Assembly: GCA_963663965.2 (NCBI GenBank)
Contig: CAXXFK010000035.1
Coordinates: forward strand, 1-64,000
Source: Sedimentisphaerales bacterium
GTDB lineage: Bacteria; Planctomycetota; Phycisphaerae; Sedimentisphaerales; SM23-30
Length of the DNA: 64,000 nucleotides
Reading direction: 5' to 3'
Part shown: piece after piece, positions 1-64,000 of the stretch
Numbering within the stretch: position 1 is the stretch's first letter
How the letters are laid out: each line of letters opens with the position of its first letter
The notes under the pieces: model-generated
Seen by the model: the letters and a program-made list of their open reading frames with translations, nothing else
Told to the model about the DNA's origin: nothing
Database searches by the model: none
Translations under genes and position numbers: made by a program

Positions 1-30
1 CAATTAAGAATCCCACACCCACATAATCCC

Positions 31-60
31 AAAAAGCCGAGTCCTCACTCGGCTTTTTTT
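31..60. terminator. Bidirectional intrinsic terminator
   Basis: AAAAAGCCGAG-TCCTCA-CTCGGCTTTTTTT hairpin with A and T tracts, downstream of the minus-strand ORF 94..999. Confidence 0.8.
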
Positions 61-93
61 ATGCTTTATGCACAATCTCTGAATTATCCACAA

Positions 94-999
94 TCACATA
101 AAAATCCCACAATCATAGTCCACCAATATTTCAATTTCTCGCTTGACCAATATATGCGGATATGTTCGTTGAAAATGAAAAGACAATCTTCGAAATCCGC
201 CCCATTGCGAAAATGTCACTATGGATACCCGAACCGTATCATCTGCCATTAGAATAATAGGTTCCGGATCGATCTTATTGGCTTCCCGTTTTTGTTTTCT
301 GGTAAAAGGTGGTGATTCATATCGTATCCACTCATCAATTACCCGTGCGATATCATTCTTATCAACCACAACCTGTAGATCGGTATAACAATGCCATCGA
401 AGGTAAAACTGACCTGCCAGTACCCGAAAAAATGCCAGTTCCAAAAAACCCTCCTCCGTATCGTCTGTCATGATTGATTCCAGATACTCCCATTTTCTTC
501 TACCGGCCTGTTTGCGCAATGCAGCCACCTTCTCCCTGGTGTTATTGATATTATTTGGATCGCTCTTTTTCATATCCTCTATCTGATCCCAACCCAGAAA
601 CGATCGATATTCTCCGTAAGTTTTGAAAGGTTCATCTTCCTTTCTACGAACATAAAGATAAGGCCGCCCATTGGCATCATTCATATAGGCATAATCCAGT
701 ACCAGATCATCAGGTAATGAAATATGTTTCAGAACAGAAAAGTATTCATTCACATCAAATTCATCTTCACTGAAATGACGCGCCGGGTTCTTTTGCCGTA
801 AATGATCCGGGAAATGTTCGCACGCATCCTGATGAAGCTTTTCAATCGCCTCGATCCGTTGGCGATATGGATTGGGCAAATAAAACGTTCCCTCCAAACA
901 CCCCTCATCCTCCTCCATTGAAGCACAATAAACGCTTGTTACTCCAAAAATCAAAACACCAACGGCGATACATCCAAATATTACATAATATGTCTTCAT
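94..999 (-). CDS. Hypothetical exported or membrane-anchored protein
   Basis: 301-aa ORF with an N-terminal hydrophobic segment, followed by a terminator; no family recognised. Confidence 0.7.
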   Translation of the reverse strand: MKTYYVIFGCIAVGVLIFGVTSVYCASMEEDEGCLEGTFYLPNPYRQRIEAIEKLHQDACEHFPDHLRQKNPARHFSEDEFDVNEYFSVLKHISLPDDLVLDYAYMNDANGRPYLYVRRKEDEPFKTYGEYRSFLGWDQIEDMKKSDPNNINNTREKVAALRKQAGRRKWEYLESIMTDDTEEGFLELAFFRVLAGQFYLRWHCYTDLQVVVDKNDIARVIDEWIRYESPPFTRKQKREANKIDPEPIILMADDTVRVSIVTFSQWGGFRRLSFHFQRTYPHILVKREIEILVDYDCGIFM

Positions 1000-1068
1000 C
1001 TTATCACCATCACCACAAATCTTCTAACAGGCATAACACTATGCAAAACATTCCCAGCCACATTCTTT

Positions 1069-1224
1069 TTCCGTGTCTTTCCGTGTTTTTCCGTGGTTAT
1101 ATCTTCTTATATTTTAACAACTTAACTAAGTTTTTATCTGCGTCCATCTGCGATGAAACCGGCTATTATATTTTTTTATCTCTCCGGCTATTCCTCCACT
1201 CCCTTCACTTACTACACGGTGAAA
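1069..1224 (+). repeat. Three short tandem-box groups (TTCCGTG x3, ATCTGCG x2, CTHCAC x3)
   Basis: TTCCGTG at 1069/1079/1089; ATCTGCG at 1136/1146; CTCCAC/CTTCAC/CTACAC at 1194/1203/1212. Confidence 0.55.
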
Positions 1225-1268
1225 TATCCTTATATTATGTATTTTACAAATATAATATTATTATTTAT

Positions 1269-1297
1269 TTGACTATTATTAAAATTCAACCTATAAT
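1269..1297 (+). promoter_or_regulatory. Sigma-70 type promoter of ORF 1359..2144
   Basis: TTGACT-N17-TATAAT. Confidence 0.7.
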
Positions 1298-1358
1298 CCC
1301 AACAGTCGGCCGCCAACGGTCAAACTCAAAACATTACTAAGGTTTAAAGGAGGCTCCC

Positions 1359-2144
1359 ATGAATCGTTCCATGCAAATTCTCGCCCGCGCCCAATACTAC
1401 CACCGCCCCGAAATCGATGACATTTTCCTCGCCACCATCAACACCACCCGCCGCCAACACCAGTACATCATCGACACCTACCCTTACCACTGCGAACTGG
1501 CCGGCCTGATCGCCTACGATCGCCGCGACTATAAACTCCGGGCCACCCGGGCCGGCCACCAGGCCCTCCAGCGCCTCGTCGTCCAGTCCCGCTCCGACAA
1601 CACCATCACCGCCCGCCGCGCCACCACCCAACTCATCCAGCAATTCATAAAAATCACCGATCCCATCAAAGACCTCATCCCCGAAGGCCCGCCCAATGAC
1701 AAAGAATACCAGCAGATTATCGACAATTGCAAAAACATCCTCTTCGACGCCGGCTACCAGATCACCCCCGCCATCCAGTGCGACCCAAACGCCACCCCCG
1801 AACCAGGCCAACAACCCGAAACCCCACCAATACCAAACGAACCCAAAGTCGGCAAATTCAACCATAACACAAACAATAACAAAAACTTAGAAACAAACAA
1901 TCCAACCCATAACAACCACCGCAACCCCAACTCCCAGCCCGACAATTTCCAACCCGATCCACGGAATCCAACCCCCCATCAATACACCCCCAACCACTCC
2001 AACTACCCCTCAACGCCAAACGAACCCAACATCAACAATTACAACTATAACCACAATTATAACAATGACTTAAAACCATTCACGCCGACAGAAAATTCCC
2101 AGGAAACCCCAACCGACACCACCCTCCAATGCCGTCACTACTAA
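1359..2144 (+). CDS. Hypothetical protein with a P/N/T-rich low-complexity tail containing PNEP repeats
   Basis: AAGGAGG RBS, upstream promoter, 261 aa, strongly C-rich and G-poor coding strand. Confidence 0.7.
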   Translation: MNRSMQILARAQYYHRPEIDDIFLATINTTRRQHQYIIDTYPYHCELAGLIAYDRRDYKLRATRAGHQALQRLVVQSRSDNTITARRATTQLIQQFIKITDPIKDLIPEGPPNDKEYQQIIDNCKNILFDAGYQITPAIQCDPNATPEPGQQPETPPIPNEPKVGKFNHNTNNNKNLETNNPTHNNHRNPNSQPDNFQPDPRNPTPHQYTPNHSNYPSTPNEPNINNYNYNHNYNNDLKPFTPTENSQETPTDTTLQCRHY

Positions 2145-2275
2145 AACGCAGGGCAACCATCGCCCGCGCTGATCAAACCAAGCCATGAGCACAGCGAATA
2201 CCAGCAGAAGCCCAGAATCCAAACGAACCCATCGAAAGAAAGAAACCATATAAACATAGCGATGCCAACCTGTTG
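1833..2275 (+). repeat. Array of 3 composite sites CCAAACGAACCCA-N19-TAA-N19-TTR
   Basis: Boxes at 1833, 2016 and 2219; TAA at 1865, 2048 and 2251; 25-mers end at 1889, 2072 and 2275. Confidence 0.8.
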
Positions 2276-2353
2276 GGATTCAGATCCCTGACCATTTTAC
2301 CATGATCCGTTTTGAGTCCGTTCATCCAATTATCACATTGCCAACAAATTGGC

Positions 2354-2382
2354 TTGACGAAACACGTAACTTAACTTAAAAT
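2354..2382 (+). promoter_or_regulatory. Sigma-70 type promoter for the kinase-rmuC operon
   Basis: TTGACG-N17-TAAAAT. Confidence 0.65.
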
Positions 2383-2445
2383 CAGTGTTTTGCGGATAAT
2401 TTACAAGTTTTTAACGTACTATAAAATAATAATTTAGAGCGAAAA

Positions 2446-4110
2446 GTGCCTACTCTCTACTTACTCCAGGGATCGGACAAGGGTCACTCGTTCGATATCA
2501 ACAACACCCCGGTTCTCCTGGGCCGTAACAGCCCGGATGTGCCGTTGACTGATAATACGGTTTCAAGACGTCACGCCGAACTGATCCGCAAAAAAAATGG
2601 TACCTGGGTTATCCGTGATCTGAACTCCGCCAACGGCACTTATGTCAACGGTATCAAACTGTCCGGCTTTATCGAACTCAAACCCGGCGATCAGATCCGT
2701 TGCGGCGCGACCCTGATTGTTTTTGGCAATATCCCATCAGGAATTATGGGCGAACCAGGCGGCCTGCATATCGATGAAAACGGCAATCTGGTCGAATCAT
2801 CCATCATGGCCACTGTCCCCACCATGGATGACTCCGTCATTATTGCCGGCCCCGAAACCTCTAACGCGATCGGCAACCTGCGGTTACTTTATGAACTCTC
2901 CACGGCGATCAGTACCATCTTCGATCGGCCCCAGATGCTCAATAAAGTCATGGACATCATTTTCGATAACCTGCCTGCGGACCGCGGCTTTATCCTGCTG
3001 GCCGAAGATAACGCCGATAAAATCGACAGCAAAAACCTCAAACCCATCGTGGTTCGATATCGCGATAAAGAACAGGAACTTAAAATCACGGTCAGCCATA
3101 CGATAGTCGAGCATGCCATCAGCAACAAAGAAGGCGTCGTCTGCACCAATGCCATGCGTGACCCGCGATTCGCCAGTGGCGAGAGCGTGCAGCATTACGG
3201 CATCCGATCGGCGCTCTGCGCCCCGATTACCGTACGAAACGAAATCAAAGGGGTGATCTATGTCGATACGACCATGGCTACCCATACCTATGCCAATGAA
3301 CAACTGCAACTGCTCACCGCAATTGGATACCAGACCGGTATGGCGTTGGAACATGCCCGCCTTTACGAAACCGGTATTCAAGCCGAACGTCTGGCAGCAG
3401 CCGGTGAAACAGTTGCCTATATCTCCCACGGCATTAAGAATATTCTCCAGAGCCTGCAAGGCGCTGCCGACATGGTCGAGATGGGCCTTAAACGCAATAA
3501 AGTTGACCTCGCTCAAAAAGGCTGGGGGATTCTGCAACGGAATCTGACCCGCGTGCAAAACCTGGTTCTCAATATGTTGGCGTTCAGCAAGGCGCGCCAG
3601 CCGCATCGGACCATGGTCCAGTTGAACCGGATGATTACTGAATTAATTGAAATGCTCAGCCAGCAGGCGCAGGAAAAAAATGTCGGCCTCTTTACCGACC
3701 TGGACGATCAACTCCCGGCCATCGCAGTAGATCCTGACGGCATCGAACAGATATTGCTCAATCTGGTGCTCAATGCTCTGGATGCCGTAGAATCCAAAAC
3801 CGGGGCAATTACCATCAAAACCAGCTTCGATGCCCAGGCGCATCTGGTAGTCATCGGGATTCATGACAACGGCAAAGGAATTGCTCCGGACCAGCTCAAA
3901 TTTATTTTTCACGCGTTCCATTCCGATAAAGGCCAGGGCGGCACGGGATTGGGATTGGCCGTTGTCAAAAAAATTGCCGAAGAACACAGCGGTCGAGTGC
4001 TGGTCGAAAGCCAACCCAATGAAGGAACCACTTTCACCATTCTCCTGCCCAGCGATGCCGAAGTCACCGATAGCAGTATGACCGCCGGCCCGGGCGGCAC
4101 CCGCTACTAG
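2446..4110 (+). CDS. FHA-GAF sensor histidine kinase
   Basis: FHA motifs (LGR, VSRRHA, DLNSANGT), GAF region, H-box SHGIKN, N box NLVLNALDA, DNGKG and GTGLGL. Confidence 0.92.
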   Translation: MPTLYLLQGSDKGHSFDINNTPVLLGRNSPDVPLTDNTVSRRHAELIRKKNGTWVIRDLNSANGTYVNGIKLSGFIELKPGDQIRCGATLIVFGNIPSGIMGEPGGLHIDENGNLVESSIMATVPTMDDSVIIAGPETSNAIGNLRLLYELSTAISTIFDRPQMLNKVMDIIFDNLPADRGFILLAEDNADKIDSKNLKPIVVRYRDKEQELKITVSHTIVEHAISNKEGVVCTNAMRDPRFASGESVQHYGIRSALCAPITVRNEIKGVIYVDTTMATHTYANEQLQLLTAIGYQTGMALEHARLYETGIQAERLAAAGETVAYISHGIKNILQSLQGAADMVEMGLKRNKVDLAQKGWGILQRNLTRVQNLVLNMLAFSKARQPHRTMVQLNRMITELIEMLSQQAQEKNVGLFTDLDDQLPAIAVDPDGIEQILLNLVLNALDAVESKTGAITIKTSFDAQAHLVVIGIHDNGKGIAPDQLKFIFHAFHSDKGQGGTGLGLAVVKKIAEEHSGRVLVESQPNEGTTFTILLPSDAEVTDSSMTAGPGGTRY

Positions 4111-4126
4111 GAGGATAGATTGATCC

Positions 4127-5215
4127 ATGTCTGGATTTGAAATCCTGATAACGGTCTTATTGATACTGGTAATCCTGTCCATTGCAGTATTGGCATTGGT
4201 CTTTGGGTCGCGTTTTACTCGAATCGAACAGGAAAAACAAACCGCCACTCTCATGCAGAAACAGGTAACCGACTTGATCGGCCTGCAGGATAATCGGTTA
4301 TCAACGCTCGGCGAACATCTTAGCAAATCCCTGACCAATTTTAACAATACCCTGAGTCAACGATTCACCGAAAACCAGCAACTGGCGCAGACCGGCCAGA
4401 AATCTGTCGCCGAACGCCTGGAAGCGACCGGCCAAACGATCGCCGACGTCCGCAACCAGTTGGGCCAGTTATCCGAAGCCGCCAAACAAATTTCGCAAAT
4501 TGGCGCCGATATGCGCAAATTACAGGACATTCTTCAAAGCCCCAAGTTGCGAGGCTCTCTGGGAGAATGGTCTCTGGAAAATCTACTGAGCGAAGTCCTG
4601 CCCAAGGCCCATTACCAATTACAATACAATTTCATTAACGGAGTTAAAGTAGACGCCATTGTCAAACTGATTGATGGAATGGTTTGCATCGATGCGAAAT
4701 TCCCTTTGCCCAACTTTCTGGTAATGCTGGAAGCAACGAATGAAGCAGATCAGCAACGCGCGCGTAAAGCCTTTTATCGGGATGTCAAAAACCGTATTGA
4801 TGAAATCGCCAGTCGATACATTCTCCCCGATCAGGGCACGCTCGATTTCGCCCTGATGTATATCCCTGCCGAAAATGTCTATTATGAAATCATCACGGCC
4901 AGTACCGATACCGATCTCAACGCCTATGCCCGATCTCGTAAAGTCATCCCGGTATCGCCCAATACGCTCTACGCCTACCTGATGATGATCGCCACCGGCC
5001 TGAAAGGCATGCAACTGGAAAAAAATGCCAGGTTGATTCAGAATCGCATCGCCGATCTTCGCCAGCAAATGACCCTCTTTACCGGCGACATTGGAATTAT
5101 TGGTAAACACTTGAATAACGCTTCAATTAAATTCTCTGAATCCCAGCGAAAACTTGATCAAATCAACAACACCCTTGAACAAATCGATTTAGATTCTGAA
5201 AATTCTGTTGACTAA
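4127..5215 (+). CDS. rmuC: DNA recombination protein RmuC
   Basis: N-terminal TM, coiled coil, RGSLGE, IDAKFP, DFALMYIPAE, VSPNTL. Confidence 0.93.
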   Translation: MSGFEILITVLLILVILSIAVLALVFGSRFTRIEQEKQTATLMQKQVTDLIGLQDNRLSTLGEHLSKSLTNFNNTLSQRFTENQQLAQTGQKSVAERLEATGQTIADVRNQLGQLSEAAKQISQIGADMRKLQDILQSPKLRGSLGEWSLENLLSEVLPKAHYQLQYNFINGVKVDAIVKLIDGMVCIDAKFPLPNFLVMLEATNEADQQRARKAFYRDVKNRIDEIASRYILPDQGTLDFALMYIPAENVYYEIITASTDTDLNAYARSRKVIPVSPNTLYAYLMMIATGLKGMQLEKNARLIQNRIADLRQQMTLFTGDIGIIGKHLNNASIKFSESQRKLDQINNTLEQIDLDSENSVD

Positions 5216-5287
5216 CGATTATTTATGTGTTAAATTGTAAGTGTAGAGTTTAGGTAATAAGCCCAATAAAAAAAATGTGCAAATTAT

Positions 5288-5316
5288 TTGCCTTTTAAAA
5301 GTTCATATTGTATAAT
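5288..5316 (+). promoter_or_regulatory. Sigma-70 type promoter of a candidate sRNA
   Basis: TTGCCT-N17-TATAAT with no credible downstream plus-strand CDS. Confidence 0.65.
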
Positions 5317-5322
5317 TCTAAG

Positions 5323-5439
5323 CTTGGCTGATTTAACAATTAAATAACCGATATACGCTCTGGTATGTTACTCGTTTAAATACTCTTTTCACCTCTTAAC
5401 CCGACCGGACAGCGAGTGATGTGCCAGAGCATTTTTTTT
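5323..5439 (+). ncRNA. Candidate small RNA (20-bp stem-loop plus U tract)
   Basis: 5357-5376 pairs with 5411-5430 using five G-U wobbles and no mismatch on the + strand; T8 follows; 5' end estimated from the promoter. Confidence 0.5.
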
Positions 5440-5613
5440 GCATTTTTTAACCTTTATGCCATCCGGAACCAACGGCTCAAAACCGGAATCCTTGAACCAC
5501 CCGCCGATCAATTGAACATTAAGTCGTTATTAAATATGTGGTTACAAAACAATTCTCCCGATTCGTTTTTTCAGGAATTGAAACGAAACAATATCTGCCT
5601 TACGGGGCCTGCC

Positions 5614-5877
5614 TTAGAAAATCAACATTAATACCGCCAGGGTGGTCAATATCACAATAACGACAAATAACACTTGGGCCCACAGACGGCTTGATGGCGC
5701 AAAAATACCATCTTTCAAATGGCGGAACAGGATATCCCCGCAGTAGGGACAACAATCCAGATCCCCTAAAAAATCTTTTTTACATTTCGGACAGCGTTGT
5801 ACCCGATCATCGTATTTAATAGGACTTTCATATTCATCCAAATCCTCTTCATCGGGTTCCCATAATTCATCATCCAT
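5614..5877 (-). CDS. Small zinc-ribbon protein with C-terminal TM helix
   Basis: CPKC...CPYC, acidic N-terminus, hydrophobic C-terminus; overlaps the recO stop. Confidence 0.7.
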   Translation of the reverse strand: MDDELWEPDEEDLDEYESPIKYDDRVQRCPKCKKDFLGDLDCCPYCGDILFRHLKDGIFAPSSRLWAQVLFVVIVILTTLAVLMLIF

Positions 5878-6628
5878 GAGAACGGCCTCCCTGCTTGAGT
5901 AAATGGTTTAAAAAAATCATGATCTTACTCTGCTTACCCTGAACCTCACGGTAATGATAGCACAATAATTCATGCAGACTTATGACGACCTCACGCCCAA
6001 CCGCACTTAAATTTTCCGGCCGGTTGAGCAGATCCAGAACCCTGGCATTCACCGGCCACTTTTCAAAAACCGCCCCTTCACATTCCCGACATAAAATCCC
6101 CCCGTTTTCAGAACTGAAATAGACACGAACCTTTTCCGGCAAACTTTTACCACAGGCGCAACACCGATGCCAGATCGGACTTAATCCAACCTCTCGAAAT
6201 AACGCCAGTTCAAAGCCCACCAGAACCACTTCCGGTTGCGCTGTCTCTTTGAGACGCTCCAGGGTAACCTTTAATATATCGTAAAGATGCGGATGCGGGT
6301 CCAGTTCCTCAGTAAAATCGTCTACCATTGCCGCTATAAACTGACCGCAATGCAACGAAATTAAATGCCCGCGTAACTGGGGCCACGATTCAACCAGATC
6401 AAATTCCGTTAATGTTCCGAGCGATTGCCCCTCACGGGGTGATACAAATTGAATATAACCATTGTTAAGCAGATCAACGCCACCGCTGAATTTGGCTTTT
6501 TCCCGCCGGCTGCCTTTGGCAATCGCTCTCAATTTACCATACTCACGCCCGAATAACGTGACAATCTGACTGGTCTCGGAATATTTCCGCTGGCCAATGC
6601 AAATCGCTTCATCTTTCAAGGTCGGCAT
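5870..6628 (-). CDS. recO: DNA repair protein RecO
   Basis: YSETSQIVTLF..EYGKLRAIAKG OB-fold motif, CCACG and CREC zinc finger. Confidence 0.95.
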   Translation of the reverse strand: MPTLKDEAICIGQRKYSETSQIVTLFGREYGKLRAIAKGSRREKAKFSGGVDLLNNGYIQFVSPREGQSLGTLTEFDLVESWPQLRGHLISLHCGQFIAAMVDDFTEELDPHPHLYDILKVTLERLKETAQPEVVLVGFELALFREVGLSPIWHRCCACGKSLPEKVRVYFSSENGGILCRECEGAVFEKWPVNARVLDLLNRPENLSAVGREVVISLHELLCYHYREVQGKQSKIMIFLNHLLKQGGRSHG

Positions 6629-6639
6629 AATTATCGTCG

Positions 6640-7353
6640 TTATTGGCGGGGGCTTAACTGGATATCGCGTTTCAGTTTAAATAATTCCTTAAAAGCGCGT
6701 AATATAACCGCCGGGTTGGCGCCACTGCTCTGTCCGGTCTGCCGCGGATAATGCTTGACGCCTAACTGAGTCATGCGATATCCGGCACGCGCCGCTCTGG
6801 CCAAAATCTCCGTATCAATCAGCGCTCCCATACTCTTCATGGTGATTCGATCGAAAATTTCACGGCGATATAATTTGAAGGCGCAATCGATATCCTTAAG
6901 ATGCAGCCCAAATATTTGATTTACCAGCCAGTTCCAGGCATGCCCATTCAGTTTACGTAGCCAGGAATCCTGGCGATTCAGTCGATAACAGGTCACAATA
7001 TCATACTGTTCGGTCAGTGGAATTAATTGGATAATATCGGCAATATCAAACTGAGCATCCCCGTCGGTGTAAAATACCCATTGTTTACTCGCAGCTTTGA
7101 ATCCGCTCTGTAAGGCACCCCCATACCCCTTGTTGGTCTCGTGATGAACCACCCGAACACGGTTGTCCTTTTCAGCCAACTGATCCGCTATTACGGCTGT
7201 TTCATCCTGACTCCCATCATTGACAATAATGACTTCGAAATCATCCGCAATCTTCTCCAGCACGTCCAGAGTTCGCCACGTCAAAGCTTCAATCGAACCT
7301 TCTTCGTTGTGGCATGGAAAAAAAACAGAAAGACTTTCCAGACGATTGATCAC
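6640..7353 (-). CDS. GT2 glycosyltransferase, DPM1/polyprenol-phosphate type
   Basis: PCHNEE, VNDGSQD, NKGYGGA, YTDGDAQ, DIDCAFKL. Confidence 0.9.
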   Translation of the reverse strand: MINRLESLSVFFPCHNEEGSIEALTWRTLDVLEKIADDFEVIIVNDGSQDETAVIADQLAEKDNRVRVVHHETNKGYGGALQSGFKAASKQWVFYTDGDAQFDIADIIQLIPLTEQYDIVTCYRLNRQDSWLRKLNGHAWNWLVNQIFGLHLKDIDCAFKLYRREIFDRITMKSMGALIDTEILARAARAGYRMTQLGVKHYPRQTGQSSGANPAVILRAFKELFKLKRDIQLSPRQ

Positions 7354-10019
7354 CAGAATAAACCTCCGGCCACGTCGTCCATTAACTCTCTTGTCATCGT
7401 TTCATATTGGCTGGATTGTTTATTGTAATCGGCAGCAGCCTGTTTATCGCCTTTAGCTTCAGCCAAACGCCCCAGATTTTCGCAGCAATTTGTCATCTGC
7501 CGCAATCGGTCAAATCTGCCAAACCGTTCTCCGCTTTCGATATAAGCTTTGTAACTTTGATATCGGCTTTGGAACCATTCCCACGCCTGATCGGTCTTTC
7601 GCAAACGCAAGGCCGTCTTATAAATGGTATCGGCCATCAGGGGGACGTAATCATTTTCATCTACTGACATAAGCAAATCCAATCCTTGCTGCCATTTAGA
7701 AGGATCAGGATTGTTACAGAAATGGTATCCCTGCGAGTATTTTCGGGTAAACTCATCCGGATAATTCATTTTCTCCAGACCATTTTTCAATAATGGCTCA
7801 TTTTCCGGTGCATCATTACGTAATAGTACCAGTTCTTTGTCATCCATAAAAACAATGGTCCAGTTGCGCGATCTTAATAAATTTTCCATAATATAAACAG
7901 AACTGGCCCGTTTAAGTGTCAGTAAGGCCACCGTAATACCTTCACGCTTAAAGATATTATTATATAATTCCGGACGGGTCAGACCAATCCATAGCATCTG
8001 CTGAGCTTGCCGGGCCTGTTCGCTTTGACTGTTTTGCAGTTTAAGCAACGCATCAAAAATGGCCGGATCATCCGGCGAGAAGCCTTTTTGCCGGACGTAA
8101 GTTTCATAATTTTTGTAATGTTCTTTCGCCTTATCATAACTTAAAGCCGGATTCAACGCCTGCCAGCGGGCAAAATGAGAAACCCGATAGGCGGCCTGGG
8201 CCCGGCCATCCATATAAACTTTACAACGAGGCTCACCTGTCTCTTCCAGGGGTTCCTGCCCAAACGCCACATAACCACCGTTGGTCCATTCGTTAAACAT
8301 GACTCCCTGAAGCCTGTTAGCGTCAACAAACTGCATGGCTCGCACGGGCTGATCATTGATTCCTACCATCCGACGAAATACTGTTCGTTCTATTCCATCA
8401 ATCGGAGGAGAAAAATAGATATTTTTCATGCTCAAACCAAAAACGATCAATACCATAAAAGCAGCTAAAGCAGTTGAACCAGTCAATATATTGCACTTCC
8501 GATCTGTAACACACCCCGTGATTGGGCAGTTCTTCATAAAACTGATTCTACTTTGCAGCATAATCAACACATCTTGTATCATACGCGCTAAATATGGGCA
8601 TAATACCACACCAGCCAGAAAAACAAACCGCCGGCTCTTCAATGACATAATAACCGTCAAAATCATAATCACAATGATTGTTATATCCGCACGGGGCCAG
8701 GAAACCATATCGTCTGGTTGTTCCTGCCCTTTCTTTCGATTGGTATTGAACTTTGGAACCGGTTTCAAACACCAGAGTATCCACCAGGCGGCAAATACGA
8801 TCTCTAGAACAATCAGGAAACAGATATAAGGTGTAATATTACCAAAACCTGCCTTGTCCCACATCGGCTTCCATTCGATCACATTGCGCCAGATGCGCCC
8901 CTCCTCTCCCACGGCGATGACCATGGGATGAATCAGGTTCTCCATTCCAAACGGGCTGAAAATCGCTGGAATCAAGGCAACGCCCACCAGGCCACCGGCC
9001 AGCCAGATGATATTTAATCTTGGTATGTGATAATAACTTTCATCTCTAACGGCGTTCAGCCGAACGATCAACATCACCAGAATGATAAGTGAAAGCAATG
9101 ATGTAACTATCGCCCAGGTTTTCCATAAGTCGGTTATCGCTTCCCCTGCGTGACGTAATCCATTCAATATCAACATTGCACCACCGAAAAATCCTGCCAT
9201 CAGGAAAAAAATAGTCATCCGAGGCAGGAAACACTGGATTGCGTATCCCACAATAGCAATGGTAAATATCAAAATAGCATAAATGAAACCGCCGTGGATA
9301 TTTGACCAGATGATCATTACGGGCATAAACCACAATAACGATTTGACATGCCCATTGCGCCAACGCGCCAGAATCATAATCATAATGGCCGCAAACAGAA
9401 TGGTACTGACATTAGGGCGCAAATCCACAAAGGATCGACTTAATAAAATCCCAAAAACGGCAGTAGCCGCCGCCAGAGAGGGGTGCACTCCGAGGGCTCG
9501 AGCCGCCCAATACGCAAATAGCGCGGTCAATATCGCCTGAATAAATTTATAGATGACAATCGAATTCTCACCAAAACCGGTTTTCATTTTATAAAACAGG
9601 ACATGGGTCAGCCAGTTTTGATTAATCCACCCGACATCTTCCAGGGTCGTATCCAATTCTTTACCCGTAACCGAAGCGGTGACTCGCTCAATAAGGGCGC
9701 CTAATTTTCGACTTTCCGGTTTATATGCCCGGGTCTCAGCGCCAAAAGGATCCTGTTGTGTGCAATGTATGCCAAACAGATCCAGCAACTTCATTTGCCA
9801 GGTCCGATTGGGCTGGTCTTTTGCCCAGGAACCCAGGGTGTACCGGCCGCAAGCCATAGCCACCCAGGTATCACCTCCTCCAATCGATTTATCGGCGCTG
9901 TGTAAACCTGCGGCAATCACAAGCAACAGGCAAGCCAGCTCAAGCCAGATATCTCTCATTTTGGACTGTTTGAGACTGGCATCATCCAGAGGCTGCATTG
10001 GCATGTTGTTTGCATCCAT
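7350..10019 (-). CDS. Large polytopic membrane protein, possible GT-C fold, with a C-terminal helical-repeat region
   Basis: Many TM segments; DTWVAMACGRY, NQNWL, LRPN, WSNIHGGF, IEWKP and YMDGRA motifs; overlaps the GT2 start. Confidence 0.65.
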   Translation of the reverse strand: MDANNMPMQPLDDASLKQSKMRDIWLELACLLLVIAAGLHSADKSIGGGDTWVAMACGRYTLGSWAKDQPNRTWQMKLLDLFGIHCTQQDPFGAETRAYKPESRKLGALIERVTASVTGKELDTTLEDVGWINQNWLTHVLFYKMKTGFGENSIVIYKFIQAILTALFAYWAARALGVHPSLAAATAVFGILLSRSFVDLRPNVSTILFAAIMIMILARWRNGHVKSLLWFMPVMIIWSNIHGGFIYAILIFTIAIVGYAIQCFLPRMTIFFLMAGFFGGAMLILNGLRHAGEAITDLWKTWAIVTSLLSLIILVMLIVRLNAVRDESYYHIPRLNIIWLAGGLVGVALIPAIFSPFGMENLIHPMVIAVGEEGRIWRNVIEWKPMWDKAGFGNITPYICFLIVLEIVFAAWWILWCLKPVPKFNTNRKKGQEQPDDMVSWPRADITIIVIMILTVIMSLKSRRFVFLAGVVLCPYLARMIQDVLIMLQSRISFMKNCPITGCVTDRKCNILTGSTALAAFMVLIVFGLSMKNIYFSPPIDGIERTVFRRMVGINDQPVRAMQFVDANRLQGVMFNEWTNGGYVAFGQEPLEETGEPRCKVYMDGRAQAAYRVSHFARWQALNPALSYDKAKEHYKNYETYVRQKGFSPDDPAIFDALLKLQNSQSEQARQAQQMLWIGLTRPELYNNIFKREGITVALLTLKRASSVYIMENLLRSRNWTIVFMDDKELVLLRNDAPENEPLLKNGLEKMNYPDEFTRKYSQGYHFCNNPDPSKWQQGLDLLMSVDENDYVPLMADTIYKTALRLRKTDQAWEWFQSRYQSYKAYIESGERFGRFDRLRQMTNCCENLGRLAEAKGDKQAAADYNKQSSQYETMTRELMDDVAGGLFW

Positions 10020-10249
10020 AATAAGTCATTTCTCCATTCGTCGACATCAAAGAATACCAGGCTTATCTGGTAATAATAATCGGTATAAAATCTCATGCAA
10101 TCCATACCATAATCATGCGATATGGTTCAGTATTTTATACTGCTTACAATGGAAAATGCCCGCTGGGCTGTGATATAAGTTCTACACGAGTAGAAACTTA
10201 TCTTGCGAGCGATCGGGAATTTGCATACCCATTGAGTATAAATCCCAGG

Positions 10250-11347
10250 TCAGGGCAGAAAGTTTTTAACACTTTTTAATTTATCAGGCAGGTATTGTTT
10301 AACGACAAAATCCAGTCCATGCTTGGCAAAGGCCTGTTGTTCGACACGAGTCCCCGCTTTAAGCATCTGGTTGATCGCTTTTTGCCAGGGCAGATAATGC
10401 TGGACAAAGGGATCGTTCTTGAGAGCGTCCTTGGCACGCTTGATATCCACATCCTTTAAAGGGTGGGTTGGTAATTGATAATCTTTGACATCCTGAGGTG
10501 TTACGCCCATAAAACTCGCCTGGGGCACACAGAAAAACTCATTCAGATGCGCGGCATTTCCTGAGCCTACTTTCAGCGTACGATAAATATTGAAATAACC
10601 ATATGGATCACCATCGACAAACGCATAAACAGGAATTTTAAGGGTATCGCTTAAACGGCGAATAAATCGACGGCAGGCGCGGGTGGGTACCCCTCCCATA
10701 CTGACCAGGATACAGTTAGCAGTATCCCAATAGCCATATTTATGCAAGCGCTGGAACATTCCGGCCGTTTCAATGGCTAGTATAAATTTAGCCTTACTCT
10801 GAAATTCCAGGTGTTCCACATCAATTGGAATGGAATAGGATCCGGATCCGAATTTGGTACAATCAATTCTCAAGCGCCGGCCTTCATTATCACGGTCAAC
10901 CACCATGAGGCGCCCGGCAATCTCGCCGCCTTTCTCTTCGGGTACAAAACGCAACTGTTCACGAATCGTCATGAACATTGCTTCAATATCTTCCATCACC
11001 GTATCCGATTCCGGTTGTTCCTTAAAACCGGCATCCCCCCAGTTTTTGCTGATATAGTACGCTTCACGTTTGGTGGCCATGTCGTCGGTTTCAATTAATT
11101 CTTTGCTCAACGCCATCATTTTCAGTGTCTGAGCAAACGTTTTAACGGTATTAACCGTCAACGTCCTTTCTTTCAGCATGCCCTTCAGCTCAAAGTAACC
11201 CGTCTTTGGGCTGTAATCGACATTAGCCAGACTACGTACCGGTACCTTCATGGTGGGAGCATCTTTTTTCTCGATCGACTTGCACACATCGCGAGCAGAC
11301 AGGACGATCTGGTCCAACACCGAGACGTTTGATCTTTTTTTAGCCAT
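10250..11347 (-). CDS. top6A: DNA topoisomerase VI subunit A (Spo11-like)
   Basis: ATKREAYY catalytic Tyr region, QPESD, TOPRIM motifs IETAG and DGDPYG, GGVPTRACRRF. Confidence 0.93.
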   Translation of the reverse strand: MAKKRSNVSVLDQIVLSARDVCKSIEKKDAPTMKVPVRSLANVDYSPKTGYFELKGMLKERTLTVNTVKTFAQTLKMMALSKELIETDDMATKREAYYISKNWGDAGFKEQPESDTVMEDIEAMFMTIREQLRFVPEEKGGEIAGRLMVVDRDNEGRRLRIDCTKFGSGSYSIPIDVEHLEFQSKAKFILAIETAGMFQRLHKYGYWDTANCILVSMGGVPTRACRRFIRRLSDTLKIPVYAFVDGDPYGYFNIYRTLKVGSGNAAHLNEFFCVPQASFMGVTPQDVKDYQLPTHPLKDVDIKRAKDALKNDPFVQHYLPWQKAINQMLKAGTRVEQQAFAKHGLDFVVKQYLPDKLKSVKNFLP

Positions 11348-11686
11348 CCGTGTTACCTAATTATTATTGAAAGGGATTTCACTTTAGTTTCAAAGTCTAC
11401 AAAATCTATAAATACAATAAGAACAATATTTTACCCGATATTTCAGTTAAAACAAGCTTTCTTTAGCCCTTAAACAGGACAAATCATCAGTTCGTATGCA
11501 AAGACTTCAGATATCAATTGAAACATTTAAATAAGAAAAAACAATTTTGTTTTACATTCATAGAACAATTATACATTTTTTCAATAACTAGCCAAAAATG
11601 CTTTATATCAGCATATATTAGTTCAGGTTCAGCCATGATAAAAAAAATAGTGTTTTAGTAATTCCATATTTATACATTATTAATCC

Positions 11687-11722
11687 AAAATACTGGGCCA
11701 CCCAATCAGCGTGACCCAGTAT
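11687..11722 (-). terminator. Intrinsic terminator after ORF 11763..13058
   Basis: ATACTGGGTCAC/GTGGCCCAGTAT stem followed by TTT on the minus strand. Confidence 0.55.
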
Positions 11723-11762
11723 AACAGAACGGATTCTATGCCTTAGATTAGTTTTTTAGATT

Positions 11763-13058
11763 TCAAGTTATTGATGAATCCACATCACCCTCTGATGACA
11801 GGTTTTGATCGGAATTCCGCTGGGTCATTCCCCATTTTTCCTGAGCCCATTGTAATAAAACTCCTCCTCCAAGTAGTACAAATGCCAGGATGAGAAGTCC
11901 AAATCCTTTGCCATTTTTCGACGCACTGACAATTTTGATGGCTTTTAAAGCGATACCAGCAAATGGTCCAATACCAGCCAGTAACATCATCCACCACATT
12001 GAAACTGTTATAGCGGCCAGCAGAAACATTAATGAAGACCAGGAGATGACCGGATAAATGGGATGGAGCCAGAATTTTTCATTCCATAGAATCCCCATTC
12101 TTAAAATACTATTCAAACCATTGTCGCCAGAATGAATCCCACTAATGTTTTGCGGAAATCCTTGCGGAAGCGGATCTGAAGCACTGATAAACATATAAAA
12201 AACAGCACCAGCCAACATCAGCCATCCCAGAATATTTACAGATCGAATTCTAAATGTCAGACAGATAACCAAAACTCCTGCTGTCATGAATATGGGCGAA
12301 AAGTACCAATATGCCCAATCAGAAAAAACGTAAGACACTGAAAATGCCTGTAAAATGCTACACAACAACAATATGGCAAGCATAAGCCATTGGGAATACC
12401 ACGATTGAAACCAGTTCTTCGAACTAACAGTCAATCCCATAAATAGTTGCTTTCTGACTAAAATAAAATGGCCGGCCAGGAATAAAGCTATCAGCCAACA
12501 TAAACCTAATGCTGCCCGATAACGTGATTCATCAGACATTAAATACATTACTGGCGCAGGTAAAGCCAATATTGATATCCAACCTGCCAAAAAAAGCCAG
12601 ATAAGCACTGACAACCTTAATTCGATAATTTTTATCATTACCCAGATTTTCAACAAGGTGGAGAAAAAAGCAAGTAAAGATAACAAGTATGCACTCGTTG
12701 ATGCAGCCAGATACATTTCATTTAGGGCGATAAAAAGAAAACCACAAAGAATCATCGTAAAGCTTGTTGTTCTCACCAGGTCTGAACTTAGATTCCTTGT
12801 TTTATGCCAACGTCCCAATACCACCAAAAGCCACATATAGAGTTCAAAGGTTATTAAAGTAATGAAAACATGAGAAGTTTCACCGATTTTTCGGTGATTG
12901 GGATCAATTATCATTCTCATACCGATTAATAGGACAATCACACTTACCCAATAAAAAATATTCGCAATCTGATGTGCAATTGGCTTTTGGGCAATGATTC
13001 TATTTGAATATAAAGATTGCGTTGATTTTGAAATGTGGGGAATTGTTTCCTGATCCAT
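11763..13058 (-). CDS. Hypothetical polytopic membrane protein
   Basis: 431 aa, many hydrophobic helices, GAGG RBS, AT-rich. Confidence 0.75.
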   Translation of the reverse strand: MDQETIPHISKSTQSLYSNRIIAQKPIAHQIANIFYWVSVIVLLIGMRMIIDPNHRKIGETSHVFITLITFELYMWLLVVLGRWHKTRNLSSDLVRTTSFTMILCGFLFIALNEMYLAASTSAYLLSLLAFFSTLLKIWVMIKIIELRLSVLIWLFLAGWISILALPAPVMYLMSDESRYRAALGLCWLIALFLAGHFILVRKQLFMGLTVSSKNWFQSWYSQWLMLAILLLCSILQAFSVSYVFSDWAYWYFSPIFMTAGVLVICLTFRIRSVNILGWLMLAGAVFYMFISASDPLPQGFPQNISGIHSGDNGLNSILRMGILWNEKFWLHPIYPVISWSSLMFLLAAITVSMWWMMLLAGIGPFAGIALKAIKIVSASKNGKGFGLLILAFVLLGGGVLLQWAQEKWGMTQRNSDQNLSSEGDVDSSIT

Positions 13059-13176
13059 AATTTACCTCGCATTCTTATGGTGACCTGAAATAAGTCATTT
13101 CAACCAATGCCGCAGGTAGTTATCAGGATTAACTAATAATATTACGACCGTAAATGTTGTTAGTTCGCTATAAAAC

Positions 13177-13207
13177 CAATAAGCCGTGTCAAGGACACGG
13201 CTTATTG
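13177..13207 (-). terminator. Terminator downstream of tRNA-Lys
   Basis: Perfect 14-bp inverted repeat CAATAAGCCGTGTC/GACACGGCTTATTG. Confidence 0.75.
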
Positions 13208-13233
13208 TGGGAAAAAGGAGGGTTTAGGAGGAC

Positions 13234-13306
<73 letters not shown>

Positions 13307-13375
13307 TTCGAAAAGTTTTAGTTTTGGAAGCTATATTAAAGATATTCAATTGCCAAGGTCATTTATTGTTCGTGT

Positions 13376-13404
13376 ATTCTAACTCAAAGGTTCGTTTGTT
13401 TCAA
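13376..13404 (-). promoter_or_regulatory. Promoter of tRNA-Lys
   Basis: TTGAAA-N17-TAGAAT on the minus strand. Confidence 0.65.
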
Positions 13405-13459
13405 CCCTTTTTTAAATAAAATTTAAACGAATTCACGTGAAGACAATTATGATATGCGC

Positions 13460-13545
13460 AAAAAAAAAGCCCGGCAGAGGGACCCTCAAAGACCCTGTTC
13501 GCAAATAGTCTTGGAGGAACTCTCAACCTCTGGGCTTTGAGGCGC
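13460..13545 (-). ncRNA. Long imperfect hairpin ending in a U tract; candidate ncRNA or terminator
   Basis: Nested stems AAAGCCC/GGGCTTT, AGAGG/CCTCT and CCTCCAAGAC/GTCTTTGAGG; GC-rich island in an AT-rich spacer. Confidence 0.4.
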
Positions 13546-13941
13546 TTATTATTTACTTTTCAATCTTATAATGGCCGCATCTCTGATTCAGTCCCACTTT
13601 TTTTCCGATTTTTTTAATTATTTCGTTTTTACTAGCTGAAATTTACCTACTCCCATCAATTTGCATAACCACACCACTACAATAAATTAACCTATTTTCT
13701 TTTATAATAAATAGTTATACCTATCTACCAGTACATTTAAGCGATTCACTTTTATAAACACGATTAATCAAAAAAAGGGCATCCAAACGTTAATACTCCT
13801 GTTAACCATAGAATCCCCCCACATTTTTCTCATGAAGATCAGGAATTATTCACCAAAGTTTGTCTCATACACTTTTATATTCTATTTTTGGATAGCAATA
13901 TCCCTTGGATAAAATATTCATTGTAAATTCAGGAGACAGGA

Positions 13942-14676
13942 ATGCAAAAACGCTATTTCAATCACTTATTTTTACTAACACTAATTCTCTCTAGTTTTTC
14001 TAGTGGCGCAATAACAGAGACCAATATTAATGGACCCGAAAAAAAACTCACTGGTAACGGTGGGATTCTAGACAAGCTCTATGGGTGGGAGAATTTGACT
14101 CGTATTGATGATTATGACAGCGTGATCACCGATCAATATTGGTCTCTAAAGCCAGGATCAGCAATGGCTTATGACACTATTGTTGCTAAGTATTCCAGTT
14201 TTAGTCTAGATCCTGGTTTTATAATCGATCAAAGCGACTCAATTTTATTTAACACCGATTTGAGCAATATTACACCCGGACAAACAGTACGCCTAGGAAT
14301 TGAAATTGATTCTAAACCTGGATTTGTCTGGAGTTCTGCAGTGTCCGATAACAAAATCATGCCAAATGGCTACGTGTTCTCCGACACTTCTGTGATAGAC
14401 CATATGGTCACTTATCAGATTTCATCATCGAGTAAAAAACATTCTGATAATATCGTCGGAAATTACATCGTTGCCTGGGAAGATTTGTCACCCGAGAAAC
14501 TATGGTATAAATTTGATGGTGATTATAATGATATTATTGTAGAAATTTCTGGCTTAGAACCAGTATCATGTCCTACGCCAGTTCCAGAACCGCCTACGAT
14601 AGCATTACTTGCAATATGTTCAATAGCCCTCATAAAACGATATCCTCATATTGCAAAAGCAAGCCAACAAAAATAA
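13942..14676 (+). CDS. PEP-CTERM sorting-domain protein (DUF4114-like)
   Basis: Signal peptide, AWEDL...DGDYND motif, C-terminal VPEP + TM + KR. Confidence 0.85.
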   Translation: MQKRYFNHLFLLTLILSSFSSGAITETNINGPEKKLTGNGGILDKLYGWENLTRIDDYDSVITDQYWSLKPGSAMAYDTIVAKYSSFSLDPGFIIDQSDSILFNTDLSNITPGQTVRLGIEIDSKPGFVWSSAVSDNKIMPNGYVFSDTSVIDHMVTYQISSSSKKHSDNIVGNYIVAWEDLSPEKLWYKFDGDYNDIIVEISGLEPVSCPTPVPEPPTIALLAICSIALIKRYPHIAKASQQK

Positions 14677-14727
14677 TTTTGATAGGTAAACATTTTATAT
14701 TAAGAATAATCTATAATATGATTCACT

Positions 14728-14756
14728 AAAGCCATTTTAAATAAATGGCTTTTTTT
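14728..14756. terminator. Bidirectional terminator
   Basis: AAAGCCATTT/AAATGGCTTT plus T tract between convergent genes. Confidence 0.75.
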
Positions 14757-14765
14757 ATGCCCGGC

Positions 14766-15293
14766 TCATTTATTAAAGTCATATTCCAACATTTTTAACT
14801 TCCGTTTGACTGCCATTTTTGAAAGCGTACTTATTTTATCAATAAATAGCTTGCCATCCAGATGGTCTGTTTCATGTTGGACAATAGTAGCAAAGAAATC
14901 GACAGCATCAACATGAAGTTTGTTACCATCCAAATCCAAAGCGTCTACTGTACATGCGGCTGCACGCCTGACTTTGGCTCTAACATCTGGAATCGACAAA
15001 CATCCTTCTTCCATTTCCGAAATACCAGACAATTCGCTAAGAACTGGATTTATAAGGACTTGAGAATCCTGACGTTTACCGGTTGGGCTAACAGTAATGA
15101 TTCTTAAGCTCACACCAACTTGCGGAGCCGCCAATCCAACCCCGCTGGATTCAATCATTACATCAATCATCCGTTCACTAAGTTGAACAATTTCTTCGTT
15201 AATGGTATCAACAGGTTGAGCAACCTGGCGTAAAAGCGGATTGGGATAAAATACTAACTGAACCTGATTATAATCCACGGGACGAGCAATCAT
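14766..15293 (-). CDS. def: Peptide deformylase
   Basis: GVGLAAPQVG, EGCLS, QHETDHLDG. Confidence 0.97.
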   Translation of the reverse strand: MIARPVDYNQVQLVFYPNPLLRQVAQPVDTINEEIVQLSERMIDVMIESSGVGLAAPQVGVSLRIITVSPTGKRQDSQVLINPVLSELSGISEMEEGCLSIPDVRAKVRRAAACTVDALDLDGNKLHVDAVDFFATIVQHETDHLDGKLFIDKISTLSKMAVKRKLKMLEYDFNK

Positions 15294-15541
15294 AACTATA
15301 ACCTACTATTGGGCATTAAGCTTAAACGGTTTTGTGACATTGAATTATAGCAAATATATTTTGATATCGTCAGAAGGAAATCACGAATTTCCACACCTCA
15401 AGCTATACTTTGTAGCTTAATATTTCATTAGCTATTATTAATAATGAATTTATGGTTAAATATTGACATTATCATTTTTTTTGCTATTGTAAGGATTTTC
15501 CATCGTAGTTCAAACCCGATATTAGTAATTATTTCATTTAA

Positions 15542-16984
15542 ATGTCAGAATCCAATCCATCGTCCAATAATTCCGTCTCCCTTGAGTTTCCAGAGGAACT
15601 CAAAAAGCGTGCCCGTACATTTTTTGAAAAGGCAGCCAGTGTTGCCTATACAATGCAATATGATTTTGCGATCGAAATGTACCTGGATGGATTATCTTTC
15701 TGGCCAGAAGCCGTCGAAGAAGGACACAAGAAATTATGGGAAGTCGCTTTACGGCGACAGGCATCTGGAGGGAAAAAATCCGGCATGGGTGATCGCTCTA
15801 AATACCGAAAGATGGCGGCTAAATCGGAAAAAGATTCCTTACTAAAAGCCGAGTATTTATGGGCCAAAGATCCTGTCAATGCATCTCATCTGACCGACAT
15901 GATCAAAGCCGCCCATAAAGGCCAGATGAAGCAAACGACTGCCTGGGTTGCCGATATTCTTTTTGAAACCAATATGAAAGCAGCAAAGCCGGCATTTGAC
16001 ACTTATATTTTATTACGTGACACTTATGCTGAACTGGAAAATTATACCCGTGCTGTCCAGGCCTTGCAACTAGCCTTGCAACTCAAACCTAAAGACCGAG
16101 ATCTGGAAGAGTCTTTGCGTAATCTGTCTGCTAAAGAAACTTTGCAAAAAGGGAAATATGAAGAAGATGGAGATTTCCGCCAATCAATCAAAGATCGGGA
16201 GGACCAGGAGCGACTTCATGAAGGTGAGCAGCTTATTAAATCCGATGAATATCATCGAGAAGAGATTGAACAAGCCCGCAAATTATATAAGCATGATCCC
16301 GAAGGCAAAGGCAATATAGAAAAACTGGTTAAGTCATTGTGTAATACTGAAAAACCTGAATTTGAAAATGAAGCGATTTCGGTTCTGGAAGGCGCCTACC
16401 GCCGCACTAATCAATTCATCCACCGCCAACGCGCCAATGATATCCGGATACGCCAGTTACGCCGCGAATTAAGGCTACTGCAAGACATTCACAAATCCAA
16501 TCCAAATGATCAAAGTACTATTCAACAGTACAATGCCAAACTGGGCGAATTCTCCAAGTTGGAAATGGATCATTTCCGGCAATGTGTGGAAAATTATCCT
16601 ACTGATCGCAAGATGAAGTTTGAATATGGCAAGCGACTGTTGCGTGCAAGAAAATATGATGACGCAATTCCTATGTTTCAGGAATCTCGCAGCGATCCCC
16701 GATTCCGGACAATTGCGCTTAATAGTATCGGCATGTGTTTCTTCTATAAAGAATGGTATCCCGATGCGATAGAATCCTTCCAGCAGGCATTCGACAACCT
16801 GGATGACAAGGAAGGTTCAATGGCCAAAGAATTGCTTTATAACCTGGGACGGGCCTACGAAGCGGATAATAATGATGAAGAAGCGCTGAAATGCTATCGT
16901 CAGGTTACTCAGATTGATTTTAATTACAGCGACGCCAAAAACCGCGTCGATGAACTGCGAAAAAAACAACGTGAAAATTCATAA
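15542..16984 (+). CDS. Tetratricopeptide repeat protein
   Basis: TPR-like repeats (LYNLGRAYE, ALNSIGMCF, YDDAIPMFQ). Confidence 0.85.
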   Translation: MSESNPSSNNSVSLEFPEELKKRARTFFEKAASVAYTMQYDFAIEMYLDGLSFWPEAVEEGHKKLWEVALRRQASGGKKSGMGDRSKYRKMAAKSEKDSLLKAEYLWAKDPVNASHLTDMIKAAHKGQMKQTTAWVADILFETNMKAAKPAFDTYILLRDTYAELENYTRAVQALQLALQLKPKDRDLEESLRNLSAKETLQKGKYEEDGDFRQSIKDREDQERLHEGEQLIKSDEYHREEIEQARKLYKHDPEGKGNIEKLVKSLCNTEKPEFENEAISVLEGAYRRTNQFIHRQRANDIRIRQLRRELRLLQDIHKSNPNDQSTIQQYNAKLGEFSKLEMDHFRQCVENYPTDRKMKFEYGKRLLRARKYDDAIPMFQESRSDPRFRTIALNSIGMCFFYKEWYPDAIESFQQAFDNLDDKEGSMAKELLYNLGRAYEADNNDEEALKCYRQVTQIDFNYSDAKNRVDELRKKQRENS

Positions 16985-17018
16985 CTTACTATACTTAGCT
17001 TTTAATAAGGAGTAACGA

Positions 17019-17291
17019 GTGGCACATTCGTTATCGTCAAAAAAAAGAATCAGACAGAACGAAAAACGCAGACTGCTTAATCGAGGTCGAAAGGGTGAGG
17101 TCAAATTTCAACTGAAGAAATTTACCGGTACTATCAAAGGCGGCAATCTTCAGGAAATTGAGACTGAATATCGCACTACCCAAAAGAAAATTGACCAGCT
17201 TTGCGCCAAAGGACTAATCCACAAAAATAAAGCGGCACGTCAAAAAGCGCAATTAGCTCGCCAAATAAACGCGCTAAAAGCACAGTCCTAA
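17019..17291 (+). CDS. rpsT: 30S ribosomal protein S20
   Basis: SSKKRIRQNEKRR...KGLIHKNKAARQK. Confidence 0.97.
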   Translation: MAHSLSSKKRIRQNEKRRLLNRGRKGEVKFQLKKFTGTIKGGNLQEIETEYRTTQKKIDQLCAKGLIHKNKAARQKAQLARQINALKAQS

Positions 17292-17362
17292 TCTCGATCT
17301 TACCCAATTAGCCGATCTGCAAGCCTAAGAGCATGCAGGTTATCGATGGATTTCGATTTTCC

Positions 17363-17400
17363 AAGCCCGGATTTGCTCAGGAGGCATCCGGGCTTCTTCT
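17363..17400 (+). terminator. Terminator after rpsT
   Basis: AAGCCCGGAT/ATCCGGGCTT stem with a pyrimidine tail. Confidence 0.65.
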
Positions 17401-17513
17401 GTTGCGCCTTATGGCATCAATAGAATTGCATGCCCCAATAATTTCTATTCAGGAGCTAATATCGGGGCTATAATAAAATATTAAATCTAAATAGGCCTCT
17501 GTTCAAGAAAGAC

Positions 17514-18398
17514 ATGAAAAGCATGCCCCGTTTTGGAGTCCATTGTTCTATCGCAGGAGGTTTACACAAGGCTCTTACAGAAGGCCAAGAACTTGGATGT
17601 AAATCCATCCAGTTATTTGTCGCTAATCAGCGCCAGTGGAAACATCCGCCTCTCACAGACCAACAAATTTTGACATTCAAAACCACCCGGGAGGAGACCG
17701 GAATTGATCCCATTGTCGCCCACAGCAGCTATTTAATCAATCTGGGCGCCACTGTCCCTGACACGTATCAAAAAAGCCTGATTGCACTGGCGGATGAACT
17801 GGATCGTTGCGACCGGCTTGGGATTGAATATCTGGTTATGCATCCTGGTTCCCATCTGGGGCAAGGAGTAAAAGCAGGTATTTCTCAAATCGCTCAATCA
17901 TTGGCAAACGTGTTGAATCAAATCCAGCCGGAAAACACCATCATTCTACTTGAAACGACTGCAGGGCAGGGAACCAATCTTGGCTATCGTTTCGAACAAC
18001 TGGCGGAAATAATAAATCAAACCGGAATGGAAGATTATTTGGGCGTCTGTCTTGACACGTGTCACATATTTGCCGCTGGATACGATTTTAGTACACCCCA
18101 AAAATGTGGAGAAGTTTTTGGGGCCTTCGATTCAACGATAGGATTGAATCGCCTCAAGGTTATTCATGTTAATGACTCAAAAACAGAGTTTGGCCAGAAC
18201 AAGGATCGACATGAACATATTGGTCAGGGGAAAATTGGGACTAAAGCATTAAGCTATTTATTAAAACAATCTGAGCCTATGGATTTGACTTATATCCTTG
18301 AGACCCCCAAAGACGTAACCCCTGATGGGATAAATTACGATCGAATCAATTTGGAACTATTGAGAAAACTGTTCAAATCAGCAAAGAAAAGCTCATAA
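17514..18398 (+). CDS. nfo: Endonuclease IV (AP endonuclease 2)
   Basis: HSSYLINL, HPGS, LETTAGQG, CLDTCH, HVNDSK, DRHEHIG, ETP. Confidence 0.96.
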   Translation: MKSMPRFGVHCSIAGGLHKALTEGQELGCKSIQLFVANQRQWKHPPLTDQQILTFKTTREETGIDPIVAHSSYLINLGATVPDTYQKSLIALADELDRCDRLGIEYLVMHPGSHLGQGVKAGISQIAQSLANVLNQIQPENTIILLETTAGQGTNLGYRFEQLAEIINQTGMEDYLGVCLDTCHIFAAGYDFSTPQKCGEVFGAFDSTIGLNRLKVIHVNDSKTEFGQNKDRHEHIGQGKIGTKALSYLLKQSEPMDLTYILETPKDVTPDGINYDRINLELLRKLFKSAKKSS

Positions 18399-18461
18399 AT
18401 GTTTTGCTGGTTATTTCCCAGGTCAGCCGAGTCTGATAAGATTCGTTTCATCTGATTGGCA

Positions 18462-20343
18462 ATCGATTAGGCGGGGGCATTGCGGCCCCGGCCTCTCACA
18501 CCACCGGGCATACGGTTCCGTACCACGGCGGTTCATTTTAGCCAATCCGGCTTACCTGTCAATTCTGCAAGTGTCACTAAGTTAAGATTAGCAAAGTACG
18601 ACTTGGGGAAAGCGGCGTTCATGTGACCGGCTCCGGAGTTCCACCATGGCCCCCTGCCATTATAGGCAGACAGCGAAGCTCTTTCTTCCGATAAGCCTCG
18701 TCGCATCAGCATCTTACGCCTTGTCCACGGTCTTTTACTCTGTCGCCATTTCATGCACCGCAGCCGCCGTCGAATCCATCCGTCCAGATCTTTAAACACC
18801 AATTTAACCTCACTCTGTCGATAATATTGTCCCCAACCCCGTACCACGGGATTCAGGTCCAGACTTATAAACTTCGCCAGATTTCGGCCTCTACCTATAC
18901 GCATCAGCCTCTTTACCTTGGCCTTGAAACGTTTAACGGATTCCTTGGGGGGTTTCAGTTTCGCTTCACGGTTGATGGTAAAACTATACCCCAGAAAACT
19001 TCGGTTCCAGGGACGATCCACCGCACTTTTGGCATCGTTGAGCTTCAGTTTCAGGACGTTGCTCAGGAATCCTTTGATGGAGGCCAGAACCCGTTCGCCT
19101 GCCACTTTACTGCGGACATAGATGTTACAGTCATCCGCATAACGCACAAATTGATGGCCGCGCCTTTCCAGTTCCTTATCCAGGGTATCCAGCATAATGT
19201 TGGATAGCAACGGACTGAGAGGACCGCCCTGCGGTGTGCCTTTAACGGCCGGAGAGACCACCCCGCCTTCCAGAACACCCGCTTGCAAATAGCGTCGGAT
19301 GACGCCCAGTATACGCTTGTCCTTGACCTGACGGGCGATTTTCGCCATCAGGATGTCATGATTGACATTGTCAAAGAACTTCTCCAAGTCCATATCCACC
19401 ACCCAGCGGTGACCCTGATTGATATGGTGACGGGACTGGCACAAGGCCATGTGCGTGGAACGGTTGGGACGAAAACCATAGCTGGAGTCCGAAAACTCCC
19501 GCTCGAAAATCGGCTGGAGTACCTGGTGAAGCGCCTGCTGAATCAGGCGGTCGGTCACCGTCGGGATCCCAGGCTTACGGGTTCCGCCTTTGGGTTTGGG
19601 GATCTCTACCCGCCTGACCGGCTGGGGCTGATAGCGCCCGGCCAGCAGCTGCTGCTTGATGAGAGGCCATTGGGTTCTCAGGACTTGGGCTGTCTGGTCG
19701 ATGCTCAGGCCATCGATTCCCGCAGCGCCTTTATTCGCCTTAACCCGCTGCCATGCCTTCTGCATATTGGCAGGTTCGACCACTTGCTCCATTGAGCAGG
19801 ATGCGGTGTCGCTGATTGGTGTTGGGGCAGTTGCTGACACTTGACGCACCGAGGGCTTATCTGGGCGGTTCCGCCGCCGGCCTCCACCCTCGGCATGAGG
19901 TTCTCTCATCTGCTGCTTCTCCATGTCGGTAAGCTCCAATCTAATCAGCCACGGCTGAAATGTTCAGGCCTTCGGTCTGGTCGAACTTGCAGACCTACTA
20001 TGCCTTCTGCTGACTTCTGTATGCCCATCCCATTACCTCTTGATAATGGTAGCCGGTGGCAAACATACAGATCTCCCCGGGTAATGCACACCTGCCTTCC
20101 TGTTTATGCCCGCCGTATATACGGCCATGCCTTCCGGGCAGCTTTGGGACTTCGAAGATAATGGCCTTCTCATCCGGCATGACCGCCTCGTATACGATTC
20201 CTGTTCGTCGGGCCAACAGTTTGCCTGCGGCTTCCTTCAGACCCCACCTCACGGTGGCAGCCCTTGCCGTCCGGCTAATGGTTCCCGCTACCGGGCCCAT
20301 AGAGGACTTGCACCTCCAAGCAGGTGTGCCCTGCCGGGCACAC
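18462..20343 (-). mobile_element. Group II intron, bacterial class C (IIC), full length
   Basis: 5' GTGTG at 20343; domain V GAACCGCCGTGGTACGGAACCGTATGCCCGGTGGTG with CGC triad; domain VI ending CGAT at 18462; located about 8 nt after a terminator stem. Confidence 0.92.
18533..19939 (-). CDS. ltrA: Group II intron reverse transcriptase/maturase, no endonuclease domain
   Basis: GIDG, GIPTVTDR, SYGFRP, DLEKFFD, GTPQGGPLSPLL, YADD, FLGY, X domain. Confidence 0.96.
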   Translation of the reverse strand: MELTDMEKQQMREPHAEGGGRRRNRPDKPSVRQVSATAPTPISDTASCSMEQVVEPANMQKAWQRVKANKGAAGIDGLSIDQTAQVLRTQWPLIKQQLLAGRYQPQPVRRVEIPKPKGGTRKPGIPTVTDRLIQQALHQVLQPIFEREFSDSSYGFRPNRSTHMALCQSRHHINQGHRWVVDMDLEKFFDNVNHDILMAKIARQVKDKRILGVIRRYLQAGVLEGGVVSPAVKGTPQGGPLSPLLSNIMLDTLDKELERRGHQFVRYADDCNIYVRSKVAGERVLASIKGFLSNVLKLKLNDAKSAVDRPWNRSFLGYSFTINREAKLKPPKESVKRFKAKVKRLMRIGRGRNLAKFISLDLNPVVRGWGQYYRQSEVKLVFKDLDGWIRRRLRCMKWRQSKRPWTRRKMLMRRGLSEERASLSAYNGRGPWWNSGAGHMNAAFPKSYFANLNLVTLAELTGKPDWLK

Positions 20344-20348
20344 CAATT

Positions 20349-20385
20349 AAAAAGGTTCGACTGACAACAAAGTCAGCCGAACCTT
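20349..20385 (-). terminator. Intrinsic terminator that is the intron target site
   Basis: AAGGTTCGGCTGAC-TTTGTT-GTCAGTCGAACCTTTTT on the minus strand. Confidence 0.85.
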
Positions 20386-20433
20386 GATCCATTTGGAGAC
20401 CAAACAGACTGTATGGAAGAAGTTGTTAGTGTC

Positions 20434-21891
20434 TTATTTGAACAGCAAGAAGAGGGCTGTTGAAACCATAGAAATCATCAGGGTTACTACGGCTACCACT
20501 CCAAGCGTGTCATTGGTTTCATCAGGTACAAACTGCAACGATCGATTGGCCATATCAAGGGATTTCAGAACCGCCTGTTGGGGACGATTGAAATGGGCGT
20601 AAGCTTGCTCTTTTTCGCGTTGATTACCGCTTTTTTCAGATTCACCTTCGCCAGTTTCAGAACGAGATTGTTCGGCCTGTTCAAGTTCGGCCATTACCAG
20701 GCGATCTTCTTCACTTAATTCACTTGTCGTATCGGATGGCAACTCGGGTAACTCATCCAAATCTGGCATGTTCTCCTGCTCCTGGGTCACAGGCTCGATA
20801 TCAGTTAGCAAGTCATCTGAAACGAAATTTTCTTCATTATCAGACTCTAAGTCACTTTTCGCTGATGTGTTATCATTTGATTCTTCTACCATGGATACCG
20901 ATTGCATATCCGAGAGAATCTCCTGGTCTGATTCGGTTTGAGAGTCGGCCGTCACCTTTTCATTTGCATCAGCCTCATCAGAAGTCACTAAATCCCCTTC
21001 ATCCAAATATTGGCTATCTTCCTGCAACTGCATAAGAAGATCATCAATTTTATTTGGCAGATTTTCAGAACTGCTATCAGCACCAGACTCCGTCTCTAGA
21101 AAGACTTCATCAATGGTCTCTTGCTGATCAATAATCTCAGTTTGACCACCTGATTGGGCGATTGCGTCCCCAGAAGAAGATATGCTATCCGCTTGAATTT
21201 CGTCATCTTTCGTCTGGCCAATCTGCTCAAGCAGATTTTCCAGAGATTCATCTTGCGCCTGCTCATTAACATTAGCTTCTATCTGATTATCTATCTCATC
21301 AGCCGAATCATTCTGACCAAATTGTTCTAAAAGATCGTCTATTGACTCACCAGTGTCCGGCAGTATTTCTTCTGGCGAACTCTGAACCTTTTGAGACGAT
21401 TTAGGTTGCGACAGATTCTTATTAAGGCCTTCTAATTCAAACGCCAGTTCAGCAAGTATATCATCAGGATTTTGTTCTTTTTCAACCACGCCTACATTAG
21501 CCACATCGGCCGAATCCAGTGGTTCAGACCGATCATCGGAAGCTGGTACTATTTTTTCGGTTTCCAACTGAGATTCTGATAAAGCGATCTGATTCTCATC
21601 GACAGCAATACTAGATTCTCCTGATTCAATCATTTCTTCCTGTTGAATTTGCTGCTGAAGAGTCCCGAGTTCCCGCTCCAGGTCGTCTAAAGTCGAATCC
21701 AATTGTTCAGAATCAGCTATCGAACCCTGATCGGCAATGCTGGCATGATCAGGAGCTTCGATCTGATCATCGCTCAGTTCCGATTCTAATTGATCCATCG
21801 ATTGAGAGGCAAGCGCCAACAATTCCTCAATGCTTTCCTGAGACATGTTATCGTCTTCGGTTGGAACCTGATTCTGTTTTGTATTTTCCAT
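20434..21891 (-). CDS. Highly acidic low-complexity protein with a single C-terminal TM helix
   Basis: D/E/S/Q-rich with recurrent (D/E)xLL motifs and a terminal hydrophobic helix. Confidence 0.8.
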   Translation of the reverse strand: MENTKQNQVPTEDDNMSQESIEELLALASQSMDQLESELSDDQIEAPDHASIADQGSIADSEQLDSTLDDLERELGTLQQQIQQEEMIESGESSIAVDENQIALSESQLETEKIVPASDDRSEPLDSADVANVGVVEKEQNPDDILAELAFELEGLNKNLSQPKSSQKVQSSPEEILPDTGESIDDLLEQFGQNDSADEIDNQIEANVNEQAQDESLENLLEQIGQTKDDEIQADSISSSGDAIAQSGGQTEIIDQQETIDEVFLETESGADSSSENLPNKIDDLLMQLQEDSQYLDEGDLVTSDEADANEKVTADSQTESDQEILSDMQSVSMVEESNDNTSAKSDLESDNEENFVSDDLLTDIEPVTQEQENMPDLDELPELPSDTTSELSEEDRLVMAELEQAEQSRSETGEGESEKSGNQREKEQAYAHFNRPQQAVLKSLDMANRSLQFVPDETNDTLGVVAVVTLMISMVSTALFLLFK

Positions 21892-22012
21892 CTAACTCTC
21901 ACAAAATTACACTAGCCGGAAGTATCCGGTTATGTTAGTTTTATCGACAGAAACAACTGTAATTTGAATAAAAGTTGAGAAATTAAGTTATTTTTTAAGG
22001 TAAGATACAGTT

Positions 22013-22834
22013 ATGGGACTTAATAGATACTATTATCAACCGATAAGTTATGGATTACATGAGGTTATCGGTCCAGAGATGCTTCATATGACCAGGGTGA
22101 TGAGACAGAAATCGGGGGATAAGATTGAATTATTTGATGGTCGGGGAACACTGGCTCAGGCCCATATATTAAAAGTTGGACATAAAGGCGTTGAAATCGA
22201 GATCCAGGATATTGATCATTTCTCAAGACCTCAAACGCCAACCATTCACCTGTTGGTGAGTATGGCGAAAAATGACCGGTTCGATTGGCTGCTCAGTAAA
22301 AGCAGTGAACTGGGAGTAGATCGGATTACCCCGATACTGTATGAAAGAACCGTCAAACAATCAACGAATCCTAAATCCCATCTGAGACATCAGGAGCTAG
22401 CGATTGCCGCCGCTAAACAATGTAAGCGATTGTTTTTGCCTACAATCGATCCGGCAACCGAATTTAAAAATACTTTATTACATGGGAACCCTAAACAAGG
22501 CACACAACTTCTTTATGGCCATTGCGGGCCACATACCAGGCCGATTAGTGAATTGGTCCCACCTACCCAAAATATGGTGATTGCCATAGGACCAGAGGGT
22601 GGTTTCACGGACTCCGAGTTAATCGTTTTAAAAGCTTCCGGTGGAATTCCGGTCAGACTTACTAAAACCATACTAAGAATTGAAACAGCAGCGATCGCAT
22701 TTACGGCAATATTTGCGGTGTTCAGGGATGCTCAATCCGATAACACGAAACAGCCTGGTGAGCCATTCTTGCCGGTTCCGGAAGCCGGAAACGCAGGGAT
22801 GAGTCCAGAACCAACTGAACTGCCTGAGAGATAG
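22013..22834 (+). CDS. rsmE: 16S rRNA m3U1498 methyltransferase RsmE
   Basis: HMTRVMR, ELGV, AAKQCKR, IGPEGGF, ILRIETA. Confidence 0.93.
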   Translation: MGLNRYYYQPISYGLHEVIGPEMLHMTRVMRQKSGDKIELFDGRGTLAQAHILKVGHKGVEIEIQDIDHFSRPQTPTIHLLVSMAKNDRFDWLLSKSSELGVDRITPILYERTVKQSTNPKSHLRHQELAIAAAKQCKRLFLPTIDPATEFKNTLLHGNPKQGTQLLYGHCGPHTRPISELVPPTQNMVIAIGPEGGFTDSELIVLKASGGIPVRLTKTILRIETAAIAFTAIFAVFRDAQSDNTKQPGEPFLPVPEAGNAGMSPEPTELPER

Positions 22835-23405
22835 TTATCAGATGCCCAATTGAGACAAAAACCGGTTTAACATTAGATCGGGTACGTAATACACAGCCGA
22901 TTTCTTCATCTTTGTCAATCAATGTCGTTCGACATCCTTTTTCCTTACCGGGTTCCTGATAATCACCAATCAAACAACTTTTGGCACAACCAACAGTGGG
23001 GGTATTGAGAATCAGGCCGGCATGACACGCCAGTCCTAAACGACGGGGATGAGCCAAACCCTGACCGTCAAACAAAAATACGTCCGGCCAGATTTTCAAC
23101 AAGGCCGCCGCCTGCAGACAAACAGGAACCTCACGAAATGACAATAAACCCGGGACATAAGGAAACGTTAACCGAGACTGGACGCAGACTTGATCTACCA
23201 AATGAAATTTGTCATCCACTTTTTCTAAAACCACAATACCCGCAATGATATATTGTTCATCTCGACTTATCGAGCAATCGACCCCAGCCAGTCGTTTCGG
23301 AGGATAATTCATTGGACATATTTTTATCCGGCTTTGAAGTTCAATCTGAATCTGGCGAGCCTGTGCTGCAGTAATATCCCAGTCATGGAGTTGCTTAAAA
23401 TGCAT
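22722..23405 (-). CDS. nfi: Endonuclease V
   Basis: AGVD, FPYVPGLLSFRE, DGQGLAHPRRLGLACH, GCAKS, PVFVSIGH, RLPEP. Confidence 0.96.
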   Translation of the reverse strand: MHFKQLHDWDITAAQARQIQIELQSRIKICPMNYPPKRLAGVDCSISRDEQYIIAGIVVLEKVDDKFHLVDQVCVQSRLTFPYVPGLLSFREVPVCLQAAALLKIWPDVFLFDGQGLAHPRRLGLACHAGLILNTPTVGCAKSCLIGDYQEPGKEKGCRTTLIDKDEEIGCVLRTRSNVKPVFVSIGHLITISQAVQLVLDSSLRFRLPEPARMAHQAVSCYRIEHP

Positions 23406-23667
23406 TCTTTACTGATAATATATAAAGTGATTAACGCTGAAATGGATTTACAATCAAAATACGTCAGATCGAACTTAGTGACCGTAAATAAATAACACCT
23501 TCATTTCTCATCCCATCTTGCCGCCATCTTCAGCCGCTTCTCAATCGCGAAATCCTCGACATAGCACAGCACTGCCTGCGGTTTCGCTCAATCGGCGCAA
23601 CTGAATCTGACGACAATCTGTGCGATAACTGCAGCATTTATTTATATACGGCCCCTTACTTGATATA

Positions 23668-24897
23668 TTAAGGGTAAAACATATCAAAGAGATTGGAAAA
23701 ATCAGCTTTTTCAGGGATACCTGTTTCTGTCAGAGTCTCATTCAAAAATCCCATATCCTGACCATTATAAGATTTGATTCGTAATTCAGGCGTACTGTTC
23801 AGCAAAGCGGGTTTGGTTTTGTCAGGCGGCACCGGATCACCCAACTCATCAAATGCAAGTACAACCTCAGGGTGAAAGGTATTCCTGGGATTTTGCTTAA
23901 GAACCACAGCCCATTTCCCATTTACTAAAAGCAGTTTAGCGCCAATTGGAAACGGATGAACCAGATTAGCAAATACTTTAAGAATGATCGGATCATAACA
24001 GCGTTTATAAGCGCCATAAACCATTTCATGAATGACCATGGCTGGACTTTTTTTTCTTTGATACGCTTTATCGGCAATGGCGGCGCTATAGGCATCTGCA
24101 ACTCGAACAATACGGGCAAATATTGCGGTTTTTTCACCAGTCAAACCTTCCGGATAGCCAGAGCCATCAAAGTTTTCATGGTGCTGTTGAATAACTAGTC
24201 GAGTCATCGCATCAGCAAGATCGGCAAGCATTTTCACGCCCTGAACCGGATGTTGACGAACTTGTTGAATTTCATCCGGAGTTAAAACTTCTTTTTTATT
24301 TATAAGATCAAATATTGAAACCAAACCGATATCATGAAACATGGCAGCCAATCCCAAAGACGCCAGGTTCATTGAATTGTGAACTTGTTTAGCATGAGTC
24401 AGACGTTCCCGTTCATTTTTGATATAATTACGAATCGTATTACCAATAATCATACTTAAATAAAAAACATTAGCCGCATGCTCCTGAAGGTAATTGTCCC
24501 ATTTACCACTTTGCTCAAGCAGAACGGTTGTAACAGGATTAGCCTGGATGAACTCCATCATCTCCGTAACAGCCTTTTTCATCCCGGTAATACTCTTAGC
24601 GTCCAGGCTGGCACCATCACGGAGAGGACCTGACACTTTTTGTACCATCGTCGAGACATTGTGCCTGATCTGACGTGAGATTCGTGCGGCCTCTTCAGTA
24701 TTATCAAATTCGAATTTTTCATCCAGAAGGGGATTGCCAATTGAAATGTCGGCATCCGGCATAATGCGTTTGATGGCACTGATATCCTGCTCAGAAATAA
24801 CGTGCCCGGCCGGACGCAATAAGCTATATTCATTCATTAAATTGCCGGCTAATTTCATACCGGGCTCAAGTTCGTCAACTTTCAGTATAATGGGCAT
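23668..24897 (-). CDS. HD-GYP domain protein (c-di-GMP phosphodiesterase-like)
   Basis: FHDIG, HHENFDGSGYPEGL, VADAY. Confidence 0.9.
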   Translation of the reverse strand: MPIILKVDELEPGMKLAGNLMNEYSLLRPAGHVISEQDISAIKRIMPDADISIGNPLLDEKFEFDNTEEAARISRQIRHNVSTMVQKVSGPLRDGASLDAKSITGMKKAVTEMMEFIQANPVTTVLLEQSGKWDNYLQEHAANVFYLSMIIGNTIRNYIKNERERLTHAKQVHNSMNLASLGLAAMFHDIGLVSIFDLINKKEVLTPDEIQQVRQHPVQGVKMLADLADAMTRLVIQQHHENFDGSGYPEGLTGEKTAIFARIVRVADAYSAAIADKAYQRKKSPAMVIHEMVYGAYKRCYDPIILKVFANLVHPFPIGAKLLLVNGKWAVVLKQNPRNTFHPEVVLAFDELGDPVPPDKTKPALLNSTPELRIKSYNGQDMGFLNETLTETGIPEKADFSNLFDMFYP

Positions 24898-24988
24898 AAA
24901 AAATATTTATTCTACTATCAACAATAAATCGCTGTTAGCCAGATATTCCAATTACTGCAAAAAAAATACTTACGTATTTTCAGAATGG

Positions 24989-27094
24989 TTACTCTTTGGG
25001 TTTTTCATCTTGGTCATATAGATCGTCCAGATCATCGTCCACTAGCCATTCATCCTCCTCTTCCTCATCAAAATCATAGTAGTTACTATCTTTATTCTCA
25101 CTACGTTCGGTCTTTTCGATTGTCTGGGAGTTATCTTCTTTATTCTCTTCATGCAACCGTTGCTGTTCACGCGAAAGCAAATCGCTCACTGTCGGTCTGT
25201 CGATTGTCTTGCCATCAATAATCAGTCGGACTTCCTCACCATCCAGAGTTTCATATTTTTTCAGCGCATCCGCTAATTGGCGTATGACTTCTGTATGCTT
25301 CTCGAGAAGTTCGCGTACATCAGAATAAGCTTGATCGATAATCACCTTAACTTCGGAATCGATAACCTGAGCTGTTTGTTCGGAGAAATCTTTTGTCAAG
25401 CCAAAGTCTGGATATCCCGATGCGGCCATATCCGGGCCATAATGAATAAATCCCAGACGATCACTCATCCCCCATTCCATAACCATCTTACGAGCAAATC
25501 CTGTTGCCTGCATGATATCGCTCTGTGCGCCACTGGTAATATCCTCACAGAACAGTTCCTCAGCGATACGCCCCCCCAGACAAATTCGAATAAATGACAA
25601 ACAGAATTTACGGGAGTAGTAAAATCGGTCTTTTTCGGGCAGCGAGAAGGTCGCCCCCCCCATATTGCCTCGTGGAATAATCGAAACTTTATGGACAGGA
25701 TCGGCATCTTTAATTAATGATTGAACCAGCGCATGCCCGGCCTCATGAAAAGCGGTCAGAGTGGTATCTTTCTCGTCAATGACACGACTGCGTTTAGCTC
25801 GCCCCCAGCGGACCTTGTCCCGAGCTTCTTCCAGATCACACATCTCAATATAATCTTTTTCCTGCATGGTGGCGCTGAGCGCCGCTTCATTTATGATGGC
25901 TTCGAGATCCGCACCACTGAACATGGAAGTGCCCCGCGCAAGTTTTTTCAAATCCACATCCGGACCGGCCTTGACTTTTCGGGCATGAACCCGCAGAATT
26001 TCGAGGCGCCCCTTGATATCGGGCAATGGCACATAAACCTGACGGTCAAAACGACCCGGCCGCGTAAGCGCGTTATCGAGCACATCAGCCCGGTTCGTAG
26101 CCGCGATAACAATCACCTGATCATTGGTACTAAAACCATCCATTTCAACCAGAATGGCATTAAGTGTTTGTTCACGCTCGTCATGTCCACCACCGGCCAC
26201 TCCCATGCCGCGTTTGCGTCCGACTGCGTCAATTTCATCCAGAAAAATGATACACGGCGAATTATCTTTGGCCTGTTTAAACAGATCTCGTACCCGGGAC
26301 GCCCCAACGCCGACAAACATCTCGACAAAATCGCTACCGGATATACTGAAGAACGGCACATCGGCTTCGCCGGCAATGGCTTTGGCCAGAAGGGTTTTAC
26401 CACAACCGGGCTCTCCTATCAGAAGTACTCCGCGAGGTATACGGCCGCCAAGGCGCTGGAATTTTTTGGGATTTTTCAGAAACTGAATGATCTCCTGCAC
26501 TTCATCTTTCGCTTCATCAATCCCGGCAACATCTTCAAATGTCACTTTGGATTGTTCTCGACTATGAACCCGATGGCGACTACGACCAAAATTTCCAAGC
26601 AAACCTCCCCCGCCGGCTTTAAATTGCCGGAATACAAAAAAATACATAAATGCAAAAATCAAAATCCAGGGGATGATACCAATCAGAATTTCAACCAGGA
26701 TATTGGGGGATTCAAAATGGACTTTGACATCATTTTCATCCAAGACTTCATTAATCCATCCTTCTGAAGGGATACCGGGATGAATTTTTACCTTAAAAAC
26801 CTTGGAACTGCCAACCTCCTGACCTTCCAGATCTTTAAGTTCCCCCTTAATATAGGTGTCAAAAATCCAAACCTCCTTGACTTTACCGGAACGAACTTTA
26901 CCGAGAAAGTCCGAAAAATCGATGGTCTCTCTTGGGCCCTCCAGATTTCTAAGGCTGGTTATCAGCATGACTGCTAATAGTCCCAATATGGCCCAATGAA
27001 ACATGTTACGGGGATTTCGACCTCCAGGAAACTCTTTGCCGGGCGGTTGATTATCCTTACTATTGCGCTTAGGATTATTATCGTTTTCTGTCAT
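24989..27094 (-). CDS. ftsH: ATP-dependent zinc metalloprotease FtsH
   Basis: Two TMs, [28 protein letters not shown]. Confidence 0.98.
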
Positions 27095-27225
27095 TTTTAA
27101 TATCTACAGGTTTTTATAAACATAGGATTAATTAATGTTGTTGATTTAAGACATTTATCAACACTTAAAATCGAATAACTTCTTCTATATACGTTCAATA
27201 GAAAATTCTGTTCCGGAAACTAAAG

Positions 27226-27738
27226 CTACCAACTGGACTCCATAATTTCAACAATCTGGCGTGCCATATCGTTGGTTATCTGTTTAATGGCACTTTCGAT
27301 ACTTTCACCTGCAAGCGCCGGGTAATCGGCACTGAATTTAAATTTTCGATTTTCAACAAGAAATTCTCCGGATCGCAAATCTTTCCAGGAGACGTTAGCT
27401 GTCACTGTTATACGCTTGAGAGTCGGTCGATCCAGATCACGTTGCTGGGTAAGTACTCCTTCATCTACGTTACTCACTATACCATATAAAATCGTATCCG
27501 CCCGATTACGATCAGAAGAAAGCTGATATGGGGTTTGCATTTCGATCTGTCGGCATACCGCATGAGTAAGATCAAACTCAACCTGACGATAAAAGCTTTT
27601 TGATTCGAACATCTCAACATAAACAGTATGCACATCATCACGATATAGTGATCCGGCGGAATAACATCCACTCAGATAAAATATCGCGAGAAGTGAAATC
27701 GCAATCAAATAATTCAGTCTTATCATACGTGCTATCAT
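27226..27738 (-). CDS. lptE: LPS assembly lipoprotein LptE family
   Basis: Lipobox LSGC, TVYVEMFES, ADTILYG, ARQIVEIMESSW; next to bamD. Confidence 0.8.
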   Translation of the reverse strand: MIARMIRLNYLIAISLLAIFYLSGCYSAGSLYRDDVHTVYVEMFESKSFYRQVEFDLTHAVCRQIEMQTPYQLSSDRNRADTILYGIVSNVDEGVLTQQRDLDRPTLKRITVTANVSWKDLRSGEFLVENRKFKFSADYPALAGESIESAIKQITNDMARQIVEIMESSW

Positions 27739-27744
27739 TTGCTA

Positions 27745-28695
27745 TTATTTTACATTTAGCTCATTTTCAGGATTAAGTTCAATCAACAAGGTCCTGGCCC
27801 GGTTTTCCCATTCTGTCCCGCTCCAACGAACCTGGATAGCTTTAAGTTGGTGACAGGCTGCTTCAATTTTATGCGTACGGATATAAAAATCGACAACCTC
27901 GAAATCCTTTAATGCCTGATAGGCATGGATAGCGTCAATTCGATTATCGACCTGTAAATCAACCGCCTGTTTGGGAAACTCCAACTTATATTGTTCGTAA
28001 CGGATCAATGCCTCATCCAGACAACCGGTATCATATAGAATTCCCTGAAATTGCGCGTAACTGGCTTCAGCCACCAGATACATTGCCCGCTGGTATTCTT
28101 TACAGCGCGGATAGTTTTCGATAATTATATGGCATGTCTGCTGGGCTTCGATATACATTTTCCGGTTATAATAATGTTCTGCCTGCATTAACAGGGCCCG
28201 GGACGCCAATTCCGATCCTGGCCATCGCTGTTCAGTGCGTTCGAGAATTTTAATGCCTTCCAGGCGTGTTGGCAGAATAATTAATCCAAGAACATGACGT
28301 TTCCAACCTCCCAGAAATATTTCTGCCAGATCCACTTCTTCAAAAAGCGATTGTTCATAAAACTTGCTGGAAACATATTGATCAAGCAGTTTTTCATAAT
28401 ATTTAAAAGAGCGATAATATTTTTGGGTCTGAAAATTTCCCCTCGCTTGATAATAGATCGCATGATCTATCCAGACAGAATTTTTGTTCTTTTTTTCCCA
28501 TTTTCTGGAAATTCTGGCAGCTTCTCCAGGTTTCCCTTCATTAAGAAACTGGCCGGCCCGCACCAGTTCATCTGGGACTGGTTGCTTTTCCTGAGCAGAC
28601 AGATCAATGATTGTTTGGTCAGTTTTAGGCTGGCTACATCCATTAACGCCAGTGATGATAATTATTGAAAGACATATCATTAACCATTTTGTCAT
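27745..28695 (-). CDS. bamD: Outer membrane assembly lipoprotein BamD-like (TPR)
   Basis: Lipobox VNGC, TPR helices, YDTGCLDEA, KDFEVVDFY. Confidence 0.75.
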   Translation of the reverse strand: MTKWLMICLSIIIITGVNGCSQPKTDQTIIDLSAQEKQPVPDELVRAGQFLNEGKPGEAARISRKWEKKNKNSVWIDHAIYYQARGNFQTQKYYRSFKYYEKLLDQYVSSKFYEQSLFEEVDLAEIFLGGWKRHVLGLIILPTRLEGIKILERTEQRWPGSELASRALLMQAEHYYNRKMYIEAQQTCHIIIENYPRCKEYQRAMYLVAEASYAQFQGILYDTGCLDEALIRYEQYKLEFPKQAVDLQVDNRIDAIHAYQALKDFEVVDFYIRTHKIEAACHQLKAIQVRWSGTEWENRARTLLIELNPENELNVK

Positions 28696-29061
28696 AAGAC
28701 ATTCCTGTGGGCCTGTTGTTCTAAAGAATTATTCGGAAGGAACAGGGTTAGAATTAACTATCATGCTAATTCTAGAAAATTAGACATAATTATTTTGTTA
28801 GATTATACTTACTGTTTTCCGGATTGCAATCAGAAACAATCTTGATAATATGGTACACTTACCGGCATTCGTTCCGATTTATTCTAAACAACAGCATCAC
28901 GCTGTCTCTTGTTTTAATTTGAGCGGCGTAAATCAGATACAAAAATCCTGAATTTTATGATATTGAATTTTTATGGCAGCCTCATTGATTCATAACAAAT
29001 TAAAAATAATAGAGTTATATAAAATATTGAGAAGTTTTCGTACTAGTGCAACAAGAGAATT

Positions 29062-30789
29062 ATGGCTCGTATAGCTTTCTTATGTTATAAAAATCCTGCT
29101 CTGGCATTAATTGCTACTGGGCTGGCTGAATCGATTTGTGGCGAACAACATCAAATATCCGCCGCTACAGTCGAAAGCATCCCAATGGTTCATGCCGCAG
29201 TCAAAGCGATGGCTGAATCGAATATTGATATTCTGGGACAGCGCTGCAGGTCATTATCAGTTTTTCTTAAACGTCCTTTCGATTTAATTATCGTTCTGGA
29301 AAATGAAGCTCTTTCATATTGCAGTGATCTTCCAGGACGAGAAACGGTTTTACACTGGGAACTACCGGATAAAGAGCCTGCGGATGTGGAGGCATGCCGA
29401 GAGTGGCGCGACATGTTATCCAAGAAGGTATCTATCTTATTTACAGAAGGTTATCTTGAAACCATCTTAACATTGAAGGGGAATCAGGAGTCTATACTGG
29501 ACGATTTTCCGGATGGCATTATTGTTCATGATCTCAACCGCAGGATCAGCTTTTTTAATATTGCAGCAGAAAAAATTACAGGCTATAGCAGAAACCAGAT
29601 ACTTGGTCGAGACTGCCATGAAGTTTTTTCGGGTGGTTTTTGTGCTGGGAAGTGTTCTTTCTGTGATGGAAAACCGGATCCTGAAGACAAATTCGAATAT
29701 TCACTTAACTTATCAGACAGAGAAGGTCGGCCCAAAAAACTTGAAATGTCAGTTTCTTGTATCCGTAATGCCAACGGACATATCCAGGGCGTATTGGCCT
29801 GTTTTCGTGATGAAACTGAGGTCAGCGATTTGCGTAAACGGTTGCATAATATCACCCATTTTGAGGGAATCATCGGCCGGGACGCCAAGATGCAAGCTAT
29901 CTATCAACTCATTCAGGACCTGGGTGAAAGTGATTGTTCGGTATTAATTCAGGGGGAAAGTGGAACTGGAAAAGAATTGGTTGCCAATGCTATTCATGGT
30001 GAAAGCGTTCGCGCCGGCAAACCTTTTATCTCAGTCAATTGCGGCGCCTTGCCGGAGGGTGTATTGGAAAGCGAACTATTCGGTCACGTTAAAGGGGCAT
30101 TTACCGGCGCGATTCGCGACAAAAAAGGGAGATTTGAACTGGCAAATGGCGGTACACTGTTTTTAGATGAAGTAGCGGAATTGACGCCAAATATGCAAGT
30201 AAAATTACTACGGGTATTACAAGAAGGAACCTTTGAACCGGTTGGGGGAGAGAAAACCATACAAGTCGATGTACGTATTTTAAGCGCGACGAATCGGAAT
30301 CTGCGTGAAATGGCTCGTCAGGGGGAATTTCGGGAAGATTTATTCTATCGTTTATGTGTTGTGCCAATTGAATTGCCACCATTAAGACAAAGGCGTACTG
30401 ATATCCCATTATTGATCGATCATTTTATCGGGTTATACAATGAACGACATGGCCGCCAGATCGAATCGATGAGCAATCAGGCGATGGAATTATTGCTGGA
30501 CCATGCCTGGACAGGGAATATTCGAGAATTACAGAATGCCATCCAATATGCTTTTGTAAAATGCAAAAACCGTATCATAGAACCGGAACATTTACCCATG
30601 GAGATTTCAGGTCGTACAGGAACCTATCTGGATATTAAACTCGCACGACGCAAGCGCAAGCGTAAACTGGATATCGCTCAGGTACATAAAGCCATGGAAG
30701 AGGTAAATGGGAATAAAGCAGAAGCAGCCAGGGTACTGGGTATTGGCCGGGCAACTCTCTACCGAATTCTACGGGATCAGAGAGTATAA
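29062..30789 (+). CDS. Sigma-54-dependent activator: LMW-PTP/ArsC-like domain + PAS + AAA+ + Fis HTH
   Basis: GESGTGKE, GAFTGA, FREDLFYRL, GNIREL, GNKAEAARVLGIGRATLYR; N-terminus resembles ArsC (IAFLC..N, FDLII, HWELPD). Confidence 0.9.
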   Translation: MARIAFLCYKNPALALIATGLAESICGEQHQISAATVESIPMVHAAVKAMAESNIDILGQRCRSLSVFLKRPFDLIIVLENEALSYCSDLPGRETVLHWELPDKEPADVEACREWRDMLSKKVSILFTEGYLETILTLKGNQESILDDFPDGIIVHDLNRRISFFNIAAEKITGYSRNQILGRDCHEVFSGGFCAGKCSFCDGKPDPEDKFEYSLNLSDREGRPKKLEMSVSCIRNANGHIQGVLACFRDETEVSDLRKRLHNITHFEGIIGRDAKMQAIYQLIQDLGESDCSVLIQGESGTGKELVANAIHGESVRAGKPFISVNCGALPEGVLESELFGHVKGAFTGAIRDKKGRFELANGGTLFLDEVAELTPNMQVKLLRVLQEGTFEPVGGEKTIQVDVRILSATNRNLREMARQGEFREDLFYRLCVVPIELPPLRQRRTDIPLLIDHFIGLYNERHGRQIESMSNQAMELLLDHAWTGNIRELQNAIQYAFVKCKNRIIEPEHLPMEISGRTGTYLDIKLARRKRKRKLDIAQVHKAMEEVNGNKAEAARVLGIGRATLYRILRDQRV

Positions 30790-31077
30790 TACTTTGATCA
30801 GTTATAAAAGATATCACAAGAATTTATGATTGTTTTTTTGATAAGCATACTAGACGCTCAGAACCATAACATCCTATTCAAAAAATGGTTAGGAACATTA
30901 TTACAGGTTAATAACCCACCCGGTCGTTGAAATCTTTATTTTATGTGTCAATAATCCGTTAACAGCCGTATTGTATATAAAAGACGCCGTATTAACTCAT
31001 TCGCCCTATTTAAGTAAAACGATCCGAACGGCAGGCGTTCGGAATCTTAATGTGAACCCGATACCGAAGGAGTATCC

Positions 31078-32922
31078 ATGAAGAAATCACTTATTATCGC
31101 CATTTCATGCCTAATATTGACACAGAGCGTCTGGGGGCAATGGAAAATGGCAGAGAAATCAATTGTGAGTCGATGGGCCAGGGAAGTCACCCCAGAAAAC
31201 GCCTGGCAGGAATATCCCCGTCCCCAGATGGAACGCAGCGACTGGATGAACCTGAACGGCCTTTGGGATTATGCACTTCAGAATCGAACTAAAGCCGAAC
31301 CTAAAAATTATGATGGCAAAATCCTGGTTCCCTTCTGTGTTGAATCGTCATTATCCGGAGTTGGCCGGGAAGTGCTGCCTGAACATAAAATCTGGTATAA
31401 ACGGAGTTTTAAAGTACCCGCCGGGTGGTCTGGCAAACGGATCATTCTTAATTTCGAGGCGGTAGACTGGGAATGTGTCGTCTGGATTAATGGCGCCTGG
31501 CTGGGCGGCCATAAAGGGGGTTATGATCGGTTCAGTTTTGATATAACGGATTATTTAAAATCAGGTCAACAGGAATTAGTTGTTTCGGCCTGGGATCCAA
31601 CCAGCTATGGCACTCAGGCACGTGGCAAACAACAAAATTCCCCTCGCGGAATCTGGTATACCCCGGTCAGCGGGATCTGGCAGACCGTCTGGCTAGAGGC
31701 CGTTGCGCAGGAAGCAGCCATTCAGGAAATCAAGATCATTCCATCGGTTGATAACAGCAGTGTCACGGTGATTCCAATGGGTTTTGAGCCGGCCACCCAG
31801 AATCAGCAGGTCAAAGTCACGGTTCTTGACAATGGCAAATCGGTAGCCAGCGGCTCCGGCCAGTTGGACAAAGCTATAACTATTAAACTGAACAATCCCA
31901 AATTATGGTCACCCGACAGTCCTTATCTCTATGATCTCAAGATTGAACTCTCCAATGCCCCGGGGAATAATGCTGCTGGAAAAGTCGTCGATACGGTATC
32001 CAGCTATTTTGGCTTGAGAAAAATCAGTCTGATGGATGGGGCTAATGGCAAAGTCCTTGCCCTGAATAACCAACCGTTATTCCATTATGGACCGCTGGAT
32101 CAGGGCTGGTGGCCGGATGGTCTGCATACCCCACCTTCAGACGCGGGCATGAAATACGATCTGGAAATGACCAAGGCGATGGGCTTTAACATGATCCGTA
32201 AACACATTAAAGTGGAACCGGCCCGATGGTATTACTGGTGTGACAAACTGGGATTGATGATCTGGCAGGATATGCCCTCAGCCATGGTTGTGCCACGACC
32301 GGAAGCCCGCGAGTGGGGTCCTCAACATATCCGTGATGACGCACCAGACCTGTATCGCCGTAGTGACGCCGCCGCCCAGTTTGAATGGGAGTTAAGACGC
32401 ATGATCGATTTACGAGGTAATGCGCCATCGATCGTTATCTGGGTGCCATTTAATGAAGGCTGGTGCCAGTATGACACCTGCCGTATCACAGAGTTTGTCA
32501 AATCTTATGACCCGACCCGGTTAGTTAACTCCATTAGTGGCTGGGCCTTGCGGCCTTGCGGCGATGTTTATGATATTCACACCTATCAGGTTCAGGTGAC
32601 CGTTCCGGAGATGCAAAAAGACCGGGCGACTGTTATTGGTGAATATGGTGGTATTGGATATCCGGTTAAAGGGCATCTATGGAATCCTGAAATGCGTAAC
32701 TGGGGCTATCAAACCTACCAGAGCCAGGAAGAACTGCTGAAAAACTATATTCATAAGTTTAACCAGATCGTCGAGATGAAGAAAAACGGGTTATCCGCCG
32801 CCGTCTATACCCAGACAACCGACGTGGAAGGCGAAGTGAATGGCTTGATGACATACGACCGGGAGGTAATAAAGATCGAAGCCGATACGCTGAAGCAAAT
32901 GCATGACGTTTTATATCATTAA
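31078..32922 (+). CDS. Secreted glycoside hydrolase family 2 (beta-galactosidase-like)
   Basis: Signal peptide, EYPRPQ, LNGLW, SGIWQTVWLE, LDQGWWPDG, RKHIKVE, NEGW, GEYGG. Confidence 0.92.
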   Translation: MKKSLIIAISCLILTQSVWGQWKMAEKSIVSRWAREVTPENAWQEYPRPQMERSDWMNLNGLWDYALQNRTKAEPKNYDGKILVPFCVESSLSGVGREVLPEHKIWYKRSFKVPAGWSGKRIILNFEAVDWECVVWINGAWLGGHKGGYDRFSFDITDYLKSGQQELVVSAWDPTSYGTQARGKQQNSPRGIWYTPVSGIWQTVWLEAVAQEAAIQEIKIIPSVDNSSVTVIPMGFEPATQNQQVKVTVLDNGKSVASGSGQLDKAITIKLNNPKLWSPDSPYLYDLKIELSNAPGNNAAGKVVDTVSSYFGLRKISLMDGANGKVLALNNQPLFHYGPLDQGWWPDGLHTPPSDAGMKYDLEMTKAMGFNMIRKHIKVEPARWYYWCDKLGLMIWQDMPSAMVVPRPEAREWGPQHIRDDAPDLYRRSDAAAQFEWELRRMIDLRGNAPSIVIWVPFNEGWCQYDTCRITEFVKSYDPTRLVNSISGWALRPCGDVYDIHTYQVQVTVPEMQKDRATVIGEYGGIGYPVKGHLWNPEMRNWGYQTYQSQEELLKNYIHKFNQIVEMKKNGLSAAVYTQTTDVEGEVNGLMTYDREVIKIEADTLKQMHDVLYH

Positions 32923-32946
32923 CCAACAACAACTTCATCGATAAAT

Positions 32947-32990
32947 AAAAGCCCCCATACTGATTTACGCTTCGGTATGGGGGCTCTTTT
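32947..32990. terminator. Bidirectional terminator
   Basis: AGCCCCCATAC/GTATGGGGGCT stem flanked by A and T tracts. Confidence 0.8.
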
Positions 32991-33102
32991 CAAAATAGCT
33001 GAGCTGATACACGAGTATTGGTTATTCGCCAAATCAGGCAAAGAGCATTTGCTGTACCTGATCCAGGCGACAAATATTTATACTTTTTATTCAATCGTAC
33101 CG

Positions 33103-33297
33103 TTAATGATCCTGCTTCGATTTAGCACGATAGGCCGTTGTTGGAATCACACCCATACTGACGGCCACATTAATCATTTCACCAACATTGAGGCCGCCGT
33201 TGAGACGATGCAGTTCATAGAGAACCTGTTGGGCCTCGAGGTTGGCGATGGAACGTTCGCGTTGATTGACTTTGTTGTTTCTGACACGTTGTCTCAT
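33103..33297 (-). CDS. Small hypothetical protein (64 aa) downstream of an attenuator
   Basis: GGAGG RBS 5 nt before the ATG; only ORF between the attenuator and the terminator. Confidence 0.6.
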   Translation of the reverse strand: MRQRVRNNKVNQRERSIANLEAQQVLYELHRLNGGLNVGEMINVAVSMGVIPTTAYRAKSKQDH

Positions 33298-33380
33298 GAT
33301 AGCCTCCAGTGAGCCGGCTCTATGCGCAGAATCTGCGCGGGCACTTACGACTCTGTTGTAAGATTAAAAAAACCGTTAAC

Positions 33381-33465
33381 AAAAAAAGCCGCTGTCAGGT
33401 GGTTCTGGCAGCGGCTTTTTTAAATTTTGGATATTTATGTTCGTTTACCCGCCACTGCCAGGACC
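33381..33465 (-). promoter_or_regulatory. Transcription attenuator (antiterminator plus terminator)
   Basis: Terminator AAAAGCCGCTGCCAG-AACCAC-CTGACAGCGGCTTTTTTT; GGTCCTGGCAGTGGC (33451-33465) pairs 14/15 with its 5' arm. Confidence 0.8.
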
Positions 33466-33579
33466 TTTCACAAAATATTTCTTAATGCACGAGGTCTGCA
33501 TGGAAATACCGGAAGTCATGCGATGCCATGTGGCCGCATGCTTCAGGCTGGCAGATAGGATGGATCGGGTATTGAACAT
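33445..33579 (-). CDS. Putative leader peptide, 44 aa (MFNTRSILSASLKHAATWHRMTSGISMQTSCIKKYFVKGPGSGG)
   Basis: GAGG RBS; last codons overlap the antiterminator; below the ORF-track size cutoff. Confidence 0.65.
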   Translation of the reverse strand: MFNTRSILSASLKHAATWHRMTSGISMQTSCIKKYFVKGPGSGG

Positions 33580-33624
33580 TAATTGCCTCGTTACTATTTA
33601 CTAATAAAGATTACTTCTATATTG

Positions 33625-33653
33625 ACTATAGCCGCTAAACGGTCATTTGTCAA
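33625..33653 (-). promoter_or_regulatory. Sigma-70 promoter of the attenuated unit
   Basis: TTGACA-N17-TATAGT on the minus strand. Confidence 0.75.
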
Positions 33654-33731
33654 TATCATTCTAAAATAAATATCGTCATCAACATGGATTATCTTTATCT
33701 GAAAAGAATAAAACTCCAGTAATGATCAGAC

Positions 33732-34571
33732 TTAAGGAAACAGACGTTCGATTAACGCTTCAAACATAGCCCGGTTGTCTCCAGGCCCGGTTCCACTCCC
33801 GGTAGCTACCGTAATATTGCCCCAACGCCCGTTGGTTTCGTTATCGACAGAACACAATAGTTTATCATCACAGAAATTCACATGGCCATCACCAAACAAG
33901 GTATTAAAGCCCTCAGGATTTCCAGCCCGGCCATGCGATCTATGATTATTGGTAATCCAATGATAAATAAAATCAAAAACAACCGGTTTGCTATTCAACT
34001 GGTCAAGCGTTTTTTTGCCATGGACCCAGTAATCATAATTCAGCCGAATCAGATCATCACCCGGCAGGAAATAAGTTCCCCAATGACCATCCTGGGTGTA
34101 AGCTTCATAGGTATATTTCCGGACATAATCCGATTCTCTATTCTGCTGACTGATGCAATAAAGCATTTCAGGCTTATCTACGTAACCTTTGCCCGAATAA
34201 GCATTGTAGAGTTTACCCAGTTGAAAAGATTTTAACTGGTCCGTCGTCCCGGATTTAAATTTGCCACCAATGTGAGTAATATAGGCCTGAAAGGGCTGAT
34301 AAGTATTACCCGGTTTGCTGTAATCATAACTTTCATTGCCCGTATTACGGTCAACCTGAGGCGGGATTCTAAGGTTATTATCTTCTTCATAGCAACGCAA
34401 AGCCAAGCCCATACTGTGAAGATGGGAACTGCACACCTGACGTTTGGCGGCCATCCGCGCCTTATTGAGTGCCGGCATGAGAATAGCCACCAGCAAAGCA
34501 ATGATGGAAACTACTACTAACAATTCAATCAGAGTAAAACCATGACTTTTTTTTGTTCCAGGGTACGTCAT
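33732..34571 (-). CDS. Prepilin-type N-terminal cleavage/methylation protein with H-X9-DG-like C-terminus (DUF1559-like)
   Basis: GFTLIELLVVVSIIALLVAILMPAL and C-terminal H...FNTLFGDGHV. Confidence 0.9.
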   Translation of the reverse strand: MTYPGTKKSHGFTLIELLVVVSIIALLVAILMPALNKARMAAKRQVCSSHLHSMGLALRCYEEDNNLRIPPQVDRNTGNESYDYSKPGNTYQPFQAYITHIGGKFKSGTTDQLKSFQLGKLYNAYSGKGYVDKPEMLYCISQQNRESDYVRKYTYEAYTQDGHWGTYFLPGDDLIRLNYDYWVHGKKTLDQLNSKPVVFDFIYHWITNNHRSHGRAGNPEGFNTLFGDGHVNFCDDKLLCSVDNETNGRWGNITVATGSGTGPGDNRAMFEALIERLFP

Positions 34572-34976
34572 AGAAACGCTCCTATATAAAAGACCAAAAC
34601 ACTATTTTAACCGTTTTAATATCTCAAATATTGAGTAAATTCCATAAAACCTAATTGAATAATCACAAAAATTTTCACGAGAATCAACTGGGTTGGGATG
34701 GATAGTCAATCAGAAACTTACCAAAAAACTCTCTGTTCTTCCCGTCAATGATATTCATCATAGAATTATTCAATACTGACCACTCAACGAGTATCAAGAT
34801 GCCGTAAAAAATAATTCAAAATACTATTCAGAACTACTATAAATTCGATAACCAAGATATCAATATTATGACATCACCGGTTGCTGAAATCAACTATTTT
34901 TCGTACAAATAAGCCGTTTTCAGTTATTCATATATGGAACTTTTCATATTTCACATTTGAATAAAACTATCAAAAA

Positions 34977-36476
34977 TCACGATGTTTCGCTGGATTCTTC
35001 GCGACCAACGGTGCGGATACAGGCGTGGATATCATAAAAATGGGCTTTACGAAGATACTGGGTAACCAGAGACAATACGTAGCCAAAACCGCCATCCCCC
35101 GCCAGTTCGGGATCGTAGATATCGATACGCCAGTCATTATCCAGAATGGGCCAGGCCTTTTTCAGGATATTGCGTTCCACGAGTTTGGCGACGATACGAT
35201 TGTCGGCGTTGCGAACGTAAAACTTACGACGCAAGGCAATCGAAGCGGTAAATACCCAGGAGCCAAAGAAATCCATATCGACATCGTATGAGCGACTCCG
35301 GAAAATCAGTTTATAGCCGGGCCCCCAATCGAGCAGGCGCCGCAGGCCCATCTTATCCCAGCGCTCGAAGGTGTTGGCATCGAGTCCGCCCACACTATCT
35401 TCAAGATCATCATCCATTTCTTCTTCGATATCGATATCGCCATCATCCCCCCGTTTAATGTTAAAACGCAAACACATCAGGCATTTTTCATCATGAGCAT
35501 AACTGTCACCAAAAGCCCTGGTGGATTTGGAGCGGGTACGACGGGGTGATTCTTCCATGTAGGCACGGCGCACCAGGGTTTTGCTCTGGCCATCGACCGT
35601 CAATAAATATCTGATAAAAACCCGCTTGGAATCGACCTGACCTTCGCTGATTCCACGCGGTTCAATATCGGTTTTATAGGAAATATAGGTATGTTCAAGG
35701 GCGCTTCGGGTGGGATAATTAAATGCCGTCACCGCCACACAGATACGTTCATTCTCATCGGTATTGGTGGCCCAGTCCGGCAGGTGGACACCTGCTTTAC
35801 CCAAAAACGGCAAGAGGCGGACTTTACGCCCAATAACCCAGTTTTTCCAGGAAAGTTTTTCTGTCAGCCAAGCATAGCCATTCACCTCGACCCGGCGTAA
35901 GGTGGGCCCATGTTTACGGGAGGCAGCCAAACCAAATAATAACATAAAAATGATAACGCCTAGAAGTCCTGTTATTAATTTAGCAGTAATCTGTAACGCG
36001 GGCGCCAGATTAGCCAAAGCGTCACCTCCATGGTTCTGAATAATGCCAACTGACCCACGATAGAGCGAATCAAGCGGGCCCACTACGTAAAAGAGTAAGC
36101 CGGTTCCCGGCAATGCCAATGCCAGTAAAACCAGATATACCATCAAAAAATTCCATGGTTTAATATCCGAATCAGGTTCATTACCGGAAGGGTGGGCCGC
36201 AAGCCACTTTACTGTGGCGTTATGCTTGACATAAGCTTTGACCAGTTGACCTGCCAGCCATAACAGCAAGAGACCTGTTAGTAAAAAAGCCATTTTGAGC
36301 CAGGCGGCAGACCAACCGGTATTCGTCAAGGCTTCTGTCATGCTGTTTTGAAGCTTATCAAAGGATTGGCTTACCGATTCCTGCTTGAGCAACTGGCGAT
36401 TGACCAACTGAGCGCTGCCCAACAGGATACCATACAAAATCGTACCTTTGCCATATTCCCGAATCAGATCACGCAT
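34977..36476 (-). CDS. Membrane protein with a possible C-terminal LURP-one/scramblase-like beta domain
   Basis: About 4 TMs, then a soluble domain ending KFYVRNADNRIVAKL...DWRIDI; start moved to the ATG at 36476, directly after the LysE-family stop. Confidence 0.6.
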   Translation of the reverse strand: MRDLIREYGKGTILYGILLGSAQLVNRQLLKQESVSQSFDKLQNSMTEALTNTGWSAAWLKMAFLLTGLLLLWLAGQLVKAYVKHNATVKWLAAHPSGNEPDSDIKPWNFLMVYLVLLALALPGTGLLFYVVGPLDSLYRGSVGIIQNHGGDALANLAPALQITAKLITGLLGVIIFMLLFGLAASRKHGPTLRRVEVNGYAWLTEKLSWKNWVIGRKVRLLPFLGKAGVHLPDWATNTDENERICVAVTAFNYPTRSALEHTYISYKTDIEPRGISEGQVDSKRVFIRYLLTVDGQSKTLVRRAYMEESPRRTRSKSTRAFGDSYAHDEKCLMCLRFNIKRGDDGDIDIEEEMDDDLEDSVGGLDANTFERWDKMGLRRLLDWGPGYKLIFRSRSYDVDMDFFGSWVFTASIALRRKFYVRNADNRIVAKLVERNILKKAWPILDNDWRIDIYDPELAGDGGFGYVLSLVTQYLRKAHFYDIHACIRTVGREESSETS

Positions 36477-36477
36477 A

Positions 36478-37131
36478 TCATGTACCCCCGAAAAGGTTAA
36501 ACGATTCATAAATAAATCGCAGGCCAAAAACAAACATTGCCATTCCACAAATTACAATAATACCCTTTTGGAGTTTTCCTCCCATTAAGCGGGCACCTTT
36601 AAAGCTGGCTGATGACAGAATCGTAAACCATATCAGATCGCAAAGCCAGTGTAGTCCGGCGAATACGATAAAAATATGAATTCCAAATTCCCGAGCAATA
36701 CAAGCCCGGGATAATCCAATGGTAGCCCACCAAAGCAGGAAGAAGGAGTTTGTCGCGGTAAGGATAATTCCTAACCAGATTGGGTGGCTTTGATTTAGAA
36801 AAGAACTGGAATCATCAGTTTTTTTTAAACCGATCAAAGCCAGATAAGCCAACCAGAGCATAAACGCCCCGCCGATAAGAGAAATCCAGGCTCGAACGAG
36901 TTCATTTTCCAGAGCGACACCCATCCCCAGAAAGAGCAGGAACATAAGGGGGAATTCTACAATGCCATGGCCGATCGCAACCAGGGCGCCAGCAAACTGA
37001 GTGCGCAACCCGGCATTCAGAACGGCAACGGTAATCGCACCAGGCATCATGACTCCGGTGAGGGATATGGCAATCCATTGCAGGAGAAATCTGGCCGGAT
37101 TACCGTCTGTTATTAACAGAATATCAGACAT
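36478..37131 (-). CDS. LysE family translocator
   Basis: SLTGVMMPG, GHGIVE, TATNSFFLLWWAT. Confidence 0.85.
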   Translation of the reverse strand: MSDILLITDGNPARFLLQWIAISLTGVMMPGAITVAVLNAGLRTQFAGALVAIGHGIVEFPLMFLLFLGMGVALENELVRAWISLIGGAFMLWLAYLALIGLKKTDDSSSFLNQSHPIWLGIILTATNSFFLLWWATIGLSRACIAREFGIHIFIVFAGLHWLCDLIWFTILSSASFKGARLMGGKLQKGIIVICGMAMFVFGLRFIYESFNLFGGT

Positions 37132-37311
37132 ATCTGCTTTCTTTTCAATTAACTATGCATATCGGTTATAAATAATAACCGCATACAAATCATAAGTTTA
37201 AGGGAGCCGTATCAGTAACTATTATAAAAGTCCCCTTTTAGTCGGTCAAGTTGCTATGGTGTTACAACGTTATAAGAATCTGCTCTAGTGGTTTGTTTCA
37301 TAACCTTAAAT

Positions 37312-37558
37312 TAAAGTCAATAACCACATGCCCTTATCGCTATAATTGCCGTAAATGGCTTCGTTTGGTCACGACTACCAAACGAAAATGCAACTGAGCA
37401 CGGCTCACACCCAACACATAAAGGATTCATTTTTAATCGCACTCAAGAATAAAGCCGGCCTACAGGGCGATCTGGCATAAAACAGAACAATATTATAGTC
37501 ATATCGTATTATATATCAATGATTTATGTTATTTTTTTCATAGAATGGGTTCGTTTGG
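37312..37558 (-). repeat. Second array of composite CCAAACGAA(C/G)CCA-N19-TAA sites
   Basis: Boxes at 37546-37558 and 37356-37368 (minus); TAA begins at 37526 and 37336; 10-bp inverted repeat 37360-37386. Confidence 0.75.
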
Positions 37559-37698
37559 CAATTCACTCTATTAACGATCAAAATTAACCTGTTCATATTA
37601 AATTATCGGAGAGCGACCGTAGGGTATATTTCAATCGTTTGAGATTGTTTAAATATTGAACTGTTGGAATTATATGTCTTAGTTTTACTAACAGTCAA

Positions 37699-37736
37699 AC
37701 AAAATCCCGAGTTTATATTAATAATAAACTCGGGAT
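37699..37736 (-). terminator. Terminator after trpB2
   Basis: Perfect 13-bp inverted repeat ATCCCGAGTTTAT/ATAAACTCGGGAT with a T-rich tail. Confidence 0.75.
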
Positions 37737-37786
37737 ATCAATTTTATTACATGACACCCATCTAACTGGGCACACCAATAGAGCTA

Positions 37787-39175
37787 TTACCATTTACCGG
37801 ATTTAGCCATACTGGGTTTGGGATATTTTTCTAAAACTCTGACGGACTTCTCAAAGTCTTCCTGAGGCAACGGATGGTCCACGAGCTGACCTTCGAGATA
37901 GGCCTGATAGCCCTTGAGGTCCATGAGGCCGTGGCCGCTCCAGTTCATGATAATGACTTTTTCTTTGCCTTCTTCTTTGGCTTTATTCGCTTCGCGAATA
38001 GTAGCCGCGATGGCATGGCTGGTTTCGGGGGCACTGATAAAGCCTTCGGTGCGGGCCCAGAGCAAGGCCGCTTCAAAACATTCGGTTTGATTAATTGCCA
38101 TGGGATTCAGTAATCCTTCGACGGTGGCCTGGGAAACCAGCGGCGCCATACCATGATAACGGAGTCCGCCAGCGTGAATGGGAGATGGTACAAAGGCGTG
38201 CCCTAGCGAATGCATCGGGAGCAGAGGAGTCATTTCAGCAGTATCGCCATGGTCATAAACGAAGGGAGCCCTGGTCAATGTCGGACAGGAGGCCGGTTCG
38301 ACAGGGATAATGTCAATATTGGCGCCATGGATCTTGTCGGCGACAAACGGAAAGGACAGCCCAGCGAAGTTGCTACCGCCGCCGGCACAGCCGATCACGA
38401 CATCCACTTTATTTTCACCGGCCATCGCCAGCTGTTTTTTGGCTTCCAGTCCGATAATTGTCTGATGAAGCATGACATGATTAAGAACACTTCCCAGCGA
38501 ATAACGGGTTTCACCTTTGGGATCGGTGACCGCGGCTTCGATCGCTTCACTGATGGCAATACCCAGGCTGCCGGGGGTATCCGGGTCTTTTTCGAGAATG
38601 GCGCGGCCGGCGTTGGTCTCCATACTGGGACTGGGAATACAAGTACCGCCCCAGGTTTCCATCATTAGGCGGCGGAAGGGCTTCTGGTCGAAGCTGATAC
38701 GCACCATAAATACCTTGCATTCCAGGCCGATCAGGGCACAGGCGAAACTCAGGGCGCTGCCCCATTGGCCGGCACCGGTTTCGGTAGTGAGTTTTTTAAT
38801 ACCAAACTTCTTATTGTACCAGGCCTGTGGAATGGCAGTATTGGGCTTATGGCTACCGGCCGGGCTGACCCCTTCATTTTTATAATAGATACGGGCAGGG
38901 GTACCCAAGGCTTCTTCCAGATATTTGGCGCGATAGAGCGGGCTGGGACGCCAGCGATAGAGGATATCCAGGATTTCTTCGGGGATATCGATCCAGCGAT
39001 CCTGGCATACTTCCTGCTCAATCAGATTCATTGGGAATACGGGAGCGAGCATATCGGGACTGATTGGATTGCCATCCGGCCCCAGCGGCGGCTGTAAGGG
39101 AGTAGGCAGATCGGCTGCCAAATTATACCATTGACGGGGAATGTCTTTTTCGCTGAGGAAATACTTAATTGTCAT
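37787..39175 (-). CDS. trpB2: TrpB-like PLP enzyme (stand-alone TrpB2)
   Basis: [48 protein letters not shown]. Confidence 0.95.
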
Positions 39176-39371
39176 AGAGGAAACTCCTGTAATTTAGCGC
39201 CATCGTATTGTTGAAAAGGCACCACAAAAGATTTAACTCATTACCTAACAGAAACTTACCGTAATTTCTGATCGAATTAATCATAAGTTGATTTAATTTT
39301 ACCATAAAACCCAAATCAGACCAATCAAAAAACACTAAAAGGTCATCCCGGCATCCGATTGATTTCATATC

Positions 39372-39411
39372 AAATGAAAGACCGGGGCCACCCATGAGGG
39401 CGCCCCGGTCT
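39372..39411 (-). terminator. Terminator after the LamG protein gene
   Basis: AGACCGGGGC/GCCCCGGTCT stem. Confidence 0.65.
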
Positions 39412-39449
39412 GATAAGAGCTAAATCATACTGGATTGAGTCTAACTAAA

Positions 39450-42377
39450 TCAGTTAGAGGCATCCAATAACCAATCAACAGCGATAATGGCAACATCGTT
39501 AAGATTTACCATACAGTCGCGATTAATGTCCTCAATATTGGTCAGGTTTTCTGGTAAACACAACTTGACGGTGGTATCGTTCTTTTTCAGGTAGAAGTTG
39601 CCAAACTCCCAGGTAAATTCATTGTCACCAACCCAGATGTCATAATGGTCAACATTCGGGCAGTTATCGACGATATCCCACTCATAGTTAAACCATTTGT
39701 TGTTATTGGAATCCATACCCCAAATGGTTTTCTCGGTTAAGGTGTTACCGTTTACATCCTTAGCTCGCAACTGGAAATTGCCATTAGTGTTTCTACCATA
39801 AGCCCAGAAGCCCATCTTATCAAAGTCGTTGAAGTTTATTACACCTTGAACGTAATTGACTCCGATAAGCCCCTGTTGACCTGAAGTACCTTTGCATGTC
39901 CATAGCAATGTCTGGCTCGGAGGCGTGTAGTTCCCGGTACCCGGGGTTGGATCGGTCTTAATAGTGAGAGTACTTGCAGACCAGTCGTCGCCTACTGCAT
40001 AGCGGTCATAATTGGTAATATTAGGATCACCGCCTGTAACATCCCAGGCATCCTGATCGATGACCAGATATTCATCCGGTGGGGTCGCGGAAGTATCATC
40101 GAGCCATTTACCGGCGATCATTCCCAGATCGTCACCGTTTAATTTCAGGTCACCATTCAGATCTGTCGTCAGATCACGCACGGTAAAGAGCCAAGTAGCA
40201 CTTTCAACATCACCTTTTGGCAAAGTCGCGGTTACTCTCCAAGCGTACTGAGTATTCAGATCGAGTTTGTGGCCTAATTTTGCCACGACATCAAAGCTTC
40301 TAACATCACCCGCGAGTGGGAAGCTCTGAGCGTCCGAGAGGTCCGACATCTTACCAATTTCCAGCGTTTGAGACGTTGTGTCGCCAGAACCGGTCCACTC
40401 AAGAACGACATCCCAAGCTACCTCGGTCGTGCCGCTGGAAGGAACCGGAAGGATCGGAGCGCCGCCGGCGCCATTCACAAATTCAGTGATTACCTCGTCA
40501 AGACTAATGGCTTTGTTATACAGCTTGATATCATCAACTTTTCCATTGAAAGGCTGTGAACCTTCCAAGGCATTGCCGACGCAGAAGTAAGTTTTGAGTG
40601 GATTCATATGAATACTATACGTATTGGCAAGAGCGCCATCCACATACCAGTAAGCGATACCGGCATTACTGTCATATACCAAAGCATGAAAATGCCAGAA
40701 TTCTCTAAGGAAACTGTCATCATTTGGAGTCGCTTTATATTGATCCCAATTGATGCCCCAGACATAGCGTTTGCCGTTGTAGCGTCCCATCTCAAATATC
40801 TCATAACCGGTAGGATCCCCATTAGCAATGATGGTTTCCCAAGCTCCAGGACTTTCCGCATAGCTGTATTCCCAGAACGTGAAACTAAAGGTTCCGCCGG
40901 AGGGGATATCGGCAGTCGAAATCTTGATTGGATCCTGGGCGAAATCACCAGCGAAGTCCGCCGACTGGGCGCCAATGTACCCTTCAGCAAAATGAGGAGT
41001 TCCTCTAATACCATCGTTGTCACCTATCGTATCAACGAGGTCTCCATCCAATGGCCAGTAGCTAATCAGTCCGCCAGTTGTAAAGGAACTAACAGGTCCT
41101 TCTGATACTACGGCACCAGCATGTTTACTGACAATCTTTATCTGATAGGTCGTATTATCGTTCAATTGTGGCGCCAGCCATTGATTATCACTAACCGACG
41201 CGATCGGGGCTCCAGGGATCGTTTCGCCAAAATAAATATCGTAACTATCGATGTAGGTAGATCCCGCTGAATCGCCATCCCAGGTAATAACCAAGCCATC
41301 CGTGGCAACCCTGATCGCGCCATCGGCCGGCCAAACGCCGGTAATGTTACCACCGGTGTAGAATGACAGAACCTCACCCGGTTGGACACCATCATCATCA
41401 TTGATATCCACACGCCAGAAATAGGTCTGGTTAGGATCCAGGGGAGATGACGGCGTATAGCTCGGGTCAGAAACGGTAGCCAGCTTACTCAGGCTATTCA
41501 TTTCGGTGCCTAAATAGACATCATAGGTGACGGTTCCAGTAGTATACAGGGAATCCCAGGTAAAGGAAATGTCCTGGCCCTGACGCTTTGCCTTATTGGC
41601 GGGAGATTGACGAAGAACCATGGGGACGAGAGGATCACTGGTATATGTGGTGGTTAAACCGTATTTATCAGCCAGATATTTACCAACCGCATTATCTTCA
41701 ATTGGAGTCAACGGACGATTAAAAATTAACAGCTCCGCCAGCAAACCATTCCACTGCCGGCCTTTTTGTGTCCGGTCACAGGAGAACGTTGAGGCGGTCA
41801 CGCCTTCTGTCGTGACCAGGCTCACAACAGAAAGGTATGTCGGCGGCTTGGTAGTCACACCATCGATTTTGGCACCGTTAATCCGAGTGGTACCGTTGAT
41901 AATCCCCCTATGAGTCCAGCCATTCTGGGTATTCCACATCTCGCCATTTCTACCGTCTCCAGGAATATTTCGGTGGAAATGGTAGGCGCTAGTATCTCCC
42001 AGCATAAACCCAGTCTGATTCGCGCCGGGATTTTCTTTAATAACCCAATAGACCGTTCGGATATCAGTCCTTCTGGCAAATTTGATATAACTGCCAATGA
42101 CATTATCAGCACCATCGAAATTAACTGCCGGCATCCCATTACTAACATTAGCGACAAAGTTCGGGTCAGTCATATTCGGATCCGCTGATCGCACGACAAC
42201 GCCGTCGCTGCCAACCGTCGCGGGCCAACTGGCAATTGTTGCCCCATTTGCCACGCCGGTAATGGCGTCGGCCTCAAGATGCAATACTAAAGAATCGGTT
42301 ACCGGTGAAGCGGCAAAGGCCACCCCAACTGACATAAAAAGAGATACAATCCATAGCAACACACTAGACCTTTTCAT
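39450..42377 (-). CDS. Secreted LamG/Ig-like multidomain protein with two dockerin/EF-hand-like repeats
   Basis: Signal peptide, LamG-type ends (AELLIFNRPL, FNGKVDDIKLYN), YFWRVD repeats, DLNGDLKLNGDD and DINRDCMVNLND. Confidence 0.85.
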   Translation of the reverse strand: MKRSSVLLWIVSLFMSVGVAFAASPVTDSLVLHLEADAITGVANGATIASWPATVGSDGVVVRSADPNMTDPNFVANVSNGMPAVNFDGADNVIGSYIKFARRTDIRTVYWVIKENPGANQTGFMLGDTSAYHFHRNIPGDGRNGEMWNTQNGWTHRGIINGTTRINGAKIDGVTTKPPTYLSVVSLVTTEGVTASTFSCDRTQKGRQWNGLLAELLIFNRPLTPIEDNAVGKYLADKYGLTTTYTSDPLVPMVLRQSPANKAKRQGQDISFTWDSLYTTGTVTYDVYLGTEMNSLSKLATVSDPSYTPSSPLDPNQTYFWRVDINDDDGVQPGEVLSFYTGGNITGVWPADGAIRVATDGLVITWDGDSAGSTYIDSYDIYFGETIPGAPIASVSDNQWLAPQLNDNTTYQIKIVSKHAGAVVSEGPVSSFTTGGLISYWPLDGDLVDTIGDNDGIRGTPHFAEGYIGAQSADFAGDFAQDPIKISTADIPSGGTFSFTFWEYSYAESPGAWETIIANGDPTGYEIFEMGRYNGKRYVWGINWDQYKATPNDDSFLREFWHFHALVYDSNAGIAYWYVDGALANTYSIHMNPLKTYFCVGNALEGSQPFNGKVDDIKLYNKAISLDEVITEFVNGAGGAPILPVPSSGTTEVAWDVVLEWTGSGDTTSQTLEIGKMSDLSDAQSFPLAGDVRSFDVVAKLGHKLDLNTQYAWRVTATLPKGDVESATWLFTVRDLTTDLNGDLKLNGDDLGMIAGKWLDDTSATPPDEYLVIDQDAWDVTGGDPNITNYDRYAVGDDWSASTLTIKTDPTPGTGNYTPPSQTLLWTCKGTSGQQGLIGVNYVQGVINFNDFDKMGFWAYGRNTNGNFQLRAKDVNGNTLTEKTIWGMDSNNNKWFNYEWDIVDNCPNVDHYDIWVGDNEFTWEFGNFYLKKNDTTVKLCLPENLTNIEDINRDCMVNLNDVAIIAVDWLLDASN

Positions 42378-43550
42378 AACTTATTCTCCTGATAAAAACA
42401 AAAATTAGTAAAAACCTACATCAGGTTTTAATCTATTCACATAATACGTACTATTAAAATCAACCAATTCAACTTGATGTTGTTTTTTCGATCCCAAACC
42501 TCGAAAACAACCACAGTTTAAATGAATTCGTCAAATCGATATCTCTTTGTTTTTTGACGGGAAAATTACTTGACCTTGAAAGTTTCTATTAGAAAGTTCT
42601 CCAAATTAACGTTAAACCAGGATTATACCTGATAGTTACTTAGAGCTTTGGCCGACAGCAACATTTTCCGCTCAGCCTCGCAATGTTTAATGAAACTTCT
42701 TATATATACTAGTGTAAAGCATGGATTTGAGATGTCCACAAAAAAAACAAAAACATTTAAACTGCCAGAGAGTTCGATCAGAGAATCAATCTTAACTACA
42801 AATACGTCACACCTGACAACGAGAAACCGGTTTAACCTGTTAAATTGACGATATTAACGTGCATAAAAACACAAGGGAACCGGGAGGCAGATTCTTTTAT
42901 TGCCAGCGTAAAACAACAAGTATTAACCGATTTGACTCTCATATGCCAGTTATGACATATTCCAGGTTGATATTTTGCTATTAATCAAGAAATTCCTTTG
43001 GTTTTCATCAAATTGCTCATTGCGTTTGTCAATTTGAATGAAATTCTGCAAAATAATTGCCAATTTTTTAATGAAGGAAAGAAATTTCCAAGTCTAAGGA
43101 TAAAATAACCTATTTTATACAAACTGGAATATACTCGTTTCATTTATATCGGGATCAAACCGGATTAGACTTTTTCCCATCATTGAATTAGACAGCCTAT
43201 TTTGTTTATTAATCGCTCTCGGGCTTATATCTAAGAATAATCCAGGCACGTGAAAGTGATAAAAAAATGCTGAATTGATCTAATCAAAATCACGATCCTA
43301 TGTTACAGCAGCTATGATCGAATTAATCTGAGTTATGATATTCGTAGCATTCAGCTAAATTAAACGATCAATTGGATTTAATTATCAAAAGTTCCCCCAA
43401 CAGTAAAATTAAAGTCGAACATGGACCGTAGCGCAATTTTTCCGCCATAAATTAATGACAAAGAATTTAGTTGCGACAGTTTAAGTCCTTGATATTCTTA
43501 ATATAAGCAAGCTATTTAATGAGAAATCCATTGCAAAAAGGAAACATGCT

Positions 43551-44621
43551 ATGGCAACAGAATCATCCGGGGAATATCCTCTGGCCGACGAACCCCAGTA
43601 TACCCGATATGCCGGAAATAACTCGAATCCTGCACCGCAGGCCATCCCAGTGTATATGCCTACTCAACAACAACCTCCCAAAAAGCGGTGGTCATTAATC
43701 CGATTTCTGTTCCGAACCGCCATTACCCTGATTTTTCTGATTTCAATCGGCGCGAACATCTATTTTGCAAGTCTTTTTACGGACGGAATTTACGCCGATA
43801 CTTATCATATGGGCGCCGACATGAAACATCAATTGGCTCTGATTGAGTTGAATGATACCATCGATATGAATACGGCAGAATATTTCCGCAAAGCATTACA
43901 AAAGGCTCATGATGATGAGAGCATTAAAGGAATTATTCTGGTCATCAACAGTCCGGGCGGCGAAGTGACTCCTTCGGATATGATTACGGAAAATATCCTC
44001 CGGGTCAAAGAGCATGCCAATAAACCGGTCTACGCCGTCATCGAACAAGTCGGCGCCAGCGGGGCTTATTGGGTCGCTTCGGCGGCGGATACCATCTACG
44101 GCCAGCAACACAGCGTCATAGGAAGCATTGGCGTTATTTATGTGAATATGGTTCTGGAAGAGGCTTTAAGGAACAAGTTGGGAGTCGATCCAGTGGTCAT
44201 CAAATCGTCCCGATCGCCCCATAAAGACCAGGGTTCTCCATTCAGGAAACCCAGCGAAGAAGAAATTCTGGATATCCAAGCGGATCTTGACACCATCCAC
44301 CGGGATTTCGTTGAGACCGTTATGCAAAATCGAAACCTGACTTCCGACCAAGTCTGGGAACTGGCCAATGGCGATGTATTTGACGGCCCGGAATCACTGG
44401 CCCATCACTTGATCGATAAACTTGGGGTATTGCAGGATGCCATTTCAGAGATGAGTGATGACCTGGGGTTGGCTGATCCAACCATTATTATCTATCGCCA
44501 ACATACCTCATTCCAGGAAATGCTGGCCGCCCGACGCCAAACAGAATTGTTCAATCTGCAACACCAATTTGACGCGCTGATTCGCAAACCCCGTATACAG
44601 GCAATCTGGCTGGGCCACTAA
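43551..44621 (+). CDS. sppA: Signal peptide peptidase SppA (S49)
   Basis: INSPGG, GASGAYWVA, GSIGV, N-terminal TM. Confidence 0.92.
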   Translation: MATESSGEYPLADEPQYTRYAGNNSNPAPQAIPVYMPTQQQPPKKRWSLIRFLFRTAITLIFLISIGANIYFASLFTDGIYADTYHMGADMKHQLALIELNDTIDMNTAEYFRKALQKAHDDESIKGIILVINSPGGEVTPSDMITENILRVKEHANKPVYAVIEQVGASGAYWVASAADTIYGQQHSVIGSIGVIYVNMVLEEALRNKLGVDPVVIKSSRSPHKDQGSPFRKPSEEEILDIQADLDTIHRDFVETVMQNRNLTSDQVWELANGDVFDGPESLAHHLIDKLGVLQDAISEMSDDLGLADPTIIIYRQHTSFQEMLAARRQTELFNLQHQFDALIRKPRIQAIWLGH

Positions 44622-44743
44622 CAGATCCACAGGCATCCCCATCGGGTATGAAAAGATCCGATCGCTCGTAAGCCAAGTTTCAATTCGTAAAAGACTAGTT
44701 TTACGGCCAGGCGAGCCTTGTCAATTGCTAACGGCATATAAAG

Positions 44744-45643
44744 ATGAACGGATTCATAGAGATTCTTGGAATTCTGGCTCTCATCGCGGCGGGCATGGCC
44801 AGCGGGAAGTATTTTTCCGGTCTGAAATCGCCCTGGTGGTTAACCGGTTATTTACTTCCAATGTGTCTGGTTCTGATGGTTGCGATCAGCCGCTTTAATC
44901 CGTCTCTGTCATTTCGGGAACCGTTTGTCATGATCACCCGCGGCCGAACCGAGTTTGTGCTGATGGCAGCGGCAATCACCATGATGTTCATGACCCTGTT
45001 GCCACGCCTGCATAACCGACGCACGCGCCGACTTCTGTTAGGCTTCATGGCGCTGACCACGCCCTATTTTTCCCTGACCCCATTTCTGGGCCCCCTGCTG
45101 GTCCGGCATGAACTCAACCATCTGGAGATGAACATGTTTCCGGGCGGCATTTGTGTCCAATCCACCAATTATACCTGCGGCCCGGCCGCGATGGTATCCG
45201 CCCTGTGGCAACTGGGCATCAAAGCGGAAGAAGGCGATCTGGCCATTCGAGCGTATACGAATCCGTTCTCCGGAACCCCGGAAGACCTGTTGCTGGAAGC
45301 AACCCTGCAATGTTATGGTGACCTGGGGGTGGAATGTGAATATCGCCAGTTCCGATCGATGGACGAATTACGCCAGGCAGGATTAACCGTAGCGCTCGTG
45401 CGATTCCGTTTTATGATCGATCATTATGTCACGGTGTTCGAGGTGAATGAAGACAGCGTCGTGCTGGCCGATCCCGCAGAAGGCAGTCAGCGTATCAGTG
45501 TGGAGCAGTTCGAACGCACCTGGAAAAGAACCGGGATTATCCTTCGCCGACGCGACTTCCATTATCAAAATCCTACCTTCTTCCAAACCGAAACAACCGA
45601 CCCTGACGAGGCGAATCCGCCTTCGTTTATTTCTTCTTTTTAG
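44744..45643 (+). CDS. Membrane-anchored C39-family cysteine peptidase
   Basis: About 4 TMs, then QSTNYTCGPAA, DHYV and LADP. Confidence 0.85.
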   Translation: MNGFIEILGILALIAAGMASGKYFSGLKSPWWLTGYLLPMCLVLMVAISRFNPSLSFREPFVMITRGRTEFVLMAAAITMMFMTLLPRLHNRRTRRLLLGFMALTTPYFSLTPFLGPLLVRHELNHLEMNMFPGGICVQSTNYTCGPAAMVSALWQLGIKAEEGDLAIRAYTNPFSGTPEDLLLEATLQCYGDLGVECEYRQFRSMDELRQAGLTVALVRFRFMIDHYVTVFEVNEDSVVLADPAEGSQRISVEQFERTWKRTGIILRRRDFHYQNPTFFQTETTDPDEANPPSFISSF

Positions 45644-47051
45644 CCGGGGCTTTCAAACAGATCCGATCAATTGTACTCTTATCATAAATCTGATAGAACT
45701 GGCAACCCACCACATACCATTGGCTGATATTTTTTTCGCACCAGACCACGCGCGCCAGGGCGTTCCAGTCTTTCCCAGGCCCATCAAATCCTTCGAGCGT
45801 CAAACAGACATTGGTATCTTTCAGAAATGACCGGCCACTGAGAAAGCCAAATCCAGACCGGGAAATATTACTCATCATAAATTGCTCGGATTTACCCAGT
45901 TTGACTTTGCCCTCTTCCCGGGTAACCTCGCGAACCAACACACTGGTCCGCATATAATGGCGTTTGTGGCGACGGGGCGTATCGAATTTGTCCTCCCATT
46001 CGGTATCGGCGACTTCCTGCAGCCGTTTAACCAGAGAGGTAGTCAGGCTGTTTTGACAAATGATTCCAATTAAAGCCCTGGCAGCCGGCGCATGGTATTT
46101 GTCATAAGAATGATCATTAATATAGGACAAAACAATTTCCAGCGGTTCGTTTTCCTGACGATAACTGCGCTGGGATGTCATGGCGTCAAATACATCGGCC
46201 ACCGAGATAATCATACCCAAATCCGACAGATCTTTAGCCGTCAATCCCCGCGGATAGCCTTTGCCATCAAGGGTTTCGTGATGTTCCAGGATCAAACGGA
46301 CAATGGCCGGGTCCAGATCCTGGATCTCTTTGATCATCTCGGCGCCCAACATGACGTGTTTTTGAACCAGCGCCTTTTGCTCGTCGGTCAGTTTATCCGT
46401 AGAATGTAATATCCCGGGAGGGATTCTGGCCTTGCCCAGGTCGTGAAACAGCGAACCAACAGCCAGAGCCATCCAGTCTTCCTTCAGCAATTTTAACCGG
46501 ATGGCAATCGCGATACTATAAAAACAGACATTGGCGCTATGGCAACCCACGGAATCTTCGTGGTCCATAATATTCACAATCTGTTTGAAGGCATGTTCTT
46601 CGATAACAAAAAATTCCACAACCGCTTCGGCAACCTTACGAACCTGCTGGTAGAGTTCCGACATGGAAAACTGTCCAGTGGAGGTATATTCAAAGAAATT
46701 TTCAGCCAGTACCGACGCGGTTTCATAAAGAAATTGAGCACGGATATTAACGGGCAACGAAATATTCGTAACAATTTTAGTTAAGGTGTCCTGCACGACA
46801 CGGTAATAATTAACCGCCTTACTCTTTTCGATATAAAGGCATTCAATGCCCTCGTGTAATAAGCGGTTTTTGTCTTCATTGGTGAATTCGGTGGCACTGT
46901 TGCAATAAAGGGTGAAATTGCCCTGATTATCGATATAGCATTCCAGTCCTTGCAGCCCCTCTAGAGGGACACAACGTAAGGACACCGGAATGTATCCATC
47001 CCGCTTGGTGTATTTGGCAACCTGAATTTCATCAATGACTTGATCGGTCAT
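45627..47051 (-). CDS. HD-GYP domain protein with C-terminal PilZ domain
   Basis: FHDLGK, HHETLDGKGYP; PilZ motifs RRHKR and NISRSG. Confidence 0.9.
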   Translation of the reverse strand: MTDQVIDEIQVAKYTKRDGYIPVSLRCVPLEGLQGLECYIDNQGNFTLYCNSATEFTNEDKNRLLHEGIECLYIEKSKAVNYYRVVQDTLTKIVTNISLPVNIRAQFLYETASVLAENFFEYTSTGQFSMSELYQQVRKVAEAVVEFFVIEEHAFKQIVNIMDHEDSVGCHSANVCFYSIAIAIRLKLLKEDWMALAVGSLFHDLGKARIPPGILHSTDKLTDEQKALVQKHVMLGAEMIKEIQDLDPAIVRLILEHHETLDGKGYPRGLTAKDLSDLGMIISVADVFDAMTSQRSYRQENEPLEIVLSYINDHSYDKYHAPAARALIGIICQNSLTTSLVKRLQEVADTEWEDKFDTPRRHKRHYMRTSVLVREVTREEGKVKLGKSEQFMMSNISRSGFGFLSGRSFLKDTNVCLTLEGFDGPGKDWNALARVVWCEKNISQWYVVGCQFYQIYDKSTIDRICLKAPAKKKK

Positions 47052-47362
47052 GTGTTTAAATTACCTATTGTCTCTAACCATCTCTCAAACCGTAATGTTC
47101 AATAAATTGATCGCGTATTACCGTGATCGACTGGTATTCATACTATCTTAAATGGAATCTGGTACGACCAAAAATTGGGAGTCAGACTAAGTATTCAAAC
47201 CAGCTAAAAACACCAAAAAAGCTTTTAGCAACGCAATTTTATTATACAAAATTGGTCTAAAAAACAAATTTCAATGCTTAATATAAACTCAACTTAGAAA
47301 AGCTTGAAACCAACAGATTTCATATAAATTTATAACTTTTTTGGAATGTCCGATAATAACAA

Positions 47363-48421
47363 TCATTTTGCCATAAACTTATAAACTGTTGTCGACGAAA
47401 AGGTATCGCCGGGATTGAGAATCGTTGAAGGGAAATCGGGGCGGTTGGGTGAATCGGGGAAGTGTTGGGTTTCAAGACAGAAGCCGTTTCTTATCCGGTA
47501 GACTTTTGCGGCTTTACCGGTAATTGTGCCATCCAGATAATTGCCAGTATAGAGTTGCACCCCGGGTTCGGTCGTATAGACTTCCATGATGCGTCCACTT
47601 GAAGTTTCTTCAGCCCGTGCGGCCAGCGATAATTCGTCAGACGTTTTGTTAAGAATAAAACAGTGATCATATCCCTTCCCAAAAGCGAGCTGCTGATGAT
47701 CGGCTTCGATGTCACGACCTATCGGTTTCGATTGTCGAAAGTCAAACGGGGTTCCCGCAACTGACGCGGGTTCAGCCAATGGAATGGCTGTTTCATCGGT
47801 GGGCAGAAATTGATCGGCGTTGATGGCGAGCAGATGACTTAAAATATCACCATTACCCTGCCCGGCCAGATTGAAATAGCTGTGATTCGTTAAATTAATA
47901 ATCGTCGTCTTATCGGTTTCCGCCTGGTAAGTAATTTTCAGCTCGTTCGTATTCGTCAAGGTATAAGTGACCGATACCGACAACGTGCCGGGATAGTTTT
48001 CTTCACCATCCGGACTGACATATGAAAAGATCACATTATTGTCGGTTTTGGTTTCATGAATCACAGCGGTCCAGATAACTTTGTCAAACCCTCTTAAGCC
48101 ACCATGCAGATGGTTGGGCCCGTTATTCGTCGCCAATTGATATTCGACATCGTTGAGGCGAAATCGTCCCCGGGCGATCCGGTTGCCGTGCCGACCAATA
48201 GTCGCGCCCAGATAGGGCTCGTTTCTGAGCCAGCCATCCAAAGAGTCATAACCCAATACGATGTCGGCGACAGCGCCGTGGCGATCCGGCGTTTCAAGTG
48301 AAATCAGAATAGCGCCATAATTAATAACCCGGGCACAAACGCCACTGGGATTGCTCATGGTAAAAACAGTAATATCCTGACCATCGGGCATCTGTCCGTA
48401 TCGTGCTTTTGTTATCGCCAT
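47363..48421 (-). CDS. galM: Aldose 1-epimerase (galactose mutarotase)
   Basis: GRHGNRI, HLHGG, NLTNHSYFNL, GYDH, FCLETQHFPDSPN. Confidence 0.96.
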   Translation of the reverse strand: MAITKARYGQMPDGQDITVFTMSNPSGVCARVINYGAILISLETPDRHGAVADIVLGYDSLDGWLRNEPYLGATIGRHGNRIARGRFRLNDVEYQLATNNGPNHLHGGLRGFDKVIWTAVIHETKTDNNVIFSYVSPDGEENYPGTLSVSVTYTLTNTNELKITYQAETDKTTIINLTNHSYFNLAGQGNGDILSHLLAINADQFLPTDETAIPLAEPASVAGTPFDFRQSKPIGRDIEADHQQLAFGKGYDHCFILNKTSDELSLAARAEETSSGRIMEVYTTEPGVQLYTGNYLDGTITGKAAKVYRIRNGFCLETQHFPDSPNRPDFPSTILNPGDTFSSTTVYKFMAK

Positions 48422-48558
48422 AATAAGCTCCTATCATTTTAAACAGCCATCAATTTTGTAATACCATTTCACTATAAGGGTCTGCTGTCGTATTGTCAAA
48501 TATTCAAAACGAAACACCCTCTTAATACAACCCAGCCTTCGCTCAGTTCACCTCAGAC

Positions 48559-49050
48559 TCAAGGATTGAGAATTACTTGAAGATATCGCCCGACCTGCCC
48601 GGGATCACTGCCATCAGGCGCCCAGGGCGCCTTATCAGCGTCATCCGGATTAAAAGGCCCGGCCGTGGTCTCATGAATTACGACATAGGGCGTTAGTGGA
48701 ATAACCATGTGCCACCAGGCACAATTGATGCGGCAGTAAAAAGGTCGGCCGGAGCGGCATTCTCCCAGATATAAACGCTGGGTCACCTGACCGGCATTAT
48801 CAAAAAAGATCACCAGCACTTCGCCTTCAATGATATGAAAGGATTCACTTTTTCGGTGATGCCGATGGGGATGGACGTAGGTATCCTTACGCATGGCGAT
48901 GATCATTTCGTGAATGCTATCATCGGGATTGCGGTGCAGACAATAGCGAGCCCGCTTGAGCGGAGAGTCATCGGCAAGCTGCTTGATCCGGGCGAAGTCA
49001 CTTTGGCCCAGTTGGATCAGGTCACAGTTTTCAAAATAAATCGCACTCAT
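48559..49050 (-). CDS. WbuC-family cupin metalloprotein
   Basis: RARYCLH, YVHPHRH, KSESF, HETTAGPF, APWAP. Confidence 0.85.
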   Translation of the reverse strand: MSAIYFENCDLIQLGQSDFARIKQLADDSPLKRARYCLHRNPDDSIHEMIIAMRKDTYVHPHRHHRKSESFHIIEGEVLVIFFDNAGQVTQRLYLGECRSGRPFYCRINCAWWHMVIPLTPYVVIHETTAGPFNPDDADKAPWAPDGSDPGQVGRYLQVILNP

Positions 49051-50147
49051 TTCTTTCTTTCATAGAAGGATCGAATCGTTTCAACCACATATTCCATTTC
49101 CGCCTGAGTCAGTTTTTCGTGAGCGGGCAGGCACAAGATCCGTTCTTGCAGTTTTCGGGCATTTTCAAAGCGACCGTCAGTCCAATTTTGATAGGCCGGT
49201 TGTTCCGGCATCAGGATGGGATGTTGAATTTTGGTTTCAATGCCCTGCTGCTCGAGATAGTTTTTAAGCTGATCGCGGTGGTCGGCCTGGATGGTATAGG
49301 TATAAAAGACATCGTAACGATCATCCAGAGGCGGAACCGTTACCAAAGAACTCAAATGTCGATTGTACCAGGCGGCAATTTCGCGCCGTCTTTCAATCAA
49401 GACTTGCAGGCGATCCAACCGTTTAAGCAGGACGGCGGCTTGAAGGGTGTCGAGACGGCCGTTCAAGGCGGGCAAAATACAGGTCTCTTTATTGACCGTG
49501 CCATTGTAACGCAGTATCTGAATACGGTCATAGAGTTCTTCATCATCGGTCACGATCATGCCGGCCTCGCCCACGGCGGCCAATACCTTCATGGGATTCA
49601 TGCTGAAACAGGCGACATCCCCGAAAGCGCCGGCCGGTTTATCCTGATAACGGGCGCCAAAGGCCTGGGCGGCATCCTCTATCAGGAACAGATCATGGGC
49701 TTGCGCCACCTCAAGCAGCGGTTCCATATCGCAGATGCGTCCGGTATAATGAACCGGCATGATTCCGCGCGTGTTTTCGGTAATCAAGGCAGACAGACTG
49801 CCGGGATCCATATTCAGATCCGGGCCGATATCCGCAAAAACCGGGGTCGCGCCGGTCATGGCAATGGCATTGGCGGTGGCGATCCACGATAGCGGCGTGG
49901 TAATGACTTCGTGGCCGGGGCCGATTCCCAAAGCACGTAACGCAATGAATAGGGCATCAGTACCGGAATTGACCCCAATGGCGAATTTGCGACCGGTATA
50001 TTGGGCAATACGAGATTCCAGCGTTTCAACCTCAGGTCCGAGGACAATTCGGCCGTGGTCCAGGACCCGGGCCATGGCATCGAGGAGTTCCTGCTTCTCC
50101 TGAAGGTCGGTAATCTCCAGTTTCAAAAATCGTATTTTAGTTTGCAT
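49047..50147 (-). CDS. DegT/DnrJ/EryC1/StrS aminotransferase
   Basis: NSGTDAL, EDAAQAFG, SMNPMK, NGRLDTLQAA. Confidence 0.93.
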   Translation of the reverse strand: MQTKIRFLKLEITDLQEKQELLDAMARVLDHGRIVLGPEVETLESRIAQYTGRKFAIGVNSGTDALFIALRALGIGPGHEVITTPLSWIATANAIAMTGATPVFADIGPDLNMDPGSLSALITENTRGIMPVHYTGRICDMEPLLEVAQAHDLFLIEDAAQAFGARYQDKPAGAFGDVACFSMNPMKVLAAVGEAGMIVTDDEELYDRIQILRYNGTVNKETCILPALNGRLDTLQAAVLLKRLDRLQVLIERRREIAAWYNRHLSSLVTVPPLDDRYDVFYTYTIQADHRDQLKNYLEQQGIETKIQHPILMPEQPAYQNWTDGRFENARKLQERILCLPAHEKLTQAEMEYVVETIRSFYERKK

Positions 50148-50150
50148 GGG

Positions 50151-50849
50151 TTAATGCTCGCTGGATTTGGGGCAAAAAGCCAGAACAAAATAGTACCAGG
50201 CCAGTTTATGATATCCGGTATGAACCACTTCATCATTCATGGAAAAGGTCAGGGTGCGGCCAAAACTGGATTCGATGAGGGTGATCAATTCAGGCAGATC
50301 GTAGCATTTGACATGCCTGGCTTTGCTTAAATCACTTTGATAAGGCCAGGAATAGCAACTGGGCGTGCCCACAAACAGAAATCCGGCCGGTTTTAAGTGC
50401 TGTGCCGCCTTGGCGACCATTTTGCAGCCGGTGGTTTCATCCATGTGTTCGATGACATCCATCAACACCACCACATCAAACTGGTTCTGTATATCAAACT
50501 CGAAAAAATCTCCGGTCGTCAGATAAACATTATCGCGGCGATTGATTTTGCGGGCAATTTCAATTTCGTATTCTTTGACATCCATGGCCACTACCTGGCG
50601 GCAGTGCTGGGCGAGAAAAACCGCGCCAAGCCCGGAACCACAACCGATTTCCAGAACCGAATCGGTTGATTTCAACTGCCGGGCCAGGAATTTATATCGG
50701 GCCAGCCGAATCAGCCACTGCATGAGATTATCACGGGCGAACATGGCATATTCCGGGGGGAACTCCATGGGCGGATGCTCACGGCACAAGGCTTCGACCA
50801 GATGATCGTACGTTTCATTATCCCGATTATAATCTTTAGGTTTTTCCAT
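50151..50849 (-). CDS. Class I SAM-dependent methyltransferase
   Basis: VLEIGCGSG, DVIEH. Confidence 0.9.
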   Translation of the reverse strand: MEKPKDYNRDNETYDHLVEALCREHPPMEFPPEYAMFARDNLMQWLIRLARYKFLARQLKSTDSVLEIGCGSGLGAVFLAQHCRQVVAMDVKEYEIEIARKINRRDNVYLTTGDFFEFDIQNQFDVVVLMDVIEHMDETTGCKMVAKAAQHLKPAGFLFVGTPSCYSWPYQSDLSKARHVKCYDLPELITLIESSFGRTLTFSMNDEVVHTGYHKLAWYYFVLAFCPKSSEH

Positions 50850-50854
50850 AGTAT

Positions 50855-51850
50855 TTAAATGAAATAGTGAAATAAAATTTGAGCCGCAGCATCGATTTGA
50901 TTGGCATCCATATCCATTTTTGTGAGAAAGCGGGTTATACTTCGAAATAATTCACGATTGGTTTCTTCCCCGTTGTTATCATAGCTTTCCGGTTCGTATC
51001 TGATATTCATGACAGGAACAACCGCCCCCCCCAGGCCTTCCTTAAAACGGACCAGGCCGTCATTATGACCATCCAGAATACTTAAACCCAGATCCAATTC
51101 ACGACATTGCCGCTGACCGGCCCAATTCAGCGCGGTCCAGAGCAATAGATTGTTGGGGCAATATTTTGAACTATGCGGTAAGGATGCGCTATATTTGTAA
51201 TACATAACATCGTTATGCTGCAATAAAATTAAGGCCGCTAATAATTGACTTTCAAAGCGGGCTTCCAATACCCATCCCTGATTCTGCGCCATGTATTCCA
51301 TCAGCATAGTCTGAAATAATTTTCGCGGGGGTGATAAAATTTTAAACTTCTCCTTACGCTGCCTGGCAAACAACTGATAAAAACGCTCTAATCCCTCCCA
51401 ATCCTGGCAAATTCGGATATCCACTCCCTTTTTTTGAGCTGTACCCAAATTCCTTTTAAACAGATTGGACAACCGGTCATGCATTATTTCTGGTTCGTCA
51501 ATCGCCACACGATGAAATACTCCGCGGCGAATGACACGCCAACCCGGCAACAATTGTTGCTCATCATAGTAACCGCCCAAGCGGAGGACAATGGCATAAC
51601 CGGGATATTCGCCCTGCCAGTCTTGAAACCGATTCAAAATTGAAATTAATGAGCCATTGAATAACAGATAATCTGAGAATGGCAACGTAATCAATAATTT
51701 GCCTGGTAAACCATCGCAACGACAACAGGTCAACATTTGGTTACCAATGGTGCGTTTTGTTTCAAATCGCAGCGGAAACGAACTATCCAGAATGGTCAGC
51801 CATTTATGGCTATTGAACAGACAATCGGTATCGAGTTCTATGGTCATCAT
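50855..51850 (-). CDS. GNAT/FemAB-like acyltransferase
   Basis: YYKYSAS, PNNLLLW, LDLG, GLVRFKEGLG; probable start ATG at 51850 after the preceding stop. Confidence 0.75.
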   Translation of the reverse strand: MMTIELDTDCLFNSHKWLTILDSSFPLRFETKRTIGNQMLTCCRCDGLPGKLLITLPFSDYLLFNGSLISILNRFQDWQGEYPGYAIVLRLGGYYDEQQLLPGWRVIRRGVFHRVAIDEPEIMHDRLSNLFKRNLGTAQKKGVDIRICQDWEGLERFYQLFARQRKEKFKILSPPRKLFQTMLMEYMAQNQGWVLEARFESQLLAALILLQHNDVMYYKYSASLPHSSKYCPNNLLLWTALNWAGQRQCRELDLGLSILDGHNDGLVRFKEGLGGAVVPVMNIRYEPESYDNNGEETNRELFRSITRFLTKMDMDANQIDAAAQILFHYFI

Positions 51851-51855
51851 GAACT

Positions 51856-52771
51856 TCAAGTCCCCAACCATTGTCCCGCTTTCAGAGCGGACGGCAATAT
51901 GGCATCAAAATACAAGTTGACCGAACCTGAAACACACTGAACTTGAAGACACGTTGATTGATTGCATTCGCGCCGCTCAAGAACCAATCCTCCGGTTAAC
52001 GCCGTGGAATCTTCCTCTTCAATGGTCGAACGTCCTGCCGCCAACCGATGTTGACACCAGGTTACGACCCCCCCCCCCATATCGAACCTGGCTGCGCGTG
52101 ATGTTATGTACCATCCGGGCAGTCATGAGACGAAAATTAACAAAACGAATTTCAGCAGTCAATTTTGGGAAATAGCTGCCGGGTTCCGTCTGGGGCATCG
52201 CCTTAAGTTCCCCCGTCAGAATCCCATGCACGACATCCTCCAGATGTTCATCGATCAATCGATCCTGCCGATCCATAATAGTCCGGGTGTCATCCGCATC
52301 GGTAATCTCCAACGGGACCGTTCGATAGACGCCTCCTGTGTCAATGCCGCTATCCAGTTTCATAAATGTGACTCCTGACTGCCGTTCGCCATTGATCAGA
52401 CACCATTGCACGGGATAAGGCCCTTTGTACTCCGGCAACAAGGAAGGATGGATATTCAGGCAGCCCAGTCGCGGCCGTTTCAGAATCGCGTCAGGTAGTA
52501 TTCCGAAGACACTTACCACAAATAAATCGGCGGCCGGTATGTTAGTCAGGGCCGCAGCCAGGGCAGGGCGAGAATTTTTCTCGATGGCAATCTCCGGGAC
52601 AGCCCGCGTTGACAACAACCTGATTGTTGCCGGACAGAATTGCAGATCATGTTCTTTCTCGTGGATTGCCGCCAATAGCTTGATATTCGCATTCAGAAGC
52701 GTTATCAGCGTCTTTTCGTTATTCCCGATGAAAATCACATCGCGCCCAGATGTCATCACACAATTCTCCAT
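51856..52771 (-). pseudogene. Sugar N-formyltransferase (FMT-like), frameshifted at a G11 tract
   Basis: NIHPSLLPEYKG and DSGIDTG in 52019..52771; C-terminal domain continues in ORF 51856..52080; G10 at 52068-52078 would restore the frame. Confidence 0.8.
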
Positions 52772-53775
52772 CAGACCGGCAACGCCGGACGATCCTTTTC
52801 CAACGAAAATTCTTCATCAAAAAGACGGCAACCCCGGCAAAAGCTCAGTTCATTGCGATTACCCTGACTATGTAATCGCCGAACCTCCTGAAAGGGTTCG
52901 CCCGTCCAGATTTCCTGTATTGTATTGTCATTGACATTACCCATACAATGTTTCGCTTCGTAATCCTGTCCACACAAAGGCACGGACCCATCGGAATTGA
53001 TATTGAATGTGGACCAGGGCAGGATACAGGGATGATAACACAGGTCATACTGAGGGATATTGTCCTGCCAGCTGTGTTGATTGCCCCAGGAATGCGGCCG
53101 TTTCATATAGATACGATCCTGTTCCTTTTTCAAACCGTTCCAGAACCGTTCCCAGTTTTCGATAAAGGCCTTGCCTTCCGGAGTTTCCAGATCTTTGAAC
53201 AAGATGCCCCGGATCCGGATCAGCATATCCGGTTTTATTCGATCCCGCATTTTGAAGACGGTGTGAATATTATCCATGACGGTTTCAAATTTCAAGCCCG
53301 GTCGCAGCGATTCGTATTCTTCTTTTTCCAGTGAATCGATGGACAGCATAATTTCATCCAGCCCGGCCTCCATCAACTCAACCGCTTTGGTTTCTGTCAA
53401 CAAAGAAGCATTGGTCGAGAGATTGATTCGCTTTATTCCACCGGCTTTGAGCCGCCTGATCCGCGGTGCAATTTTTTTATCCAATAGCGGTTCACCCGCC
53501 TTCTGGAGATAGACATAGAATATCCAATCGGCATGCCGGATCAATTCATCGGCAATTTTATCGAACAGCGCATCGGGCATAAACGGGGTATCGGTTTTCC
53601 ATTTATCAACGGTACAAAACGGACAGCGGGAATTGCAGGCATGCACGGTCTCGACAAGGACAAAACGGGGAAAACGCATTGCCTGGGCGATATTTTCCAA
53701 TTTGAGCCGGCGGGCGAGATCTCTCATTTCCAGTTCCAGCTGTTGAGGAGTCCTGTGGTCTAAATCAAATATCAT
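52771..53775 (-). CDS. Radical SAM/SPASM-domain protein
   Basis: CNSRCPFC; C-terminal CILPW...LCGQD...CRGC. Confidence 0.9.
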   Translation of the reverse strand: MIFDLDHRTPQQLELEMRDLARRLKLENIAQAMRFPRFVLVETVHACNSRCPFCTVDKWKTDTPFMPDALFDKIADELIRHADWIFYVYLQKAGEPLLDKKIAPRIRRLKAGGIKRINLSTNASLLTETKAVELMEAGLDEIMLSIDSLEKEEYESLRPGLKFETVMDNIHTVFKMRDRIKPDMLIRIRGILFKDLETPEGKAFIENWERFWNGLKKEQDRIYMKRPHSWGNQHSWQDNIPQYDLCYHPCILPWSTFNINSDGSVPLCGQDYEAKHCMGNVNDNTIQEIWTGEPFQEVRRLHSQGNRNELSFCRGCRLFDEEFSLEKDRPALPV

Positions 53776-53790
53776 AACACTCTTCTCATG

Positions 53791-54535
53791 TCAAATGGGT
53801 TTGCCATGTAATTTTATGACACGCCCCGGCACGCCGACAACGGTCGCGCCGGGCGGCACATCTTCTATAATGACGGCGCCGGCGCCAATAATCGCGTCGT
53901 TGCCGATTTTTTTCTTATTGATTACTGTCGCATTTGACCAGACAGTTGCACAGTTTCCAATCGTCACATTACCAGCGGCTACCACTCCCGGGGCGATCAG
54001 AGCCCCCGGCCGAACCACATCGTGATGATCCAGTTGAGCCCCGGTGTTGATAATCACACCGTCGCAGATCTCAGCACGATAGCCGATCACTGCCCGGGCA
54101 TGAACCACAACATTATCATGAAGAACTGCATCCGGCAAAATCAAGGCGCTGGGATGCACCGCGTTGATTAGCCGCAAGCCGGCCTGGCGCGCTCTTTCCA
54201 GCATGCCAAGCCGGGTATGATTGTCGCTGACAGTAACCAACACCTGTCGAATACCCAATGCCATCAGCCGTTCAGGCCAATCCAGGGAGGTCAATAACGG
54301 AACCCCCTTAAAAGAATCGGGGAGTGGGGTAATCAAATAATCGAGAATCCCGGCGGGTTTTTTCGGACGGGATATCGATTTCAGGCGGATCGGCAGCCGG
54401 ATTGACAAAACAGGTTATACGATAATCCGTAGCGGTTTCCAGCCAGGAATGAATCTGGCCGGCGCCGCCCTCTTCCCAGCCTATCAAGGCCACGGCATTA
54501 TCATGGTGTTTAATAGTTTCAGGTATCAGTTCCAT
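53791..54535 (-). pseudogene. NeuD/PglD-like sugar acetyltransferase (hexapeptide repeat), frameshifted
   Basis: N-terminus in 54308..54535 and left-handed beta-helix in 53791..54408 (DHHD, VGVPGR); deleting one base near 54319-54322 joins them as YPTPDSFKG. Confidence 0.78.
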
Positions 54536-54538
54536 GGG

Positions 54539-55643
54539 CTACCAGGGTCGGTATCGGCTATCAATTTCCTGCAAGACATCACACACACGCCGGACATTGG
54601 CCATGCTTTGATCCGGTCCACACGGTAACAAGATCAGATGTTGGGCAAACCGGTCAGAGTTGGGATACTCACCCTGTCCCCCGATATGGGGCATGGTATT
54701 AAAACTGGCAATATGTGAAATGGTATGGATATCAAACGCTTTCAGATCCTCCAGCAGGCGGTCCTTCTCGGTACAGAGGCATTCGGACCGGAGAGGTACT
54801 TCGCCCGCCTCGATATCAACCGGGACAAACCGGATACTTTTCAGATTTCGCAGGTTGTCACGGTACATTTCATGGATAGCAATCTGATTATGGATTTTCT
54901 GTTCGGTTTTTTTGAGTTGCGATAAACCCACCGAGGCAAGAATATCATTAAACTTGAAATTGCCGGCCAGCATGCGGTAACTGAGCTCGGGGTGTTTTTC
55001 ATTAATGCCCTGATTACGAATACTTTTTAGCAACTCATAATCTTCTTCGGAGTGGCAACACACCGCCCCCCCCCTGTCCCACGGCAATCATTTTGGCCAG
55101 TCCCAGCGAAAAACATCCAAAACGAGCCTGAGTTCCCAGGCTCCGGTCACCATGACGGCTGAACAACGCCTGACAGGCATCTTCCACCACCTGCAGATGA
55201 TGGCGCCGGGCAATAGCCATAATTTTATCCATCCGGCAGCTTTTCCCGTTCATGTGAACCGGCACCAGGACTCGGGTTTTATCGGTCAGCACCGATTCAA
55301 TCTGGTCCTCATCGATAATCTGGGCATCCGGACAAACATCAACGGTTCGTACGGTAGCGCCCAGTAACATGGCGGCATGCGCGGTTGCCAGAGCCGTCCG
55401 GTTAGGGACAACGACTTCGCAACCGGGCCCGACACCACTGGCCAGGCAGGCCATAATCAGGGCCGAGGTGCCGCTGGTCGTGCAGACGACATGAGGCGCC
55501 TGCAGGCGAGCCGCCAGTTCCGCTTCCAGTTGCGCCGTGCGGGCGCTCTGACTCACACACCGATTCCGTATCGCGTCGGCGGCTGCCTGCGCATCGGACT
55601 CATCCAATTGAATATTCCACCAGTTAATCGTTGATGGGGACAT
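54539..55643 (-). pseudogene. DegT/DnrJ aminotransferase, frameshifted at a G9 tract
   Basis: SGTSAL, EDACQA and FSLGLAK in 55035..55643; remainder in 54539..55087; G8 at 55066-55074 gives the canonical GQGGAV. Confidence 0.85.
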
Positions 55644-56688
55644 CGAGTTTACCTTTCATTAACGCATCGAGCAACCGGTTGTCCTGTGCGGCCTGACACA
55701 TACGACAACACATTTCTTTCTCCAATCCCCGTTCCACTTCAGCAAAAATCTGTTGTTTCTTTTGGGAAAACCAGATATCCCGGAAACGGGCCTCCAGTAT
55801 GTTGCCATAGACACTGTTCTGATAAAAATTACGGGCACAGGTATACAGATTGCCATGATGATCCATATTAGTCCGAAAATGGATACCGTAACATTGCTGC
55901 CAGCCAACCGACTGAGATGGATCGATAAAGGTATCCCAGCGAATTTCAACGTTATCGAGATCACGATAATTTTGCAGTTCTTTGATAATGCTGTCCCAGG
56001 GCTGATCCTGATTCATACCGGCATCCAGACTGGCCTTACGCATGATCAAACGGTCCGCGCCGGTATCATGCATTAACTGTACCATAGCGTCCATTGATTG
56101 CCAATTGAGATCGTAAATAATGTAAAGAATCCACAATTGGCAATCGAGATTGTTACGATCACGGAAATTAACAGCTTCTGAGATATTATGACTCAGGCGT
56201 TGAAATTCGTCCCTGCGGCAGCCATGAACGCGAGCGTAGGTATCCGGATCGCCCCCCCCTACGGAGAATTTAATCCATTTCATGCCGCGGAGTATCGCGT
56301 CACGTCGACGATCATCCAATAAAACACCATTGGTGCTGAGTAACATATTAAGGCCCAGTTCACGGCCATAAAGCGCCCAACCCCCCAATTCCGGATTGAT
56401 TAGTGGTTCGCCATTGCCGGCAAAGAAGACATCCTGCCCCCCCAGAAACGCAAAATCCTGCAGGAACCGGTTGAACACATGACGATCTTCCAAATACAGG
56501 ATTTTATCGCCATACTCATCGTACTGCTGGAATCCGCAATGGACGCAGCGCTGATTGCAACCCCGGACACACCCAACTTCAATCGATAACGGTCCGGGCT
56601 GCCGGCCCTGCCGCCATTGGTGCAAAACCTCAGGGTTGTTCCATAACTTATTATTAATCAATTGTCGTTTATCGAAAAGCGTATTCAT
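55624..56688 (-). CDS. Radical SAM/SPASM-domain protein
   Basis: CNQRCVHC, GNGEP, C-terminal CYG...YTC...CCRMC. Confidence 0.88.
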   Translation of the reverse strand: MNTLFDKRQLINNKLWNNPEVLHQWRQGRQPGPLSIEVGCVRGCNQRCVHCGFQQYDEYGDKILYLEDRHVFNRFLQDFAFLGGQDVFFAGNGEPLINPELGGWALYGRELGLNMLLSTNGVLLDDRRRDAILRGMKWIKFSVGGGDPDTYARVHGCRRDEFQRLSHNISEAVNFRDRNNLDCQLWILYIIYDLNWQSMDAMVQLMHDTGADRLIMRKASLDAGMNQDQPWDSIIKELQNYRDLDNVEIRWDTFIDPSQSVGWQQCYGIHFRTNMDHHGNLYTCARNFYQNSVYGNILEARFRDIWFSQKKQQIFAEVERGLEKEMCCRMCQAAQDNRLLDALMKGKLDVPIND

Positions 56689-56710
56689 AAATTATTACAT
56701 TGCATCTGGA

Positions 56711-57781
56711 TCAAACAAATCCCAGATGATCGGGGTCCGCATTCAGATATTCCAGTACCATAAGATTTTTGCCGTTGGCGACGCAATGATGGCCGCAGAC
56801 TCGTGATGGATCAATTTTAAAAAACTTCTCTTTACCGGTCATCCAGAAATCGCGAAAGCGCTGGTTCCGGATCGATCCTAACAATCCATCCTGAAGATTA
56901 TAGGCTTTGTCCTGACAGGAATAGACGTTCTGGTCGGCGCCGATAACCATCAGCACCTGGAGGTAAGGACACCATTCATACGTTTTCTGGAATTTATCAT
57001 CCAATTCGTGATAGGCGTCGTAAATTTCAAAGGATGGATCGGCCAGTTCACTTCTGGTTTTTTGGATCTGTTCTTTGACCTGTTCAAAGATGGGCTGATG
57101 GTAAGCGTTATTGCGCCCTCCTTCATTATCAACGATACAGGGCGACAGTTTGACGCTATTCACACCGACCGCTTTAAGACGGCTGACCATCTCGAAAATA
57201 TGGGAAGCGTTATCCCGGTCGATGATCATGCTGACCCCCAGATAACAGGCGGGCCTGAGCGCCATGAAAGCCGCCATATTGTTGAGAATGCGGGTATATT
57301 CACCATCACCGACACCGCGATAGTGGCGGTAGCTGGCATCATCCCAGCCATCCATCGATATCCGCAACCAGGTGGCATGGCGGGCGAACCGTTCGGCAAT
57401 GCGTCCGGTCAGGCGGGCGCCGTTGGTCAGGGCAGCGAATTTGACCGGCGAAGCGGCCAGTTTTTCCACGGTCTCTTCCAGATAAGGATAGCAGAACGGA
57501 TCCCCGCCGCCGCTGAACGTAACGGCCTGGACTTTCATTTCAATGATATCATCGACAATTTCCATCATTTTATCACGCGGGATAAAATCGCGAATATTCA
57601 TATTCTGACCCAGCTGCAGGTTGTCAACCCGGTAGGCGCAATACCGGCAGTTATGATTGCAGACATTGGTCGGCTTGATGCGAATATGAACCGGTGGCAG
57701 AATGGCATCGACAGAGCGCGGCAGTGAATCCAGCTTCTCTTTGTAATGGAATAATTTTGTTTTGGAATACAGTCCAGCCAT
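56711..57781 (-). CDS. Radical SAM/SPASM-domain protein
   Basis: CNHNCRYC, SGGGDP, CPY...YSCQDK...CGHHC. Confidence 0.9.
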   Translation of the reverse strand: MAGLYSKTKLFHYKEKLDSLPRSVDAILPPVHIRIKPTNVCNHNCRYCAYRVDNLQLGQNMNIRDFIPRDKMMEIVDDIIEMKVQAVTFSGGGDPFCYPYLEETVEKLAASPVKFAALTNGARLTGRIAERFARHATWLRISMDGWDDASYRHYRGVGDGEYTRILNNMAAFMALRPACYLGVSMIIDRDNASHIFEMVSRLKAVGVNSVKLSPCIVDNEGGRNNAYHQPIFEQVKEQIQKTRSELADPSFEIYDAYHELDDKFQKTYEWCPYLQVLMVIGADQNVYSCQDKAYNLQDGLLGSIRNQRFRDFWMTGKEKFFKIDPSRVCGHHCVANGKNLMVLEYLNADPDHLGFV

Positions 57782-57802
57782 ATATCAATATAATGTTATT
57801 TA

Positions 57803-58462
57803 TTATTCGAAATAGATAAATTCATAATCACCGGTATAACTGAATTGATCAAACAACCAGATCCATTCCTCCGGGCGAAAAAACGCCTGGCAGGTCAGGG
57901 CCCAGCATTGCAGATTAAAGAGTTCCAGGTCGTTACGAAAACTTTCGGCCACGAGATATTTATTTTTGCCCACCCGTTCTATTTCGACCAGGGCCTTTTG
58001 CAAATCAAAAATCATCAAATTATGCAGGGTGGTAATGGAAATCACCAGGTCAAAATAGTCATCGGCAAAGGCGTAGGGCTGCTGGGCCTCCTGGATAAAC
58101 AGATGATCGGCCATTTCCGGATGGCACTGCGTAATCGCATAGGAGGATATATCCAGGCCGACAATAGTTGGTTCTTTCAGGCGCTGACTGATTTCGTAGA
58201 GCAGGTATCCCTTGCCGCAGCCCACATCCAGAATGGTGGCGCCGTCTTTCAGCCGGTACTGTTCGATGAGTTTTTCGGCTACGACACCCCAGCGGCCATC
58301 GTAGCGATAGCCGCCGTAGCCATACCGCCGGTCACCATCCCAGTAATCCTGTCCGTATTGCCTGGCAACCTGCATACAATGCACTTTATCATCCATCATG
58401 CGACCGAGGTAGTCGCGGGCTGTTTTCTTGTGCAAAGGGGTTACGATCTCCAGCAAGCCCAC
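57803..58462 (-). CDS. Class I SAM-dependent methyltransferase
   Basis: DGDRRYGYGGY, LDVGCGKG, TLHNL. Confidence 0.9.
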   Translation of the reverse strand: MGLLEIVTPLHKKTARDYLGRMMDDKVHCMQVARQYGQDYWDGDRRYGYGGYRYDGRWGVVAEKLIEQYRLKDGATILDVGCGKGYLLYEISQRLKEPTIVGLDISSYAITQCHPEMADHLFIQEAQQPYAFADDYFDLVISITTLHNLMIFDLQKALVEIERVGKNKYLVAESFRNDLELFNLQCWALTCQAFFRPEEWIWLFDQFSYTGDYEFIYFE

Positions 58463-59400
58463 TAGATACCTCCTTCCCGGCTTTCCAGCAGGTCGCCGGC
58501 CCGTTTGGCAATGTGTTCCGCGGATAACCCGTTGAGTTTTTTCATCTCTTCGAGCGTGCCATATCCTTTGGGGAAGGTGCCTCGTAAACCCATCCGGGCA
58601 AATCGTACCGGCAAGCCATCATCTTCGGCCAGCGCTTCGGCAACCGCACTACCTAAACCCCCGTTAATGGCATGTTCCTCAATAGTAAGAATCCCCATGG
58701 TTTCCCGCGCCGCTTCAATCACCGCCTGTCGATCCAGAGGTTTGATCGTGTGCATATTCAGCAACCGCACCGACTTGCCCTCTTTTTTTAACATGTCCGC
58801 CGCCTTGAGAGCTTCATGAACGATATTGCCGGTTGCGATCAGGGTGATATCTTCGCCATCGGACAACGTGACCGCCTTGCCGGGAACAAATTCATAGTCC
58901 TTTTTGTATATTTCCGGTGTTTTGCTGGTCGCAATCCGCAAATAGACCGGACCGTTAATCCGAGCCGCTTCACGCGTGGCCAGCCGGGCTTCGAGAGGAT
59001 CGGCCGGGGCAAAGAGGGTCATACCGGGCAACGCACGCAGCATGGCCAGGTCTTCAACAGCATGATGGGTGGGTCCCAGATCACTATAGACAAAACCGGC
59101 TCCGATCCCCACCAGTTTGACATTGCTTTTTTGCAGACAGACATCATTGCGGATCTGTTCAAAGGCGCGCATGGTCAGAAAAGCGGCAATCGTATAACAG
59201 AAGGGAATCTTGCCGCAATGCGCCAGACCGGCGGCAACCCCCACCATATTGGCTTCGGCGATGCCAAAATTGATAAAGCGACCCGGATAGGCCTCACGGT
59301 ATTTATCATAGACTATGGCGCCATTATCGGCCACCAGCGCCATAATGCGGGGATCTTTTTTCGCCAGATCGTATAACTCGGCAATATAGGCATTTCTCAT
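58462..59400 (-). CDS. Transketolase-like protein, C-terminal subunit
   Basis: GIAEANM, RAFEQIRND, GPTHHA, IKPLD, EEH. Confidence 0.92.
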   Translation of the reverse strand: MRNAYIAELYDLAKKDPRIMALVADNGAIVYDKYREAYPGRFINFGIAEANMVGVAAGLAHCGKIPFCYTIAAFLTMRAFEQIRNDVCLQKSNVKLVGIGAGFVYSDLGPTHHAVEDLAMLRALPGMTLFAPADPLEARLATREAARINGPVYLRIATSKTPEIYKKDYEFVPGKAVTLSDGEDITLIATGNIVHEALKAADMLKKEGKSVRLLNMHTIKPLDRQAVIEAARETMGILTIEEHAINGGLGSAVAEALAEDDGLPVRFARMGLRGTFPKGYGTLEEMKKLNGLSAEHIAKRAGDLLESREGGI

Positions 59401-60284
59401 GATCTGGCCTCCTCAAGTCCCAATTCCTGACGAGCGACCTTCATTTCCTCCTCATTGGGCATGCGATAATGCCAGATTGGCACATTTTCCATAAATGAAA
59501 TCCCTTTGCCTTTGGTTGTATGCGCGATAATCATAGTCGGTCGGCCTGTTTCCAGGGGGATGGCCTGGAATACTTCCAGGAGCCTGCCCAGATCATGGCC
59601 ATTGACTTCCTGGACCTTCCAGCCAAAGGCTTTCCATTTATCCGCCAGCGGCTCCAGCCCGACAATCTTATCGAGCCTATCAAGCGCCTGTAACTTGTTG
59701 TAATCCACGATTCCAACCAGATTATCCAGTCCGGCCTGCGCGGCAAAAGCGGCCGCTTCCCAGACGCTACCTTCCTGACATTCGCCATCACCCATCAGTG
59801 TGAATACCCGGTAATCCTTTTGATCGATCTTGCCAGCCAGGGCCATGCCGGCGGCAAAAGCCAGACCATGTCCCAGGGCACCGGTGGAAGCCTCCACACC
59901 AGGGACTTTATACATATCCGGATGGCCGCCCAGTTCGGTGCCGGGATGGCCATGAGTAGCCAGCATTTCGTAACTGATAAATCCTTTTAAAGCCAGCACA
60001 CAATACAAGGCAACCCCGGCATGACCTTTACTCAGGATAAAACGGTCACGATCTGGTGAACCGATTGTCTTGGGAGAAACCTGTAAAATTCGATCGTAGA
60101 GTACGGTTAAAATCTCGGCGACTGACAGGCAGGTGGGGATATGCCCCCCTCCCGCTCCACAGATCGTTTCGAAAATTAACTGCCGGACTTTCTGGACCGA
60201 TTGGCGCAATTCCGACAAATTGTTCTCCGGTTCACGTTTGGTTTCAGGTTCTATTTGCGGTTCGTTTTTTTTCTTCTTTTTCAT
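59397..60284 (-). CDS. Transketolase-like protein, N-terminal (TPP-binding) subunit
   Basis: RDRFILSKGH, STGALGHG, GDGECQEG, TKGKG, WHY. Confidence 0.92.
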   Translation of the reverse strand: MKKKKKNEPQIEPETKREPENNLSELRQSVQKVRQLIFETICGAGGGHIPTCLSVAEILTVLYDRILQVSPKTIGSPDRDRFILSKGHAGVALYCVLALKGFISYEMLATHGHPGTELGGHPDMYKVPGVEASTGALGHGLAFAAGMALAGKIDQKDYRVFTLMGDGECQEGSVWEAAAFAAQAGLDNLVGIVDYNKLQALDRLDKIVGLEPLADKWKAFGWKVQEVNGHDLGRLLEVFQAIPLETGRPTMIIAHTTKGKGISFMENVPIWHYRMPNEEEMKVARQELGLEEARS

Positions 60285-60342
60285 AGGATTATTGAATTAT
60301 ATCCAGATGGATCGATCGTTCCGATACACTGAATCAAAATAA

Positions 60343-61008
60343 CTAACTGATGGTACTTAATACTTTCCAGATATATTCCGTCGCGCCGCTCATAAACATG
60401 GCAACGGCTTTGGTGGCCAGAAAAATATACAGCAGGCGGGCAATAATAAAGCCAACATAAGGACCGGTGATTTTCATCAGCCGGTCAGCATTGCGGGCAA
60501 TCAGATAAACAAAAACAAAAGTCACTGCCGCGATTAACAGCATCGTCATCCGTCCCAGGCCCTGGCTCATAATGATCGTAACCGTAATCGTACCAGGCCC
60601 CACCATAATCGGAAACGCGATCGGGAATACCGCCAACAGGCGATTATCGGCATCCTCCGCCAGCAATCCTCCATTTTTACGGGGCATAACCCCTTTTAAC
60701 GCGACAATAAACAATAAGATTCCTCCGGCCACTTTCAATTCCATTAAAGTGACACCGAAAAGATTGACCAGACACCAGTCGCCAATTAAGGCAAATGTAA
60801 CAACAATCATCAAAGCCGTTAAGACAGCCATGTTCATCACATGACTCTGCTCGGCCCTGGCAAGTTTGCGGGTCAGATCGGCATAAACCGGGATATTCCC
60901 CACCGGGTTAACCACTGCCAGCAACAGCAAGCTGTTTTTCAAGGCGACATTCAAGATATTCTGATCGCCGGTATCGGTCATAAATGTCATATTCTGGGCG
61001 AGAATCAT
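60343..61008 (-). CDS. marC: MarC family membrane protein
   Basis: NPVGNIP, AGGILLF, PIAFPIMVGPG. Confidence 0.88.
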   Translation of the reverse strand: MILAQNMTFMTDTGDQNILNVALKNSLLLLAVVNPVGNIPVYADLTRKLARAEQSHVMNMAVLTALMIVVTFALIGDWCLVNLFGVTLMELKVAGGILLFIVALKGVMPRKNGGLLAEDADNRLLAVFPIAFPIMVGPGTITVTIIMSQGLGRMTMLLIAAVTFVFVYLIARNADRLMKITGPYVGFIIARLLYIFLATKAVAMFMSGATEYIWKVLSTIS

Positions 61009-61021
61009 TGTTCCATCCCTG

Positions 61022-62023
61022 TTATTTCAACGAAATTGCCTGCATGGTTTTTATATTATAGTAACGTTTGTCCGTCATGGGACTGGGAATTCGCCCTTCA
61101 TCAAAAGCCGTCACCAGATCCCTGATCGCATCATAAATCGTATGCCCGGGTTCAAAACCCAATTCACGCTTGATTTTATCGGACGAAACATGATAGGACC
61201 GGTTATCGTCGGTCGGAGTAGTCTCGATGATTACATGATCGCCCACCACGGTGCGAACCCGATTCGCGATCTCACTGACAGTATGATTTTCATATCCGGC
61301 ATTATAGATTTTTCCGTCAATGGCCTCATCCGGCCATGCCATGGTCTGGACATATAGATCCGTCATATCCTCTATATGTAAATTGGGACGCATCTGGCTG
61401 CCGCCAAAAACAGTAATTTTACCGTTATTAACCGCGTGGTTGGTCAGGATATTGACGGTCAGGTCGAGCCGCAACCGGGGTGAATAACCGCAGACGGTGG
61501 CAGGACGCAGAATCAGGGTGACCAAACCCGGCCACTTCTCCGCCATCAGGACATCTTCGCACATGGCTTTGTATTTCGAATAATCGGTGAGCGGATCGCG
61601 GTCCAGGTCTTCAGTGACATCGACGGTATCCTTAATACCGTATACACTGGAGGAGGAGGCGTAAACGAACCGATTAATTCTGTTTTCTCTGGCGGCACGG
61701 ATCACGCCAAAAAAGGCATCGTAATTGATCGACTTGCCCAGTTGCGGATCCAGTTCAAAGCTGGGATCATTAGAGATGCAGGCCAGATGGATGACTGAAT
61801 CACAACCTTGCATTTCATGCCTAACCCGGTCTTCATCACGGATATCGGCTTTGATCTGAATTAAACCAGGATGGTCTGCAACCGATTTGAGGACATTATC
61901 CCCAAAGAGGTAAAGATCGTATACTTTCACCCGATGTCCGGCGGCCAGTAACTTGGGAACTAAAACACTGCCAACATAACCGGCGCCGCCTGTTAGAAAG
62001 ATATTTCTCGATTGGACACTCAT
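61022..62023 (-). CDS. NAD-dependent nucleotide-sugar epimerase/dehydratase (extended SDR)
   Basis: TGGAGYVG, HLACISNDP, SSSSVYG, YSKYK, RLRLDLTVN. Confidence 0.92.
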   Translation of the reverse strand: MSVQSRNIFLTGGAGYVGSVLVPKLLAAGHRVKVYDLYLFGDNVLKSVADHPGLIQIKADIRDEDRVRHEMQGCDSVIHLACISNDPSFELDPQLGKSINYDAFFGVIRAARENRINRFVYASSSSVYGIKDTVDVTEDLDRDPLTDYSKYKAMCEDVLMAEKWPGLVTLILRPATVCGYSPRLRLDLTVNILTNHAVNNGKITVFGGSQMRPNLHIEDMTDLYVQTMAWPDEAIDGKIYNAGYENHTVSEIANRVRTVVGDHVIIETTPTDDNRSYHVSSDKIKRELGFEPGHTIYDAIRDLVTAFDEGRIPSPMTDKRYYNIKTMQAISLK

Positions 62024-62047
62024 AACTTCCTCTGCAATAATACCTTG

Positions 62048-64000
62048 TCAAATAACCTGCACTGTTTCAGCTTGAAGCTGCCGTTTCAAAAAATCTTTCC
62101 AGCGATCAAGGACTTCTGCTGCGCCTTTTCGCATTGTCATGCTGTTTAAGGCTCGCTGACGAAAACGTTGCGCTATCTCAAGCCGTTCTACTTCATGTTC
62201 AAGATAATAGCGACACTTCTCTACCAGATCCGCTGCGGTATCAAAGAACACGATTTCGCGCCCGTCTTCAAAATAAGGCCGGGTTGGGGCACCATCGCGG
62301 GCCGGATCATGATTCGAGACTAACATAAATCCAGACGATAAAGCACACTCAACCAGACGCTGGTGCATTGTCGCCGACTGGCTGATATGCAGATTGATTT
62401 TGCTGAAATTATAAACTGATTTCAGCTGTTTTTCACGGTCAATCGGCCCTCGGGCATATTTCCCAAGTCTCTCATGTTTATGCCAATCATTGCCATATAA
62501 AGCCAGATCCATTCCAACATTGGCAATTGCTTCCAGATAATAACAACGCCAGGCCGCTGAATGGATGGTAATATAATAGGTGGCTACATATTTTTCAATA
62601 AATGCAATTAATTCGGGGCCAGGATTTCCTTTGATTCTTCGCAAAGCCTGTTCGAGCAAATCAGATTCATAGTAACGCAGATCACAATTTCTGGTTGCTT
62701 CCTGATGTAACCAGGTGAACAATTTAATAATCAGGTTTCTTGCGCTTTCATCGGTGAGTTGCTGTTCAATTTTTTTGAGGAAATTCGCAAACATCCCCTC
62801 TACCGCAGGATGACCGTGTTTCACAAAACTAATATCAGCCAGGAATTTCTCGCGGTCAGGATGCGTCTTTTCCAGGGGATAATACATGTTTTCATCTACC
62901 GGCAGTGGTAAAATCATGGTATGGTTCGATGGCACCTGTTTGTTTTGCATATAATCTTCTAAATAGGGACACAAACAGACAAAGAAGTCCTTATGCTCGA
63001 AACTCCCGCGCCAATCGTCCAGAGTCAGGATCTTGCCACACTTATCCTGGATATACGCAATAATCGGCAATTCTTTCGGTAGATGAGGGTAGGTCGGCCT
63101 GGCATGGCTGACCATAAACACCGCATCAGGTCTAAATTCATCTAGATATTTTTTGTAAATGGCCGGCGTCAGGTTTTGAACATCATTTTCTTCAATTAAA
63201 TACCGTGTCTGACAACCGAGGTTCTCAAAAGCGCGGCAAAAATCACTCGCACAATATTTCAGAAATGTTGTCCAACGACAGGTCACAACCAGAATTCTGG
63301 GCATGATTTTACCATCAGCAATCTGTATCAGTCGCCGGTGAAATTCATCGGAACCATAATAGTTTTCAATTCCTTCATCATCAGGAACAAGATCATCACA
63401 ATACTGATCCATATCCTGAAAGAACTTCGTTGCCAGAGCATAATTCCCGACAATTACTGCCGGAGATGGATATCGTAATGTACTTAGCAGTTTTTTGCCT
63501 TGCCGGCAGGCATGATCTCCAGTTAGTAAGACAAGATTTCTCTGGTTTATTTCATCGCTGAGATCAGATAAATACAAAAATGCCCTTGACATGCCGATAT
63601 CGGGTTCATAAACATAATGTAGCCGTTCCATGCCATGAATCCCTTTAAAAGGGCGCTTGAGACAATAGCAGATTTCCTGTCCGGAACAAATCGAGCCAAA
63701 CGCAATCGGCGCTCGTTCTTTTACCAATTTATCCAAATCATCCTGTGTCTCTTGAGACATTGTCATAAGGATTCTGGATTTCTGGTCATAAAGATGCAGT
63801 CCCTGCCACATATTAACTAAGATCAGATCTGGCCATTTGGAACATCGAATATCTTCCGCAAGTTCCGGATCAATCTGTGCCAAAGCTTTTATATTTTTTT
63901 TAAATAATTCATATCCTGCCCGGGTAGCTGCCCGTTCTCGACGATCTAAATTGAGTTGCGCCTGTAACCAGATAACCGAATAGATCGAATTTTGTTCAGG
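62048..64000 (-). CDS. CgeB-like (Glyco_trans_1_2) glycosyltransferase, 5' end outside the window
   Basis: LYGNDW, YNFSKINL, HQRLVECALSSG, FEDGREIVFF; the frame stays open from 63883 to the window end (…YELFKKNIKALAQIDPELA). Confidence 0.8.
   Translation of the reverse strand, partial: PEQNSIYSVIWLQAQLNLDRRERAATRAGYELFKKNIKALAQIDPELAEDIRCSKWPDLILVNMWQGLHLYDQKSRILMTMSQETQDDLDKLVKERAPIAFGSICSGQEICYCLKRPFKGIHGMERLHYVYEPDIGMSRAFLYLSDLSDEINQRNLVLLTGDHACRQGKKLLSTLRYPSPAVIVGNYALATKFFQDMDQYCDDLVPDDEGIENYYGSDEFHRRLIQIADGKIMPRILVVTCRWTTFLKYCASDFCRAFENLGCQTRYLIEENDVQNLTPAIYKKYLDEFRPDAVFMVSHARPTYPHLPKELPIIAYIQDKCGKILTLDDWRGSFEHKDFFVCLCPYLEDYMQNKQVPSNHTMILPLPVDENMYYPLEKTHPDREKFLADISFVKHGHPAVEGMFANFLKKIEQQLTDESARNLIIKLFTWLHQEATRNCDLRYYESDLLEQALRRIKGNPGPELIAFIEKYVATYYITIHSAAWRCYYLEAIANVGMDLALYGNDWHKHERLGKYARGPIDREKQLKSVYNFSKINLHISQSATMHQRLVECALSSGFMLVSNHDPARDGAPTRPYFEDGREIVFFDTAADLVEKCRYYLEHEVERLEIAQRFRQRALNSMTMRKGAAEVLDRWKDFLKRQLQAETVQVI

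Follow-up and report, generated by a model that had tools for sequence, protein, structure and literature searches.

Dispersed cassettes of a small-terminase-like gene and IHF-phased box arrays as candidate packaging-start signals in a Sedimentisphaerales genome

Introduction

In phage P22, the packaging-start site pac lies within the gene for the small terminase subunit (TerS). Classical gene transfer agents (GTAs) package DNA nearly at random, and REP/BIME elements recruit IHF, occur in hundreds of interspersed copies and have a cognate RAYT gene. For phage lambda, cosB is described as an arrangement in which the TerS sites R3 and R2 flank the IHF site I1 (PMC4856287). The TerS of SaPIs is reported to act with chromosomal pseudo-pac sites (PMC6687093), and pseudo-pac sites are also reported for P22 (PMC10996546).

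Here, we analysed a repeat array in the draft genome of a Sedimentisphaerales bacterium (7.24 Mb, 42 contigs, 94.6% complete, 5.4% contamination), starting from a stretch of 64,000 nt, referred to as the window, in which a short box recurs at a fixed distance from a putative IHF site in and behind an open reading frame (ORF). In the literature searched, supplements excepted, neither the motif nor the cassette nor the head module of Phycisphaerae described below was found, and look-ups of the window gene (family B), whether based on its sequence, on relatives or on words, gave no result.

Results

Boxes and their geometry

The 13-mer CCAAACGAACCCA occurs three times near the beginning of the window, each time followed by 19 nt and a 25-mer, exactly where the initial annotation had placed them (Table 1). 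Beyond these 57-bp units the intervening sequences are unrelated, as had also been noted, with spacer alignment scores of 18, 12 and 13 against shuffle means of 20, 14 and 14. Of the three 25-mers, copies 1 and 2 are strong and copy 3 is weak. The degenerate box noted at 2173 is present as a word without a partner, but it has three mismatches, one of a type that is accompanied by a partner in 0 of 17 cases, and it is probably a decayed box or a chance occurrence. A repeat period of about 190 bp did not prove general, since spacings within clusters range from 63 to 1225 bp and the spacing of 183 bp (10 of 76 spacings) is peculiar to the family-B genes. Apart from this array, the window holds a second one on the minus strand (37356–37558), which is gene-free and had gone without mention.

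Table 1. Coordinates of the array features in the window
Feature	Position	Strand	Remarks
Sigma-70-type promoter, near-perfect, TTGACT-17-TATAAT, heads cassette	1269..1297	+	conserved in aligned family-B copies
Ribosome-binding site AGGAGG	1348..1353	+	from sequence
Family-B ORF, 261 aa	1359..2144	+	residues ~1-135 diverged TerS-like domain (putative); ~146-261 low-complexity tail through box array
Box 1	1833..1845	+	copy of 13-mer CCAAACGAACCCA
IHF-type TAA-N19-TTA site 1, strong	1865..1889	+	right half 1 mismatch to WATCAANNNNTTR; PWM 24.1
Box 2	2016..2028	+	copy of 13-mer CCAAACGAACCCA
IHF-type TAA-N19-TTA site 2, strong	2048..2072	+	right half 1 mismatch to WATCAANNNNTTR; PWM 25.0
Degenerate box-like word without partner	2173..2185	+	3 mismatches; G>C variant
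Box 3	2219..2231	+	copy of 13-mer CCAAACGAACCCA; beyond ORF 1359-2144
IHF-type site 3 (TAA...TTG), weak	2251..2275	+	right half 2 mismatches to WATCAANNNNTTR; PWM 0.5
Variant box 37356-37368 (GAAGCCA), 19-nt gap, 25-mer	37312..37368	-	PWM 4.8
Box 37546-37558, 19-nt gap, partial 25-mer	37502..37558	-	PWM 6.6
Promoter-like site TTGACT-18-TATAAT heading second, gene-free array	37669..37698	-	from sequence; best upstream match 11/12

In the whole genome, the 13-mer was found in 98 exact copies compared with 0.63 expected under an order-6 Markov model. Plotting the positions of TAA and TTR downstream of the box, a check proposed in the initial annotation, revealed TAA at a gap of 19 in 66 of 196 de-duplicated sites with the 11-mer core (16 sites at the next best offset) and TTA at a gap of 41 in 60 of them (10 at the next best). 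With relaxed matching, 179 boxes fell into 103 clusters, and all 51 clusters with several copies were co-oriented; 62 clusters, in round numbers about 60, were classified as strong. An inverted box after the 25-mer was seen in only one of 117 composites, and there is mostly one box per IHF site in this genome. In assembled contigs of three sequencing runs, many variant copies were present, and a joint skipping the cassette was not found.

The suggestion that conservation acts on the DNA was borne out by the variants of the box. When the 33 variants differing from the 11-bp core by one base were compared, the partner was retained with just two of them, G5>A (both partner ends in 25 of 71 copies) and C8>G (in 20 of 48). 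The five synonymous variants together occur in 20 copies, two of which have both partner ends. Since both tolerated variants are nonsynonymous and the synonymous ones are rarely found with a partner, conservation is at the DNA level, and conservation of the encoded PNEP residues was ruled out. Two further candidates were rejected: a structured RNA, given the weak fold of the array (z -1.8) and no Rfam match in the region, and a CRISPR array, given the variable spacings and again no Rfam match in the region.

The 25-bp element as a putative bend site

The right half of the 25-mer had been likened to a WATCAANNNNTTR-like word, which we take to be the IHF consensus, and the interpretation as an IHF-type site is consistent both with the few mismatches of the window copies (Table 1) and with a symmetric excess of such sites away from boxes. 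The word WATCAA with no or one mismatch was present in 17 of 81 de-duplicated sites, compared with 2.7 after shuffling. Box-free TAA-N19-TTA is enriched genome-wide (2806 occurrences vs. 1778–2255 at 11 other spacings), and the surplus of about 770 sites, located away from long ORFs, has as its consensus the IHF word in a two-fold symmetric form. Correspondingly, WATCAA-N4-TTA occurs 36 times compared with 4–6 times at neighbouring spacings.

Each of five genomes tested, including this one, possesses a single gene of the HU/IHF family (PF00216). The product of the gene in this genome scores better with IHF models (E 1e-17) than with HU models (E 1e-7), though below the curated cut-offs, and it retains the IHF-beta residues R-x-E-x-R (R42/E44/R46). 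These residues presumably read the TTR end of the site, so that a homodimer would give a symmetric site, and we are highly confident that the single protein acts as a homodimer on such a site. R42, E44 and R46 are named as IHF-beta-specific in 10.1101/2024.06.24.600358; a table in PMC6907758 prints the IHF consensus in the row of H-NS, where the two apparently have been swapped. Most likely, the 25-mer is a putative general bend site of the host that is used by the element, and it offers a candidate symmetric target for an IHF-like protein made of a single kind of subunit. The combination of a sigma-54 promoter with IHF was also considered and rejected, as the box on the reverse strand has no -12 element and the flanking genes show no bias in orientation.

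Family B, the gene of the window

The window ORF belongs to a family with 15 loci in the genome, 14 of which bear boxes and all 14 of which lie within box clusters. Based on the 7 colinear copies of the 15, pN/pS was 0.29 in the N-terminal domain and 0.67 in the tail, and the tail that reads through the array appears to be under relaxed selection. Direct comparison with Pfam, PHROG and NCBIfam resulted in no match, a word-seeded homolog search gave three matches, all of them the genome's own copies with no outside homolog, and an Atlas search revealed nothing above 0.78.

A connection to small terminases, which had not been part of the initial annotation any more than the promoter heading the cassette, was obtained through the gene for the large terminase subunit (TerL). 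In 13 of 29 TerL loci of relatives, TerL is preceded by an ORF of about 140 aa of one family, 8 of 12 members of which match PHROG 2538 (small terminase). A profile from 12 of these 13 ORFs, one near-duplicate being left out, aligned with family B in hhalign (90%, E 1.7e-6), and in a search of 25,257 ORFs with this profile, twelve family-B copies took ranks 3 to 14, the window copy with E 3e-5. The two top matches were TerS genes of PICI-like islands, and these islands carry no boxes. One of the 15 copies, other than that of the window, is located on C30 with a composite site about 240 bp before TerL. It is the most distinct copy in a family-B tree with a long stem, and the HTH region of the family is heavily altered.

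Structure prediction, using an alignment that included TerS-family rows, resulted in a model with a pLDDT of 71. In BFVD, TerS entries ranked on top but were non-significant (E >= 0.23), and residues 1–101 matched phBC6A51 (2AO9; Z 6.6, rmsd 5.8, 87 aligned residues) among many helical matches, which is not significant on its own; phBC6A51 is classed as a small terminase in PMC4737164. Taken through the TerL-adjacent profile, and therefore indirectly, family B is most likely a strongly diverged TerS homolog. Because this profile aligns with family B and ranks its copies so high, they most likely represent the genome's own TerS, and we consider it likely that this gene was captured into the cassette and amplified.

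Family A, a putative second TerS-like partner

Family A encodes proteins of 279 aa and is present in 26 full-length copies under purifying selection (pN/pS 0.08), all of which lie within box clusters; together, A and B account for about 40 gene copies. Comparison with PHROG and NCBIfam gave no convincing match (best E about 1e-3), and fold searches with A and B resulted in nothing significant. In the Atlas, family A hit unnamed clusters at 0.94, while a family search yielded 801 matches among 1208 candidates, with a Pfam domain in none of the best 120. A link to TerS was suggested by an N-terminal motif of about 31 residues, which recurs in phage genes; in 14 of 17 viral loci, the gene with the motif immediately precedes a P-loop ORF, and three of five such P-loop ORFs tested match TerL. 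The 14 phage genes share these ~31 residues only and look like one related group. Among 28 family-A loci elsewhere, located in other genomes or on two viral contigs, with several per genome and several from box-rich genomes, a same-strand box was found in or just behind the gene in 19 and an opposite-strand box in two. We think it fairly probable that family A, with its TerS-type N-terminal motif, was the original box binder. If the packaging reading proposed below is right, this would provide a candidate function for a large unnamed protein family.

Orientation, promoters and neighbouring genes

The initial annotation had proposed an arm-type site combined with IHF for a tyrosine recombinase, including an att or cassette-acquisition site, or a chromosome-organising array, which would be similar to KOPS or matS. 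The IHF-type site and the strand bias of the clusters (76 of 103) would suit such a role. None of the 62 strong clusters lies within 10 kb of one of the 8 recombinase ORFs found, which is a weak test given a random mean of 1.08, but neither target site duplications (TSDs) nor inverted repeats were seen, and membership among tyrosine-recombinase att sites was rejected on these counts together with the near-absence of inverted boxes; a recombinase acting in trans would escape this test. A housekeeping function in chromosome organisation fits poorly as well, since 150 of 161 genomes of the class have few boxes or none, expansion being confined to 11, and no two-block strand pattern was evident along two single-contig records, whose contig order is unverified. 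Altogether, we hold a recombinase or chromosome-organising role to be very improbable.

Of the 88 near-perfect promoters in the genome, 40 were followed within 1.5 kb by a box on the same strand and none by one on the opposite strand. Looked at from the clusters, 38 of the 62 strong ones had an 11/12 same-strand promoter upstream, compared with 1–3 for the other three positions. Such a link, along with boxes in or adjoining the cognate gene, would be expected if box-bound A or B protein and the IHF bend looped the DNA to repress a strong promoter, with no part in packaging. We regard autoregulation of this kind as very unlikely. The first boxes follow 68–822 bp past the promoter and are often inside or behind the gene, gene-free arrays leave nothing to regulate, and the orientation of the flanking genes is unbiased (12/11/5/4). 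In other genomes, moreover, the link between promoter and box is weaker (7 vs. 2 of 27).

The near-consensus promoters, the purifying selection acting on many copies of A and of the B domain, and the fast divergence of B would also agree with a defence against infecting phages, in which TerS-like proteins made in large amounts, together with decoy sites, would poison the phage terminase or divert it. A precedent for terminase-targeting defence is TerI, which is described as prophage-encoded and accompanied by immunity proteins (10.1101/2025.02.27.640495). One or two copies would be enough for interference, yet the genome has some 40 gene copies and, in addition, numerous arrays that have no gene but show the rigid IHF geometry, and we judge this explanation quite unlikely.

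Host terminase and head genes

TerL of C30 comprises 489 aa and matches PHROG 2 (E 3e-12); its homologs carry PF17289, and their named sources are Sedimentisphaerales and other planctomycetes. TerL was identified in 33 of 41 relatives, nearly always once, and in 21 of the 22 high-quality ones. A genome search with phrog_2 missed the TerL that hmmscan finds, and blanks of such searches therefore carry little weight. On the same contig, 72 kb from TerL, a portal gene (PF05133), a short ORF for a probable scaffold protein and a major head gene form a cluster. The portal was present in five of five genomes, while the portal domains PF06074 and PF04860 and the capsid domain PF05065 were not found in this genome (G000). 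In three other genomes, the cluster of portal, scaffold and head genes is likewise single-copy and syntenic, and the major head gene was detected in 98 of 161 genomes of the class and in all 23 other genomes sampled from the order.

As is typical of GTA genes, TerL, portal and capsid genes are single-copy and conserved, and the ORF lists show no phage replication genes adjoining them. Judged from its genes, the module looks like a domesticated GTA-like system and points to an apparently undescribed head-and-terminase system across Phycisphaerae. In the 26 loci covered out of the relatives' 29, TerL had no exact box within 1.5 kb, and hence the host system did not originally use the box as its pac site.

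Distribution in other genomes

Genomes were counted as expanded if they had at least 9 box matches and at least 3 times those of a reversed-pattern control, a threshold fixed after the counts were seen. By this measure, 11 of 161 genomes of the class were expanded, belonging to six families, and all 11 possess family A. None of 136 A-negative genomes was expanded, while 14 of 25 A-positive genomes were not (Fisher p 1e-10, overstated by kinship). G458 (10 vs. 19) was dropped, and G397 (6 vs. 0) and G460 (5 vs. 2), both without A, remained below the threshold. G337 is a counter-example, with 50 boxes but no match to family A or the head gene with the queries used. Expansion is independent of the domesticated capsid gene, which occurs in 8 of the 11 expanded genomes compared with 98 of 161 overall (p 0.53).

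The strict composite pattern was limited to G000 and G035 among 301 genomes of the phylum. A composite scan of 14 of the 64 parts of the GTDB collection led to 107 loci, of which 69 were planctomycete, with a gap of 24–25 in 62, C at -2 in 58 and further same-strand boxes in 63. The 38 others had scattered gaps, C at -2 in 8 and a second box in two, matching chance expectation. In planctomycetes, the common form is box-24-IHF site-30-box, and one lineage displays box-24-site-24-inverted box. Gaps of 18, 19, 24, 25 and 27 were found depending on the lineage, and some lineages have the box without the 25-mer. The gap is rigid inside a lineage and free between lineages, so that helical phase changes from one lineage to another. 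In IMG/VR, the composite gave 21 matches, which were AT-rich, single and chance-like, none of them accompanied by a match to the TerL, A or B queries.

This distribution could also point to a selfish interspersed element that spreads within the cell and not by packaging: A would bind the boxes, IHF would bend the DNA, and an enzyme of the host or supplied in trans would copy the unit, similar to REPIN/RAYT or MITEs, the likeness to TerS being a matter of ancestry. Expansions are patchy, lineage-specific and tied to family A instead of capsid genes, 33 strong clusters are solo and gene-free, and near-identical box-IHF-box units of about 90–100 bp exist in other planctomycetes. A preference for the C-rich strand, seen for B in 13 of 14, for A in 17 of 22 and for solo clusters in 22 of 30 unambiguous cases, fits as well; judged indirectly from the skew of a draft assembly, cassettes are probably head-on to replication. 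Against this, neither TSDs nor inverted or terminal repeats stood out above mismatched pairs at the cassette flanks, the box is non-palindromic and the RNA fold of the array weak, and family A is predicted to be all-helical, with no HUH or DDE pattern seen among its invariant residues. The capture and amplification of the genome's own TerS would also be left unexplained, and overall we consider spread by copying within the cell rather unlikely.

Discussion

Based on these results, we propose that the repeats are candidate packaging-start signals of the pac or cosB type, carried in dispersed cassettes consisting of a promoter, a TerS-like gene and an array, a reading to which we give about an even chance. 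A TerS-like oligomer would bind the box, and the IHF-like dimer of the host would bend the adjoining 25-bp site. The bent complex may then recruit TerL, either from the domesticated head system of the host or from a passing phage, and TerL would package from the array, so that the cassette and the DNA downstream of it would be loaded preferentially. As the cassette carries both the reader and the signal, transfer would be biased towards itself, which might let the element spread.

As would be expected of packaging signals, the boxes are repeated, oriented and located within or next to a TerS-like gene, while boxes at the cognate TerS-TerL locus were not found in relatives (the 26 loci covered out of 29) or in phages (IMG/VR). 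Several observations count against the packaging reading. Expansion does not track the head gene, G337 has its boxes with neither an A nor a head match, and the gap differs between lineages, some of which have boxes without the 25-mer. Taken together, the results make it less likely that the domesticated particle of the host is indispensable as a partner. Furthermore, the TerS of SF6 and SPP1 is described as reading bent DNA with little sequence specificity (PMC4737164), and the insertion of a new copy at a new place is left unexplained.

The signals resemble pac and cosB and would work with a satellite-type TerS, yet the element could not be placed among PICIs, REP elements, CRISPR arrays or att sites. 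At somewhat less than even odds, it may represent a new class of minimal selfish element that lives as a parasite on the transfer of DNA in capsids and consists of a promoter, a small-terminase gene and a pac-like array phased with IHF, alongside gene-free derivatives. In this lineage, it would have captured and multiplied the TerS of the order-wide packaging machine, thereby making an undescribed planctomycete GTA-like system site-directed, with about 60 oriented start points. If the packaging reading is right, packaging signals and their reader genes would be able to spread over a chromosome as interspersed repeats without bringing along an integrase or transposase, and they would steer which host genes travel in particles.

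Comparison with known systems

Among described systems, lambda cosB is similar to the cassettes in combining a specific, short box with an IHF-type site at a constant distance and in having a TerS-like gene alongside, and the box-IHF-box forms of other planctomycetes, direct or inverted, are similar to it in layout. Unlike cosB, the repeats are chromosomal, form tens of clusters outside a phage genome and mostly have one box per IHF site; a symmetric cut site similar to cosN was not found at the repeats. With the pac sites of SPP1, SF6 and P22, the arrays have in common direct-repeat boxes that are asymmetric, oriented and located in or beside a TerS gene. In contrast to SF6 and SPP1, whose TerS is described as largely sequence-independent (PMC4737164), the box here is strictly conserved, paired with a host bend site and multiplied without TerL.

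As in SaPIs and other PICIs, a non-phage TerS would divert the TerL of another system to its own ends, and the chromosome is dotted with oriented sites, but the sites of the cassettes are perfect, clustered, headed by promoters and phased with IHF instead of being chance look-alikes. Assignment to PICIs or other phage satellites was rejected, as a cassette consists of a promoter, one ORF and arrays, with no integrase, excisionase or primase and no recombinase within 10 kb, and the genome's real PICI-like islands do not carry boxes. GTAs are comparable in that TerL, portal and head genes are single-copy, vertically conserved and split over two loci; they differ in that specific sites would bias initiation, and 3 of the 11 expanded genomes are without the head gene. 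Finally, REP/BIME elements share interspersed repeats in hundreds of copies, IHF recruitment and a nearby cognate gene. Membership in the REP/BIME/REPIN group was nevertheless rejected, since the box is non-palindromic, the fold is weak and the partner genes A and B are TerS-like instead of encoding an HUH transposase (RAYT), and the arrays differ further from these elements in being co-oriented and in showing no preference for convergent intergenic regions.

Family-B cassettes and IHF-type sites

Most cassettes of the TerS-like family B, each made up of promoter, ORF and box array, shared short triple repeats upstream of the promoter, which occurred in mosaic form. Residues ~97–130 of the deduced proteins revealed two distinct alleles assorting independently of the N-terminus (window 1359–1763 and other copies), which, judged from the sequences, suggests gene conversion among the family-B copies. 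The gene immediately 3' of the box array in the window encoded an FHA-GAF-histidine kinase and had promoter-like sites of its own. Elsewhere in the window, a tRNA gene and two group II intron domain fragments were detected.

Symmetric TAA-N19-TTA sites lacking a box were found genome-wide, with ~770 intergenic sites in excess, and this motif is a candidate for the genome-wide binding motif of the single IHF-like protein.

Location of features in the window and in the source genome (G000; C, contig; L, extracted locus)
Feature	Location	Remark
Triple repeats (TTCCGTG-, ATCTGCG- and CTTCATG-type)	window 1066–1215	upstream of cassette promoter
Promoter-like sites of kinase gene	window 2354–2427	
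FHA-GAF-histidine kinase gene	window 2446–4110 (+)	
tRNA-Lys(CTT)	window 13234–13306 (-)	
Group II intron domain fragments	window 19967–20258 (-)	Rfam RF01998, RF02001
IHF-like protein gene	L224:1489–1851	single
Genes preceding TerL	C30:122206–130282 (L001, L004)	relatives L027–L055
Head region: genes for portal, scaffold (probable) and major head, five unannotated ORFs downstream	C30:195449–205170 (L076:9450–19171)	single-copy
PICI-like islands, related	C22:87000–93000; C24:2000–8700	both without boxes

Terminase, island and head genes

Upstream of TerL, several relatives carried genes for an ABC-type ATPase, acetyltransferase-like and ParB-like proteins (both labels assigned by reading the sequences) and TerS. 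In the source genome, two unrelated genes on the opposite strand lay within this run. In a group of phages (L207–L221), the gene preceding TerL encoded the N-terminal motif of family A, the second and putatively TerS-like family, followed by a Cys-rich segment. Two of these genes matched the unnamed PHROG 26872, which may represent an unrecognised TerS family. Both PICI-like islands harbored genes for an integrase, an AlpA-like protein and a TerS of the family that precedes TerL in the relatives, and a primase-like gene was present in C24.

The major head gene appeared in two pieces, 1.5–40 kb apart, in several genomes of the class (G353:C69, G356:C106, G451:C6 and G439:C41), which suggests that elements inserted into it. 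In the source genome, the portal, putative scaffold and major head region with its five downstream ORFs, conserved order-wide, resembles a GTA-like head module that has been domesticated.
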